Shown: one piece after another, positions 1 to 64,000 of the stretch | How positions within the stretch are numbered: the stretch's first letter is position 1 | Layout of the letters: the number at the start of each line of letters is the position of its first letter | Assembly: GCA_964036045.1 (NCBI GenBank) | Contig: OZ038378.1 | Span: 175,460,001-175,524,000 of the forward strand | DNA from: Eutreptiella sp. 'Long Island Sound 2002' | Lineage: Eukaryota; Protista; Euglenida | Direction of reading: 5' to 3' | Length of the DNA: 64,000 nt | Position numbers and translations under genes: made by a program | The notes under the pieces: generated by a model | The model's input: only the letters and a program-made list of their open reading frames with translations | Told to the model about the DNA's origin: nothing | The model's database searches: none

Positions 1-162
1 GGTAATGGGTAGCGCAGTGCTTGTTTTTTGTGAGGGGGCATACGTTGTTTCTCTTGATCCACTGCCTTCCGGTGTCCAAGACCCAGAACCCTCCTGCCCC
101 ACACGCGTGGTTTATCCTCCTGACTGCAAGCCCGCTGCTTTCCTCCTGTTTCATTACATCAG

Positions 163-273
163 ACAATGGTCTGTGCCTATTGGAGTAGTGGTTCACCCAA
201 TGGCCCCAAGTGATTGGGAGATCCCTGTGGTAGATTTCAACCACATGGGGAAGAAGGTGATCCGTTGCACCAA
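163..273 (+). CDS. SEC24: Sec24 exon (first in window)
   Basis: AG at 161-162, GT at 274; encodes [36 protein letters not shown](K). Confidence 0.9.
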
Positions 274-584
274 GTATGTGAGCGAGTGAAGTGGAGGCGG
301 GAGGGAGGGAGGAGGGAGTCGGCGTAGGTGGAGTGCAGTGCAGTGGTGTGCGGTGGAGTGCAGTGCAGTGCAGTGCAGTGCAGTGCAGTGCAGTGGAGTG
401 GAGTGGAAGAGAGTAGAGTGGAGTGGGGTGAGGTGAGTAGTGGAGAGCGTAAGTGTAAGCGTGAGTCAGTGAGCGATCCGGTGGTCCACCTGTCTGTGCA
501 GGGAATCAGCACGTGGGCTGAAGGTATCTGCGTGTGTGCATGCGAAGGTGAGCGAGCTTGTTTGTGTGGGCCTGTGTCTCTGTC

Positions 585-632
<48 letters not shown>

Positions 633-3600
633 CTCTCGCTCTCGGTGTGTGTGTGTGTGTGTGTGTGTGTTTATAAGTAGGTGTGTGATTCAGGTGTCAA
701 CATCTAAGGACCATTTTTCCTGCGCAGTGCAACATCAGAAGATTTTTCGAGGTAGCAGTGGGAGGAAACAGCACTCCATCATCGGTTTTTCGACGGTCAT
801 GCTACCTGAGCAAGCGAAAGGCTTCTTACACCACCTGATTCCCAAGTGCAAAGCACCACTCCACTGCACTGCTAACTCCGGTACTGCATCGCCCATGTCA
901 TATTGCAACAGAATTTGGCTGCTCCGAGCGCCGAATAAACAGTTGGCCCGGGGCGCCCCTCTCCAGTGCCACCAATCTTGCTGGAGGGGGTCGACGACCA
1001 ACCTCAGGGCACCCCTAACCTGGTCTCATTGCGCGATCACCCGGTGATCATCTCGCCGGATAATGCGAATCGAGGAGATCAGCTGGTCCTGTATATTTCA
1101 TGCAGGCGGAGGTTCAAGGGTCTATCAGGGCATACTCCCCAGGCGTGTACCCACCCTTGCCGCACAGTCCGCGGTATGCGTAGTCGTCCCCTTCCCGTGA
1201 ACCTGCTGGGACTACACAGCCCCTTTGGGCAAGGACTGCACAGCCTCTTTGAGTGTGCATGATGCCGAATTGGTACCCTTCGTCAGCACTCAGGCGCCAT
1301 TGCCGAAGGTGATTGCATCAGTTGCGCTGCCCCCCGGCATCAGCACCAGTGCATATGATTGGGTTGGGCCACGGGCTGGACCATGAACGCTGTGGTTTGC
1401 AGGTGCCGCACGTACATCAACCCGTTCTTCACGTTCACTGATGGGGGGCACAGGATGGTTTGCAATGTCTGCAAGACGCCGAATGTCGTGCCGCCGGTAT
1501 CGTGTTTGCTGTGCAAAGGCTGTATTTGCATCGAAAGGCAAGTCCACAGCAGGGCAGCAATTTTCAGCACCGAACCGAAAGAGAGAGAGAGAGGGAGAGG
1601 GAGACGAGAGTATGTGTGTGTCATGCAAAGTAGTGATGCCAGATATGGAGGTTGTGACACATGGGGCCAGGGACAGTAAGAGCGAAAGCCCTGTTGTTGC
1701 GTGGGTGCCGTAGCCCCTTGGAGTGCAACCAACAGCGGGTTGGCCGTGGTTGCAGGATATTGGCAACGGTCAGGCGGGGTATCAATGGCATTAGGCGTGC
1801 AGGGCTGCATTGCGACAGGATTTTGTTGGTGTTGATCATAGGAGCCCCCGGTTTCAGTAAGACCCCCCGCAAAATCTTCTGTTGGAATGCAGAAGGAGAC
1901 GTGCGACTGTCAAGGGTCGATCTGCAGGGCATGCCACGGAAGCGTGTGCCCCATGCTCCGAGCACGGGAATCCCGGTTCGGTCATTCCACGGACCCAACC
2001 CCCGCCCCTCACCCCCCTTCGCCCCCACCCTCCGGGCCCAAGATGGTGGGGCTGAGGCTTTGGGGCCACGTCCTCCCCCGTGTGGGGACCCTAAGACGGC
2101 AGGGGCCAAAGATAGCCCGAAAGGGCTGGGCAGGGCTCCTTTTAACAACTCGGCACCACTGGGGGGGTGGGCAGAACCAAGGACGACGGCGCGGTCGTGG
2201 CGCAGCGTAAATCACCCGGGACACCATGCGGAGCAGGGCACGTGGGGCTCACGCACACGGAAACACAGAGAGACAGGTTGTGGACGGCCTGAGGACAGAG
2301 GTGTGTGGACAGCAAAAACAGTCAAACGACCGCCACAACAACCAGCACAACCCCAGTACACCAACTACTGGGCGCTGCTGACGCGCAAACGGCACACACT
2401 GCCACATCCAGCACAGCCCCAGCACACCAACCACTGGGCTCCACGAACGCGCAGATGACACCAGCAGGAGCACCGGCCGCAGCGGCCGACAGAAAGCAGC
2501 GACCCGACGCAACATGCGAAGGGAAGAACGGGTGACTGTCCAGGGCCCTGTAAAGAAACAACAACCAGACGGAATGTCACACAGGAAGGGGGGCCTTCCC
2601 ACACCACCCACCCACCCACCCACGCAAGACCCCCCTCTTAAAAAGATTGGGCCAAATTTTCTTCCGGGCCTTCGGTCGATCCAAAATTTTCTCTGGCGCC
2701 TTCGGCACCAATTAGTTTGGACCAAAATTCTTCTTCAGCGCCTTTGGCCCCTCTAAAAACTCAGCACCACTGGGGGGAGGGGGGGAGCTGGACCCCCCCC
2801 CCCCCCCGTCCTTCACCACCCCTTAAAAGGATCCCTTGGGTCGGGTTCAGACCCACTGAGCTGGGCTTCCGGTGCGCCCCGAGCCATGCTCGTTCCTGGG
2901 AGATGATGAAGACCCGGAGCCATGCTCGTTCCTGGGAGATGATGAAGACCCGTCGGTACCCAGAGGTCGAGAGAGGTGGGCTGTGGGGAAGATGTACAAA
3001 GTGGCCCCAGTCCACCAGGAGTACCCCGGGAGATAACGGTGACCTGTGTTGCATAGAAGTGTGGCCCACCCACGACGTCGGCATCCTCTGGAGCCCAAAA
3101 GGCACAGACAGCCACGTGGTAAAATAGTCGATTTCCTCCGTGGGAACGCCTCTGCGCCCAGTGGGCAGTGTCTCCTCCTTCGCCTCCTCCTTCGCCTGGT
3201 GCCTCTCTGTCTGTCCGTGTCCCACCGTTTTGGTTCCCACTTCCTGTCCTCTGATGAAAAACCGTTTGTTCTTCTCGACCCCCACCAGAGTCCTACTGCG
3301 AAGCCCCCTCTCACAGTTATGGTCCGTCACTGGCAGGACTCGTCGACCCTCCCCTTAGGCTCTTCCCGTGCCGGGGTTCGAACCTGGCTCTCCTCCCACT
3401 CTGCTTCCTCTCTCTTGTCCGCAGGAGTATTTCTGTGCCCTGGACCAAAACGGCGTCCGGCACGACCACGCCCGGCGTCCCGAACTCAATTCATGCACAA
3501 TTGAACTTGTCGCCCCACCGGAGTACATGAATCGGCCCTGCCAAGACCCGGCCTATTTGTTTGCGCTGGATGTGTCTGCCCATGCAGTGAGAAGTGGCAT

Positions 3601-6600
3601 GCTCAAAGCTGCATGTGCTGCTTTGAGGGAGCATGTGAATGCATTGCCAGGTCTACCACCTCGTGAGCGATGGCCAGTCCTCCCCTCTGTTTGTGGCCAA
3701 TGTTCCCCTCCCTTCATGGTCAATCCGTCCCTCCTTTATGGCAGGGACGGAGATACTGGTGACCCAATTATTTTGGTGGGGGTTACGGGGGTTAGGGGGC
3801 TCTCACGGACCCGAGATGACGAAATGACGATTACGAAACTCCTTTGTCCCTCTGATGCTACAGGATGAAGTTCGGCGCCAAAGCCGTCCAAAATCTGGGT
3901 AATTCTTTTTTTCAAAAATGTCATGAGGCCTATCAAATTGATCAGCCGAATGTGCTGAACACGAGGATGTTTGTGGTGGGGACCAAAATTTGGTCCCCAA
4001 ATTTGGTCACCAAAATGGGCCCAAATTGGCCTGCTGGATTTCGCCGTTGCTCCCCGCCCCCCCCCCCCCCCCCACTACATCCATCCCTGCTTATGGTCAC
4101 TGGTCCCCCTCTTTATGAGCAATCTCCCCGCAATTTATGGTCAAATCCTTCCCTCTCTTCTGGTTCTTCTTCCCTATCTTTGTTGCCAATCTCCCCTCTC
4201 TTTCTGGCCAACCCTCCCCTCTGTTTATGGTCAATCTAGGCTGATGGAAAATTGAAAAGGACGGGGGTAGGGCCCTTGGAGCCCCCCAACATTTGAGGGG
4301 GCGGTTGGATCCCTGAAGAGCGTTTTGTTCTGCGTTGTTGCTCTGCAGCCTTTTGCCTTGCAGGGTTTGAAGGGTAGCATTCAACTCTTGCGGTCCCACA
4401 GTGGGTTTGGGAAAAGGGGCTCCAAGGGCCGCAGGGGTATTTCTTCACTAAATGTGGCACAGAAGGGCTCCAAGGGCTGCAAATTCGTTTCTGTACGATG
4501 TGTGCCACACGAGGGCTCCAAGGGCCAATCTTCTGTTTAGGAGCTAGAGTGGCGTACAGCACAGCACTTATTCACGATTGGGTCACATTGAATGTCACTG
4601 GCTGTGCGTCACATTCTCGCAACCTAATTCCATGGTCATCCAGACAAGGCCCAGAAATGGCAGCATCCAAACCCCTTCAGGAAGTAACAACATCCGCCCA
4701 GGGATCGCATCCAAATATGTCAAAAAGTAATGGATGGAACTGTCAACAAGTGCTTCGTGATATGCACATGGTGCAGCTGACATGTCCCACGTGTCAGTTT
4801 GGCCGAAACACTGAGCAACCATTAAGACGCTGTGCTATTCTACATCTTCATCAAGAGGCCAGCTCTTGGGACCCGTCAGCCCGGGGGGGGGGGGGGGGGC
4901 TATCCAAGCACTTCGGAGGTTACCTGAACTCGGCCCCAACGGGGGGAGCGGCCCTGCCCGGGTAGCCGCGGCCGCCACGCCTCACGGAGGCAGCATAGCC
5001 CACAACACGGAGGCGGCATAGCACACAACGCAACGCAGCAGACCAAAGCCGGCAGAGGCACACAATGAAACGCGCTAGCACACAACAACATGCGAGACAC
5101 AGTACAGCAGAGCAAAGCAGAACAGTGTACCGCAACAACAGCGGTGGACGGCCACACCACCCGCCGCAAGCACCAACACCAGCCCAACACCCAACACCTA
5201 GGGTGGGGGCCAGACCCACCACACGGGCACTTCACCCACACACAGCCACTACCGCCCACAAACAAGGCACGCACGTGGAGCATCGCCAAGGGCCCACGAC
5301 CCCACGCCCCAACGCCAACACGGCGCCCACCACACACGCAACAACCAAGGTCACACCTACACACAACATAGAAGGGATGCTTCCCTGATGCACTCATGGG
5401 AGCCATCACCATCCCGACCACACCGGGAGGAGAAGGCAACCCAAACCTAAGTAAGGGGTCGCCTCTGCGGGGGGTTGGCAGCCGGCTATGCGGTTGTCCA
5501 CTGGGCAGCGACGTAAAACATGTATTGCCCGCGAGTAGCTAAGTTCTGTCACCGGGGCCTAGTGCAGGGGCCTCGGGCACGCTTATGAGACGCAGCGTCC
5601 AAACCATTAGTGGTCACTGCACATGACCAACCAGGGGCTGGACTCACACGAGTCCCTAGCTCCGAGGCGGGAACAGCCCGGAGTGAAGTCCTCAAATGGG
5701 GAGCCCCTCAACAGCCCAGAAAGCAAAAGAGCAACAATGCACCCCATTCACCCCAGAACAACCCTAACAAACACCAGTGACATGTCAGTTTGTAGATTTG
5801 GAGACATGTGCAAAAGTGCCCGGTGCCCCTTGTACCACCCAACTACAAGTGGGACAACCCGACAGCCCCAAGGGGATGCAAGGAGTGACATGCTGCCCCT
5901 CCCCAACGCCGCACACTAGCAGCAATGAGCGTGCCAGCAGAAAAAGAAAGCCTGAAATTGGGAGGAACGCAAGCAGCAAAGCAACTGGGCACAGAGCCGC
6001 CCCACACACGGCAGTGAGATGAGCCCCAACAGGACACACAACAATGCACAAGGGAACCATGAGGTGCGAGCACTGCAGCAACCACCAAATGCGGCGCACG
6101 CCGAGAGAGCCATCGGCAAACACCCCCCCCCCTCCCTCTACAAGGTGCCCACGTACTCCACAAGGGCGGGAACTGCGCCCCGCGCGCCGGGAGGTGCCCG
6201 CCACGGGGGTTGCAACAGGGCCGTGACCAGCCAACTGTGCACTGGACAGTCCATGTCGTACGGAGACGTGAAACCCTCGTACGGGGGGGCAGGCGGGTGG
6301 GACAGGAGGGGGTGCGCGACAGGGGCACCCAGGAGCGCCAACAGACAGGGGGAGGAGCAACACAGACACACAGAACGCGGGAGCCACACCAAGAGGGACA
6401 AGGGCGAGCACAGCAAACAAGGAGGAGGGGCACAGCAAGGCAGGAGAGGCAACCAGAACAGCGGGAACAGGGAACCAGAATGGAGCGGATGGGAGAGCGT
6501 GCGCATGGGAGGCAGCGACAATAAAGTGGATGGCTTGGCCAGCCAGCCCCGTCGCTACCGGGTGCCCGGGCAACCCCTGCTCAACTGGCATCAGGTAAGG

Positions 6601-9600
6601 TGCGGGGTGTCTCCCGCAGCCCAGATGGGCTGTTTGCGCAACAGGAGCGGGAGCCCATCAGGGGCAGACCAGCCGTGAGGGGGAAAAGGACATATGGTGG
6701 ACAGCCCGGACAGCGCGTGGAGGAACAGGGCACCTGGGCCTCACGCACACAGAAACACAGCGAGGCAGGCTACGGACGGCCTGTGGACAGAGGCGCGTGG
6801 ACAGCAAGAACAGTCAAACGACCGTGCCAACAACCAGCACATCCTCAATACGCCAATTATTGGGCGCCGCTGGCGTGCAAACGGCACACCATGCCACATT
6901 CAGCACAGCCCCAACACACCAACTACTGGGCTCCACGAACGCGGAAACGACACCAGCAAGAGCACCGGCCGCAACGGCCGACAGAAAGCAGCAACCCGAC
7001 GCAACATGCGAAGGGAAGAACGGGTGACTGTCCAGGGCCCCGTAAAGGAGCAACAACCAGACGGAATGTCACACAGGGGGGGGGGGGGGGGGGGCTGCTA
7101 AGGGGGGGATGTGGAAAAGGGGCTCTATGGGCCGCCCTGGGAGACCTCCGTCTGAGGGGAGAGGGATCTGGTAAAGGAGCTCCAAGCCCCCCCCCCCCCC
7201 CGCCCCAGGAATCCTCCCCTCTCTTTATGGGCAATCCTCCCCTCTCTTGATGGTCAATCCTGCCCTCTATAGCCAATCCTCCCCCCCTTGTTATGGCCAA
7301 TCTTTCCTTCTTCTTATAGTCAACCCCCCCCCCCTTTCTTTGTGGTCAATCTTCCCCTCTTTATGACTCATCTTCCCTCTCTCCACAGTCAACCTCCTCC
7401 CCTCTTTGTGATCAAACCCCCCCCTCTCTTTATGCACTCAGGGTACCACCCAGTAAATACTGTCTGTTTGTTGGACACAAGCCCAAGTGAACGAACGTCG
7501 TGAGGACATGGTCTGAGTGTGGTGCTGGTGTCCTCCTGTCATCCTCCACAAACTGCGGCACAAAATCACCCCGAAGAGAGGTTGTTAGATCAAGCGCAGG
7601 CATTCGCGTAGCTTGCCCCAGTGGGTGATAATGGATGTCCAACCCCTTGTAAAATGATCATTTTGGGAGACAAAATGACCCCCCGATGAATTTTTCGTTT
7701 CGACCCGTCCACCCGCCCGTACCCAGGTACCACTTTTTTGGGAGGGTTTGGGGGGCTGGTCACAATTTTTTTGCCTATTGTGGATGCTGTGCGTCGATTT
7801 GGACCCAGGTCCTGACAATTTTTTTCTGGTACATGGGAACCCTAACCAATGGCCGGGGTTTCGGGTCCGAACTGTGGGTTGCCCCCCCCCCCCCCCCCAT
7901 GGGCCAACTGTTAGTTGTCCCTCTTTGAGGTGCTTTGCCCGAGGTAATAGAATTTGCAGAAGTGTGGTGCATTTTGCCCGTGATCTTGGACACATTGCAC
8001 AGAGGCATGGCTGCCGCCGAAGAAAAAAAATCTTTTCCTCATCAGATGGATGGCGTCTACGGAGGGGAGGACGAACTATGAAAAGAGCGAAGAAGGACCA
8101 AAAAAAGGGGGAGGTTTGGCCACAAAGAGAAGGGGGGGGGTTAACGAATTTTTTTTCAGTGCCCAAAGTGTTGCCTTTGCAAAGTGTGGTGTCCAGGGCT
8201 TGCCTCGTGAGCTGCCCTGTGCGACTCAGGTGGAGACCGCACTCTTTTTGGGCTCCTGACATATGATAGCACTGTGCATTTCTACAACCTGAGCCCGAAG
8301 TTGTCTACGGCCAAAATGATGGTCTGCCCTGAGATCACGTTCGAATTGAACGCAGCAGAAGTGGAGAATGTGGAGTTGCCATTCAACGAGGGGCTGCTGG
8401 TGCCGCTTAGGGTTTGTCCCTGCATCCCCCTGTGCAGACACGTGCTGCACGTCACGGACCAGGACGAAGTACCAGACAGTTGCAGGGCAGCGCCACCCTC
8501 ACGGCATTTGGGGCTGGCTTCGGATGAGTCACGTGACCTCGTTCCACTGAAAGTCTAATACCGTTTGGTGCTCATGGGTCGAAGGTGACCCAACGAGGGG
8601 ACTGACCATATTTCGACTGGCTGCGGTAGTCTGCAGCAGCTGAAAGCTTGAAGGAGCTGTGCAATGTCAGGTGCCGAAGCGGTTACTGCTGAGCAGTGGA
8701 GCGGCTGGTGTTAAGCGGTTGCAAATGCAGTTGGCAGTGGCTGGGGTGGACAACTGGCGTTTTGTAGAGGGTGGCTTTGGTGGAAGGTTGTCAGTGGTTC
8801 TATTGCGATGTTCCCGAGCTGACTGTGCATCCCCACGCTCACCCTCAAGCGCAAATCTGGATCTATGCCTGCAGCTGTTATCCCGCTCTTGGTAAAGACC
8901 CATTTCTTACTGCTGGCTGAGTCCAGTCCCCACGCTACCAGTAACCCCTGGTGTTTTTGAGCCCACTGCCTTATGTCTATCCGGGGTGGGAAGGGAGGAT
9001 CTGTGGCCCAGCGCTTGCCGGCCACCCGGTCTGGGCCACGGGAAAAACGCCAACTCAGACTGTACCCCGCTTCAGCTTAGGGTATCCGGGTGCTGTTGCG
9101 GTAACAAGATGCCGTCCCGGGGCCTTGAGACGAAGAGAATCCCCCACTCACCCATCCATAGGCGCTTCCTTTGAGGAGCCACGATCACCATGGCCATCGG
9201 CTTGATGGAAGCCTGTTTGCCACGGGACGGGTACTTGCACGGCGCCTGCGTTACTCTCTACTGAGCGACTATGAGGAAACCCACAGCCCAGATGGCACGA
9301 GAAGGCGCAAAACATCAGTAACTTGCACCCATATCCGTACCCTGGCAGGGATAATATGAAGCAGCCATGTACGCTTGTGCGAGGGGGTGTACAGCTCCCC
9401 AAAAGTGGGGCTTTTGCTGCAAAGGCCGAGTAAGTGGGTGGGGTCCTGGTCCTGGGGCTCAATGGGCCAGACCATAACTTGTCTAATGGCTTTTGTGAAC
9501 CTCCTGGCCCCTTGGGAACATATGCTTTCCAAGACCTCCGTCTCCCACTACTGCCATGGCACCATTGGGCACTGTACTATTTCCGTGCTGCACGTATTAG

Positions 9601-12600
9601 TCCCCAGTCCTTGTTATGGTGCTTGTCATTTCTTACACATTGATTTGTGGGCTTACACTTGCCCCCAAAATTCCAAGTTCGAAGGTTTCCAGAACAGCAG
9701 TGACCGCGGTTGTGGGCGGTTGTTGACGGTTGTTGACAACTGACGGCGGTTGTGGGCGAAGCGATCGGCAACAGCGGTGCGTTGCCCAGAGGCATCTTTA
9801 CTTGTGGTAAAGTCGCAGCTCACTTTATTGTTGTGCAGCAATCCAAGGATTTGATTGAAGATCTGCTGGACCGAATTCCGCGGCTGTGGGAGAACAATAA
9901 GAGTTTGGAGACCTGCTTTGGCCCTGCGCTGTGCGCAGGTGCCAAGATTTTGGGCCCCATCGGTGGAAAGCTTGTCATGGTGCTCAGTGAAATGCCCTCA
10001 TTCGGGGTGGGCCGTTTGCACAACAGGTGTGCGGATGCATGTGCATACAGCCCCGGCTGTTTCCTGAACGCCTCGGTATGCTCATGGGGCGCTACCGCGT
10101 ATCCCAGGAAGCTACAGAAGGGTACAATCGCAGATGGAGGAAGGTAGAGTCGTTGGTGAAGTAAGGTAGCAGAGTGGAGCAAGGCACAGTAGTAGGTAGG
10201 GTGGCAGATCAAGCAGCGGGTACAGGGAGGGAGTATGAGAGGTAGGATTTCGTGTCTTTCTCTGTGTCTTTCTCTTTATTCGTTCAAATCTTCGATTTAC
10301 TTCTACCCGCTGCTGTACCTAACTACTACGCTGCCTATACCTGAGAGAATGAATGGGACGGGCGACGGCTGTCAAGGCCCCGTACGCAACGGTGTCAGAC
10401 AAGTTGTTCACGCAGGATCGCTGAAGCCCGTCTGTCACATTGCTCCTGCTGCAGAGATGACAAAAAGCTGTATGGGACTGACAAAGAGAAGACGCTGCTG
10501 CAGCCCCAGGACGAGTGGTACCGGAAGAAAGCGACGGCGTGCTCCGAAGATCAGGTCTGTGCTGTCCCGAGGCTGTGGATTTCCCCCGAGCAGCGCGGTC
10601 CGCGGCCGTGTTGCATTCCATTTTGCATAAAGGACCGCCCCCAGGGGCCGCTGTAGGCGCCGTTAAGGGCAGCGATGGTGCGACCGTGTGAAGAGTGGCA
10701 ACTGCGCCCACCGCCACCGAACTCATGAAGTCACCGAATCAAGAATTCGAAGGCTGAAAAACGGAGGGCCAATTGGGGAAATTTCATCGTGGAAAAGCCC
10801 CAACGCAGACGGACAGGGTTGGCAGGGAGAACCAAGGGCTAAGCACCGGCATCCATCGCTACCAAGCTCGATCATGAGTCAGATGTCCGTCAAGGACGCC
10901 GTACCAATGCCCCAAAGCAAAGTGTCATGCAGGAGCGTCAAAGAGCGCGGTGGTGCCCTGCCATATGACACCACACGAGGTGGGATTGGTGGGTCGGCTG
11001 GTGTTGCCAAAAGATTGGCCTCGTCCAACAAAAAGTCTCAACCACCGAACGAAGAGAAGCAGCCAGACACCCCCCAGGGCACTCCCAACATGTATCATCT
11101 CGTTGCATCACGTCATGCGTGCACAACCCCCCCCACGAGGCGGCGCATCATGGTCGCTTCTCCGCACCCATGTGTTCATCACCAGTGCACCGGACAGTGT
11201 GGCCGTGAATGTGGTGGTGGTCGAAGCGCCCGGCGCAACTGAGACCAGGGACCAAGACAGCCGCCTGTGAACGGCAAACCGGGCCAAGTGTTTGTGGAGG
11301 CCCATCCCCCTTCTTCCCGCTCTACTCAAACATGCGCGCAATCCACGCTGTGTGAACCACAGGCCCTACTGTACCATCTGCCGCAGGGCGTTCGTTCAGG
11401 GACCGCTTGAGTTTGTTTTGCTGTTATGGAAAGTGCGCGGTGGTAGATCGCCAGCCGCCGACCAACAGCTGGCGGTTCAATCCCAATTGCCGACGTGTAA
11501 CTGCGACCCCTGATCCGTTACCTCCAACCGCCGACAGTTGGTGGTCAAGCGGTGACAAGGTGACGGCCGTCGGCAGTTGTCCTGGGGTATTCTACAATAA
11601 ATGGCAGTTGTACGCCCGCTGCTTTGCACTGTAAAGTTTCTTCCGGGCCCTTTGGGCCCACAAGGAAATGCTACCGATTTTGGACTGCCTAGCCATGCAA
11701 CACGATGTAACCCCCTCCCCTTTTTGTATTGAAAACCCAGATCTGTTGTTGCCCGCACACGATACATGGCCCTCTTTTTTTTAGGAGGGCGTTGCAGTTC
11801 TGTGCTTGAAAAGGGGGGGCTCCGAATCCTCCTGTCGTTATGGCTCCTGTAGCCGACGGGGGGCTCGTCGTCTCGGTGTCTGTATGGTACACGTGGCCTT
11901 TCCTGCAGGTGTGCATTGACGTGTTCCTTGGAGGACAGCAGTACATGGACACCGCGACTATTTCGCAGCTGCCGAAGGTGACTGGAGGGCAAATGCACTT
12001 CTACCGAGGATTCTCTGTAGGTCTCTGGCCGTGCGTTGTGTGTCTTTGCGGTTTGCGGTTCTCACAGAGGGAGCCAGCACTTCGGCAGAGGCCTATTTTA
12101 GGGCGGGTGACATTTTCGTCCTCTAAGGTAGAGCCCCCCCCCCCCCCTTTTGTGGGTGCTAAGGGTCAGTAAGTGCCCTGCTGCAGTCCCACGTTTGCGT
12201 CAACGATGCGTACTTGATGCCGTTTGAGATGATTGAGAACGATTTTTGCGCGCTGCGGGCGCCGCGGGGTTAGAGAACTTGGTTTATTGGTTCACAACAA
12301 CAAGTTCAACCAGAGTCAAATGAGCAACAAATACCGTCTTGCCCCATCCGGCGCTCGGTAGTGTTCACATCAACAAGTTCAATACGAGTCACATGGGCTT
12401 CAGGTTTTAGCTCAACAACGCACAAACTATGTTCCACACCCAACCAGGTTTCCCAAACTGCGCGCCGCAGGAAAGGCGTTCTCTTTTTGCTTGTTGGTGC
12501 CCCCATGCCTTGAGTGAAGGCAGACTGTTCCGTGAGTATCCCTCGCCTCTTTCCTTGCATTCTGCCCTTACTGAATGATGACAGCAATGCGTTGTTCGGG

Positions 12601-15600
12601 GTGTGGCGAGTTGGGGCCTCCACTACTGGTGCACCAACGGAATCAACAGCAGTAAACTGGTCAGCGTCACGCACGACAAGTCTCTGAGACGCTCAATTTC
12701 ATGGGGTAAGAGGCCTAAAGTGGGATGGCGGGTGGAGTAAGCAGGAGAGTTCAGGATGGGCGCTGAGATTGTGGTGTGTGCTCTGCAGCATGGCCACCTG
12801 TCCCCCATGGTACTTGGCTTGCACATGGTCTGGCCGTGCGTGTCCGAAGCGAAGTTCTGTGACTCAACCCCTGCTCGCCCCGAGCCCTTCCCACCCCTCC
12901 CGAGAGCAAGAAACTTGGTCTAAGCAGGGTGATCATGAAGGACGTCCGCAGTGTGTTTTTGTTTTTTTCCGTTGAGGACCGCTCCCAGGGATCGCTCGAG
13001 TGACTGTCAAATTGCCGTCAGGTGCCCTCCAACCGCCGTCGGTTGCCCTCCAACCGCCGAGCCGGGTTTGACGGCTGCCAGCAGTTTTCTTTTCCTACCC
13101 TTAAGGACTGCCCCGTTGTTAAGGCGGGATATTTTCCACGCTTTTGGTGCACACATCCGAAGCTGAAGGGATGCATGGTGGGGCGGGGTGGCAGAGCCAG
13201 TGGTTAGTGGCGGTAAAAACGCGGTCGGAGGGGTTGACAAAACGGTTCGGAGTGGAAACTGTCGGGTACAAAGGCCTTTGGCCGGGGTGGAGGGGCAGCC
13301 GGGGATGGAGAAAAAGCGGCCGCGTCCCAGGCTGGGTCCAGAGAAGCCCCCCCCCCCCCCTCTTCCACTGCATTCCTGCTGCTCCTCGTGGCCTGCCTCA
13401 CCCACACCCAATTCTTCGCTGACTAAGACCCGCTGCTCTTTTGTTTCCTCAGATCGTGGGGACGACCAGCGAATGCAACATGACATGGCCCGTCTGATGA
13501 CCCGTGAGACCGGGTTCGAAGCCGTGATGCGGCTGAGGACGGCTGTTGGGCTGAAGATCACCAATTTCTTCGGGAATTTCCATCTGCGCGGGAAAGACTT
13601 GTTGGCCCTGCCAAACATCGATGAGGACAAGGCATTTGGCTTCGAGGTCTGTCCCTGACAAGACACAGACACCGAGGCCCCACAGGACCTCCCTCGCGTT
13701 GCGGCATCCCTTGGCCCCGTAATGCAAATCCTGCGTGGAAAGCACCCTCGGAACTTCATGGTCCGGGAGGGGCGCCAAGGGGGCAGCACTGGGGCAGTGA
13801 TGCCGCGGTTGTGAGCACTGAGATAAACACTCCACTCTGATCCACAAAACATGCAGCCCCCCCACCACGAATCGACGGTGCGTTTTTCACACACCAATTT
13901 GCATCGTCTCTCCCTTCCCACTCCTCTTTGAAGTTATGTGCCTTTGAGTGGTTGCAATCCAGTAGCTTTTGGTAGGGGGCTGTGTTAAACAGGGTAGGCC
14001 TACCAGCGTTTCCACCTACACCTTCGCCTAGCTCACCTTATTTCGGTTGTACCCCCCTTCGCCCCTATAAATGTCCTCGATCCACGAAAGCAGGTCACCC
14101 AAAAGACATGGCACTGGACACCGGTTGTACTCTGAGGTGACCTACCATCAGACATTGCGGGGGCTCTCAGCGATGGTGTGCACCGAGGGCTGCTGCCTGA
14201 GCTGCTACACAGTGACAAGGCTGTCATACGTACTGTCCCTGGCCCCACCCCCAACCTATCCTGGCCCTTGCTTCTGCGGCGTGCCTGATCCTTGCGCGGC
14301 TTTCGTTGAGGGCGGAGACATTTGTTCGCCCTGTTCCTTCCCCTGTCCCTGCTCGTGCTCCTGCTGCTGGATCCCCCTTTTTTCTGTTGCACCTCCATAA
14401 CGGCTGCTGTTTTCGCCCCACTTCACCCCACGGAGTCTATGGCAGTGGGACCTGCATCTCTTTCTTTGGGTTATTTGCATGCGCTCATATTTGCACTGCA
14501 AACGGCACAGGGTTTAGTACTAACCACTGAGGGTCCCCAACGCGGTGAGGACAGCTTCCCCCGGCCGTTACGGTATATGTTGTTGGTACTACCTCTGCCT
14601 ACATCGCGGCCTTGTCGTACTCCCCTCCTTGCCTGCCCTGTGCCCTTGCATTTATAGTTGCGGATGTCTGCGTTGTAGCGTGTGTCCACGCGGATTGGTG
14701 TGCGTATGATCGTGCAAACGTTTGCAGGTGGCGCTGCAGCCCAACACGATGTTGAATGGCAACACTGCATGCTTCCAGACTGCATTGCTGTACACGCATG
14801 TGTCTGGGCAGCGCAGGTATTGCATCAAATCTCGGCGTGACTTGCCTCTCAAGCTCAACCCCACATGATCGGGCCCCCCAACCCTCCAATCCGCCCGATA
14901 ACCCCCGAGATACTCTTCTTCCTGACTACAAGTTGTGGTCAAGGGTGTAACGTAGTTGTGTGCCAATCGTACAAGGGAAGAGGGGCTGGGCCATGCCTGT
15001 GATAATCCTTCGGCTCATAACAATATTCTGCATGATACTGCAACCCAATGCTGTTTTGAGGTGATTTCAAGACATGGCTGATGGTTGTCCCTCCACTTGT
15101 GGAGATGACTACATTCATATGAAGTGCCCCTGGAATAGGCATGGAATTCAGCATCAGATGCTGGACCACCTGTCCTCTTCACAATCTACAGCCATCACCT
15201 TCTGAGGCCTCTTCCACCTAAGGGCCGTCACCAACACACAGTGCACTCGCCCAAGAGCATGCCAGCCCCGCCCCGCCTGCTCCCTTGCCCAGTGGCTGGG
15301 AGCTTGCCACCAAAGATAGGCCGGCGTCCGCGTCCCATATTGACCACAACTGGGGGGTTGCAATGAGCTGCCCCCATACCCCACAGTTGTTGTACAGCCC
15401 TCCAAGACCCTCCTTAGAGACCCTTCTTTGTTGCACCACAGGTGGCGTGCAAGCACGGCCCTGTCTCAGCGCGATCAACCTGTGTCGCCGTTGGTTTCCT
15501 TGCCCATCCAATCAGAAGGGGGGGGGGGAGAATACAGCCCCAGCAACAGCCGAACCCAGGATCAATAGGACGCAGCTGTGTGACAAGGCGAACTGTCCCC

Positions 15601-18600
15601 CACTCCCCACCCCTGACTTAATACGAAGGCTTCTAGCGCCGGCGGTGGAGTGGGTGCCACGGGGACAGAAGCAGCCTCGTGAGCAGAGGGTCAACTGTCC
15701 CTTCGTCACGTACAAGAAAGACATTTCCCCAGCGCTAGGGGACCAATAAGGTGTACAATTTCTCCCTGCAGCCCAAAAGCAGTGCGCGCACCCGCAAGCA
15801 CCAACCAGCGCATTGACACCCCATTTATGGCGAACCCCCCCAACTAAACAGCCCCCCAACATTTACTCCCCCTGCCAGTACTGCCAGAGGGCGACTTCAG
15901 CCCTCGTGCATGCCTGTAGTGGCCCGCTTGCGAGTGGTTGTAGTGCAGCGCGGCCAACACCAACGACAATATGCCTGGCACCGCAGCGCGCGCTGTCGGG
16001 TCACACTTGGCGATCTGGAAGTCCCTGCCCGTGATCTGGAAGCCCCCGGCCCTGTGTACAACCTCCGACATCAGTTGTGTTGGAGAGTGCCCTCCGAATT
16101 TCACGGTTATGGGAACGACTAAGTTTGAAGCTTGCCACGGACGAAGTGGACTGCATGTGGGCCATATGCTGCCATGGTGGGCAGGCAAGACTGACATCCC
16201 ACAAAACTGTGTTTTTCTTGCCTCACTCCCCATAGACACAAACGACTTGAAGCAACAAAAAGCAAGTCACACACAAGACAAAGCACTGGACACCGGTTGT
16301 AATACACGAGCTGCTGGATGCAGGACGCAACGATCCATCGTCTTGCATCCAGTATAAAACTGATGGCCCTTTGCGCCACACAGCGTCAGCGCAGTACCCT
16401 CAAGTGGTTCCACCGTTTTGTTACATCTCTCGATGTTGTGTGACGGTTTCTGGTCGGCAGTCAATGGTCCGCACAAATGTTACTCGCTTCAGGATTCGGG
16501 TGCACACCGTCAATGTCCCCGTGACATCTTCGATGCCGCAGATGTACCGCTTGGTGGATTGGCCTTGCATGTGGGCCGTGATGCTCAGGTCTCGTCTGTA
16601 AACACGCACAGCGATGTGTGAGTGGTCCCGAGTGTGGGTATCCCGGTAGGTGCGAGCATTGAGAGTGGTTGCGGGTCTGGGTGTGAGTGTACATGCGGGT
16701 ATGGGAATGCAGTGGGAATGGAAGTGTGAACGCTGTTGCGGCTGCGAAAAGAGAAGACAAAGCGAGAGGAGTCCAGGAGTAATCGGGGCGACAGTGCTGG
16801 ACAATCAGGCAGACACCATGTCGAACAGGGGGCAACCTAAGTCGCATATGTGCTGGTCTAGAGTGCCCGGCCAATAATGGCTCGTTTCGGTTTGAGTAGG
16901 TCCGCTGGTGCTGGTCGGTGGTGGTGCTGCAAATTGCGTTTGGGGATTGCTCCTCGTCGTGTACCTCCGGACCTGTCATCCCGATGTCGTGTTCGTTGAG
17001 CATCACGTTCGAGACTGGAAACCGGCAGCACAGACGACTCGGAGGGCTTCAACTTCAGCTCTGTTTGGCTCTTTGTGGCTGTGTGTGTCTTGTATGGCTC
17101 TGTCATGTGTCGCTCTGTCTCTCTCTGTGTATGTGCGTGGCCGTGCTCCTTGGCCGTGTTCTTTGTGGCTCTTGTGTTTCGCTGGGTGGCTGTGTGGCTG
17201 TGTTTGGCTGTGTGCGGCCCGAAGGCGGCTACGCGGGCCCCTGTGTTCAGCCAGCCACGGAGTGCACCCCTGAACGGGTACGCCCCCAGTGATGCTCGGG
17301 GGAGAAAACGGCAGCCTGGCAGAAGTACTGGGGGCTGCTGACGAAAGACTCCAGCCAAACCACGTGTGTGAAACACTGAAATGGCACTGCAGCAGTGGAT
17401 GATCGCAAGGGCATTCAAACGCCCAGTGAAGCAAGCAGCCAACACAAGAACGATAACTAACAGCATGGATGACTCCAGGGACAGGGGGGGGGGGCTGATG
17501 TTCCAAGCAGACGCGTTGCCATACTGGGGGCCGGCCGACAGCTTGAATTGCATAGGGCACGTTTGTTGCTGCCCTTGTCCCCGGCCGCAAGATTGGGGGG
17601 GGGGGCAGAGTATGACGAACATTCTGTGCCAATGTAGTGAGGCACACGGCCCACTTCAGGTGCCCAGGAGTTTGCGGCATTCGCAGGCGGCGCTACAGTC
17701 CTGCTGTGGTGCTGCTTGTGTACATGACACCTCACGTGGGATGTTTCCGAAGTGCACGCACCGCAAGGACCAGTCTTCGCTGCAGCCTCGGCGTTTGGGG
17801 GTTTGAAGTGGCACAGAACTGTAAGACTGTTTCTTTGGTGGGGGTTGAGGGTGACTTTACGGTGACAATTGCATGTGCACACGGAATGGTTGCTCTGTGG
17901 CACGTCGCATGCACATCAGGAATGCAATCGAGCAAGCGGCTGCAGAAGGCCTTACACAAGCCCGCAGTGCCATTCTGGATAAGTTGGTGGCCATGCTGAA
18001 AAACTATCGCTCATGCCTCCCCGCCAGTCAGGTCTGTACATGAGTTGCACGGAGAGCCCCCCGCGTTTCGTGTTCAATGGCCATGGCTACACGAAAATTG
18101 AACCGCTGCCGCTGCACACAAGTCCATACAGCCCTCTATGGCCTCTCTTCGACGTTCTGCGGCCCTCTACGACCCTCCACAGCTTTCTACCGTCCTCTAC
18201 CGCCCTCTGCAACCCTCTCCAACTAACTACGGCTCTACAGCCCTCTACAGCCCTCTGCAGCCCTCTAACCTGCCTACGACCCTTCACGCCCCTTGGCAGC
18301 TCTCTACAATCCCCTACAACATCCACAACCCTCTGCATCATGCAAGCATGTCCATCACATGTTACTAAGATGGCACAATATATTGTTTTCACCCAGCGTA
18401 TGCGCATACAAGTGTGCCACCAACCCGTAGTGAAGACTGAATATTGGGACCAAGCAGGTGGAGAAAGGAATATTGCACACTGTACACAGCATCCAACATT
18501 GCACAGTGCGCACTGCGCGCTTTGAACACTGCACACTGCACCACCATGCACACTGCACCGTGCACACTGTGCACCGTGCACACTGTGCACCGTGCACACT

Positions 18601-21600
18601 GTGTAGTGCATGCCCCGTGCACCACAAGCTCTACATACACTGTGCACGCTGCACACTGCACTTTGTATATTGTACAAGGCGCCTGGTGCACACTATACGA
18701 CATGTGCTCCATGGACAGCACCCTACGCATTCTGCACAGTCCACTCTGTACCTTGTCCAATGTCCAAACGGGCCATTTTCAATGTTCTTTTCAACGTTTT
18801 GTGCACTGGAAAGAGGCAACGCGGACCTAATATATGTATGTAAAGATGTGTTTCACCATCTCAAAGGTCACTGTTGGGAAAACATATTTTCGCCTTCTTG
18901 GCCACAGGATCATTTCAAGGTTCAAGGTGTGTGTTAAATCCGGTCAACAAAGCTCAAACCATCCTAAAACCTTTTTAGCACCGCAAAGCCGAAATGCAAT
19001 CTGTGAGCATCTGGCAATCTGGCAATTCCAGGCTGCTGGCCATGCAGGGATCAGAGACTGTGGGCGATCGCAGTGATCTAGCATTTGCAGCGCAGCGTTT
19101 GGTGCTCGAAGCCCCCCGCCTGTGGGTGCGTGCAGCGGTTCCCCGTGGCTGTGGCTTTGTGCCCTGGTCCCTCCCCCTGTGGGTCCTTTCAGAGGTAAGA
19201 GTGGGTCTGCCACAAAGCACTGGCGATGAGGACTTGATCCGTAGCAGCAAGGGTGTCCAGCGGCAGAGCCGGCACCTGCTCCGTTGGGCTGGCTGGCATC
19301 TGGGAAATTCTTTTTTTAAAGGTTTTTTTTTTAAGGTTTTCAACCCTTTTTTGGACCCTTTTTTGACCCCTTTGCAACCTGTTTTGGGAACTTGGACATG
19401 GGTCAAGAAGAGTTCAAGCCAGCCTAAACGCACCTTTTCAGGCACCCCAAGTGGTCTGGGGGCAATTTTGTCCAAAATATTTTTTGACGAGATTTTCCCC
19501 CGCAGGTGACTGCTGGTAACCCTGACCAAGTAATCCGCCATCAAAATTTTGGCGGAATTTGAACCACCACAACAGAGTTCTGATTTTTCGCCATTTCACA
19601 TGCACTGCCGCTGCTGCTCGCTTCTATTTGCTAAAAGGGGTAGCGGGATATAAAATTTTACTGGTTCCACCAGATTGGTGACCCTAGCCCTAACAAGACT
19701 GAATACTTAGCTTGCAGCACACTTGAAGAACATACACCATCCACCAAGTATGCATAATGGTACCCCCCCCCCTTTTTGCAATCCCCCCCCCCCCCCCTTG
19801 CAATCCCCCCCCCTCTTGGGGGGGAACCGGCCTGACAAAAGGGGAGAGATTGCAAGGGGGGGGGGTACATGATGCAAGCAAACCCACACTTAGGTTAGCT
19901 GCCTCCGTTTGACCCTACACAACAAAGTGATTCATACCACCGGAACGTTGTAACCCAGGGTTGGGGTTAGTATACGGATTTAGACTTTGCCTTACTGCAA
20001 CCTTAAGTGCCCCCTTGCCTTCCACCCCCCTTCCCCCTTGGCTTCTTGCCCCCCCCCTAGCCACCTACCCCCACCCCACCTGCCCCACCGCATCCCCCCG
20101 TCCATGGAAACCACAGAAGTTCTTTGGTCCAATTGAGCCCTTTGGGGAGCCCCAGCCAGGGGGCCTTTCACCCCCCCCCCCCCCCTTGAGGTTGATAAAC
20201 TGCCCACCCCAACAGTCTGTAGCCCTCTACAACCCTCTACTACTTGAAAGCCTTGCTGCCCTGCAGTAGCTCAAAATACCCTGCCAAACACCCCGCCACC
20301 CGAGCAGTCCAAAAGCTCGGCAGCTCAGACACCCAGTTGTTCCGGGGCTGCTTGAAAACCTTGCTCCCGTGTAGCAACTCAAAAAGCGCTACAACTCTAT
20401 GGCAGCTCAAAAACTGTGCTGCTCTGCCTGCCTCAAAGTCCTTCTCTCTGTGCTTGCTTAAAACCCTTCTGCCCTTGTGGGCTTTTCAGACGCCACAAAG
20501 CAACAGGGTTTGAGCAGCCACAGGGGGCTTTGGAGCCGATGCAAAGCAGCAGCCACAGAGCGGCAGGCTTTCAATTGGCACCAGGCACCTCGGCGTTTGC
20601 ATTGCCACAGAGCAGCAGGGTGTACAGGATGCAGGGTTTTGAGTTGCCACAGGGCAGTGGTGTTTGAGCTGCTACAGAGCGGAAGTTTCTGCAGCTGCCA
20701 CATGAAGACAGGGCTTATGAGTTGCATCAGAGCACCAAGGTTTTGCAGTTGTCATAGAATAGCCCCCTCCGGTGCATCAGCGAAGTTTTTGTCTAGACCC
20801 CCCCCCCCAAAAAAAGGGGGATATGCATTATTTTTTGGGTACAGCTTCCATGGTTGGTTGTCTTTTTTGCCGTGACCTTGTGATAGTATTGTACTTGGTT
20901 GTGTGTTTGTCATTTTTCCTAACACATTGCACGGTTTAAAGGAGTTGGAGTTTGTACCCCCCCCCCCTCTTTGTGTAAGCCACGCCCTTGTCCAAGCTAC
21001 AGCGGGCATAGGGACTGTATTTATTGGGTACCTACTTTGATTGGTTACAAATGTACTGCAGCCCACATAGCTTTGATTTTGGGGATATTAGTGTATTATA
21101 TTCCCATGCAATCTTGTCTTTCTGAACCTGGGTGTCAACAGTAGGCGTAGGGACCATATTAATCTGGTACTTTGGCGTAGCTTATACAAAGGGTTGGGGG
21201 TAGGACTGCTGTGCGATTTTTCTTATTGTATTGTTGTAGGAAAAATACATCTGCGCATTGCATCAACATGCTTTCTCCGTTTCTCTCCCTCTCTCTCCTA
21301 CCCCCGGCCCCCTGGGGCACCCTGAGCGGAAACCTGGGCCTGGGTTACAATTCCCAGACCAATGTAGTGGAGAGCACCCTCCGAATTTCTAGATCCTGGA
21401 ATGACTACATGTGAACGCTGTCAGCATTGGCAGGGAAGATCGCGCCAAGGGGGGCAGTCGCGGGAATCCTGAGCAATGGGACATGCATTCCATTCTCACC
21501 ACAAAATTGCCCCCCCCCCCACACACACAAACCTGGACGATCACAAAGACATGGCACTGGACACCGGTTGTACCCCAAGGCAACCTACAAGCCTTCATGG

Positions 21601-23774
21601 AACAGCCTCCTGCCTGTTTGCCCTGTCCCTGTGCTGTCAGCTGTATGGTGCGGCACTGGTGCTGGTTCAAAAGCGGCAAAGTCCACAAGATACCTGTTGC
21701 TCTTGAAATGAAGAGCAAAGAGCCTTGCGTCTTTGGTCCTCCAGGCCCTGAGATTGCCATCTACAGGACGGGTGGGGCCTTGGTCCAAGCGGGTGACCCC
21801 CGACCCCCTTCAACCCCTTTCCCATCCCTCCATTTTGAAAGATAGTGCATACCCAACAGTTTGGAGGTGCCTGCCACATCTTCCCCATCATCCCCCCCCC
21901 CCCCCCGCTGACCAAAACACGTTCGGACCCACAGAGGGTCAGAATGAGCAGTGGCGAGAGGCCAATAGGCGCCGCCAAAGGCAAACAACCTAATACCGAG
22001 GCCTTGTGCCACCCCCGCCCCCCCCGCCGACCAACCGGCAGATCTACTTAGCCTTTGTGGGAGCCTCCCCACATGAGGTCCCCCCTGCAAGGTTTGAAAG
22101 ATATTACCACAGACGGTAGATGGTGTGTAGGACCCCCCCCCCCCCTTGCAGCCCCTTTGTAAACCCGCCCCTGCACCCCCAACCCAATTGCTGGACAACC
22201 CACCCACCCATCCACATGTGGAGGATTCCCTCCTCAAAAGGCGAACAAGTACTCACACCTGGAAGTACCAACCGGCATACTCCCTCAGCCTTGATGGCAC
22301 GCGCCCCCAGTCGCCGTGGTGCCATCTATCGGCCTCTGGGCTTGCTCTCGCGAAAGACCGGCCATGGCTCTCACTACCCTCCGCCCTGTCTTTGCTCAGG
22401 ATGCCAAAACCCTGATCCTCCCAGACTCCATGCAGCTCCTGCCGCTGCTGCTCTGCGCCGCCTTCAAGAATCCCGTGCTGCGCTGCAACACGGAAGGGGT
22501 TGACCCCGACGAGCGCGCGGCGCATCACATGCGGGCCATGACAACTCCAGTGGCGGCCAGTCTGCGCTTCCACTGCCCGGCGATCTACGATGTGATTGCC
22601 ACCCTGGAGGAGGGCACGCCCCAGCTGCTGTCGGTGAACGGTCGCGAGACGCTGTCGCCCACGAAGATCCTGCTCATCGACAACAGCTGGCAGCATCTAT
22701 TTTGGATTGGGCGACGGGTGGCCCCGCAGGTGAGTGCGTCTGCTGTGCCCTGACCTGCACGTTGCGTCCATCCGCCTATTGCGAGTTCTCCCCATTGTGG
22801 TGAATCCCTTACGGTAGGGCTTGTGGCCATATGGATTCCTTTCTCCAATTTGGGGACCACATTGAGGTGGGGATTATGTAGCCATGTTGAAACCACCTTC
22901 TTCTGGTTCCCCATTTTCGATCCCCCGATATGGCATGGGTGATGTAGCCAGACGAATCCCCCCCTGGAAACCCGATACGGTGTGGGTTTTGTAGCCATTT
23001 GTACCTCCCTGCTCTAGAGAACCCAACATGGGAATGGTTCTGGACAGTACTAGTGACAATCAGGGTGAGATCTGGCACATCCCCTCCGAGTGAAGTGCGA
23101 CAGATCGCCGTGGCTTCGGCGCCCTGTTTCCGATAGAATTTTGCCCGCTGGCCACACGCAGCCACCCCAAAGCATCATCAGACGTCTCTGGGAGCCCTGT
23201 GTGATGCAGTGCCAACAATTGTAAAAGGGCTGCTGCGGAAGAAAGTGTTGCTCTTCCAAAAGCCCGGGAGAGCGCCGAGCAACGGACACATGAGCTTTGG
23301 TGGACGCCGCCGGATGCGGCTACAACCAAAAGTTGTAGCGGCATACGGCAGCATCCGGTGGAGAAGTGCCCTCGTATCTTGCGGCCTATGGTTTGCAGGG
23401 CGCTGGCGTCTCGTCTGCTCCCCCCCTTCCCCCCCTCCCGGTCTCCCTTAAGACAGGTCTGATGTGACTCCCCCCCGAGCCGGCCCCCACCGCGCGCCCC
23501 TTCGCAGCATTTGGACGCGGTTTTCGGAGTCGAGTCCTCGGAGGACGCGAAAGAGGTCGTGGCCGAGAACATCCAGAACCAGGCGCTCTGGGACCTGCTG
23601 CGGCACCTGGAGTCCCCCAAGACCTCGTGGCAATTCCCAACCACCACCATCATCCGCGCCGGCGTGTCGCCCCTGGAGCGCCTCATGCTGCGCGGCCTGA
23701 TCGAGGACGAGCTCGCGAGCACCGTGAGCTACAGCAACTTCTTGGGGCAGCTGCACCGTCTGATTCTGGCCTAA
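163..23774 (+). CDS. SEC24: Sec24 (COPII coat subunit), 13 exons, 5'-incomplete
   Basis: Exons 163-273, 1403-1496, 3425-3650, 8230-8411, 9839-10026, 10455-10554, 11909-12020, 13453-13646, 14728-14816, 16493-16588, 17920-18031, 22400-22729, 23508-23774. All have GT-AG borders, phases match, and the total is 2101 nt ending in TAA. Motifs: [11 protein letters not shown], zinc finger [12 protein letters not shown]...CNVC, trunk [76 protein letters not shown]-terminal [10 protein letters not shown]. Confidence 0.95.
327..430. repeat. (GTGCA)n/(GTGGA)n pentamer microsatellite
   Basis: Directly visible tandem pentamers. Confidence 0.9.
576..670. repeat. (CT)n followed by (GT)n microsatellite
   Basis: Directly visible. 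Confidence 0.95.
1403..1496 (+). CDS. SEC24: Sec24 exon (zinc finger)
   Basis: [35 protein letters not shown] flanked. Confidence 0.93.
2228..2585 (+). repeat. Dispersed repeat, copy 1 (about 360 bp)
   Basis: Clearly homologous to 6715-7076; both end ...ACAACAACCAGACGGAATGTCACACAGG, followed by a G-rich run. Confidence 0.85.
2881..2952. repeat. 36-bp perfect tandem duplication
   Basis: GAGCCATGCTCGTTCCTGGGAGATGATGAAGACCCG x2. Confidence 0.9.
3425..3650 (+). CDS. SEC24: Sec24 exon
   Basis: [14 protein letters not shown]...RPEL...APPEYM...YLFALDVS. Confidence 0.93.
4940..7076 (+). mobile_element. Degenerate element of about 2.1 kb bounded by poly-G tracts, ending in dispersed repeat copy 2 (6715-7076)
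   Basis: Shares its 3' end with 2228-2585; internal ORF relic with C-x5-C-x4-C-x3-H ([17 protein letters not shown], about 5785-5840); class unknown. Confidence 0.45.
8230..8411 (+). CDS. SEC24: Sec24 exon (trunk)
   Basis: [20 protein letters not shown]...LLVPLR. Confidence 0.93.
9839..10026 (+). CDS. SEC24: Sec24 exon (trunk)
   Basis: [14 protein letters not shown]...CFGPAL...[19 protein letters not shown]. Confidence 0.93.
10455..10554 (+). CDS. SEC24: Sec24 exon
   Basis: [33 protein letters not shown]; absent from the ORF track, found by phase matching. Confidence 0.9.
11909..12020 (+). CDS. SEC24: Sec24 exon
   Basis: [37 protein letters not shown]; the donor at 12021 gives the phase the next exon needs. 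Confidence 0.9.
13453..13646 (+). CDS. SEC24: Sec24 exon (beta-sandwich)
   Basis: [49 protein letters not shown]. Confidence 0.93.
14728..14816 (+). CDS. SEC24: Sec24 exon
   Basis: [29 protein letters not shown](R). Confidence 0.92.
16493..16588 (+). CDS. SEC24: Sec24 exon
   Basis: [31 protein letters not shown](R). Confidence 0.92.
17920..18031 (+). CDS. SEC24: Sec24 exon (helical domain)
   Basis: [37 protein letters not shown]. Confidence 0.9.
18130..18760. repeat. Degenerate low-complexity repeats (CCCTCTAC-like, then TGCAC-like)
   Basis: Recurring CCCTCTAC/CCCTCTGC and GTGCAC/TGCAC units. Confidence 0.75.
20957..21200. mobile_element. MITE, empty copy (244 bp), TA-flanked, poly-C/poly-G termini
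   Basis: TA at 20955-56 and 21201-02; left end C-run...TTGTGTAAGCCACGCC, right end GGCGTAGCTTATACAAAGGGTTGGGGG; internal CCTTGTCCAAGCTACAG and CAGTAGGCGTAGGGACC match 45363-45420. Confidence 0.8.
21910..21990 (+). repeat. Dispersed repeat, also at 35935-36015
   Basis: ACCAAAACACGTTCGG.CCCACAGAGGGTCAGAATGAGCAGTGGCGAGAGGCCAATAGGCGCCGCCAAAGGCAAACAA at both sites. Confidence 0.85.
22400..22729 (+). CDS. SEC24: Sec24 exon (helical/gelsolin-like)
   Basis: [28 protein letters not shown]...DERAAH...[15 protein letters not shown]. Confidence 0.93.
23508..23774 (+). CDS. SEC24: Sec24 last exon
   Basis: HLDAVFGV...[25 protein letters not shown]-stop. Confidence 0.92.
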   Translation, partial: HLDAVFGVESSEDAKEVVAENIQNQALWDLLRHLESPKTSWQFPTTTIIRAGVSPLERLMLRGLIEDELASTVSYSNFLGQLHRLILA

Positions 23775-26700
23775 ACCGGGGCTGGACGGCCGCATGTGCG
23801 GGACGGGCGCGGTGGCGTTGGGCAGGAGGCAGCGCCTTCTGTTGGAGTCGAGTCCTGTTGTATTGTGCGCAAGGGGACGCGTGTTGTGGAGTGCCGGCCT
23901 GGCGAGTTACCGACGGCGGTTGGCGTCAATCGACGGCGGCTGGCGGACGGCGGCCGCTGATATGAGCGCCGGTGGTGGTTTGGCGACGGCAGTTGTTAGC
24001 CGGTGGCGTTGGGAGTGACGGCAGTTGGGAGGTAATTGTGTGGGAATCGCGGTGCCGGAGGTCTTTTATTATTTTTTGTCAGAGAACGCGCTGGTGGAGT
24101 GGGAGGATGGGCGGTGCAGTGTTGGCAGGCCCCGAGCGACTGTTGCGGCGTCTCCCGCCTCCCTCAGCCATTACCGCCTCACGAGCTCACCTCGGGCGGT
24201 CGGCGCTCAGGTACCCCAGCCCTGGTTTGGCCTGCCGCCCTGCCCATTATGAGTCCCGTGTAGTGTCACTGCACCGCGGCACATCCATCTTATCAGAGGG
24301 GGTGGGAGGGGGGGGGGTCGATGGAACCTCAACCTTCAACGCCCTTTCGGCACGGCATCGGTGGGTGGGTCTAGCGGGGCAAACTGGTTTTGGGGTTCTT
24401 GGTCCATACGCCAAATCGACATCTTTTGAGGCGCTGATTGTGCAGCTCGTGCGTGGGCCTGCGGGCGTCACGTTTTCTGTTCAATTTCCACAGAGCGTCG
24501 CTGGTCTTGTCGACGTGCGCTGCGAGTCTGCCGTGCCCCGCAGTGTTGTTGCCCTTGCGCCCCCCCCCCCCCCCTCCACCCATGCAATGCCGCCTCGGCA
24601 GCCCACTTCGCCGCGGCCTCGGATGCCACCGGGAGCCCTTCTGCCACGGCAGGGGGTAGGCCCGCGGGCGGGCGTGGCCAAAGGTCCGATGGTCCGTAGT
24701 CGTGCATGTGTTGTCCGTGTCAAATTCGGCCCCGGTGCCGACGCGTGAGGGCGTGTCGTTGTTGTTCTTCTGTTTGCTGCAGCGCGGCCTGGGGCCTTCC
24801 TCCCGAGCCGATGGCTGGTCCTTTCACAGCCTCGGAGGGCGGCCTTGCGCCACACCTGTGCCCTGGGGCATGGGAAGGGAGTAGCTGTGGTTGTGTATGT
24901 CGGCGATGTGTCATCGTGCGCAAACAAGGAGCTGCGTGTGACGGTAAGTGGGGCTTGATATTTGAGTACAATATCTGCGCTGATTTGCAGGTGGTACAAT
25001 GAGCCCTGGTGTGCGTGTGCGCGCGCGCGCGCGCCCGCGTTCGTACCTGCGCGTGCGTGTGCGCGCGTGTGCGTTTGCGTGTGCGTGTACGTGCTGCAGA
25101 GCCGTGTTTGGCGGGGAACGGGTTTTGGGGTGGTCACTGCTGAGATGAGATGGAGCGGTGCCAATCCCTTTGTTGTGTGCTGGGCTGTCGGGGGCGCTGT
25201 ACCGGTTCTTCATCCCATGACAAACTCCCCGCATGGCCGTTTGACGATTTTCCTTGTGTCTCCGCTGCGCTGATGGCGGTTTCGCCTGCGGGGCTGCGCA
25301 GGCCGGTCTGTCTCTCTTTTCTGGCATGGGAAAAGCCACTCCTGCGGGGATTCAAAGAGTGTTTGGGACTGTTTGGGTGCTGTTCGGTGTGCGTCAGGTG
25401 CGTGTCGGATGCTGCCCGCGTGTGACAGCCGCACTGTGCGGTTTTGCAGTGCATACACTGCGCTGTGGGCCCTGTATATAGCACACACTACACCGTGGGC
25501 CCTTTATGCAGAGTATCCACTGCACTGTGGTATTTTGGTGTGGCAAACGTTGTGGTAAACGGGCGTTGTTTGAGGGCAGTGCAAGTCGTTGGATCCTGGG
25601 GAACAGCATCTTCATGGCGCTTGAAAGGTAATGTGCACCTGCCTCCGTGTTCAGTGTGTTGGGCACGCTAGTCTTCCCGGTGGAGTCCGCTCAACCGAGG
25701 GCCAGATCGATCCCCCAAGCCCCTGCAGTTCGACATACCCAATCGAAGTCTGAGGCGAGGCTGGATCAGACCGCGCAGTACTCTTTGCCCAGGGCATCAG
25801 CCATGCTTTGCATCGCGTGACTGGAGATGATGGGGTCTGCCATGTGCAATGAAAAAGCACCGCAAGTCCAAGTGGTCTGCACGGACTGCTCGCCTTGTCT
25901 GGTGGTAGTATGCCGTTTGAGTGAGTATGGACCTCATTACCAGCCTGTGTGTGCCTCTGTGTGCCTGTCTGTATGAGAGTGTATGTGTGGGTGGGTGGGT
26001 GGATGGAAATGCTTCTGTGAAGGCTCCCCATAAATCAGGCCCCGGTGCTGACAATGGGTGATGGGGTATGTTTGCTTTTTACTGTTTACTATCCTGCTTG
26101 TGCACAGTGTGGGGTGTTGCTTTTCTCCCACGCTGATTTTCTCTGAAGGGTTGTCTGTTCACAGCGCAGTCCAAGTGGTGGAAATTCCATGGATGTCGGA
26201 GGCGGCCTTGTGCGGCCCCAAGTGTGAGAGGGTGGTCACCAACACGAAGGGGACGGGGGGGCAAAGGCCTATGCATTTCTGGAGTGACTTAAAACGTCCA
26301 GAAGTTGGTGATGCTTTGCGTCCAGACAGTGTACGGCGGCAGGGGCTTTGCTCATAATTTTCAGGCTGGTGAAGCACGGCGCAGGAACACCGGGCCTGCA
26401 GTCGTGGAGTGCGGGACGAAGAGGGCACGACTTCAAGGCCCCCAGGAAGGAGGCCCATGTTAATGCATTTGTCCAATGAGGGAAGAGTATTATGTGGAGG
26501 ACGGGTTGGTGGGTCAGAAAGATAGCAGGTAGTAGGACGTAGAGATGCTTTTTTTGTTCCCCTGTGTTGCGGGACCCCACAGCCTCCCAAGGATGGAGCC
26601 CCTGCGTAGTGTCTCAGTGCAGGTTCCCCTTCGGTCGAAACGGGGATGAGACGGTTGGTGCAATGCGATGAGCCCCGAACGCACAGAAATCCCTATATTC

Positions 26701-28833
26701 TGGCCCAGCAGATGTGGTGTTCCTTGAGCAAAGCCGGACGCACTCCGCTTGCGGCCCGCTCGCTGCACGCACCCCAACCACCTTGTCTGGATCGGATGGT
26801 GTATCGGGACCGTGGGGTTGGGAGTCTGGATCCAGAAGATCAGATGGCCACGTTGTGCCATGAGGAACTGGTCCTGCACGTGTCCCAAGCTGATGGTGGC
26901 CCAACGCCAGTGTTACATTCCATTTTCCAGCCCAGCAGCTCTGTGGCTGAAGGCTTTTGGGACAGAGGTTTCCGTTGGGGGGGGGGGGGGCGATATGTTT
27001 TCCGTAAGGTCAAAGAAAGTCCAGGGACCCGTTTGGCGTGCGTCAGGATTAACCGACGGTGGTTGGGTGGTTTACTGACGGTGGTCGGCGGTCAGCAGAC
27101 GTTTGTTGGTGGTCAACCGCTGGGAGTTGGTGCACCAAATATTATGGCACAAAACTCCTGTTTAAGGGAGAATGAATCAAGGGAACACGTTTTATCTTTT
27201 TTCCCATTCCTGCGCCGCATGGTCTCCCTGCCCGGATATGGTATCATTTTCGGTTTCAATCAACCGACCCTGTCCACAGCACTTTGTTTTGAAGAAGGAG
27301 AAAAGAAATATCTATCATTTGTAGATAAAAGTGTGCTTTTCATTGTGGGCCTGCAGTCACCCCCTGCACACCCGGTGGGCCCTGGAATGGGGCCTTTGAG
27401 AATTTTCTATTTGCAATATTTGCAGGTTTTCGCAAACTGCGGATTCTGGTGGGTATACATGTGCACGGCCATGCGCACGTGTTTTTTGCTGTCGGTTGTG
27501 CATGCAGGCGCCCCAACCACTCTTTCAAAGGAGTTTTTGATTAATCGGTTATGAATACTAGAGGTGAACGAGGAGTATAGAGGCAGGGAAAGGTAAATTT
27601 AGGTAGTCAGGATCTTTTGATATGTGTGAAGGGTGCTGGTCGAGACTGTGTCATTGATTGAGCACCGAATTGAGGCATTCTGCTCTGTGTGATTCCATCA
27701 GCACTGACTTCATTTGCTTTGTGTGTGTGTGTGTGTGTGTGTGCATTGATGGGCAGAATGGGCTGCAGGTGTGCCTCAAGTTTCGGTCATCGGTTCAGTT
27801 TACATCTCCCACTCTTTGTCCCAGACCCCTCCCCCTTTGTCGAAGCCACACCTTAGCATTAATTGGGTTTTTGGCTTGCAGGTACGCTATGCCTGGTCGA
27901 AGCCTGCTCTATGACTAGAAAGGGTGACCGTGTGCCACAAAGGTTGTCCATTCTGTCCATCTAAAGGACCAGCCTTCCTGCAATAAAATAGGTCCCACAT
28001 AAGGACCCGCCCGCCCCACTTGGTTGTGACACACAACATGTCCTTGCTGTTTTGGTCATCTCAAGTCAGGGTCCAGGAGTCAAATTTCAGGGCTAAGCAC
28101 TTGGGTAGGCCGTTGCATTGTATTACTCTCCCTGTACAGCATAAAGTAGGGGTACGTGACGTATTTCTTTGGGGCTGTTGTGTGGGTTAGATGGGGGACG
28201 ATCAACCATGTGAGGCAATGAAGAAGCAAACAAATTTAAGTGCTGTGGGCGGAAAATTGGAGCGGCTGTTAGAGTTGGTATTCACTGATGGTTCGTTTTA
28301 ACACGTGTTGGTCGGTCAAACCAGGCCGATTTTTGTGGTTGTGGTGCAAAAAAAAAATGTGGATCTCTGAAGATTCCCATGGTGTGGTGCTGTGCGACAC
28401 TGGAATGAGGCTTGGGTCTGCAATAGGCTGGGAAGGGCACCAAGTGCTGCAGTTTGTGTTGCTACGTGTTCTGCAGAACATGTACACCTTTCGTTTCCAT
28501 TGAAAGGACCACACCTGTGCAGCATTTCACATGCTGCATCAGATTGTAGCCATAAGTGAGCAGTCCCTGCAGGTGACACGCGGCTAGACCTACCAGAGCC
28601 CACAAAAACGAAGGTCACGTCCGACCACACACCCCCTCGCAAGGGTACACAAAGACGTCCACTGCCCTGACGTTGATCGAAATGGGTTTTGTTTTGCTGC
28701 AGCGAGAGCATTGGCTGTACAGGCATGTACCTACGTGTGACCGACACGCCACATACCACAACTGGCCGCCATTCAGCTGCCAAGCTACGATATTGCACAG
28801 TTTGTTCAGGAATTTTTCGAGTATTTCCCCTGA

Positions 28834-30039
28834 GGGGGCCCGCCAGATTTAACCGGACTTGGGTTCGGCGGACCTTCGGCTGGCAGATCGGCCGGCCGAA
28901 AGTCCGGCCGGACCTTCGGCTGGCAGATCAGCCGGCCGAAAGTCCGGTTCAATCCGTCACCCCCCCGTTTTGTCATACCCCCCCCCCCCCCCCACCACAG
29001 GAGTCATGATATTTAAGGGGCCACAGGCAAGGCGGTACACACATAAGGCGGTGCACACACAAGGCAGAACACACAAAAGGCGGTCTGTGGCCACCGCAGG
29101 AGTCATGTTATTCAAGGGGCCACAGGCAAGGCGGTACACATAGAAGGCGGTGCACACACAAGGCGGTGCACACAAGGCTGAACACACAAAAGGCGGTCTG
29201 TAGCCACCACACGAGTCATGTTATTCAAGGGGCCACAGGCAAGGCGGTACACATAGAAGGCGGTGCACACACAAGGCGGAACACACAAAAGGCGGTCTGT
29301 GGCCACCGCAGGAGTCATGTTATTTAAGGGGCCCGAGGCAAGGCGGTACACAACGAAGGCGGTGCACACACAAGGCGGAACACACAAAAGGCGGTCTGTG
29401 GCCACCGCAGGAGTCTTGTTTTTTAAGGGGCCACAGGCAAGGCGGTACACATAGAAGGTGGTGCACACACAAGGCGGAACACACAAAAGGCGGTCTGTAG
29501 CCACCGCACGAGTCATGTTATTTAAGGGGCCACAGGCAAGGCGGTACATACGGAACGCGGTGCACACACAAGGCGGTGCACACACAAGGCGGAACACACA
29601 AAAAGCGGTCTGTGGCCACCGCAGGAGTCATGTTATTTAAGGGGCCACAGGCAAGGTGGTACACACAGAAGGCGGTGCACACACAGGGCGGTGCACACAA
29701 GGCTGAACACACACAAGGCGGTCTATGGCCACCGCAGGAGTCTTGTTATTACTATAGGGGGGGGGGGGGGGTTATTAGTATACGGGGGTATTAATACAAG
29801 GGGGGGGTGACGGATTAAACCGGGCTTTCGGCCGGCCGATTTAGTCGGCCGGACTTTCGGCCGGCCGAGCCGGCCGGCCAAGGGTCCAGCCGGACTTTCG
29901 GCCGTTTTTTCGGCCGAAAAAAGGGCGGGGTGACGGATTAAACCGGACTTTCGGCCGGCCGAAAGTCCGCTGAGCCGATAAGTCCGCCGAGCCGATAAGT
30001 CCGCCGAACCCCAAGTCTGGTTTAATCCAGTGAGCTCCC
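28834..30039. mobile_element. Non-autonomous PIF/Harbinger-like element with long imperfect TIRs and TGA TSD
   Basis: TGA at 28831-33 and 30040-42; left GGGGGCCCGCCAGATTTAACCGGACTTGGGTTCGGCGGAC is about the reverse complement of right GTCCGCCGAACCCCAAGTCTGGTTTAATCCAGTGAGCTCCC; superfamily inferred from GGG termini and 3-bp TSD. Confidence 0.7.
29001..29750. repeat. Minisatellite, 7 copies plus a partial copy of a 99/113-115 bp unit
   Basis: GAGTCATGTTATT.AAGGGGCCACAGGCAAGGCGG restarts at 29001, 29100, 29213, 29312, 29411, 29510, 29625, 29738. Confidence 0.92.
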
Positions 30040-31231
30040 TGAGGAATTGTGGTCACACCTGCTTTCTTTCCGCCGCTACAAGTGAGCCAAAACGACATCT
30101 GCCACAAGCCATTGCAGACTAAGCATTCTGTTTTCCCAAACATGGAAAGTGGCGTGATGATCCTGAGCGGTCACCTACAAGTGTTTTGCATGTGCTTCAT
30201 GCTGCGTTGCTGTTTCACTGTCGTGCCATAGTCCTTACAGCGCTTTGCAACACTGGGAAATTCTATTGGTGCTTGTTCTGCAGAATACACACTGTTTGCA
30301 GACCCCTAGTAGCAGAACCCCTACTGTGCAGCTTTTTGACGAGCAATGTGAAGTGTTGCCTGACTACCATTTGTGATTTGTCTCTGATTGCAAAAGGGTG
30401 TTAGAGTGAAGCATTGTCTGTGTGACACAGAGTAATGTGCCTCTCTACACAGGCTCTTGTTGGTGCAAGATGCACTGTGTCATTGTGTTCCCAGCAACCA
30501 CTGAGAACAGTTGAGCGTTTCGTACAACATTATGGGACACCTCAGTCAGGTTCCTCTTTGGTAGCACCATGCCATGCGCCTCTTGTGTCCCTCTGTCACT
30601 TGTGCTGACACTCGAAACATGGAAAAATGGTAAAATGTTCCTTTTTCGACCCCCCCCCCCCCCGCATCAGAAGCTGGGTGAATGCACGTTCCATTTGGGT
30701 GCAATTGAGGTATTCCTCCTGGGGGCGTGCTGTGACACCTGCTTTATTGCCACCACTACAAGTGGACCCAACGGACCACTGACACACACCCATTTTGGAC
30801 AACCCACTCTGATGGCCCAACTCTCAAAAGTGGCCTGCTTTGATCGACCTAGCCGGTGAAAGGTTGGGATCCAGCAGCGTGTGGAGGGTACTATGGCAAG
30901 GACACCAGAGACTGTTGGATGTTTTCTTCCTTTGGCAGTCTAACAACAGTGGAACTCAATGTAGTGGTGCAAGTGGTGAAGGGTAGAGCCTTGTTTGTGG
31001 ATGCAGAGACTGTGCATTAGGATGGTTGAATGAGCATCGATGTGGTCCACCCCAGAGGCTTTCAGCCTCATCAAATGGGGCCCAAGCAGCTTTCAACGTG
31101 GTCTCAGGGGCTTTCAACCTGCAGGAAGCCAAAAAGTAGGTCATGGACCCAAAAGAAAACTCGCGAGGGGATTTGGGTGCATGCCCGGGGGGCGACTCCG
31201 CGGGTCCTAGGACACCAACCACCCCCCCCCC

Positions 31232-32245
31232 CTCGGGTGTTTTTTGGCGACCACCGCGACACGGCGGGATACATCTCCCTCGGGGAGGAACAAACCAACA
31301 ACCGCGGGGAGCTACGGGTGGCTCTCCGCAGTCTGCAGGGGCACAGGGAAGGGTATCAATCCCAGATCTGTCCTGACTCGCTGGTGGTGGTCAATGGAGT
31401 ACTAGGCTGGGCACAACGATGGCGCAGGCATGGATGGCAAAACAAATCAGGGGCAGTGGCACACGTGGACCTGTGGACACAAATACTCCACGTGGTCGAA
31501 AAACCGGCGGAGGCCATGAAGTGGCTTCATGTCCCCTCCCACATCGGCATAAGGGGCAATGGACAGGCGGACCACCTGGCGGATGTAGGAAGATGCCGCT
31601 CCCCTGCTTTTTGGGCTCATCTCCATCCCCCCCCCCCCCCACACCAAAAGACGAGGAATCAGACCACGAGCAGGAAGAGTCCATTTGGGGGTGGGAGGAG
31701 GAATGTATCTCGCAGCCAACGTTAGCGCCCAGTGCGGGTATGGATGTAGACACCCCACCGGGATCCCAGCAGGGAACGCCGGCCAAGCCAAGGTCACCAC
31801 CGCCAACCCCGTTGGGGGACATTGAAATCTGCACGCCGATATAGGTAAGCAAGAAGCCCCGGTTACAAACGCCAGGGTCCACCATCCCCTGGCGCGGTGT
31901 GAAACCGCCAGGGGCTAGCGGGGCAGACCGAACGCCCGCAACACGTGGGCGGCACCCCACCCCCCATCGAGTGGGCCCGGTACGCACGACGTTCTGGACG
32001 CCACAACCGAACTCACCACTATCTCCGCAGGCATCCGTCCAGCTACTAGCATCGTTGGAGCTGGTGGCAATGGAGGGCGAATCCCCCCTTACCCCCCCGC
32101 AGCCTGAATTTTTCAGACTCGTCACAGGAGACCCGCTCAGACGGATCCGCGCCGGCCTCTCCCTCCACGGCTTCCACGCTGTCATGTAGCACGGAAGGAT
32201 CGCGCTGCCAAACCCCCTGAATGTTGTGTGTACTGCGTGCACTAA
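31232..32245 (+). mobile_element. 5'-truncated non-LTR retrotransposon fragment (RNase H and 3' tail)
   Basis: QTNNRGEL...PDS...WAQRWRRHGW...VAHVDLW...WLHVPSHIGIRGNGQADHLA, then an acidic tail; homologous to the RNase H domains at about 38.2 kb and 44.5 kb. Confidence 0.85.
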
Positions 32246-32795
32246 CCTTAGTCAAGCCAATGCCCATAGGTAACCCCACCCCTAGGAACGCCCCCCATCA
32301 AGTGACAGAGCTGGGTAAATGGCAAGAGACATAGACGGCCCAATGGCGAGAGCGGTAGTCTTCAGTCGTCCAGTGTGGGGGTTCGAAACCCGGGGGCTGC
32401 TGCTCCTGGGTCCCCTGCACGTAGAGCTCTCTAGTGGGCATCGTTGGAACCACCCACCCCTACAACCGCCCGTGCCACCACCGGTACCGGCGGATCAGGT
32501 GGAGGTCTCGTCTGTTTTTACTCCTAGGAACCCCCACGCCCCAAAAAGAAAATACATTGTGGCACCACACACCTGTAGCAGCGCGCGCCGCCACATGTAC
32601 TCGAAGGGATTGATCGGAGGTCCCACCCGTAGACGGACGGCAACGGGGCTCGAACTGGCGCCACCACAGCCGGCGCCGGGTGCACCACCGCTCGGACAGC
32701 GGCCGCCACAGATGGCATATGCGCCACCCCCAGTGAACGGCATGTGGTATCCCCCCCCCCCTCCCTGAATGTTGTGTGTTGTGTGTGCGCTAATT
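32246..32795 (+). mobile_element. SINE-like element with an internal tRNA-derived segment (about 32335-32395)
   Basis: A-box-like CGGCCCAATGG and B-box GGTTCGAAACC; CCCTGAATGTTGTGTGT at 32215-32231 and 32763-32779. Confidence 0.55.
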
Positions 32796-33100
32796 TTAAA
32801 CGGACCTGTACCCACTGGGTTTTTCAACCTGAGACCCCCACAACCGACCAAGTGTGGCCAGACGGGGCCAGCTACTATAGCAGCACGGGGAGGGAGTGAC
32901 CCCTGACCAGCATGTACGCCTAACCCACTAGAGCCCGGACAGCTAAAGTGGTCAGCGGAGGTAGGGTCGAGGGATGAACACCAGTTCGCCGGACACTCAA
33001 CGGACGCGCCATGAGTTGGCAAGATGGACAGAAGGCGATGGCAGTCGCGGGGCAGGCGCGGCCAGAGCCTAATGCGGACACTGCAACCTGACCATATTGA

Positions 33101-33834
33101 GGGGGCGCCTTAAGCGCAGTGCGCGCGCAATGCAACTATTTGGGCGTCTGGCCGTACTGGAGACCCATGCTTTGAGATACTAGGGGCATCATTGTTGCCC
33201 CGTGGCGTAGGTTTTGATGCTTTTTCCACATTGGGGATATGGCATTTTTGGATTTTCACCCATTTTCACCCATTTCCACCTTTTTTCACACTTTTTTGCT
33301 CATCTCCACCACATCCACTCTTTTCTAGGAGGGAGTGTAAGTATGGGCATGATGAGATACTTCCACGCGAACATTTGTTCTGCTTCTTTTTCTTCCCTAA
33401 GCACACTCCACCTCATAGTTGTGCTCATCTCCTCTTTGGAGCAACAGGGTGCTCTAAGGAGGCTTGGTGGGCAAGTGTGCATCGTGTTCGTTCTTACTTG
33501 AATGGTGTTGTCGCTGAAATTCGATGGGCGGAAAGATTGTCGGAGTGGAACCACGTCCCACACTTTCCTTATTTTGTGACGCATTACGTGGATAGCATGC
33601 CCATTGCGTCCATAGGAGGCATCCTTTGTGATGTCCTATTTAATCCTAAATATGCCGGGGGCGTATATAAAGTTGCTGTTGCCATTGACAGCCTTGGCAA
33701 CATCGTGTGGATTTGTGGGGCAGTTTGGGTCGGCTAATTCTAAGGGTGTTTCCAATGGGTGTGCCTGGGGGCTCTTCGGGGGGAACATAGTCTAAAAGTA
33801 GCGCGCAGTGCGCGCGCAGTGCAAGGATTCCCCC
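33101..33834 (+). mobile_element. PIF/Harbinger-like deletion derivative with a transposase fragment
   Basis: TSD TGA (33098-100, 33835-37); termini GGGGGCGCCTT...AAGGATTCCCCC; internal frame HFPYFVTHYVDSMPI...FNPKYAGGVYKVAVAIDSLGNIVWICG resembles DDE_Tnp_4 (Harbinger/IS5-like) transposases. Confidence 0.7.
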
Positions 33835-34150
33835 TGAGGCCCCTAGGGGGCCTCCGGCCAACAGTTAGTTGTCGCAGGTGCCGGCCTAAGGAGTCCATGG
33901 GCGCCAAAGGCGCCCGATGGTCCACAAGCACCAGAACCACATGTTTATATATACTCATTGCCTGGAGCGCCACATCGTGCAAGACGAGGCACTATAGACG
34001 GCTCCTCCCTTGTGGCCCCCCTTCTAACCGTGTGTGTTTGGGGGCTCCCTCGGTGATATGGATAGGCCCCTTTCCGGTTGGGGATCTGTCTTGGTCCTAG
34101 GTCCTAACTCAACGAGATGTCGAAGATATTCAAGATTCGTGGGCGATTCG

Positions 34151-34883
34151 GGGGGCGCCTTAAGCGCAGTGCGCGTGCAGTGCGCGCGCAGTGCAACTAT
34201 TTTGGCGCTCGGCCGTAGTAGAAACCCATACTTTGTGGTACTTTGGGCATCATTGTTGGTTGGTAGTAGGTTCTGATGCATTGGGAATGTGGCATTTTTG
34301 AATACTCACCCTGTTTCACCCATTTCTACTTTTTTGCTCACATTTTTTGCCCGGTTCCACCACATCTACTCTTTTTCTCGGTTGATTGATATGGTGATAC
34401 ACTTTGAGGGTGCCTGCTACAGGACATCATACTTCCCTCCTCATTTCTCAAGCCCATTGTCTCCATGGATCTCAGTATTGGGGATAGGGTGTTATACACC
34501 CGCTCCAATGGCCTGCGACCTCCTGCCACGGTGGTTGGGACGGCTGAAGACGGACTCCTCCACTTGGAATACTACCAAGATGGGTTGAGAGTGGTGAATC
34601 GGCAATGCAAGATGGAGTCCATCTCCTTGGCCATCCCAAGTTCAGATTCGCCACCTGATTGCCCTCCATCTCCGCTGCCCAACACACAATCAAGTTCCCC
34701 CCCAAAGGCCCCTGGTCCTTCACCATGCCACAAGAACCGGGAAGGTCCCCCTCAAGGTCCCCTCCAGTCCAGATTGGGTCGCCTAATTCTAAGGGTATCT
34801 CCGAGGGGCGTGCCTAGGGGCTCTTCGTGGGGAACATAGTCTAAAAGTAGCGCGCAGTGCACGCGCAGTGCAAGGAGTCCCCC
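34151..34883 (+). mobile_element. Second copy of the same Harbinger-like family with a different interior
   Basis: TSD TCG (34148-50, 34884-86); both ends homologous to 33101-33834; interior ORF 34465-34839. Confidence 0.7.
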
Positions 34884-35156
34884 TCGGGGACCTGAGAATC
34901 TGCTAAACTCAGTAGAACGAAACCCCATGGGGGCTTGTAACAGTGCTTTGAGTGCCAACGCGGGCAAGACGAGGCACTATATCAATGTGGTTTGTTGCTC
35001 ATTGCTCATTGAAGATCCCGCCGTGGAGCTCAGCCCCGGCTCGATGCGGTGGCCCCCAGGGGTGAACACCGATGGTTACATAGTACGTTCACTCCCTCCT
35101 TATGCTCCTCGACTGTTGGGGCTGAGGTCACCCCCACCACACCCACACTTCAGTGT

Positions 35157-35268
35157 GGCCCCTTTCCAGTTGGGGATATGGACTGGCCCCTTTCTAGTTG
35201 GGGATATGGACTGGCCCCTTTCCGGTTGGGGATCTGGACCGGCCCCTTTCCAGCTGGGGATATGGACT
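35157..35268. repeat. 28-bp tandem repeat x4
   Basis: GGCCCCTTTCCAGTTGGGGATATGGACT, period 28, no spacers; a further partial copy near 34066. Confidence 0.9.
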
Positions 35269-36119
35269 GTAAAGACAATCAACAATCTTCTTTTGTGTTG
35301 CATATTTGCCTCATGCTATGTCGAGTTGCGGCCAAGGATTTCCACGCTTCGGTGTTGCCCCTACATGCATCACGTTTTCTTGCGCTTTTTTAGTCAAGTG
35401 CTCCACAGGGTGGTCCCCCTTGCAAAAATTTTGCCAGCCCGCACAGTGCCCAAACCCAAACCTGTGTGTGCTTGGTCTCAGGCCCTCCCCTTCTTAGGTC
35501 GATCTGTAGAAAGTTCCAAGGAGCCACTCTTGGTCTCAGGCCCTTCCCTTCCCTTCCTCGAAATGTTTGGGGAGGAGGCTTGTGCAAGTGTGGTGTAAGT
35601 GGGGAGGGGTGATGTACCGTCATGGCGTGTGGTTTGAGGCCACCACCCCGAGTTGCTATGGCTACACTTATGCACTTGCATTCCAATCCCTATATTTATG
35701 TATGTCTTGTGCCATTGTGTAACACTAATTCCCAGTGTGGCTGGGAATACCCAAGCCGATGATGCCCTAGCCTCTATTGGGGCAAGGGGCGGTGCAAACT
35801 GTCGGATTGCGCCGGGCCTGCATGCCCAACTGTTCGGAGGTGCCCGACCCCCCCCCCCTGGGCAAAAGCCCCCCGGACCCCCCCCCCCCTTCACCCATCC
35901 CTGCCCCCCCTCCCAGCCCCCCCCCCCCCCACAACCAAAACACGTTCGGGCCCACAGAGGGTCAGAATGAGCAGTGGCGAGAGGCCAATAGGCGCCGCCA
36001 AAGGCAAACAATCATCTACAGAGGCTTTGTGCCACCCCCCCCCCCCCTCTCAGGAGGCCCTTGGCCAATGGTTAGTGGGGGGGTAGTTGGCATCCAAAAC
36101 CTACCCCCCCCCCCATGGC

Positions 36120-39038
36120 TGCTTCAGAAATGCTTTCCCCACGATGTCTCATGAGATGGTGTCGGCAGCTCTGGGTCTGATGTGCATACCATTCTTGTAT
36201 ATCCGCCTGATTCTACACCTCTTGCGTGCACCGTATCTATACTCCGTTGGAAAAGGATACGTCCCAGGTGTTTACCATTATCCGAGGGCAGGCACACGCC
36301 AGGGGGATCCACTCTCCCCGGCGCTGTTCTCCCTGGTGGCATCCTTCGTGATTTTCCCACTACAAGACCTGGGTCCAGCACTGACTGTCATGATGTATGC
36401 AGATGACCTCATCATTTTCTTTGATGGAAGAGCCAACCCACAGCTGTTGAAAAGGGTATGGGAAGTGGTTTCACGTTTTGGACAATTTTCGGGGTTGAAG
36501 ATCAACCTGAACAAAACGGCAGCGATAGTTCGCAACTGTGGGGGAATGGAGTGGGCGAGATGCTTTCGGGACATTGGAGTGGACGTCAAAAACTTCGTCA
36601 AGTATCTGGGTGTGCGCTTGGGGAATATTCGGCACCAACAAGACGACCAAGGATGGGGGCTGACGATAGAGCAGGCCTTCGCACCAGCACTGCAAGAGGC
36701 CTTTCGTCGCGCCAAGGTGGTATCCACGCTGCAACTGTCCATGAACGAACGTGCATTCATGCTGACATCATGGATTCTACCGGTCGTGGCATGGGTATCC
36801 AAGGCATATTACGCCCCGGTCTCGGTGATCAGACAACTGAAGTTGGTGTATCACGTGTCTATGGGTACCAACAGCTGGGGAATCACTCTACCAATCCTAT
36901 CAAGACCAAGAACGCAAGGGGGACTGGCACTACCGGAACCAGAACTGTTTCTTATGCACCAGGCAGCGGCTCCGTTCGTCAGCCTGTTGGGAGAGCCTCA
37001 CAAATTCCCTGACAAGGCAGTGGAGACCTTCTATGCATGGGCAACAGCCATAGGGTTCACACCATCCAAGGACAACCTTCCATATATTCAACTGGGCATG
37101 GTCCGAACGGCAGATCTCACATTTTTGGGATGGTCGGCGAAGGCACACTCCAACATTCAGCGAGTGGCCCCGCAGGTGGCCCCCCCGACAAACCGGGACC
37201 GCCTGCCGTTGTGGCACTCGGTGTATTTCCGAAATGAGTTCCGCTGCTCCTACTACAACACGAAATTGATCCGGCAGGGGGTGCTGACGTGGGGTCAATT
37301 CCAAGCATTGGAGGACGCAAGACTGTTCAATGCACTGCCTCGGACATGGAAAGGGGTCTACAATCATGGCGGACGACTCCTCAACAAAGTCCCGTCAAAA
37401 GGGGGGTATGATACCCCTGCAGTCCACACCCAAAACTGGACCAGGGCATGGCTGCTTCAGTTTTACGCCTCTCAGCCAGGGGTCCGCGACCCGCAAACGC
37501 CGGAGGTATGGGAACAGTTTGCACGGGCACAGCTACCGCCGAGGGCTCAAGACTTTGCGCGCAAGGCATCGTGGCACAAACTGACCGTACATGCAAGAGT
37601 CTACAAGAGGTCAGGCACCGACAAGTGCCCGTTGTGCTCACAAAAGGAGACGGTTAAACATGCGATGGTCGAATGCCCCATGTTCAAAGCGGCAGCGGCG
37701 GTGATACAGCATTACTATGGCCAGGTGACAACTGAAAACGGGACATCCACAGTTTGAGATATGATGGAGTCCGACGACCAAGAATGGTTGCTGAAGACGA
37801 ACCAAGGCTGGGCGATGTGGTCAGCAAGAAGTGCCCATTGGCGATATCGATGCGAAGTCAAGGCAGGAGCGTCGCCAGTTTTCACGTCATACCTTACAAC
37901 ATGGCTCAGGGAGCTATGTGAGTGGGTGGGATTCTACACAGGGGAGCGCAGGGAACAATGGAAAGGTTTTCAAAAGTCACTGGAGCAACTTCGAGACACC
38001 GGGGTGCAGCCGCGACAAGGGGAAGTGCAAGTACATGGGGGACTGCATGCGTGGTGGCAAACACACACGGAGTGCTTCACCCAAGAAAAATCAGCCGACA
38101 ACCATAGTTGGCAAAGGGCAACAGAACCACGTCCGAAGCGCCCGAGGCAGGCAGGCCCGGGAGTGCTACAAGGAGTGCAAGATCTGATTGCAGAATTGGT
38201 GGAGAAGGGCTACAGGATAGTGTACACTGATGGGTCGTCGAAGAGACTGAGCCACAAGGACATGTGCAGGGCTGGGGGATTTGGCGTGTTCGCGGCGGAC
38301 GACCACCAAGGACCAGAGGTACGCTTCTGTGGCTACGTACCAACACATCACAGGCAAACAAACAACGGGGCAGAGCTTTGGGCAGCCGTGGAAGCCTTAC
38401 AGGGATTCTGGGTGCCAAAACTGGCAATTCTCACCGACTCGCAGTACCTGCAGTTGGGAGCGACTGGCAGGGCCCAACACTGGAAGTCAAAGGGATGGAC
38501 AACCTCATCTGGAAAACTGCAAGTCCACGTCCCAGTCTGGGAAATCCTGCTCTGGGAAATGGCAACGCCGGGACGAGAAGTCAGGTGGGAACATGTCCCA
38601 GCACATGTCAACGTGCAAGGAAATGAAATGGCGAATGGATTGGCCATGGAGGGCATGTGTTCCAGCCCACTATGGTCACAGCATGCTGCACCAACATCAT
38701 CATCGGGGTCAGACTCTACGGTAGGTTTGAGGGGAGGGTCGGGGTCAGAGTCAGAGGGCACAAGGGCACTCTGGTCTTCCTTGGGTATGGTACCCATGGA
38801 CAGTGATGAACTGACAGGGGAAGCATCCGGGGAGCCAGCGCCACGTGAGATGGGACCGTACTCCTCAAGCAGTACAGAAAGTGAGGAAATGAGGACAGGG
38901 CACACAAACCAGGGAGTGCTGTCGAGTGCACTGTCAGCAGCAGACACACTGTCCTTCAGCACTGATGTGAGTGACACCAGGCGACAGCGCAAGAAGCGAA
39001 GGCTCAGGAAGCGCAGGAACTTAGGACAGGGTCGATAA
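36120..39038 (+). mobile_element. 5'-truncated L1/Tx1-like non-LTR retrotransposon ORF2 (RT, Zn finger, RNase H) with one in-frame TGA at 37755
   Basis: RT motifs GTRQGDPLSPALF, YADD, KYLG; CPLCSQKETVKHAMVEC; RNase H YTDGS, TNNGAEL, TDS, HVPAHVNVQGNEMANGLA; ORFs 36087-37757 and 37761-39038 share a frame. Confidence 0.92.
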
Positions 39039-39254
39039 TGACGAAACCAGTAGCCCCTGCACAATGGTGCAGACACCTCGCACAGTCTGAAGCACCTGTG
39101 TTCTGACGCAGAGTTTGCAACACATGAGCTGCGTCTTGTCGCAGTAGAGCCTGCAACACGCGAGTCGTGTTCTGTCGCAGTGAGCAGCCACAAGCACAGG
39201 AGAACACCAAGCAGCTGAACGCCGCGTCCTGTCGCGGACAGGCACCCAGGCGTC

Positions 39255-39896
39255 ATGCCGTCTGGGAGGACGCAGCAGGAGAAGGGAACTCACCAGCAGC
39301 GGTATGGCCCGTACACACACATCCAGCCAACCCCAAAGAAGGTCAAGCCTCAGCAAGAACGCCAACGTTTCAAGGTGCAAGCACTGAGTCAGCTGGACGC
39401 CATTGCGAACGAAGGACTGCAAGCAGTTGAAGCAGAACTGACCAAAATGGCCTGGGCCCGCAATCAGCAGATCTGGATCCGACTGGACCAACCACATGAC
39501 ACCAGGATGCGTTGTGAGATTGTGGACAACCATGGGGAACCACTGCAGATGAGCAATCAGGAGCTCTACTCGGTGATGGTCCAGATCAACTGGACCCTGA
39601 AGACCCAGGCTTTGGCGAACATGCAGGTCCAGTGGCGACCCAAAAGTGCAGGCAAGTGGCACCCGTTCCAGTGGGAGGCGATCCTCCACTGTCCGACAGC
39701 AGAAGGGCATAGAGCTGTGCCCTCCTCGGTAAGCAGATCTGGCGATTGCATGCATGTGTGGCTGACAGGCCGAGCGGACCTCTTGCGACTGTTCCAAAGA
39801 ACGCTCTTCAGGCAGGCGGACCCGGTACCCGGGGACGCTGTGCGGTTCCTTTACACACTGCTGAACACACCCCCATGCGAAAGAAGATATGCATGA
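39255..39896 (+). CDS. 213-aa ORF of unknown function just downstream of the LINE
   Basis: Protein-like composition, no recognisable motif; probably derived from a mobile element. Confidence 0.3.
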   Translation: MPSGRTQQEKGTHQQRYGPYTHIQPTPKKVKPQQERQRFKVQALSQLDAIANEGLQAVEAELTKMAWARNQQIWIRLDQPHDTRMRCEIVDNHGEPLQMSNQELYSVMVQINWTLKTQALANMQVQWRPKSAGKWHPFQWEAILHCPTAEGHRAVPSSVSRSGDCMHVWLTGRADLLRLFQRTLFRQADPVPGDAVRFLYTLLNTPPCERRYA

Positions 39897-39972
39897 CAGG
39901 GGGTGACAACAAGGAGAAGAAGAGTGGAGCGCATGGTGCCATGGTGCCATGGTGCCATGGTGCAAATAACCC

Positions 39973-40045
39973 ATCGTCGTGGCCCAGTGGATACACCGCA
40001 CCTCTTCTGTCCCGTGGAGGATGGTTCGAACCCCGGGGGGGATAG
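39973..40045 (+). pseudogene. tRNA-derived sequence (SINE-head-like)
   Basis: A-box TGGCCCAGTGG at 39980 and B-box GGTTCGAACCC at 40023; no convincing cloverleaf. Confidence 0.55.
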
Positions 40046-41730
40046 AGATGCACCAAGCAACCCGAACCCCCTTTTTTTTTGGGGTGCGGGAGAGAGGGAA
40101 AGAGACACAAAGTTAGAGAGAGAGAGGGTAGAGCACGGTGAGAAAGGAACAGAGAGGCGCAACAGTAGAGGATGAGCAGGGGAGAGCACGAGAGAATGGG
40201 AGGGAGAGAGTAGGAGAGAGACCCACAGAGCGAGAGACCGGGGCTAACCGGCGCAAAGGGAGGTGGTGGGTACGAGCTGACCAGGGTTCGGGCTGAGCAG
40301 AGTGGGCTCGAGCAGAGCGAGGTGAAAGGGACGCCACGGAGACACGGAACAGTCAAGAAATGAAAAAGCAGGGCGCCGTAGCGCCCCTGAGCCACAGGCA
40401 CAACATGTTGTCACGTGTTGCACAGCCAAAGCACGACTGGGGCGGCGAGAGTGCGGCCCATGTGAGGAAGACGAAAGCAAGTAGGCATGAATGTGTGGGC
40501 GGCATGCGCATGCAGCGTGGGGAGCAGACGTGGTATGCGCCACACGCATAACAGCAATGATTTGTTGAGTTGCCTGACAAACGGAGCGCATGCTGAAATT
40601 CTGAGACGCCATTGCGCCAACCAAGGCGCCATTGCGCCCCTAAGGATGGAGTATGACACGACCTCACGACCTGCAAGGCAAGGGTTAGAGACTAACCGGC
40701 ACTGTGGGTGGGTGGTGGGTGCGAGCTGACCTCGATGTCCAGAGGAACAGTGCCAATGCACAGCCAGCAGCCACCTGGTGTGGTACAGAACTGGTCTACG
40801 CTGCAGTGCAGCAAGCAAAACACTGAGCAATGTGGTTATGACCATGCGCCTGTGACACGGGGGCGTATGCGAGCCCAGTTTCCGTTGCCTCATGGCCCCA
40901 TGGCTGCATGTACGATATCAGGGGTGCGCTTCCCAGACCCTCTTGCCTGCACTGCATACATGGGAATGCAACACATTCAGGTCCCTTTGGGAAGCTCTCA
41001 TCGCATACCATCGCTAAAGCTGCAGTCTTTTGGCCTTTAGAGGTTTTGGAAGAGGCTTGGGATCCCCATGTGGTACTCTAGTCCAGCGGCCATTGCTAGT
41101 GGCAAGTCGTCACCCTCCCTGCCCCTGCTGTCCTGCATTTCCCTGCACCTTTTTTGGCATTTTTTTTTGCATATCTTGCACACTTTTGAATTTCTGGTTT
41201 TCTTTCCCGCTTCCCCCTTCCCCCCTCTAGTGCAGAACACCCACAGGGAAATCAATCATTGCTGAGCGTTTTAAAGGGGTGTAGGAGGGTTGTGGGTTGA
41301 TGAGAGATGCATAGCAGCCTGGAGGTTTGAGGTAAGATCCGATGACAAGGATGTGAGCACATTGTGGTGGATGTGAGAGTTATTGCTTTTGCTGCTGATA
41401 GTGGCATCTGTGTTTTGGAGAGCAACCATTTTCTGCACAAATGCGTACAGGGTCGGGGACGCCCATAAGTCTACATTCAGCTTGGAGCCTCAGGCAAAAT
41501 GCATGCTTGTAAGGCGTAAGTGCAGGAGCATGAGATCCCTGATTGCCATTTCCCCTGACCTGGCTTTGCTTGTATAAGTGTAAGCGGAGCTAGAAGGATG
41601 CACAGCCGTTTGGAGGGTAGATAGGGCTTTCTGAGTGCTTGTTTGCACTGATCCTTCTGTTGTAGTGTTGAGCTGGTGGCTGTGCCCTCTATTGGGGCAA
41701 ATGGGCAAGAGAGGTGGGGGTACCGTTCAG

Positions 41731-42672
41731 CACATTGATTCCCACAAGAACAGCGCCCAATTCAGTTACCCCTACGGCATCAAAAGATCGAAGCAAAAGG
41801 TTCCATCAGAGGCCCCAGAGAAACTGTACTGGAGCCTGGCGGGTTCTGCAGACAACAAGCTGAAGGAGGTGCTCCCGTACATTCACAATGTGGAGCAGTG
41901 GAAATTCAGCTTCAAGTATCTCACGAGCCCCGGTGCGCGGAACAAACTGCGCCGCATGATCCAAATCAACACAATAGACCGGTTGTTGCGAGGCAAGTAT
42001 TGGCTGGAGGACGGCAGAGTGGTTGCTGTCGACAAATCTGCGCTGCTGGAGTCCATCAAGGGCACGGTCATCCAAGATTTGAAGGGGGTGCACGATCGTG
42101 CACCCGCCGCAGACGACTCTGTGCCCTGTGGCGTGACAGTGCTCCATGGAGATGTCCTGCAGGCCGCCCACTGGCTGATGCTCACAGGCGGGGCCACTAG
42201 CCCGTGCATTCTGAATCCAGCCTCAATGACAAACCCTGGGGGCGGCTACAGACACGGAGCCGGTGCCTTGGAGGAGACCATGTGCCGGCGTACCAGCCTC
42301 TTCATGAGCCTCGAGGACCCATGGCACATGGACTCAAGCCGAGAGTGGACCTACCCCATCCCTGAGTTTGGTGGCATCTACTCTCCGCGGGTTCAGGTGG
42401 TGCGAGATACTGAGGCCCTGGGATATGCGTTCCTTCCTGCGCCGTTTGAGGTGGCCATAGTGTCTTCTGCGGCATATGCACAGCCTGCGGTAGACATTCT
42501 GCCTGATGGGACTGAGCGGCTGTCCAAGTCCCTTGCAGTGCACACCCGCAAAAAGATACACGGGATTTTCTCCATCGCACATCAGCAGGGACACGATGCG
42601 TTGGTCTTGCCGGCCTGGGGCTGCGGCGTATTTGGCAACCCTGCACAGCACATTGCAGCCCTCTTCGGCGAG
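41731..42672 (+). CDS. TIGR02452/DUF2263 microbial-type PARG-like macrodomain protein, major exon
   Basis: LNPASMTNPGGGYRHGAGALEETMCRRTSL, GIYSPRVQVVRD, LVLPAWGCGVFGNPAQHIAALF; donor GTCAGT at 42673; acceptor position tentative. Confidence 0.85.
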
Positions 42673-42938
42673 GTCAGTTTCTCTTTGCTCCCCCCCTTAC
42701 CGCCCTCCCAACCCACCATCCGTCCCTCCCAGAAGACACTTGGGCCCACCGACATGTTGAAGTCGTCTTGCATGAGGACCGTGGATGGCGACACTGTGCA
42801 TTCCAACATATCTTCATTGGTCATTTTCAAAGGGATAATCTCATGGCCTTGCTCCTCCATTGATCCCTGTTGGTGTGTAGAAGTCTAACTGAGCATAGAA
42901 ATGTACCCCCCCCCCCCCTTGTATAAGCTACGCCCTTG

Positions 42939-43528
42939 GAGGGCCGAACGGGCGTGAGTGAGGGCAGGACGAGAGAGACCACAGGGGAGGAGCATACCAG
43001 AAACACGCGTGGCTCCCTTGTCACCATTGGTGGCGAAGGCGGCGGACACGCAACCGGGGATCGGCCGACGTGGCCGATTTGAGCCTTGAAGGTCTGCACT
43101 AAGTGCAAACCGCAGCAGCAACCGCTGGGGCCAGCGGGGGGGGAGAGGCCTGGTGGTTGGAACGGCCGGTACACAGCACATCGGACAATAGCATATCGGA
43201 AACACGCTTGTCTCCCACGTCATCGGTCGTGGGTTCGAATCCCGGCGGGCAGGCCGCTGGGGGTTCGTCGTAGTGGACGACACGGGGGGGTGGTTTTTAC
43301 TTTTGGAGGTACAAGCCAGCTCAACCCAGTTCCTGCTGAGGGTAGGGAGGGAGACGTGACCTATCCTGACGAACTGTGGCGGCGCCTCCGGCGCCGTATC
43401 TGAGGATGAGCTGTGGCGCTTCGCTGGACAGATGGGACAATGTGTGTCGCGGCTCCGCCGCGTGATACTTGATGAGGGCATACGTCTGTCGGTGGGGACG
43501 TATTGCTGGACTTTCCACCGCTCTGCAG
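42939..43528 (+). mobile_element. SINE-like insert with a tRNA-Gly(CCC)-like segment and a LINE-homologous 3' tail
   Basis: TAGCATATCGG A-box (43189), CTCCCAC anticodon-loop-like motif, GGTTCGAATCCC B-box (43232); 3' about 150 bp homologous to 45215-45352; flanked by a 16-bp direct repeat. Confidence 0.75.
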
Positions 43529-43544
43529 ATAAGCTACGCCCTTG

Positions 43545-45352
43545 CCGGTGTGGCATAATGCGCTCCTGACGAACTCGCTACGCCTGACCTATCACTGCCC
43601 TGCCTTGCTGAAGCGCGGGGTAATGCGGTGGGGGGACCTAGTGGAGGACGGTGCTATCCCCCTAGTGTTGTGGGAGCTGCTGGCACCGACGTGGCAGCCG
43701 GTGTACTTACGCAGGGTGGGGGAAATCCTCGGTTCCAGCGACCAGTATCAGGGACCGGATTTGGGGAGGTGGGGACAGTTGTGGACGTCGAGGAAGATGT
43801 TGCTGTTCATGTTACACACGCGGCGGCATGCGCCGCGGCAGCCACCACCAGTGTGGCAGGCGTTTGGACGGCTCCACCTACCCAGGTGGGACAGAGATTT
43901 CATCCAGCGGTGCCTGTGGAAGAAATTGCCTGTGGGCACGCGCATGGAGCGCCTGGGGGGGAAGCTGTGCCCGTTGGACTGTCGGGTGGAGGACCATGAG
44001 CATGTTTTTCGAAACTGCTTTTTCAGCAATTTCATGTTTGACACAGTGCGGCGGGCCTTCGGGGTAGTACAGGGACCATCAGGGGTGGTGGAACCGAGCC
44101 GGCTGCTGCGTGATCACCCCCTCCTGTCGCTGACCACAACACAGGGTTTGCTCCTATGGGCGGGGCTCAAGGTACAGTGGAGCCTGTGCTGCCGGGCCAA
44201 GTACCAGAAGCAAATGCCAGTTTTGGACGAATTCATCGCTGGGTGGGCGGGGGTGTTGCGGCGCTGGCGCGCGGAAGTGAACATGTCCTGCTCCAGGCTG
44301 GATCTGTACACGTTTGTGGAAATTCTGGACGGATGGTTCAGTGATCCGGCAATGCCGGGTATTTTTAAGGGCCCGGCGCATAAGCCCACGACGGCACGCC
44401 CGCCGCGAACCTTGGATAAATTGGCGCTCAAAGAGGCGAAGTGGGGAAAATATAAAAATGAAAAAGTGCAGCAGCTGGCAGCCTTGGAGCAGGGGGGGTG
44501 GACAGTGGCATATACTGATGGGTCGGCAAAGACGGTGCGCGGTTGGGCACAGGCGGGTTTTGGGGTATGGTTTCACAGGGGGTCCCCTCGGAACCATTCA
44601 GCCCATGTGCCGATTAGCGAACGACAGTCGGTTAGCAGGGGGGAACTGCGGGGGGTACTGCACGCAGTACTGGCCAGGCGCCCTGGCGAGAGATTGGCGG
44701 TGGTCATGGACTCGGAGTACGTTTTTAAAGGAATTATGGAGTGGTCCCCAAAGTGGCGTCGGCATGGATGGCGCGCGTCATCAGGGGACGTGGGGCACAG
44801 GGACTTGTGGGAGACCATTCTCTGGGAGCGGGAGCGGGCGGGGGATGAGCTGCAGATTCACTGGATCCCATCGCACCTCGGGGTGCAGGGTAATGAAGAG
44901 GCGGATGCCCTGGCAGAAGCAGGGCGCCTGTCCCATCCGGACAATGGCAAGCCTGTGGCCAAGAGACCACGGGTGGAACCGATGTGGGAGAATTTGGGGC
45001 TGGAAGAGATGTCGTCAGAGGTTTCCAGCTCACAGAGATCAGAGTTCTCGTCTGCGACAGTGTTGGAGGCGGAGGACATGGAGAGTGCGTCTACCTCGAG
45101 TGAGGGATCGGAAGGGGGGGGCTCGTCGTCAGGCTTCAGCACGGATGTCAGCACTAACCCCAAGAGGCGCAGAGGCTGAAAGTGCACCTGCCCGAAGGGA
45201 GGGAGAGCAGCACTATCTGTGGCGGCGCCTCCGGCGCCGTATCTGTGAACGATCTGTGGCGGCGGCTTCGCCGCCGTATTGATGACACTGCACGTTTTGA
45301 GAGCGTGGGTCTGTCGGTGGGGACCTGTCGCTGGACTTTCCACCGCTCATGG
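43545..45352 (+). mobile_element. 5'-truncated L1/Tx1-like LINE (Zn finger, RNase H, 3' UTR)
   Basis: Uninterrupted ORF to 45179: CPLDCRVEDHEHVFRNC, YTDGS, SRGEL, MDS, WIPSHLGVQGNEEADALA; flanked by ATAAGCTACGCCCTTG. Confidence 0.92.
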
Positions 45353-46079
45353 ATAAGCTACGCCCTTGTCCAAGCTACAGTAGGCGTAGGGACCGTATTA
45401 ATTTGGGACCTAATTTTAATTCGGTACCAAACGTAGTGCAGCCGCATAAGGCATGGGTTTGGTGACGGATTTGCGAGTCACATAGAGTCATGGACACATT
45501 TGTTGTGAGTGTTTGCCATTTGAACCCAGATAGCTCTGATTTTTGGGATGTTTGTGCATTATATGCCCCTTTCTTGCACTGGCTCACCATGCAATCCTCT
45601 CTTTTTGAATCTGGGTGCCCGGTGTTGGTAGTTGTATGTGTTGCGCGCAAGCTACGCCCGTGTCCAAGCTACAGTAGGCGTAGGGACCGTATTAATTTGG
45701 GACTTTGGCGTAGCTTATACAAGGGGGGGGGGTAATCTTCTAGCAACTGTTGAAGATGCATTCACACCTTCGCATCCTGACACTTGTAGCTCTGCATCAA
45801 GAAACATGTTCTGACTGACAACAGCACTTCAATTGGTTGTATGAAGCCGGCAGGTAACCAAACATGGCTGCAGACCCAGATCCAACATAGGTGGATGGCA
45901 AGGAGCAAGGTTGGCTGAACCTGTGTAAACAGCTTGCTGACCAGGAGATGGGAGCAGTACTGTAACGGGACTGAGCACCTGGAGTTCGAGAACACATTTG
46001 CCCTGCTGTAGTCCTGCTCTGTGATTTGAATGTGTTGTTGGGGCCATCCCTCCCTCTCCCTCTCACATGCTCTCCGCAG

Positions 46080-46457
46080 GTGCTCAACAAGGACTTCCCT
46101 GGTGCATTCAAAAAGGTGCTTTTCGCAATTGTCGACCCCCAACTTCTCAGGCCCTTCGCCGAAACCTTCAGCACCGCGCCTTGCGTTCTCAGGGGGGGGA
46201 ATGGGCAATATGAACTCACGGATCGCAGTGCACTGCAGAACATGAATGATACGGACATGAGTCCCAACTGTGAAGGTTTGGAGATTGATGAGGTTGAGAG
46301 CAGCCAAGGAGGTGCACACGATGATTCCCCACCCAAAATGAACATCGCAGAGTCGTCGGGTGGAAAGGGGTCAAAGACCCCCGATGAGAAGGCCATGTTG
46401 GCCAACGCCATGGCTCGTTTGGCAGCGTTCGACCAAACCCCGTATGCGAGAGTCTAG
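46080..46457 (+). CDS. PARG-like gene, last exon
   Basis: CAG acceptor, in phase: VLNKDFPGAFKKVLFAIVD completes the macrodomain, then an acidic tail and TAG. Confidence 0.85.
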   Translation: MLNKDFPGAFKKVLFAIVDPQLLRPFAETFSTAPCVLRGGNGQYELTDRSALQNMNDTDMSPNCEGLEIDEVESSQGGAHDDSPPKMNIAESSGGKGSKTPDEKAMLANAMARLAAFDQTPYARV

Positions 46458-47856
46458 GCCTGACCACAAGGTCCCTCAATATTTCATTGATTGTTCAATG
46501 GATTACGTGTTTCGGTAAAATTTGAACACTCCTCTGGTCTTCCAAGCTCATCGAGCTGATTGAACCAAAGTGTTCAAAACAGACTGCATCGGTGCTTACC
46601 CTTCTGTTGGTGATCAGGGAGACCTCCAATGGCACATTCTGGTTGAATGCAAGGGTTTCAGTTGATGAATTCTGTCCCCCCAAATAGCAGCCTTCAACCC
46701 CCCCCCCCCCCCCCGCCCCAAATAGCTACCAGCACACCCTACGTCTTAGTGAAGCCCCCAATATCAGCCTTTATGGAACACCCTCCCAACTACCACCGTG
46801 CTTTTGCACCTGCGTGCCTGAAACCGGACCATTAGGTATATTTATGATGGATGCTTAGGATCACTGCCCAATTCATGGGAGGAGGGGCATTACATCTGCG
46901 GCTGGAACATGCATATGAATCATGTGGCATGCCATGTGCTGTCTTGCTGTTGTGTTGTGAACAGCTGACTCCAGAGCTGCTGTTTTGAACCTCAGAGACT
47001 TGAACCTATGGACTTGCGACCCGGGAAATAGGAATGTCAGCTCCCCTTTCATGAATACTACATTGGGAAGGGCACATGTTTGGGGGACATTTTGGGAAAA
47101 TAGGCCCTGGAAATTGATTTAACTGTCAGCCAAGCCAAAGACGAAATGTAAATACACAGCGTTTCTACGTTTGCATTTGAGAGCCACTGGATTTTGAGGG
47201 ACCGCCGCCCTGAATCAGACTTCATTGGTGTATATTTTGCAATTATCCTAACCCGCAATCTCATTTTGTGCCGCTACTCCAGTGATGAGCTAGTTGCAAC
47301 GAGATGCCTTGGGGGGCAGTGCAAACACAGTGCAAAGTTTTTCTACCCCTGGAAGTACTTGGATTCTGTTTCAAGCCTCATTGCATTGCTCCATATGGGG
47401 GCGGGTCACGCGCTGTGCGTACACACACACACGCTTCTCATACTGTCATAACATCATGCTTTGTGGCATTGGGGCCATTGTTCCGTAGCCTCATGGAGGA
47501 ACGGGGCATCGCTCTGCAGAAGGGGCACGTGAATGTTGGGTGACGGATTGCTGGAAAAATTGGGAAATGATGGTACTGCCCCAAAGCGATGCGCTGCGCT
47601 TTTGGGAATAAGCAAGAGCGGTTCAAGTCCATGGTGCCTGCACTATCTATCCTTGTTTGATGGATCATGGTTCTTGCAGTTCCAATCGGAACAAGATGTG
47701 GTGCAAGGTTGTTCAGGGTCTGTGGTGAAAAGTTTCAAAACTTAGTAAAAAACATTTTGTTGCTAAGTTTTTCCTCTACAAGTGCTTTTTTTTTTTTAGT
47801 AATTTACTTAGTCAACTTTTTTTTTCCCTTCTAGGTAAGTTACTTATTAAAAAAAA

Positions 47857-48385
47857 CTTGTGGGCCACTGCTGATTTTGTCCCCCGCTCACTGTGAAGCA
47901 TTGGGGACCTCCCCTAGACGGCAGGGGTTGTGTAGCCAATCTGCCCACTTGTGGGCCACTGCTGATTTTCTCCCTTGCTTTGAAGCGTTGGAGACCCCCC
48001 AATGGTAGGGGTTATGTAGCCAATCTGCCCACTTGTGGGCCACTGCTGATTTTCTCCCCCGCTTTGAAGCATTGGGGACCTCCCCTAGACGGCAGGGGTT
48101 GTGTAGCCAATCTGCCCACTTGTGGGCCACTGCTGATTTTCTCCCCTGATTTTCTCCCCTGCTTTGGAGCGTTTGGGACCCCCTAGACGCTAGGGGTTAT
48201 GTAGCCAATCTGCCCACTTGTGGGCCATTGCCGATTTTCTCCCCCGATCTAAAGCGTTGGGGATCCCCCAACGGCAGGGGTTACCAAGGCAATCTGCCCA
48301 CTTGTAGGCCACTCTGCTGATTTTCTCCCCCGCTCTGAAGCGTTGGGGACCCCGGTTATGTAGCCAATCTGCCCATTTGTGGGCC
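47857..48385. repeat. Tandem repeat of about 85 bp, about 6 copies
   Basis: CTTGTGGGCCA and variants restart at 47857, 47948, 48032, 48119, 48217, 48301, 48376. Confidence 0.9.
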
Positions 48386-48399
48386 AGTGCGCTAGGTGT

Positions 48400-48840
48400 G
48401 CCTTTGAAGAATGCAGGCAGAACACACAAAACTCATTTGAAGAACACAAGAAGAACACACAAAGCGCATGGAAGAATGCAAGAAGACCACACCAAACCCC
48501 GGGAACAATGTAGGAAGAACACACAAAACCCATGGAAGAACACAAGAAGAAGGCACAAAACCTATGATAAAACTCAGGGATAACACACAAAACCCATGGA
48601 AGAACATACAAAAAGCACACCAAAGCCATGGAAGAACGCAAAAAGAAGGCACAAAACCCATGGAAGAATGTAGGAAGAACATACAACACCCGGGGAAGAA
48701 TGCAAGAAAAGCACACAAAACCCATGGAAGAACGCAGGCAGAGCACACAAAACCTATGGCAGAATGCAAGAAGAACACACAAAATCTATGGACGAACGCG
48801 AGAAGAACACACAAGGCCCATGGAAGAACGGAGGAAGACA
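48400..48840. repeat. Degenerate A-rich tandem repeat of about 33 bp
   Basis: Recurring CACAAAACCCATGGAAGAA. Confidence 0.85.
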
Positions 48841-51800
48841 TGTGGCCGCAAGGCATACCTTGATGCTTGTTGATGCTGTTTTATCAAACACCCTGAACAG
48901 ACCAGCACGTCAAACCATTACGGACCGTGGCATAGCCATGATTTGACTCCCCGATAGGGGCCACTCTTAGGACTGGCGGATGAAAAAAAGAAGGCAGCAA
49001 ATCTTTGGGGTAGTGTTCATGGTACACAACAACGCACAGCGGTATGGCTCGTATTGCCCAAAACAGTCAAAAAAGTTGCATTTTGTTGCCATTCTTGATA
49101 GTGCTTAGAACCCACCATCCCATCTTGCCGTAGCCATACTTGGGTGCCACTGTTGAGCTTTTTGCTCAAAAAATTTGCATGAACTTCACATGTCAAAGTA
49201 TCATGCACCAAAATTGGACCACTTGGTCTGAGGCATGACGGTTTCCACCTTTCTAAGTGGTTGCTTATGTTGCTGATGTTGTTGTTGATGCTACCTCCTA
49301 AAAAGGGGGTTCCACCCTACATCCTCAACATGAGGAGGAGTACTAGAACCATATCTAAAAGTTATGCAAAAAAACTTTAGTTTTGCCACAGTAAAAACAG
49401 CCATAGGTAAGGACAACTTTAGGGGGAGGCAGACAGGTCTCCGCCGAGGATGGGTACGGTTAGGGTTCTGCTTTAATTTTCATTTCGGTTGGGGGGGGAC
49501 TCCTTCCCCCCGGACCCCCTCTCCCCCTCCCCACCTCACTCTATATCATGTCAGAATCAGGGTTGTGGGAACTTTTTTTTCGTTTGGGCCAATTTTTTCT
49601 CTCCTATGCCTTCGGCGCACCTATAGCAGGGTTCTTTGGTCATTCCGCTCATATCACTTCTTCCTTGTGTTGCAGATATCATGTTGCAGCGTCCCATAAG
49701 TATGTTCTTTGGCACCCTGGTCCAACCGTGCCCCCGTGCAAAACGCAACGACGTAAGAGCCGCGATCATCTATTTTCGCTTTCGAGGTAGATGGAGTTGG
49801 AAGAAAATGCAAGAGGCATACAATGCTGCACAGAAAGCATGTTCCACACTTTTTCTAAACACTCGAATGGCAACTTAGATTCTTTTACTTCCTCTTTCAC
49901 TGCAACAAAGGATGACAATGGTGAGTCTAGCTCAGGTGAATTCAACTCTAATTGATCTTTGACCAAGAATTCGACGACAATGAGCATTTCTCTGCATTGC
50001 CTATTTGTGTTGTGTGGTGGTGTTTGGGTGAGGGCACAAGGTATGGACCCAAAAAGATGACAAACCACATGTGCCTCGCAAGCTGGCAACCTCACGCTTT
50101 CTCCTCGTGGACGAGGAAGATGTGTGTTGCCTCCAAGCGCCGCTCTTCACAACTCCATTGACTGTTCAACTGTCCCCATATACACAGTCAGGCAGCTGTT
50201 CACAGTATGCAGCAGACCATGAGACCACACCGGTTGCACATACGCCTAGCCATGTCGTCACGCCGCGCCGATGGTAGTGTGGAAGTCATTAGGTTTAGAA
50301 CCAATGTCAGACTCATACAAGCCTTCGCCGCTACATTTGAGAGCAAGCAAGCTACCCGACCCGGTTGTGGGCGAGCCCCCGGTGGATTGGATCCTCTTTA
50401 ATGATGAATGTGATTATAGCACGGATGTCAATGATGATGTTAGGGGAGGCCCATCCGCAAGTAGAAGAAGGGCAAACACAGCAAGTAGGTACACAGGATA
50501 GGGAGCCACAATCCAGCATTCGACAGTGTTGTACATACATAACAAACTAGGGGCCTTGGTTGGCCGAATGAGAGCCGAACCCCTCAGATGTACCACGGAC
50601 AACATGCACATTGGATGCACTTGAGAACTTTGTGTGGCGTCGATCCCAGCTTGAGGGGCTGGAGTAGCCGGAAAAACCTCATGATTCGGCCAAAAAGATG
50701 AGTTGCATTGCCGGTCTTCAGACATTATGGCAAATGTATATGCTATAAGGGTCAGTGTGGTACATTTTTGAAGGTCCTTTTGAATATTGCATTTTGGCAG
50801 GGAGGGGGGGGGGCTCCGCCATGGACCCCCTACCCTAGACCCCCCCTCCCCCCCTCCGCTCAGGCAACACCCTAGGTTACGGTACAGACTGCCATGGGGG
50901 TGCGTCGGGATTGCATCCCCCATGACTCCCTCATTTTTACCTAGTTGATGATCCTTTAGTGCTGCCAATCAGCCGTCAATTTGTACAAACGCACGCACGC
51001 AGCCTACGCACACCACAATTCACTCATTGTCTAGCACCAACAAAATAGGCACCGGATGCCTACGCGTAGAGCCGTGGGAATTGGCTCCATCATGCTCTTC
51101 TTGAGCCAAAGAAACAAACTCATTGCACGTAAGTTTCGCCATTTGCGTCGTTCTTGCTTGCCGGGGAGGGACCGAGCTTTTGTGTTTCGGAGGTGTGAAA
51201 CCTGGAACCTTTGTGGGAGGGGGGGGGGGTATCGAGAGTACGTTATTGCGCCAAGCACGTGCCGGGCGCGTCAAGAAAAGTTTCCCCTTGTTTCCCCCCC
51301 GGCGGTCCCCTTTTTTCCCATGTTTTCTTCCCGTGTTGGGGACCCACGAGAAGGCAGGGTTGATGGCACACGCATGTGATTTTGTCATTTTTGAGTGTAT
51401 TCTTACTCATTTGCCCGGTTTCATTCATGTATGAACCTGTTTGTGCATATACAATTCTGTGTTATGCTCAATGTATTTTGGGCTGATGAGGCCACACTTT
51501 GGTGGCGAAATGCATATCTTCCTTATAGAGTTGACGCTCAGAGTGACAATCAAGCCCATGATCATTTGGCTGAGGCTGCCTTTGCATTTGCATTTGCTTT
51601 GTTGGTACTCACGGAGGCACAACTTGTGTTGAAGCAAGTCGAAGCATTTTATTCAAAAACGCTGGCCCCCGAGACGGCAGGGGTCGGGTAGCTGGGGCTG
51701 GAGGGGGGTATTGATGTTTGGGGGTATTGGGATAGATGGCCGGAACATTGATTTGGATGCTTGGTGCGCGCCGGGTGCGTGGTGGGCAAACATACTCTCA

Positions 51801-52648
51801 ACACCAGCAAAATCATACACCCGCCAGGCATGTATGGTCAGTGGAAGCCATCCCACAGAGACCATGTGCTAAACTTCTCATCTGTAAGTGACCTCGCAGG
51901 ATAGGGGAATGCCGAGGAAAGCTGCACAAAGGGGCAAGATCACGTTGGGTTGTGGTGCAGGCCATGATCCACCATGGTCTTGAGGATGACCTGGATGGCC
52001 AGTGCTTGTGGGTGGAGAAAATTTCGGAAAATTCCACCAACCTTGCTTGGGGTAAACATGGGGCGGCCCTCCGCTAGGGATGCAGTGGAAGGGGGGGAGG
52101 TAGCCCCCCCACCCCCCACCCTCCCGGGCGGGGGTGGTTCCTGTTTGTCAGATGAATCTGCAGGAGGGGGGCTGAGCCGTGATCTATCCTCACCCTAATG
52201 CCCGAGGTTGTCGTGAGGCTTGTCTAACCGGCGCTGAGGGTGGGGATGAGCTGACCAACCAGCCCAAGAGACATTCGATAAAGGCGGTGCAGCAGTGAAC
52301 TCAAGGCAAGATTTGGTACTGGTTTGGAGCGATGATCGTACCTCGGGGGGTATGCCTGTGACCCGGGGATATACGTTACCTAAGTATCCGGAGCTTCATC
52401 CCCCCCCCCCCCCAGGGAACGTTTATAAGGAATTAAGTTAACTGGGGGGGGGGGTCCTGGGTGGGTACCCCAGCCTGGGTGGGTGGGTGAAAAGTCTGGG
52501 ACCCTCCCCCCTCTTAGAATTGTACTCTGGGTGGGTGGGTGTGTCGTCTAGGACCCCCCGTTTAATGTTAGTGTGCAGGCTGATGGCGCTTTTTTTTCGA
52601 TTTCAAAGGTGCTCAATAAGCTGGACGGGAGGATAATGCAACAGACCT

Positions 52649-52715
52649 GGCAGTTAGCACAATGGTAATGCAGAAGTGTGCTATGTGACAGGTCTGCGGT
52701 TCAATTCCCGAAAAT
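52649..52715 (+). pseudogene. tRNA-derived sequence
   Basis: TAGCACAATGGT A-box and GGTTCAATTCCC B-box; stems do not pair. Confidence 0.5.
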
Positions 52716-53017
52716 GATAACATTTTTTAGCTCCGCTTTTTTTGCAAGGTTGGGAGCAGCAGTGACATGCATTTTGTCATGCCATTGGTCGCTTTGTGTG
52801 TACCTGCAGACCTGTGTATCTGCAGACCTCATTCTTTAGTTTTGTTGCTATGCAGCAGCTTGGGAAGTACCGCTGTGGTTGTGGAGTACTCATATCCAAT
52901 GTGGGAAAGGCTGAACGTGAGCACTGCAAAAGTGACAGACACCAAAAATGGTTGAAAAGCCAGCAAACTACAAAGACCCTGTCAGCATTTTTTGTGAAGC
53001 AGCAGAACCCTGTGGGC

Positions 53018-53110
53018 AGCAGCAGCAGCAGTAGCAGTACAAACACCAGCAACAACTGCAACACCAACAGCAGCAGCAGCAATGCCAACAGCAGCAGTGG
53101 CAGCATCACC
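53018..53110. repeat. CAG/CAA-type trinucleotide tract
   Basis: GCAGCAGCAGCAGTAGCAGT...AACAGCAGCAGCAGC. Confidence 0.8.
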
Positions 53111-53299
53111 TCAGGTGGGGCTGGGGAGCCGTTCAGCCCCGGGATAGTGCCTCAACCCCCCCCTCAAATGTTTATAAGAAGGGGGGGGGTCTGGGTGGGT
53201 TGCTTGGTTTTGGGTGGGTGGGTGCCTCAAAACCCCAAAACCCCCCAGCCCCTTATAAACGTTCCCTGCCCCCCCCCCCCTCCTGGGCGCCCAGTCTAT

Positions 53300-53447
53300 G
53301 CCCAGCCACTGTCCCCCTGACGGCAAGCGCCAGCTTCCATGGCACTTGTAACCGGCAGTAACCACCCCAACCGCTTTGGCAACCTTGTCTAAGCTCCCCT
53401 AGGACCGCCTCTGAGGTCCCTTCTGATGCATCCCTGCCCTCCGCCAA
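53300..53447 (-). repeat. Dispersed repeat family member (related copy near 8660-8760, + strand)
   Basis: Shared GCGGTT...GTTACTG...GCGGTT(G/A)CAA.TGC...CAGTGGCTGGG motif string. Confidence 0.55.
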
Positions 53448-53975
53448 TCAAGTTTATGGAGAGTGCCACATGATGCTGCATTTGGCCTTTTGCATTTGTT
53501 GGGGGGGTTAGGCACTCAAATGGGTCGGTAACAGGCCCGGACACATGCGCAACACAGTGCTTTAGCGTAGCTGAGTCCATTTTGCACCATATTGTTGTTT
53601 TTTGGGGTGCCAGATTCACCGCCAGTGTGCCCATCTGAGGACGTGGAGATGCAGTTACTCATGGAATGCCTGCCAAGGCATAAGCCCAGAAGGAAACATC
53701 GCTGTTCTCCCCGATTTATGGGGGTCCTGGGTGGGCCCTACTTTTGCCCAAGCTGGGTGCATTGCACCCGGACAGCCACCGGCCCAAAAAGCAGCAGCCA
53801 TGCCACATACTTTGTGTGTTGACGCGGGAGCTTGCAGCCAACCTAAGATGAGTTGACAGCAACACCCTTGGAAGACCGCAAGAAGAACACACGGCACATG
53901 CCAGGCAAACGCTCCCTTGATGTCCCAGGGGAAAGTGTGAAGATTGTGGTTCACACTCCTTTGCAGCTTTGTCAT

Positions 53976-54404
53976 ATGTATGGATCTGTGTTTGGCGCCG
54001 CCTATGAACTGAGATCAGCACCGGAGTGGCGTGACAAAGAGGGTGAGGAGGATTCCTTGTTGCAGGATGCACCACAGTGGCCGCCCTCATGGCTGTCAGG
54101 CTGGCGAATTGCCTCATGGGTGCAGGACTGGCAGACCCCTTCTTGGGTGCAAAACTGGCAGACCCCTCTGTGGCTGCAGGACTGGCAGCTCCCCTCGTGG
54201 GTGCCCCGATGCCCCGGCATCGATGAACTTGGTCTGCCCCCGGCGTGGGTTGTTGCACTCGATGCCCTGCCCCCTGTGACCTGGCGCACGAAGGTGCTGG
54301 TGCCAACTGCTGCTGTGCTATTTCTTATCTTGATCCTCGTGCATGACGGCACTGGTGTTGTGGACGATGATCCCGATGAGGACCCGTGGATCACCCATTT
54401 TCGG
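53976..54404 (+). CDS. Putative first exon of the thaumatin-like gene (W-rich 9-aa repeats and a TM helix)
   Basis: TTTGCAG just upstream of the ATG, open frame, donor GTATGC at 54405, phase-0 join to the acceptor at 55210; hydrophobic VLVPTAAVLFLILILVH. Confidence 0.4.
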
Positions 54405-55210
54405 GTATGCCCTGGCCTCTGCTTGGCGGGTCCTCTTCAGAGCAGAGGTTTTGCACTCCCGTCCAACCACTCACAGGTTTTCTACGCCCACTGCTTTGCT
54501 GGTGCTTCCGGCACCAAGTTTGCAACGAGGTGGGAGCGGACCTGTTTGGTGCTTCACGGATAGTCCGGGTGCCGCCCTCCGTCTGTTGTGGGTTGGGCCG
54601 TCCTTGCATCAGCGCCCCCGCCCCCGTCTTCCTGCCCCGGCCCCTACTGCTACTGGTGCGAGACCTCCGGAGCACCACTTCAGCTGCACTGCAGCAACCT
54701 CGAATCTCTTCCCCCAAAAGCTGTCATCTTTTCTCCCAGGGGTGGACATGCCCCATGCAGCACTCTTCTGCGTGATGGATAGTGTTTTGTGCGGTGGGTA
54801 GCAGTGCTCGTTTCTTCTACAGCTAACAGCACCTGTAGTTTACAGAGGAGGGGGCAAGGAGGTTGAGGTTCGGGGCTCGACAGGGCAGTAGGCTGAAAGG
54901 GGGTTTCACCACTGGTTGCAAAAGCAGCCCCCAGTAGTTGGAAAAGCGGTAAAGAGATAAAGTCTCTTACACTGACCGTTGCAAAACGGTGAGTGGGCTG
55001 TTGAGGGCGAATGGAAACGGTCGGGGCTGAACGAACTATCAGCCTGAAGCCGAAGCCAACCCCCCTTCCCCTCGGTGGACGGTTGTGCCGTAGTTGGGTG
55101 TTCGATGTAAGGCATGCCACATTTCTTGCTGTGTCCAGGAAAGCCTGTGCCCGGAGAACGAGCTTCACATTGCAGGCAGCTGCCATGAACGGACCCCGTT
55201 TTTGGAGCAG

Positions 55211-55391
55211 CCCACAGATCGGGCCTTTGTGATAGAGAATGAAGCACCGTTCACGGTGTGGGTGGCCATCATTGGGCCTGGGAACTGGAACGAGCGGCCG
55301 CACCTCACGGGATTCGAGCTGGAGCCCGGGAGCTGGAGGGTGGTCCCACTGCCCGAAGGCTTAGCCTCAATCCGCATCTGGGGGCGCACAG
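55211..55391 (+). CDS. Thaumatin-like protein exon
   Basis: AFVIENEAPFTVWVA...GFELEPG...IRIWGRT(G); donor GTCTGC; acceptor at 55210 or 55217. Confidence 0.85.
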
Positions 55392-58204
55392 GTCTGCCTG
55401 CGTACTGTATACGGAGGGGTGGGTTGAGGGAGTGTGTGGTCAGTTTGGCCAGGGACCAGTATGGCTGTGGCCACCTTCGGCAGACTGGGCAGCTTGTGGA
55501 ACATTCTGTTTGAATGCCTGTTTGTGGACAGATGGGGATCTCACTGGAGCACCTGACGCAGCGCGCGTGCGGCGCAGAGTTTTAGCCATTTGGCCCGACC
55601 AAGCAGCTGTAGATTAACTGGTGGCTAGGCCGGGAGAGCTATAATTTCCCCCTGCTATTTGGACAGGGGTAGGAAAAGTCGACAATCCAGCAGGGAGACC
55701 CCAAACCAGGGTGGTGGTTGCTCCCAAATGGCCATGCTCACTTTGAAAGGGAAAGGCGCCAGATAGGGCAAGACGGAGGGATGTTTACACCGGTGTTGTG
55801 TTTGCTCTCCTTAGGTGGCATTTTGGGATGGGGTAAAAGCCAACCCATTCCAGGTCAGCTCCCCATAAAAGTAGCGCTCGGCGCAGATACTCCCCCATGT
55901 TCAGGCAGGGCCATATTTACCCGTCACTAGTTCTGAGCTGAATGTTGGACTCATTGTCAGTCCCAATCCACTGCAGCTTTGTGCAGCAATGGGGTGCACT
56001 GCGGGGCAGATTGTTGTTATGAGCAGCAACGACTCTCACAGCCATGACCCAGTCCTTCTTTCCGAACCACATTGCCTTCTAATGTTACATTCTCAACCGC
56101 ATCACCTGTGCTCACAAAAGGAATACTCAGGTGGGGCTGCCGTGCTGAGACAATACCATGCTTGCATGCATGCATCCGTGTGGATGTCTGAAGCAGTAGC
56201 CTGCACCCCCCCCCCCCCCCCACCCACCGATTGAGGCCCCCCCCCACCACCGAGGCTCCAAACTTTGCAGTCATGGGAGCAACTGCATGTGGCGGTGCCG
56301 GCACAGGAACGGGCTGAGGTGCTTTACATCGTGTGGTGGTAAGGCCGCAGTGACGGACCATTGCTGCCAAGGCCCACGGCAAGTGACCATGGCTTGAAAG
56401 TGCGACAGTGGGATGAGGTACTGGTAGGTTGAATGCTGCAGCTTCAATGGGTCCAGGGTGGTAACAAACCCTGCTAGCAGTAGAGCCATGAACAACAGCC
56501 TATGCTGTGGTACTGGGCCGTGCGACCAGCCTCTGGCTAAATGGCCTCTGGCTAAATAAATAAATGTGGCCGAGGTGTTCCATAAAGGGTATGTCACCCT
56601 GGGACCCCAGCTTGGCCTACGAATTCAAAACCTCTTTTTCATTTATTTTGCGCTGATTTCACCAAATCCATTCCCGGTCAGAACGGAGACAGTTTTACAT
56701 GTTGCTCCTCACGCATGTGATGGCAAAATCAGGTCCACGGTTCTAGTGCTTTGTCTTGAGGGCAGGTTGTGATCAGAAGTGGGGGAGCGAAAGAGCGCTT
56801 TTGTATGTCAGAGTGGAATGTTGTATCCATTACCAATCAAGGTACTATTGGGGGCCAGTCATGTTACCAATCCAGTGGTCAGCGTGCATCACCACCGAAG
56901 GCAGCTCACTCAGGGGCAGCGAGATGGTCCTCTGCCCAAAATGGTTTTGGGGCTTTCTCCACCTAGTGGCCTCTGACTGGCCCTCTTCTCAGTGGCAGTT
57001 GGACAGTCCACCGCTTATTCCCCATACCCGGTAAAATGAGTAGTTTCCCTGTTGTGGCAGCAAGACTCTCCACTCTCCATCACCTAATGGCAGCAGGATG
57101 ATCCCTGTGCGGGTGCACTACATGCAGGGGGCTCTACCGGTCCAAGGACGTGGGCCTGGAGGGGGGGCCGTGTCATAGCCGAGCTCCCCCTGCCTTTTTG
57201 GTGCACGCCAATGCTCAGTGGTGGATGCAGCAGCTTTGCATGCAGTGCTGCATGATGAGGAAACCCCAACCCCGTTCTCCATCTAGGGACTATTGGGACG
57301 GCTATTGGGCATTGCTGTGCATGCCTTGCACGCTGCTAGGTGTCGTGCACCACATGGGGTGTTAGCCTTCATCGTTTCCATGGTCGCATTGTGGCATGCT
57401 TCCTTATTTAGGACAGGGGCCAGCCCAGGGTTCGCCTTGGGTGAAAACACCCTCCTTCCCGCACTGTGTGTGCTCGGCACTGTATGCCCAGCTTCCTTTT
57501 GCCCATAACGTCCATTTGCCCACATGTTGGCTCACAGCATGCACACCCCACCAGTGGCATTTTGGTGGCTGTTGTGGGTTGGTGGCCACACCTGCTGTCA
57601 CCTCACTAACTTGTCAACGGCATAGGTGTCTCATCCGCAAGGCCTGGCCTGCTCACAGGGGGTTTGCACCTCTAGTCCGCCCTTGGATGCCTGAGCTGGA
57701 GGGTGGCGCCAAGGGAGAGAGAAGGGAGAGGGGAGGAGGAAAGGGAGATGGATAGAGACAGATGGACCTGCAATTTGCTGCCTCTTAGTGCACACTGACA
57801 TGCATGACCTTCGGGAAAACACTTGTGCCAGAAGCCTTTTTTTTTCCTCCTTAAGGGCTGCTCTGCCATGCACTTATAAAGAGCTAGTAGGACTTGAGCA
57901 CATGATAGGAAGCCAGTGGGTGGTGAGGTTCTGAGTGGCACCCCACACCCCACCCCCTTAATGCAGCCTCTATGGCACCCCCCACAAGCAGGGCCTGTCA
58001 TGGGTCAGGTGTGAAGGCATGGATGAGTATGAGGTGCCCATGGCAACCCCCCCAGCCTTCGCCCTAATCCATCGTCTGATAAATCGTCAGAGCAGGCAAG
58101 TGCACCTCCACATGAAGCACCTTTTTGAGGTTCCTCAGGTCACTCGACGTCCCGTGTCCCAGCAAGCCATTGTTGCCGCATGTGGCATTTGATTCTGTCT
58201 TCAG

Positions 58205-58470
58205 GCTGTCGGTGGCAGTCTGGAACGATCTCCCGGGACGGACGTGACATCCCGTTGGAAAAATTCGTGTGTGATACTGGGGATTGCGGTGCGGCTGAGA
58301 ATAATTATGGGATGCAGTGCATGCGGATTGCGGGGCAGCCGCCTGCCACCTTAGCGGAGTTCACGCTGCAGGAGCAAGGCAACGACTTCTACGACTTGAG
58401 CAACGTGGATGGTTATAATGTGGGCATGCACATTGCGCCCATCGGTCGATACTATGCAGCAGTGGGAGAG
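58205..58470 (+). CDS. Thaumatin-like protein exon
   Basis: GC...CDTGDCG...QPPATLAEFTL...DFYDLSNVDGYNVGM. Confidence 0.9.
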
Positions 58471-60346
58471 GTGATGTGCCTGATTTGTGATTGGGGGTAG
58501 GAAATCTGCATGCTGTCTGAACAATGCAACAAAAAAGTTCTCCTGCTGAGCAGGAGTGACTGGACTGTGCCGTGCTGCAGCGTAGTGTAATGTATCAGAA
58601 GCATTCACCCTTATCAAATCACCTTGAAGAAGGTTGTCAGATCAAGCGCAGCCGCGAGCACCATGTACCCCGCCTGCCCCCTTTGGGGGTTATTCGTGCA
58701 GCATTCCCCTATGTATGATGTCGAATGTCTAAACTCTTTTAAAATCATCAGTTTGGGAGACAACATTATTCCCCAATGAATTTTCTGATTTCGACCCCTC
58801 AGTCCCCCCATGCCTGGGTACCGCTTTTTGGGGGTTGATAGTGGTATGCGGGGGTGGAGGGGTTGGGCCAGCTCAGCGGGTGACGGCCATCGTTGTTCAT
58901 TGCTTCATTGTTTAACAGAGGGTACATGCAGCTTGTCCTCTTTAGCTGTGAGGCTCTTCAGCACTCTGAACAGTGAAGCATTGTGCAGCTAACTGTCCTC
59001 CACAAGTTGGTCCATTGGCAAGATTGTATCAGTTCCACGCCTTTCAAATATTGAAATATTCAAATATTTTTTTATGTGGCTGCATTTTGGCAAGGACATT
59101 GAGGAATAGTATTTGACCCAAGGCTGCCCTTGCCACTTGATTTCATGCATGGCAGAATTGACAACTGTGCTCAACTGAATGTGCCCACCAAGACACTTCA
59201 AGCCAGGTGGTTGCACCGCACTGGGAAACGGTTAAGATTGCATGGTTTACAATCTAGTGGCCGCGGCAAATCACACCTACATGCACCTATGCTCATGTAA
59301 ATCTGCATTCTCTTCTGTTTGGTGCATTCACTGAAATGGTCAAGTTCAACTGCAAAATGGCTAAATCTGAGCACAACACAACAGAACAGAGCACAACACG
59401 CAGAACCATGCAATCACCTCTTAGGACACTACAAGGACAGCAATCGGTCCGTCTTCAAGTTGCTTGAAGGCAATAGAATTCAATATGGTTTATTCTCTTG
59501 TACCATCGCTTGTCTTTTGATATTCTTTACTTTGCGTTGTCGTATGATATTGCCAGTATACACGTATGTTATATCATGTGTGTGTGTGTGCGCACGTGTG
59601 CGCCGTGTATCAAATTCGTGGGGCATGGCACCGGGGCATGGGATAGGGATGCATATAACTGTGTAACTGTGGACACTTTCCCATTGTCACAATATCCATC
59701 ACAGCATAAAGACTAATGGTGTTTTGGAGCAGAATTGTTTTTCTCCAAGCACGGTTGTTGAGACGAACAGGTGCTTCATAAAAACTTTTCACTCAGTGTT
59801 GCGTGGCTGTTGAATGAAATTTCTGCATTCATTACTACGCCACTGCAAAGGTGATGATATAATAATTATACAATGTTAGTAATATAACAATTTGCTGAGA
59901 CCAACTAGTCATGATACAATACAACTGCTACGGTGCGATACAGTATGGTCAGTCCTGCTCAGCAGCAGAAGACCATGTATGTGTATGCTTTAATCAATAT
60001 GAAACACTTATGCAAAAACAAATCCAATACTGCACAGGTTGTACAGAGGGGCTAAAGGGAGCGAACAAGGCGTGCACACCTGGACATCAGGCGAGCCTGC
60101 ATCTAGAGCAAAGCCTTCTGGAACAGTAAATGTAGCCCGGATTGAGGCATTGGGCCCAATTACTTTGCACCCCCATGACAGGCAACAGCCGGGCAAAATG
60201 CTTGGCCAAATTCCAAAAGCAGGTCTGACAGCGTTCCCATCACCGGACAAACCCTGCGCCTTTGGGGATGAGACGACAGGCTTTGCTTTGCTTTGGTTTG
60301 CCATTGTATGCCACATGTCATTCCGGCGGCTCCTTCGGTGCCACAG

Positions 60347-60534
60347 GTCGATGAGGATTACAATTGTGGGGCCCCCAAGTGCCTCATGAACACTGCTAAA
60401 TGCCCTCCAGAGCTTCAGATGAAGGACTCCAATGGCTATACGCACTGCCTCAGCATTTGTCAGGCCATCTACCGAGAAGCACAGCGGGACAAGTTCGCGC
60501 ATTTGCAGGATTTATGGGAGGGGACTTCCGGCAG
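60347..60534 (+). CDS. Thaumatin-like protein exon
   Basis: VDEDYNCGAPKCLMNTAKCPPELQ...CLSICQ; phase-0 join to 58470; downstream exon(s) not found. Confidence 0.82.
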
Positions 60535-62029
60535 GTGCCTGCATGTGAGGGTGTTTGGGAGGGTAGACAGCCAACAAAATGGATTTGAGCATTGCCACCG
60601 ATTGGGGGAGATGCTTCGGCGCTGCAAGAAGCTGCAAAGCAACTTCCTTCAGGCAGACCCCCGGGTTTCTAAATCGGTATTAGTTGATGGTGGTTATCAC
60701 GGCTGGTGCGTAGGTCGAGTAGAAAGCCATTAAGGTCAAGGGCAGCTCTTGATTGTTTGCCTCGCATTTCTGATCGCGTGTTTTCACAATGAAAATGAAA
60801 TCACAACAAACTGCATTCCACACATGTGACCATTCCGGGGCCATGTCATAGACCTTTCATGTGTTGCACATAAATATCACGGAACGTACCAGCATCAACT
60901 TTCTGACCAGATCCCTTTCAGAGCTGCATTGATGAGACCCAAATTTCCTGAGGAATAACATCATGACAGCAGAATGCTCCCACGGTCCAAGTCGGTTTGT
61001 GTTCAACCACAATGAGGCAGGAGGCCGGCAGGAAGCCCGGTTTCCAGACCCCTGCACCCCATTAGGCACAGACTCTTCGGGGCTCGCTGCCAAAGGGGCC
61101 TCTTTTTGAACCAACCCCCCCTTTTGCAAGGGGTCTATCTGGGGTGATCACCAACGCTGCATAATCTGAAGTGGCCCCTCACCCAAGCTTTTCATGTCAC
61201 GGCTGCTCTTGTTCTGCCACAATCACACTATCACATGTGTTAGGGCATACAGGAGGACTGTACATGCTTTGGCACATGTTTTGTACGGCAACGAGGATGC
61301 TTTCTTTGGGAGCATGAGATGACATAAACATTGAAAAAAAAGAGGCGAAAGAGGGTCGTTTCTCGGAACATGTGCTCTGCTTAAAGTTCTCATTGGCAGA
61401 GTGCGTTAGGGGGGGGGATACAGGCTCGTGGATTCCACAATATCCCAGAATGTACTGGAAACTGGAACTTGCCTTTTCTCTTGCAGAGCCATTTGCTTTG
61501 TCCCTTATGCAGCATCAAAGACAAGGATGTTTGCACGTTGCTGGCCACATGCATACCCTGTGCCTGCACTTTGATGGCCAAATGCTTAGCATGTAGGTTA
61601 ATTTGGGGAATTCGGACTACCATTAGCCGGGGGAGGCGTGGTGGCAGTAGATCCTCGAAGACAATTTGTCGCATGCTTTTCTAGCTTCATACCCTGCAGC
61701 ACACAGTTTGAGAAGTAACCAGAGACGGGAGTAACTGTTGTGTGTGCATATAGGGCATTCAAACATATTTTCTTGTTGTTTGCCATCCTTTCATCATACT
61801 CTTCATGTCTCATTGGTTTACCATCCCCTTGAGGCTTCTCCTTTTCACAAATTGTACACATGGTGCCCGAACAAGTGCACCCTCATATGGCAGAAGTTAT
61901 GCAGTTGTCTCCTCCGTGCTTTCAGGACCCGGATATGGACCTCGTTAGAATTCCCAACAATGCTTTGCATGTTGAGATGGGGTCCTAGTGTGTCCTTTTG
62001 CGCAGGTCTTTTGCAATGCATGATCCCAC

Positions 62030-64000
62030 ACACAAAATGACAGAGCAAATTGCCATCTTCTTAGCCACAGGCAGAATAACGGAGGAATGGGCACTGACCA
62101 TCTTAAACCCGAAACGGAAGGGAACAATTTCTGTCGACCACCTCAGACCCTTGTGCTTACAGAGCGTCCTATTCAAATGGGTCTCTATGACCCTATATCT
62201 GATGCTCCAAGACCTTCTTCTGTGTGCCACCCCCCCGGAGTAGAAGGGGTTCATGAAAGGAAGGTACATATTCCAACACATGTGGGAGGCCCGAGCTGCG
62301 TGGGAAGCGATGGAGTATGGCCTGTTCATATCCATCGACTTTGCAAAGGCATTTGATTCGGTTCACCACAATTACTTTATTGCTTTCTTCCAACATCTAG
62401 GCCTCCCTCCCCCCATGATATCACTCATACCGTCCATGCTCACTTCACCCTTTGTGTTTGGAGTGGGAAGGGGCGTGGTGTGCACAGTGCAGGTAAAACC
62501 AGGATCAGGGGTAAGACAAGGGGACCCACTCTCTCCGGCGGTTTTTGCCATGGTCTGCTCCGTGCTCATACCACAGCTCCAGGAGGTCTCCCCTGCAATA
62601 CGAGCCTTGTTCTATGCGGATGACCTCATGATTTACATCCCTATCTCACCTTCCCTGATTATCCAGCTGCTTCCCAACATCATGCAAGTCCTCAAAACAT
62701 ACACCAAGTTTGTAGGACTACACATCAATGAAGACAAGTCAGCCTTTTTACTGAAGGGATTTTGGTCGGACAACCAGCGAAAGAGGCTCACTGACAGAGG
62801 AATACCTATTAAAGCCAAAGTCAAGTATCTAGGAAACCTTTTCGGACAGGTATCGGCGGAGGAAGCCTATGCCCCACACTTGGCCCGAGCGATCGTGCTA
62901 GCACAGTTTGCGGCCATCCTGCCCCTCACTCTCCCGGAAAGGGCACAGGTTTTACAGGAATGGATCCTCCCTCTGCTGATCTACCCGGCCCGAGCGTACT
63001 TCCCAACTGAGGAAGTGCACAACAAATTGGCTCATATATACAGGATAGCCTTGCGTGTCAGCAGTTGGGGCCTGACGCTCCCCATCTGGCAGCAACCACC
63101 CAAATTGGGAGGCCCGTCGCTCCCCAAGCCTTCGGTATACCTTCTGTCGCAACATGCCACACACTTTGTCACATCCAGGGCGGAACCTGCAACCCTCTCC
63201 CCAATCTCAGCTAGACACTTTGAGGGCTGGGCGCGCAGATTCGGAGTGGCAGCGGAACTGGCTGATCTTCCCTGGTTTCAGCTGGGACCCATCCCCTGGA
63301 ACACCTACCCTTTCGTAGGGACCTCTGCAAAGGCATTCTCACTGCCGAGAAAACAGGCCCCGGTGATACCCCCAAATGCGGACCAGGTGGCCAGACGGAG
63401 CTGCTGGCATTCAGTGCTTTTTCGGGACACTAACAAAAACACTTACTTCTCGCCGAAACTCATTTGGGCAGGGATCACGAAAATACGATAGCTAACGCCG
63501 CAAATGCAAACCACGCTAACCCCCACCTGGCTCCCCACGCACCAGGCACACCTGAGGCAGCAATGGCCACCGCCACGCCTATCCCCCCCCCCCCCCCAGG
63601 AAACGTTAGCCATCTTCTGGGGAGGATGGAACACGAAAAAGATGCTGCATTACCTGATGCAGCAGCAACCACCAGAGCCTAGGCAAACACCTGAGGTGTG
63701 GCAGACATGGAGCAAGCTATCACCGCCGGCCAAACATCACACATTCATGCAAATAGCATTGTGGAAAAAAAATACCAGTAGGGCTAAGGCTGGCCAACTG
63801 GCTCCCGCACAATGTACCCTGCCCCATCGACGGACAAGTAGAGGATGTTAAACATGCACTGTGCGACTGCTGTTTCCTCACCCCTGCATTCCACATCGCC
63901 CAACAATGCATGGGCCCCGCAGTGCTGGAAGATCTCACGGAAAGTGACCCGCAGGTTATCCTTTGGGATCAACCGGCCCTCTCCCTCCAAACCCCCCTGG
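62030..64000 (+). mobile_element. Degenerate L1/Tx1-like LINE ORF2 (RT), runs off the window
   Basis: LRPLCLQSVLFK, stop at 62241 in PPE*KGF, IDFAKAFDSVHH, GVRQGDPLSP, YADD, KYLG; frameshifts after 63491, then a CPIDGQVED..H-type Zn finger relic. Confidence 0.9.

Follow-up and report, generated by a model that had tools for sequence, protein, structure and literature searches.

The locus at 42906-45732 of the window, by which we mean the whole 64,000-nucleotide stretch of DNA analyzed here, raises the question of how two inserts came to lie side by side within the end of one small DNA transposon, each bordered by the same 16 nucleotides. The 16-mer, ATAAGCTACGCCCTTG, occurs in three exact copies (at 42923, 43529, and 45353) where the chance expectation is 0, and these copies flank a 590-bp element (42939-43528) and an 1808-bp element (43545-45352), just as the first-pass annotation of this DNA had described. 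That annotation took the arrangement for a LINE/SINE pair that targets the terminal inverted repeat of a MITE. Our analysis supports the targeting but not the pair, and very probably what we see is one abundant TA-flanked MITE whose left terminal repeat was struck twice by target-primed, site-specific LINEs of two lineages, designated B' and A. The features of the locus, together with a second MITE copy, are as follows.

20957-21200, + strand: a second member of this MITE family, shorter and diverged, with neither landing site occupied
42904-42905, strand not applicable: TA flank of the MITE, left (partner TA at 45733-45734; read directly)
42906-42938, + strand: MITE left end, comprising poly-C, TTGT, and the first 16-bp target (inverted repeat with 45706-45732 read directly)
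42923-42938, + strand: first 16-bp target copy, within the MITE left end
42939-43528, + strand: 5'-truncated copy of LINE lineage B', with the last 5 codons, a stop at approximately 42955-42957, and the whole 3' UTR; tail ends ...CGCTCTGCAG
43476-43507, + strand: conserved 3'-tail stem-loop of lineage B' (RNAalifold)
43529-43544, + strand: second copy of the 16-bp target-site duplication
43545-45352, + strand: 5'-truncated copy of LINE lineage A, open to 45179, then a 173-nt 3' UTR; tail ends ...CGCTCATGG
43968-44018, + strand: Cys/His motif CX3CX7HX4C, an L1-type zinc knuckle after the RT (from the translation)
44505-44924, + strand: RNase H domain (Pfam PF00075, E 1.4e-23; PDB matches to RNase H1/HI)
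45301-45332, + strand: conserved 3'-tail stem-loop of lineage A (RNAalifold)
45353-45368, + strand: third 16-bp target copy
45363-45383, + strand: unoccupied second landing site, CCCTTGT/CCAAGCTACAGTAG, used by lineage C only
45369-45732, + strand: MITE remainder, with a 55-bp subterminal direct repeat and the right inverted repeat at 45706-45732

The MITE and its two inserts

When both inserts are removed and 42906-42938 is joined to 45369-45732, a 397-bp TA-flanked MITE is restored whose alignment with the 244-bp copy at 20957-21200 runs from one end to the other, in agreement with the initial description. Inverted repeats of approximately 27 bp, a TA duplication, small size (244-397 bp), many copies, and the lack of coding sequence are all features of Stowaway-like or Tc1-mariner MITEs, and TA precedes the poly-C in most other copies as well. 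The left-end 21-mer CCCTTGTATAAGCTACGCCCT has 1295 genomic occurrences, and the two types of MITE end, left and right, are about equally common, with exact counts of 1534 and 1295 taken in no particular order.

The larger insert was called an RNase H LINE, and this description holds: a 545-codon open frame carries the Pfam RNase_H match listed above, and the D, E, D, and D residues of RNase H are present in YTDGS, GELRG, MDSEY, and EEADALA. Pfam zf-RVT is matched above cut-off in a related copy in the window (36087-37757) and weakly, below cut-off, in P0003, P0004, and one ORF of L056. With their RT, Cys motif, and RNase H, the lineages appear to be L1-like non-LTR retrotransposons, and the best solved-structure match of the RT is human L1 ORF2p, ahead of R2. 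An RLE-type LINE (R2, NeSL, or CRE/SLACS) was considered and rejected, as the region after the RT consists of a Cys motif and RNase H only.

Typing the endonuclease required longer copies. No full-length LINE-A was found among 20 loci with 8 kb of upstream sequence, where the longest copy is 3.8 kb (L046), and another LINE-A copy, L057 of the ENA assembly, is 3.1 kb; the endonuclease is absent from both, and the related copy L051 has none upstream. The ENA loci L051-L057 are taken to be from the same organism via matching spacings (4744 bp and 2445 bp). They include L056, a lineage B' element of 4744 bp with perfect 16-bp duplications and an APE N-terminus (the N-terminal 92 residues). The 21-nt 5' terminus of 5'-intact LINEs is found 20 times in the genome, directly after the target in 16 of them, and the pattern counts imply spacings of 4.7-6.9 kb for such elements. 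The APE call is based on profile comparison and motifs: hhalign compares the N-termini of relatives P0007-P0010 with the Pfam-annotated APE of plant L1 elements at 97.5% probability (E 6.8e-12), while Pfam typing gives only a weak, sub-threshold Exo_endo_phos match, a PDB profile search gives no APE match, and an AlphaFold2 model of the endonuclease region from a 4-sequence alignment (pLDDT 39) is unusable. An APE-type endonuclease is therefore predicted in the relatives and in lineage B', and lineage A, whose longest copies do not include this region, presumably had one too.

The 590-bp element had been labeled tRNA-containing and a SINE, and neither label survives. ARAGORN detects no tRNA in it at the default, 95, 90, or 80% thresholds, and Rfam returns no match at E<=1. 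At 42 places in the genome its first bases are joined directly to the end of a LINE reading frame, and at L052 and L053 this continuity can be followed base by base from the frame into the 590-bp sequence. Its first 20 bases are shared by 8 copies, and all 7 of those outside the window continue from the LINE frame, with no target within 39 nt upstream. Since the 590-bp sequence runs on from the LINE reading frame, we identify it as 3' UTR belonging to a second LINE lineage, B', present here as a 5'-truncated copy. A SINE would have a discrete 5' end and a head derived from tRNA, 7SL, 5S, or snRNA, whereas 42939-43528 has no tRNA or Rfam match and is continuous with a LINE ORF upstream. The 3' tails of the two inserts are alignable, so the homology first reported between them is real. 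That the 590-bp piece has its 3' tail in common with a partner LINE is trivial, because the piece is itself the 3' UTR of such a LINE. The RNAalifold consensus for 10 tails is a stem of 11 pairs, 2 of them with compensatory changes. The element also contains a B-box-like sequence, GGTTCGAATCC, at 43232-43242.

A true LINE/SINE pair, with the 590-bp element as a SINE of tRNA origin and with a borrowed LINE tail, is already largely refuted by these observations, and we consider it highly improbable. Its non-coding sequence, its B-box-like motif, the terminal 50 nt and stem-loop that it has in common with the LINE, and the coverage of the full 590 nt by at least 40 copies would all suit a SINE. 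No tRNA is detected, however, the start is joined to the LINE ORF end at the 42 places mentioned, of the 8 copies that agree in the first 20 nt the window's own is the only one to start at the target, and the tail is of type B (TGCAG), unlike the type A tail of its neighbor. For genome annotation, this means that short "SINE-like" pieces beside LINEs can be truncated 3' UTRs.

Target-specific insertion into the MITE terminal repeat

The LINE tail GGACTTTCCACCGCTC has 330 exact copies in the 2.28-Gb genome, against 1 for a control, and in 260 of the 330 the core of the site, ATAAGCTACGCC, follows within 2-6 nt. This whole-genome count bears out the sequence-specific insertion originally proposed, and it is the opposite of most tails lying in unrelated flanks, the outcome named at the time as contrary to the proposal. 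Among the 30 best LINE-A tails, chosen blind to their flanks, 29 are followed by the site core. For the other 70 of the 330 tails no exact core is present. A mutated target accounts for some of them, but L019 and L055 are truly off-target or rearranged. The right-type MITE end holds 7 of the 260 site-1 insertions, a preference for the left of about 36:1.

On the 5' side, TA, poly-C, and TTGTATAAGCTACGCC(CTTG) precede junctions whose truncation points number more than 30. Each of these follows a MITE end and the same duplication, and with their differing truncation points they are independent insertion events. Variants of the duplication are identical on both sides of the insert at L004, L015, L014, L038, L013, and L034, so the 16-mer is target and not element. 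The unoccupied site, counted as a 30-mer, occurs 1425 times, giving at least 1425 empty MITE ends. These LINEs insert target-specifically, by target-primed reverse transcription, into the terminal repeat of the MITE and duplicate 16 bp of it.

It is hardly credible that the 16-mer is instead the elements' own 3' end, or was transduced from a donor, with no target specificity at all. The 16-mer does come after nearly every tail, and in a few copies (L020 and L014) it is followed by non-MITE DNA, but in L014 that following sequence is the 5' end of another LINE. Moreover, the same 16-mer precedes variable 5' ends and its variants co-vary across the insert, it stands singly and without an insert at 1425 MITE ends, and the off-target copy L055 has no 16-mer. 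The co-varying duplications and the empty sites rule out this possibility, which had been raised along with the original proposal.

An origin at the DNA level, with one or a few composites copied by MITE transposition, segmental duplication, or gene conversion, is also very improbable. Some loci are indeed whole-locus duplicates (L014/L024 and L026/27/28), L053/L054 contain a 2445-bp tandem repeat, and ten 5'-intact ends are clustered at C1:186-187 Mb. Truncation points differ in nearly all loci, however, similarity between loci ends at the MITE end save in the named duplicates, and the 5' junction of the window's LINE is unique genome-wide at up to 2 mismatches. The suggestion that the retroelements travel as MITE cargo is not supported, with no shared composite in either an all-against-all locus comparison or a genome junction search.

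If insertion proceeds by target priming as we envision, the machinery of the element would nick the bottom strand between the T and the A of CCCTTGT/ATAAGCTACGCCCT and prime cDNA synthesis there; at this locus the first-strand nick maps to the 42922/42923 boundary. A top-strand cut fixed 16 nt further on would produce the 16-bp duplication. Recognition would span approximately 21 bp across the nick, with CCCTTGT required upstream and a reach to at least position 14 downstream. The intact LINE would comprise ORF1, an ORF2 with APE-type endonuclease, RT, Cys motif, and RNase H, and a structured 3' UTR without poly(A). Each insert is a 5'-truncated, dead-on-arrival copy from a different sister lineage, the 590-bp B' insert being essentially 3' UTR alone and the 1808-bp A insert retaining the Cys motif, RNase H, and 3' UTR.

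The first-pass annotation also held that the duplication regenerates the target, so that arrays can grow. Tandem arrays are seen at the site, but regeneration is one-sided, as the full site is kept solely in the copy adjoining the MITE end. Later insertions therefore land there and arrays grow on that side; by this rule the LINE-A fragment was the first to arrive and the 590-bp B' fragment the second. The argument for this polarity comes from two arrays, L007/8 and L033, where 2 nt from the 5' junction of the neighbor form part of the duplication belonging to the insert closest to the MITE end. A multicopy MITE may offer its LINEs the benefit of a safe harbor.

Two landing sites and what may read them

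A second landing site, near-identical to the first, lies 17 bp further into the MITE and is used by a third lineage, C, whose tail ends ...CACTGTTC(T)ATGG. Tails of A and B type are found 260 times at site 1 and 0 times at site 2, and C tails 319 times at site 2 and 0 times at site 1, which amounts to zero cross-use in about 580 insertions, with 17 bp separating the two sites in the one MITE end. Three sister lineages thus split two sites of approximately 21 bp (CCCTTGT/AT... and CCCTTGT/CC...), and we tentatively suggest that the RNA, through its tail or read-through, may partly discriminate between them, rather than the APE alone. If discrimination is carried by RNA in this way, these lineages would provide a natural pair, open to re-targeting, in which to dissect the reading of long targets by APE-type LINEs, and they would be the first such system described outside animals.

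Either a protein domain or an RNA feature would read the site, and it is conceivable, though we think it unlikely, that RNA mainly sets the specificity, with read-through transcripts that carry the downstream target annealing at the nick. Annealing of a read-through transcript to the nicked site has been described for R1/R2-type elements, and a donor site "inherited" in this manner would explain the zero cross-use of sites 1 and 2. The 3' junctions are base-exact and without poly(A), tail type and site are mutually exclusive, and one RNA-library contig spans the LINE tail into the MITE, all as such a mechanism would have it. That contig is from another copy, however, and may represent DNA carry-over; the public runs consist of short-read contigs that are collapsed at repeats, with empty-site forms and this single tail/MITE contig, and no transcript ends are found in them. 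The preference for the left end of about 36:1, despite the same first 12 nt at both ends, would not be expected from the annealing of a few bases, and the off-target L055 is nevertheless preceded by CCCTTGT, an indication that protein recognizes the upstream half.

Relation to known site-specific LINEs

The best named RT relatives of these LINEs are plant-type L1 elements, at a low 25-29% identity, with APE, RVT_1, and zf-RVT domains and the same order of RT, Cys motif, and RNase H. Plant L1s have poly(A) tails, and we know of none that are site-specific. Among the Euglenozoa, the trypanosomatid ingi/RIME and L1Tc/NARTc systems are LINEs of APE-RT-RNase H layout that have non-autonomous partners and a conserved insertion motif and that prefer the multicopy RHS gene family for insertion; the named relatives of the present LINEs are L1-like, not ingi-like.

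Site-specific LINEs exemplify retroelement multiplication without damage to the host, and tools for targeted DNA insertion can be developed from them. To our knowledge, the APE-type LINEs described to date with a long recognition site inside another transposon are the Tx1 elements of animals, and Tx1L, as far as we know, has no RNase H. The same lifestyle is now found in a distant, protist-like genome and in an RNase-H-bearing lineage that appears L1-like, with clean natural data in the form of hundreds of insertions, thousands of empty sites, strict two-site lineage exclusivity, and a readable array order.

To call this a candidate new system was nevertheless an overstatement, because the lifestyle is already known from frog and crocodilian Tx1 elements, the closest precedents being Tx1L/Tx1D of Xenopus and Tx1-Mar/SINEU of crocodilians (PMC4494074). 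In Xenopus laevis, Tx1L targets Tx1D (Christensen et al. 2000, as cited in PMC4494074). According to the account given in PMC4494074, this LINE inserts at one sequence of a multicopy DNA-transposon-like element and forms composites, as here, while Tx1D, unlike the present MITE, is piggyBac-like and the target is an internal repeat.

In crocodilians, Tx1-Mar LINEs and SINEU insert in the non-autonomous transposon Mariner-N4_AMi (Kojima 2015, PMC4494074). The likeness extends to LINEs, predicted to be APE-type in the present case, that favor certain positions in an abundant, non-autonomous DNA transposon of TA type, a 16-bp duplication, tandem inserts that sandwich the duplication, independence judged from 5'-truncated copies, and several related LINE families on one target (PMC4494074). 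This is a comparison of insertion lifestyle and not a placement in the Tx1 clade. In contrast to Tx1-Mar, the present LINEs show no SINE partner, reside in a protist-like host genome of 2.28 Gb, and carry an RNase H downstream of the Cys motif. Their target is part of the terminal repeat and not of the element interior, and different lineages occupy the two sites, which are 17 bp apart, with zero cross-use.

A composite locus at a duplicated 16-nt target

The 16-mer ATAAGCTACGCCCTTG, with no copies expected by chance, occurs exactly three times in the window, at 42923, 43529 and 45353, and brackets two pieces as the first-pass annotation had described:

42939-43528, 590-bp piece between the first and second 16-mer
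43545-45352, 1808-bp piece between the second and third 16-mer

The 1808-bp piece, whose family we designate LINE-A, is the RNase H-bearing LINE originally recognized, with a single open frame of 545 codons, a Pfam RNase_H match (E 1.4e-23) and an L1-type Cys motif read in the translation. The 3' tails of the two pieces are homologous: both carry a GGCGCC hairpin motif, and roughly their final 50 nt are shared. Taking out both pieces and two 16-mers does restore a TA-flanked MITE, a 397-bp element with outer inverted repeats of ~27 bp (poly-C, then TTGTATAAGCTACGCC) that aligns end to end with the 244-bp MITE copy at 20957-21200. An open frame at 41635-42888 encodes a PARG catalytic domain of microbial type (Pfam PF10021, E 6.9e-22) and stops immediately short of the MITE, which places the composite within or beside this PARG gene. 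The window also holds a 5'-truncated LINE of a more distant family at 36087-39038 (RT, zf-RVT and RNase H, the last 35% identical to that of the LINE at 43545), and further LINE pieces at 31030-31725 and 62253-63491.

The 16-mer could be a target or, as the first-pass annotation allowed, part of the elements' own 3' end. Across the 2.28-Gb genome that contains the window, we counted 330 copies of the tail word GGACTTTCCACCGCTC (control 1), and in 260 of them the core ATAAGCTACGCC follows within 2-6 nt; when the 30 best LINE-A tail matches were picked regardless of flank, the core followed in 29, the majority of which run on into MITE sequence. More than 30 different 5' truncation positions each follow TA, poly-C, TTGT and the same 12-16 nt, and the 5' junctions of these truncated copies often carry microhomology or a few filler bases. 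Target variants are identical on both sides of the insert at three loci (L004, L015, L014) and in two insertions at the MITE right end (L038, L013), and an uninterrupted 30-mer across the empty site occurs 1425 times. The co-varying duplications, varied 5' ends and empty sites rule out the 16-mer as part of the element, and together with the tail-flank counts they show that its repeats are target-site duplications from independent retrotransposition events. In short-read contigs from public runs, which are collapsed at repeats, the empty-site form is dominant; one RNA-library contig, which may be DNA, spans a junction from tail to MITE. That the window holds a real target-specific LINE insertion is well supported.

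The 590-bp piece as a LINE 3' UTR

The shorter piece had been taken for a tRNA-containing SINE paired with the LINE, but ARAGORN found no tRNA in it, even at relaxed thresholds, and Rfam gave no match. At least 40 genomic copies cover all 590 nt. Eight share identical first 20 nt, and only in the window's copy does the target lie within 39 nt upstream; the other seven each have, 13 nt upstream, a 26-nt word that crosses the junction between a LINE ORF and the 590-nt sequence and occurs 42 times in the genome (control 0). In contigs of an ENA assembly, reached via predicted proteins, the 590 nt continue straight from a LINE reading frame ending ...DNPRKRGRRAERT, whose stop codon falls within the first 20 nt. 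These contigs agree with the genome in two spacings: 4744 bp, the length of the element in L056 and the spacing at C3:116.5 Mb, and 2445 bp, the spacing of tandem copies in L053/L054 and at C3:11.29 Mb. We therefore identify the 590-bp piece as the 3' UTR of another LINE lineage, B', whose ORF is 82% identical to a lineage B copy in L007 and whose tail ends TGCAG. The first 100 tail-plus-target matches divide into 65 with a TGCAG tail and 35 with an ATGG tail. The window's B' 3' UTR contains two similar internal segments (~42985-43040 and ~43190-43260) and a B-box-like GGTTCGAATCC; this long UTR may have captured a small-RNA-like module.

Site recognition, arrays and DNA-level copying

Lineage C, with a tail ending ...CACTGTTC(T)ATGG, inserts 17 bp further into the MITE, at CCCTTGT|CCAAGCTACAGTAG, with a 14-bp duplication. 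The division of the two sites is strict: 260 A/B tails lie at site 1 and none at site 2, and 319 of 711 C tails lie at site 2 and none at site 1. CCCTTGT immediately precedes the nick at both sites and at L055:2529-2855, an ENA contig in which an off-target B' fragment, flanked by an 11-14-bp duplication, lies outside any MITE. At the MITE right end, the 19 bases around the nick are identical (CCCTTGT|ATAAGCTACGCC) and are followed by AA where the left end has CT. Right and left ends are similarly common (1534 versus 1295), yet the right end received only 7 of the 260 insertions. Recognition therefore starts at CCCTTGT and reaches position 13-14 past the nick or beyond. The tails have a common stem-loop with two compensatory pairs, which is likely the reverse transcriptase handle. 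Another ENA contig, which holds a related LINE with 58% protein identity, contains two tandem copies of a C-type tail plus CCAAGCAACAC within a divergent member of the MITE's kin (L051:8900-9700). Other MITE subfamilies also appear to take part in the LINE/MITE association.

The proposal that arrays can grow at the regenerated target held up. Within two arrays, L007/8 and L033, the insert closest to the MITE end has a duplication in which two bases derive from the 5' junction of its older neighbour. New insertions therefore enter the target copy retaining CCCTTGT, and the second cut falls at a fixed 16 nt, independent of the sequence there. By that rule, the window's B' fragment is younger than its LINE-A fragment. 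Arrays are common: of the first 100 tails, about 30 have another tail within 3.1 kb on the same strand.

The retroelements had also been suggested to travel as MITE cargo. We found no shared composite: similarity between loci stops at the MITE unless the whole locus is duplicated, and no other place in the genome matches the window's LINE 5' junction with 2 mismatches or fewer. At L053/L054 (C3:11295035-11298068) an occupied site has been duplicated at the DNA level, with three or more tandem copies of a 2445-bp unit made up of the MITE and a B' insert. At C1:168423220-168430342, nine empty-site 30-mers recur every ~886 bp, and 62 nt from each lies a right-end motif. These belong to a tandem array whose unit includes a very short MITE derivative, and they do not represent an array of retroelements.

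LINE proteins and comparison with known systems

In the longest LINE-A copy (L046, ~3.8 kb), a frame of 903 codons encodes RT, Cys motif and RNase H. Among solved structures, human L1 ORF2p matches this RT best and ranks before R2; database relatives that have a name are L1-like proteins of plants, which carry APE, RVT_1 and zf-RVT domains. Four closer unnamed proteins (P0007-P0010) carry the N-terminal motifs QETH, DHNS, RIDRVHV and SDHKAV, and their N-terminal profile matches the plant APE domain (97.5% probability, E 6.8e-12). The 5'-intact 4744-bp element in L056, within a MITE end between perfect 16-bp duplications, contains ORF1, the first 92 APE-domain residues, an internal deletion, RNase H and the 590-nt UTR:

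L056:11980-13584, minus strand, ORF1 of the LINE, 534 codons, no Pfam family

No endonuclease was seen among LINE-A copies themselves, and we infer an APE endonuclease for this lineage. We counted 20 genomic copies of the 21-nt 5' terminus of the L056 element; 16 of these abut the target, which immediately precedes them, and at L014 the terminus follows a LINE-A fragment. Ten of these 20 exact termini cluster on one strand at C1:186.05-187.14 Mb, three of them ~5.65 kb upstream of a tail and with irregular neighbour intervals (~23-340 kb), probably a segmentally duplicated region.

Our literature search found no paper on such target-specific elements in euglenids. The target-specific LINE lifestyle itself is already known: in crocodilians, Tx1-Mar LINEs and SINEU use the non-autonomous Mariner-N4_AMi as their target, leaving 16-bp duplications and forming tandem inserts, their independence shown through truncated copies, in a study that also cites Tx1L in Tx1D of Xenopus (Kojima 2015, PMC4494074). 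The window's LINE/MITE case works the same way in its mode of insertion; the SINE and cargo claims should be dropped. Unlike Tx1-Mar, the LINEs described here inhabit another host, have no demonstrated SINE partner, carry an RNase H domain, target a site inside the MITE terminal repeat, and divide two adjacent sites strictly between lineages.
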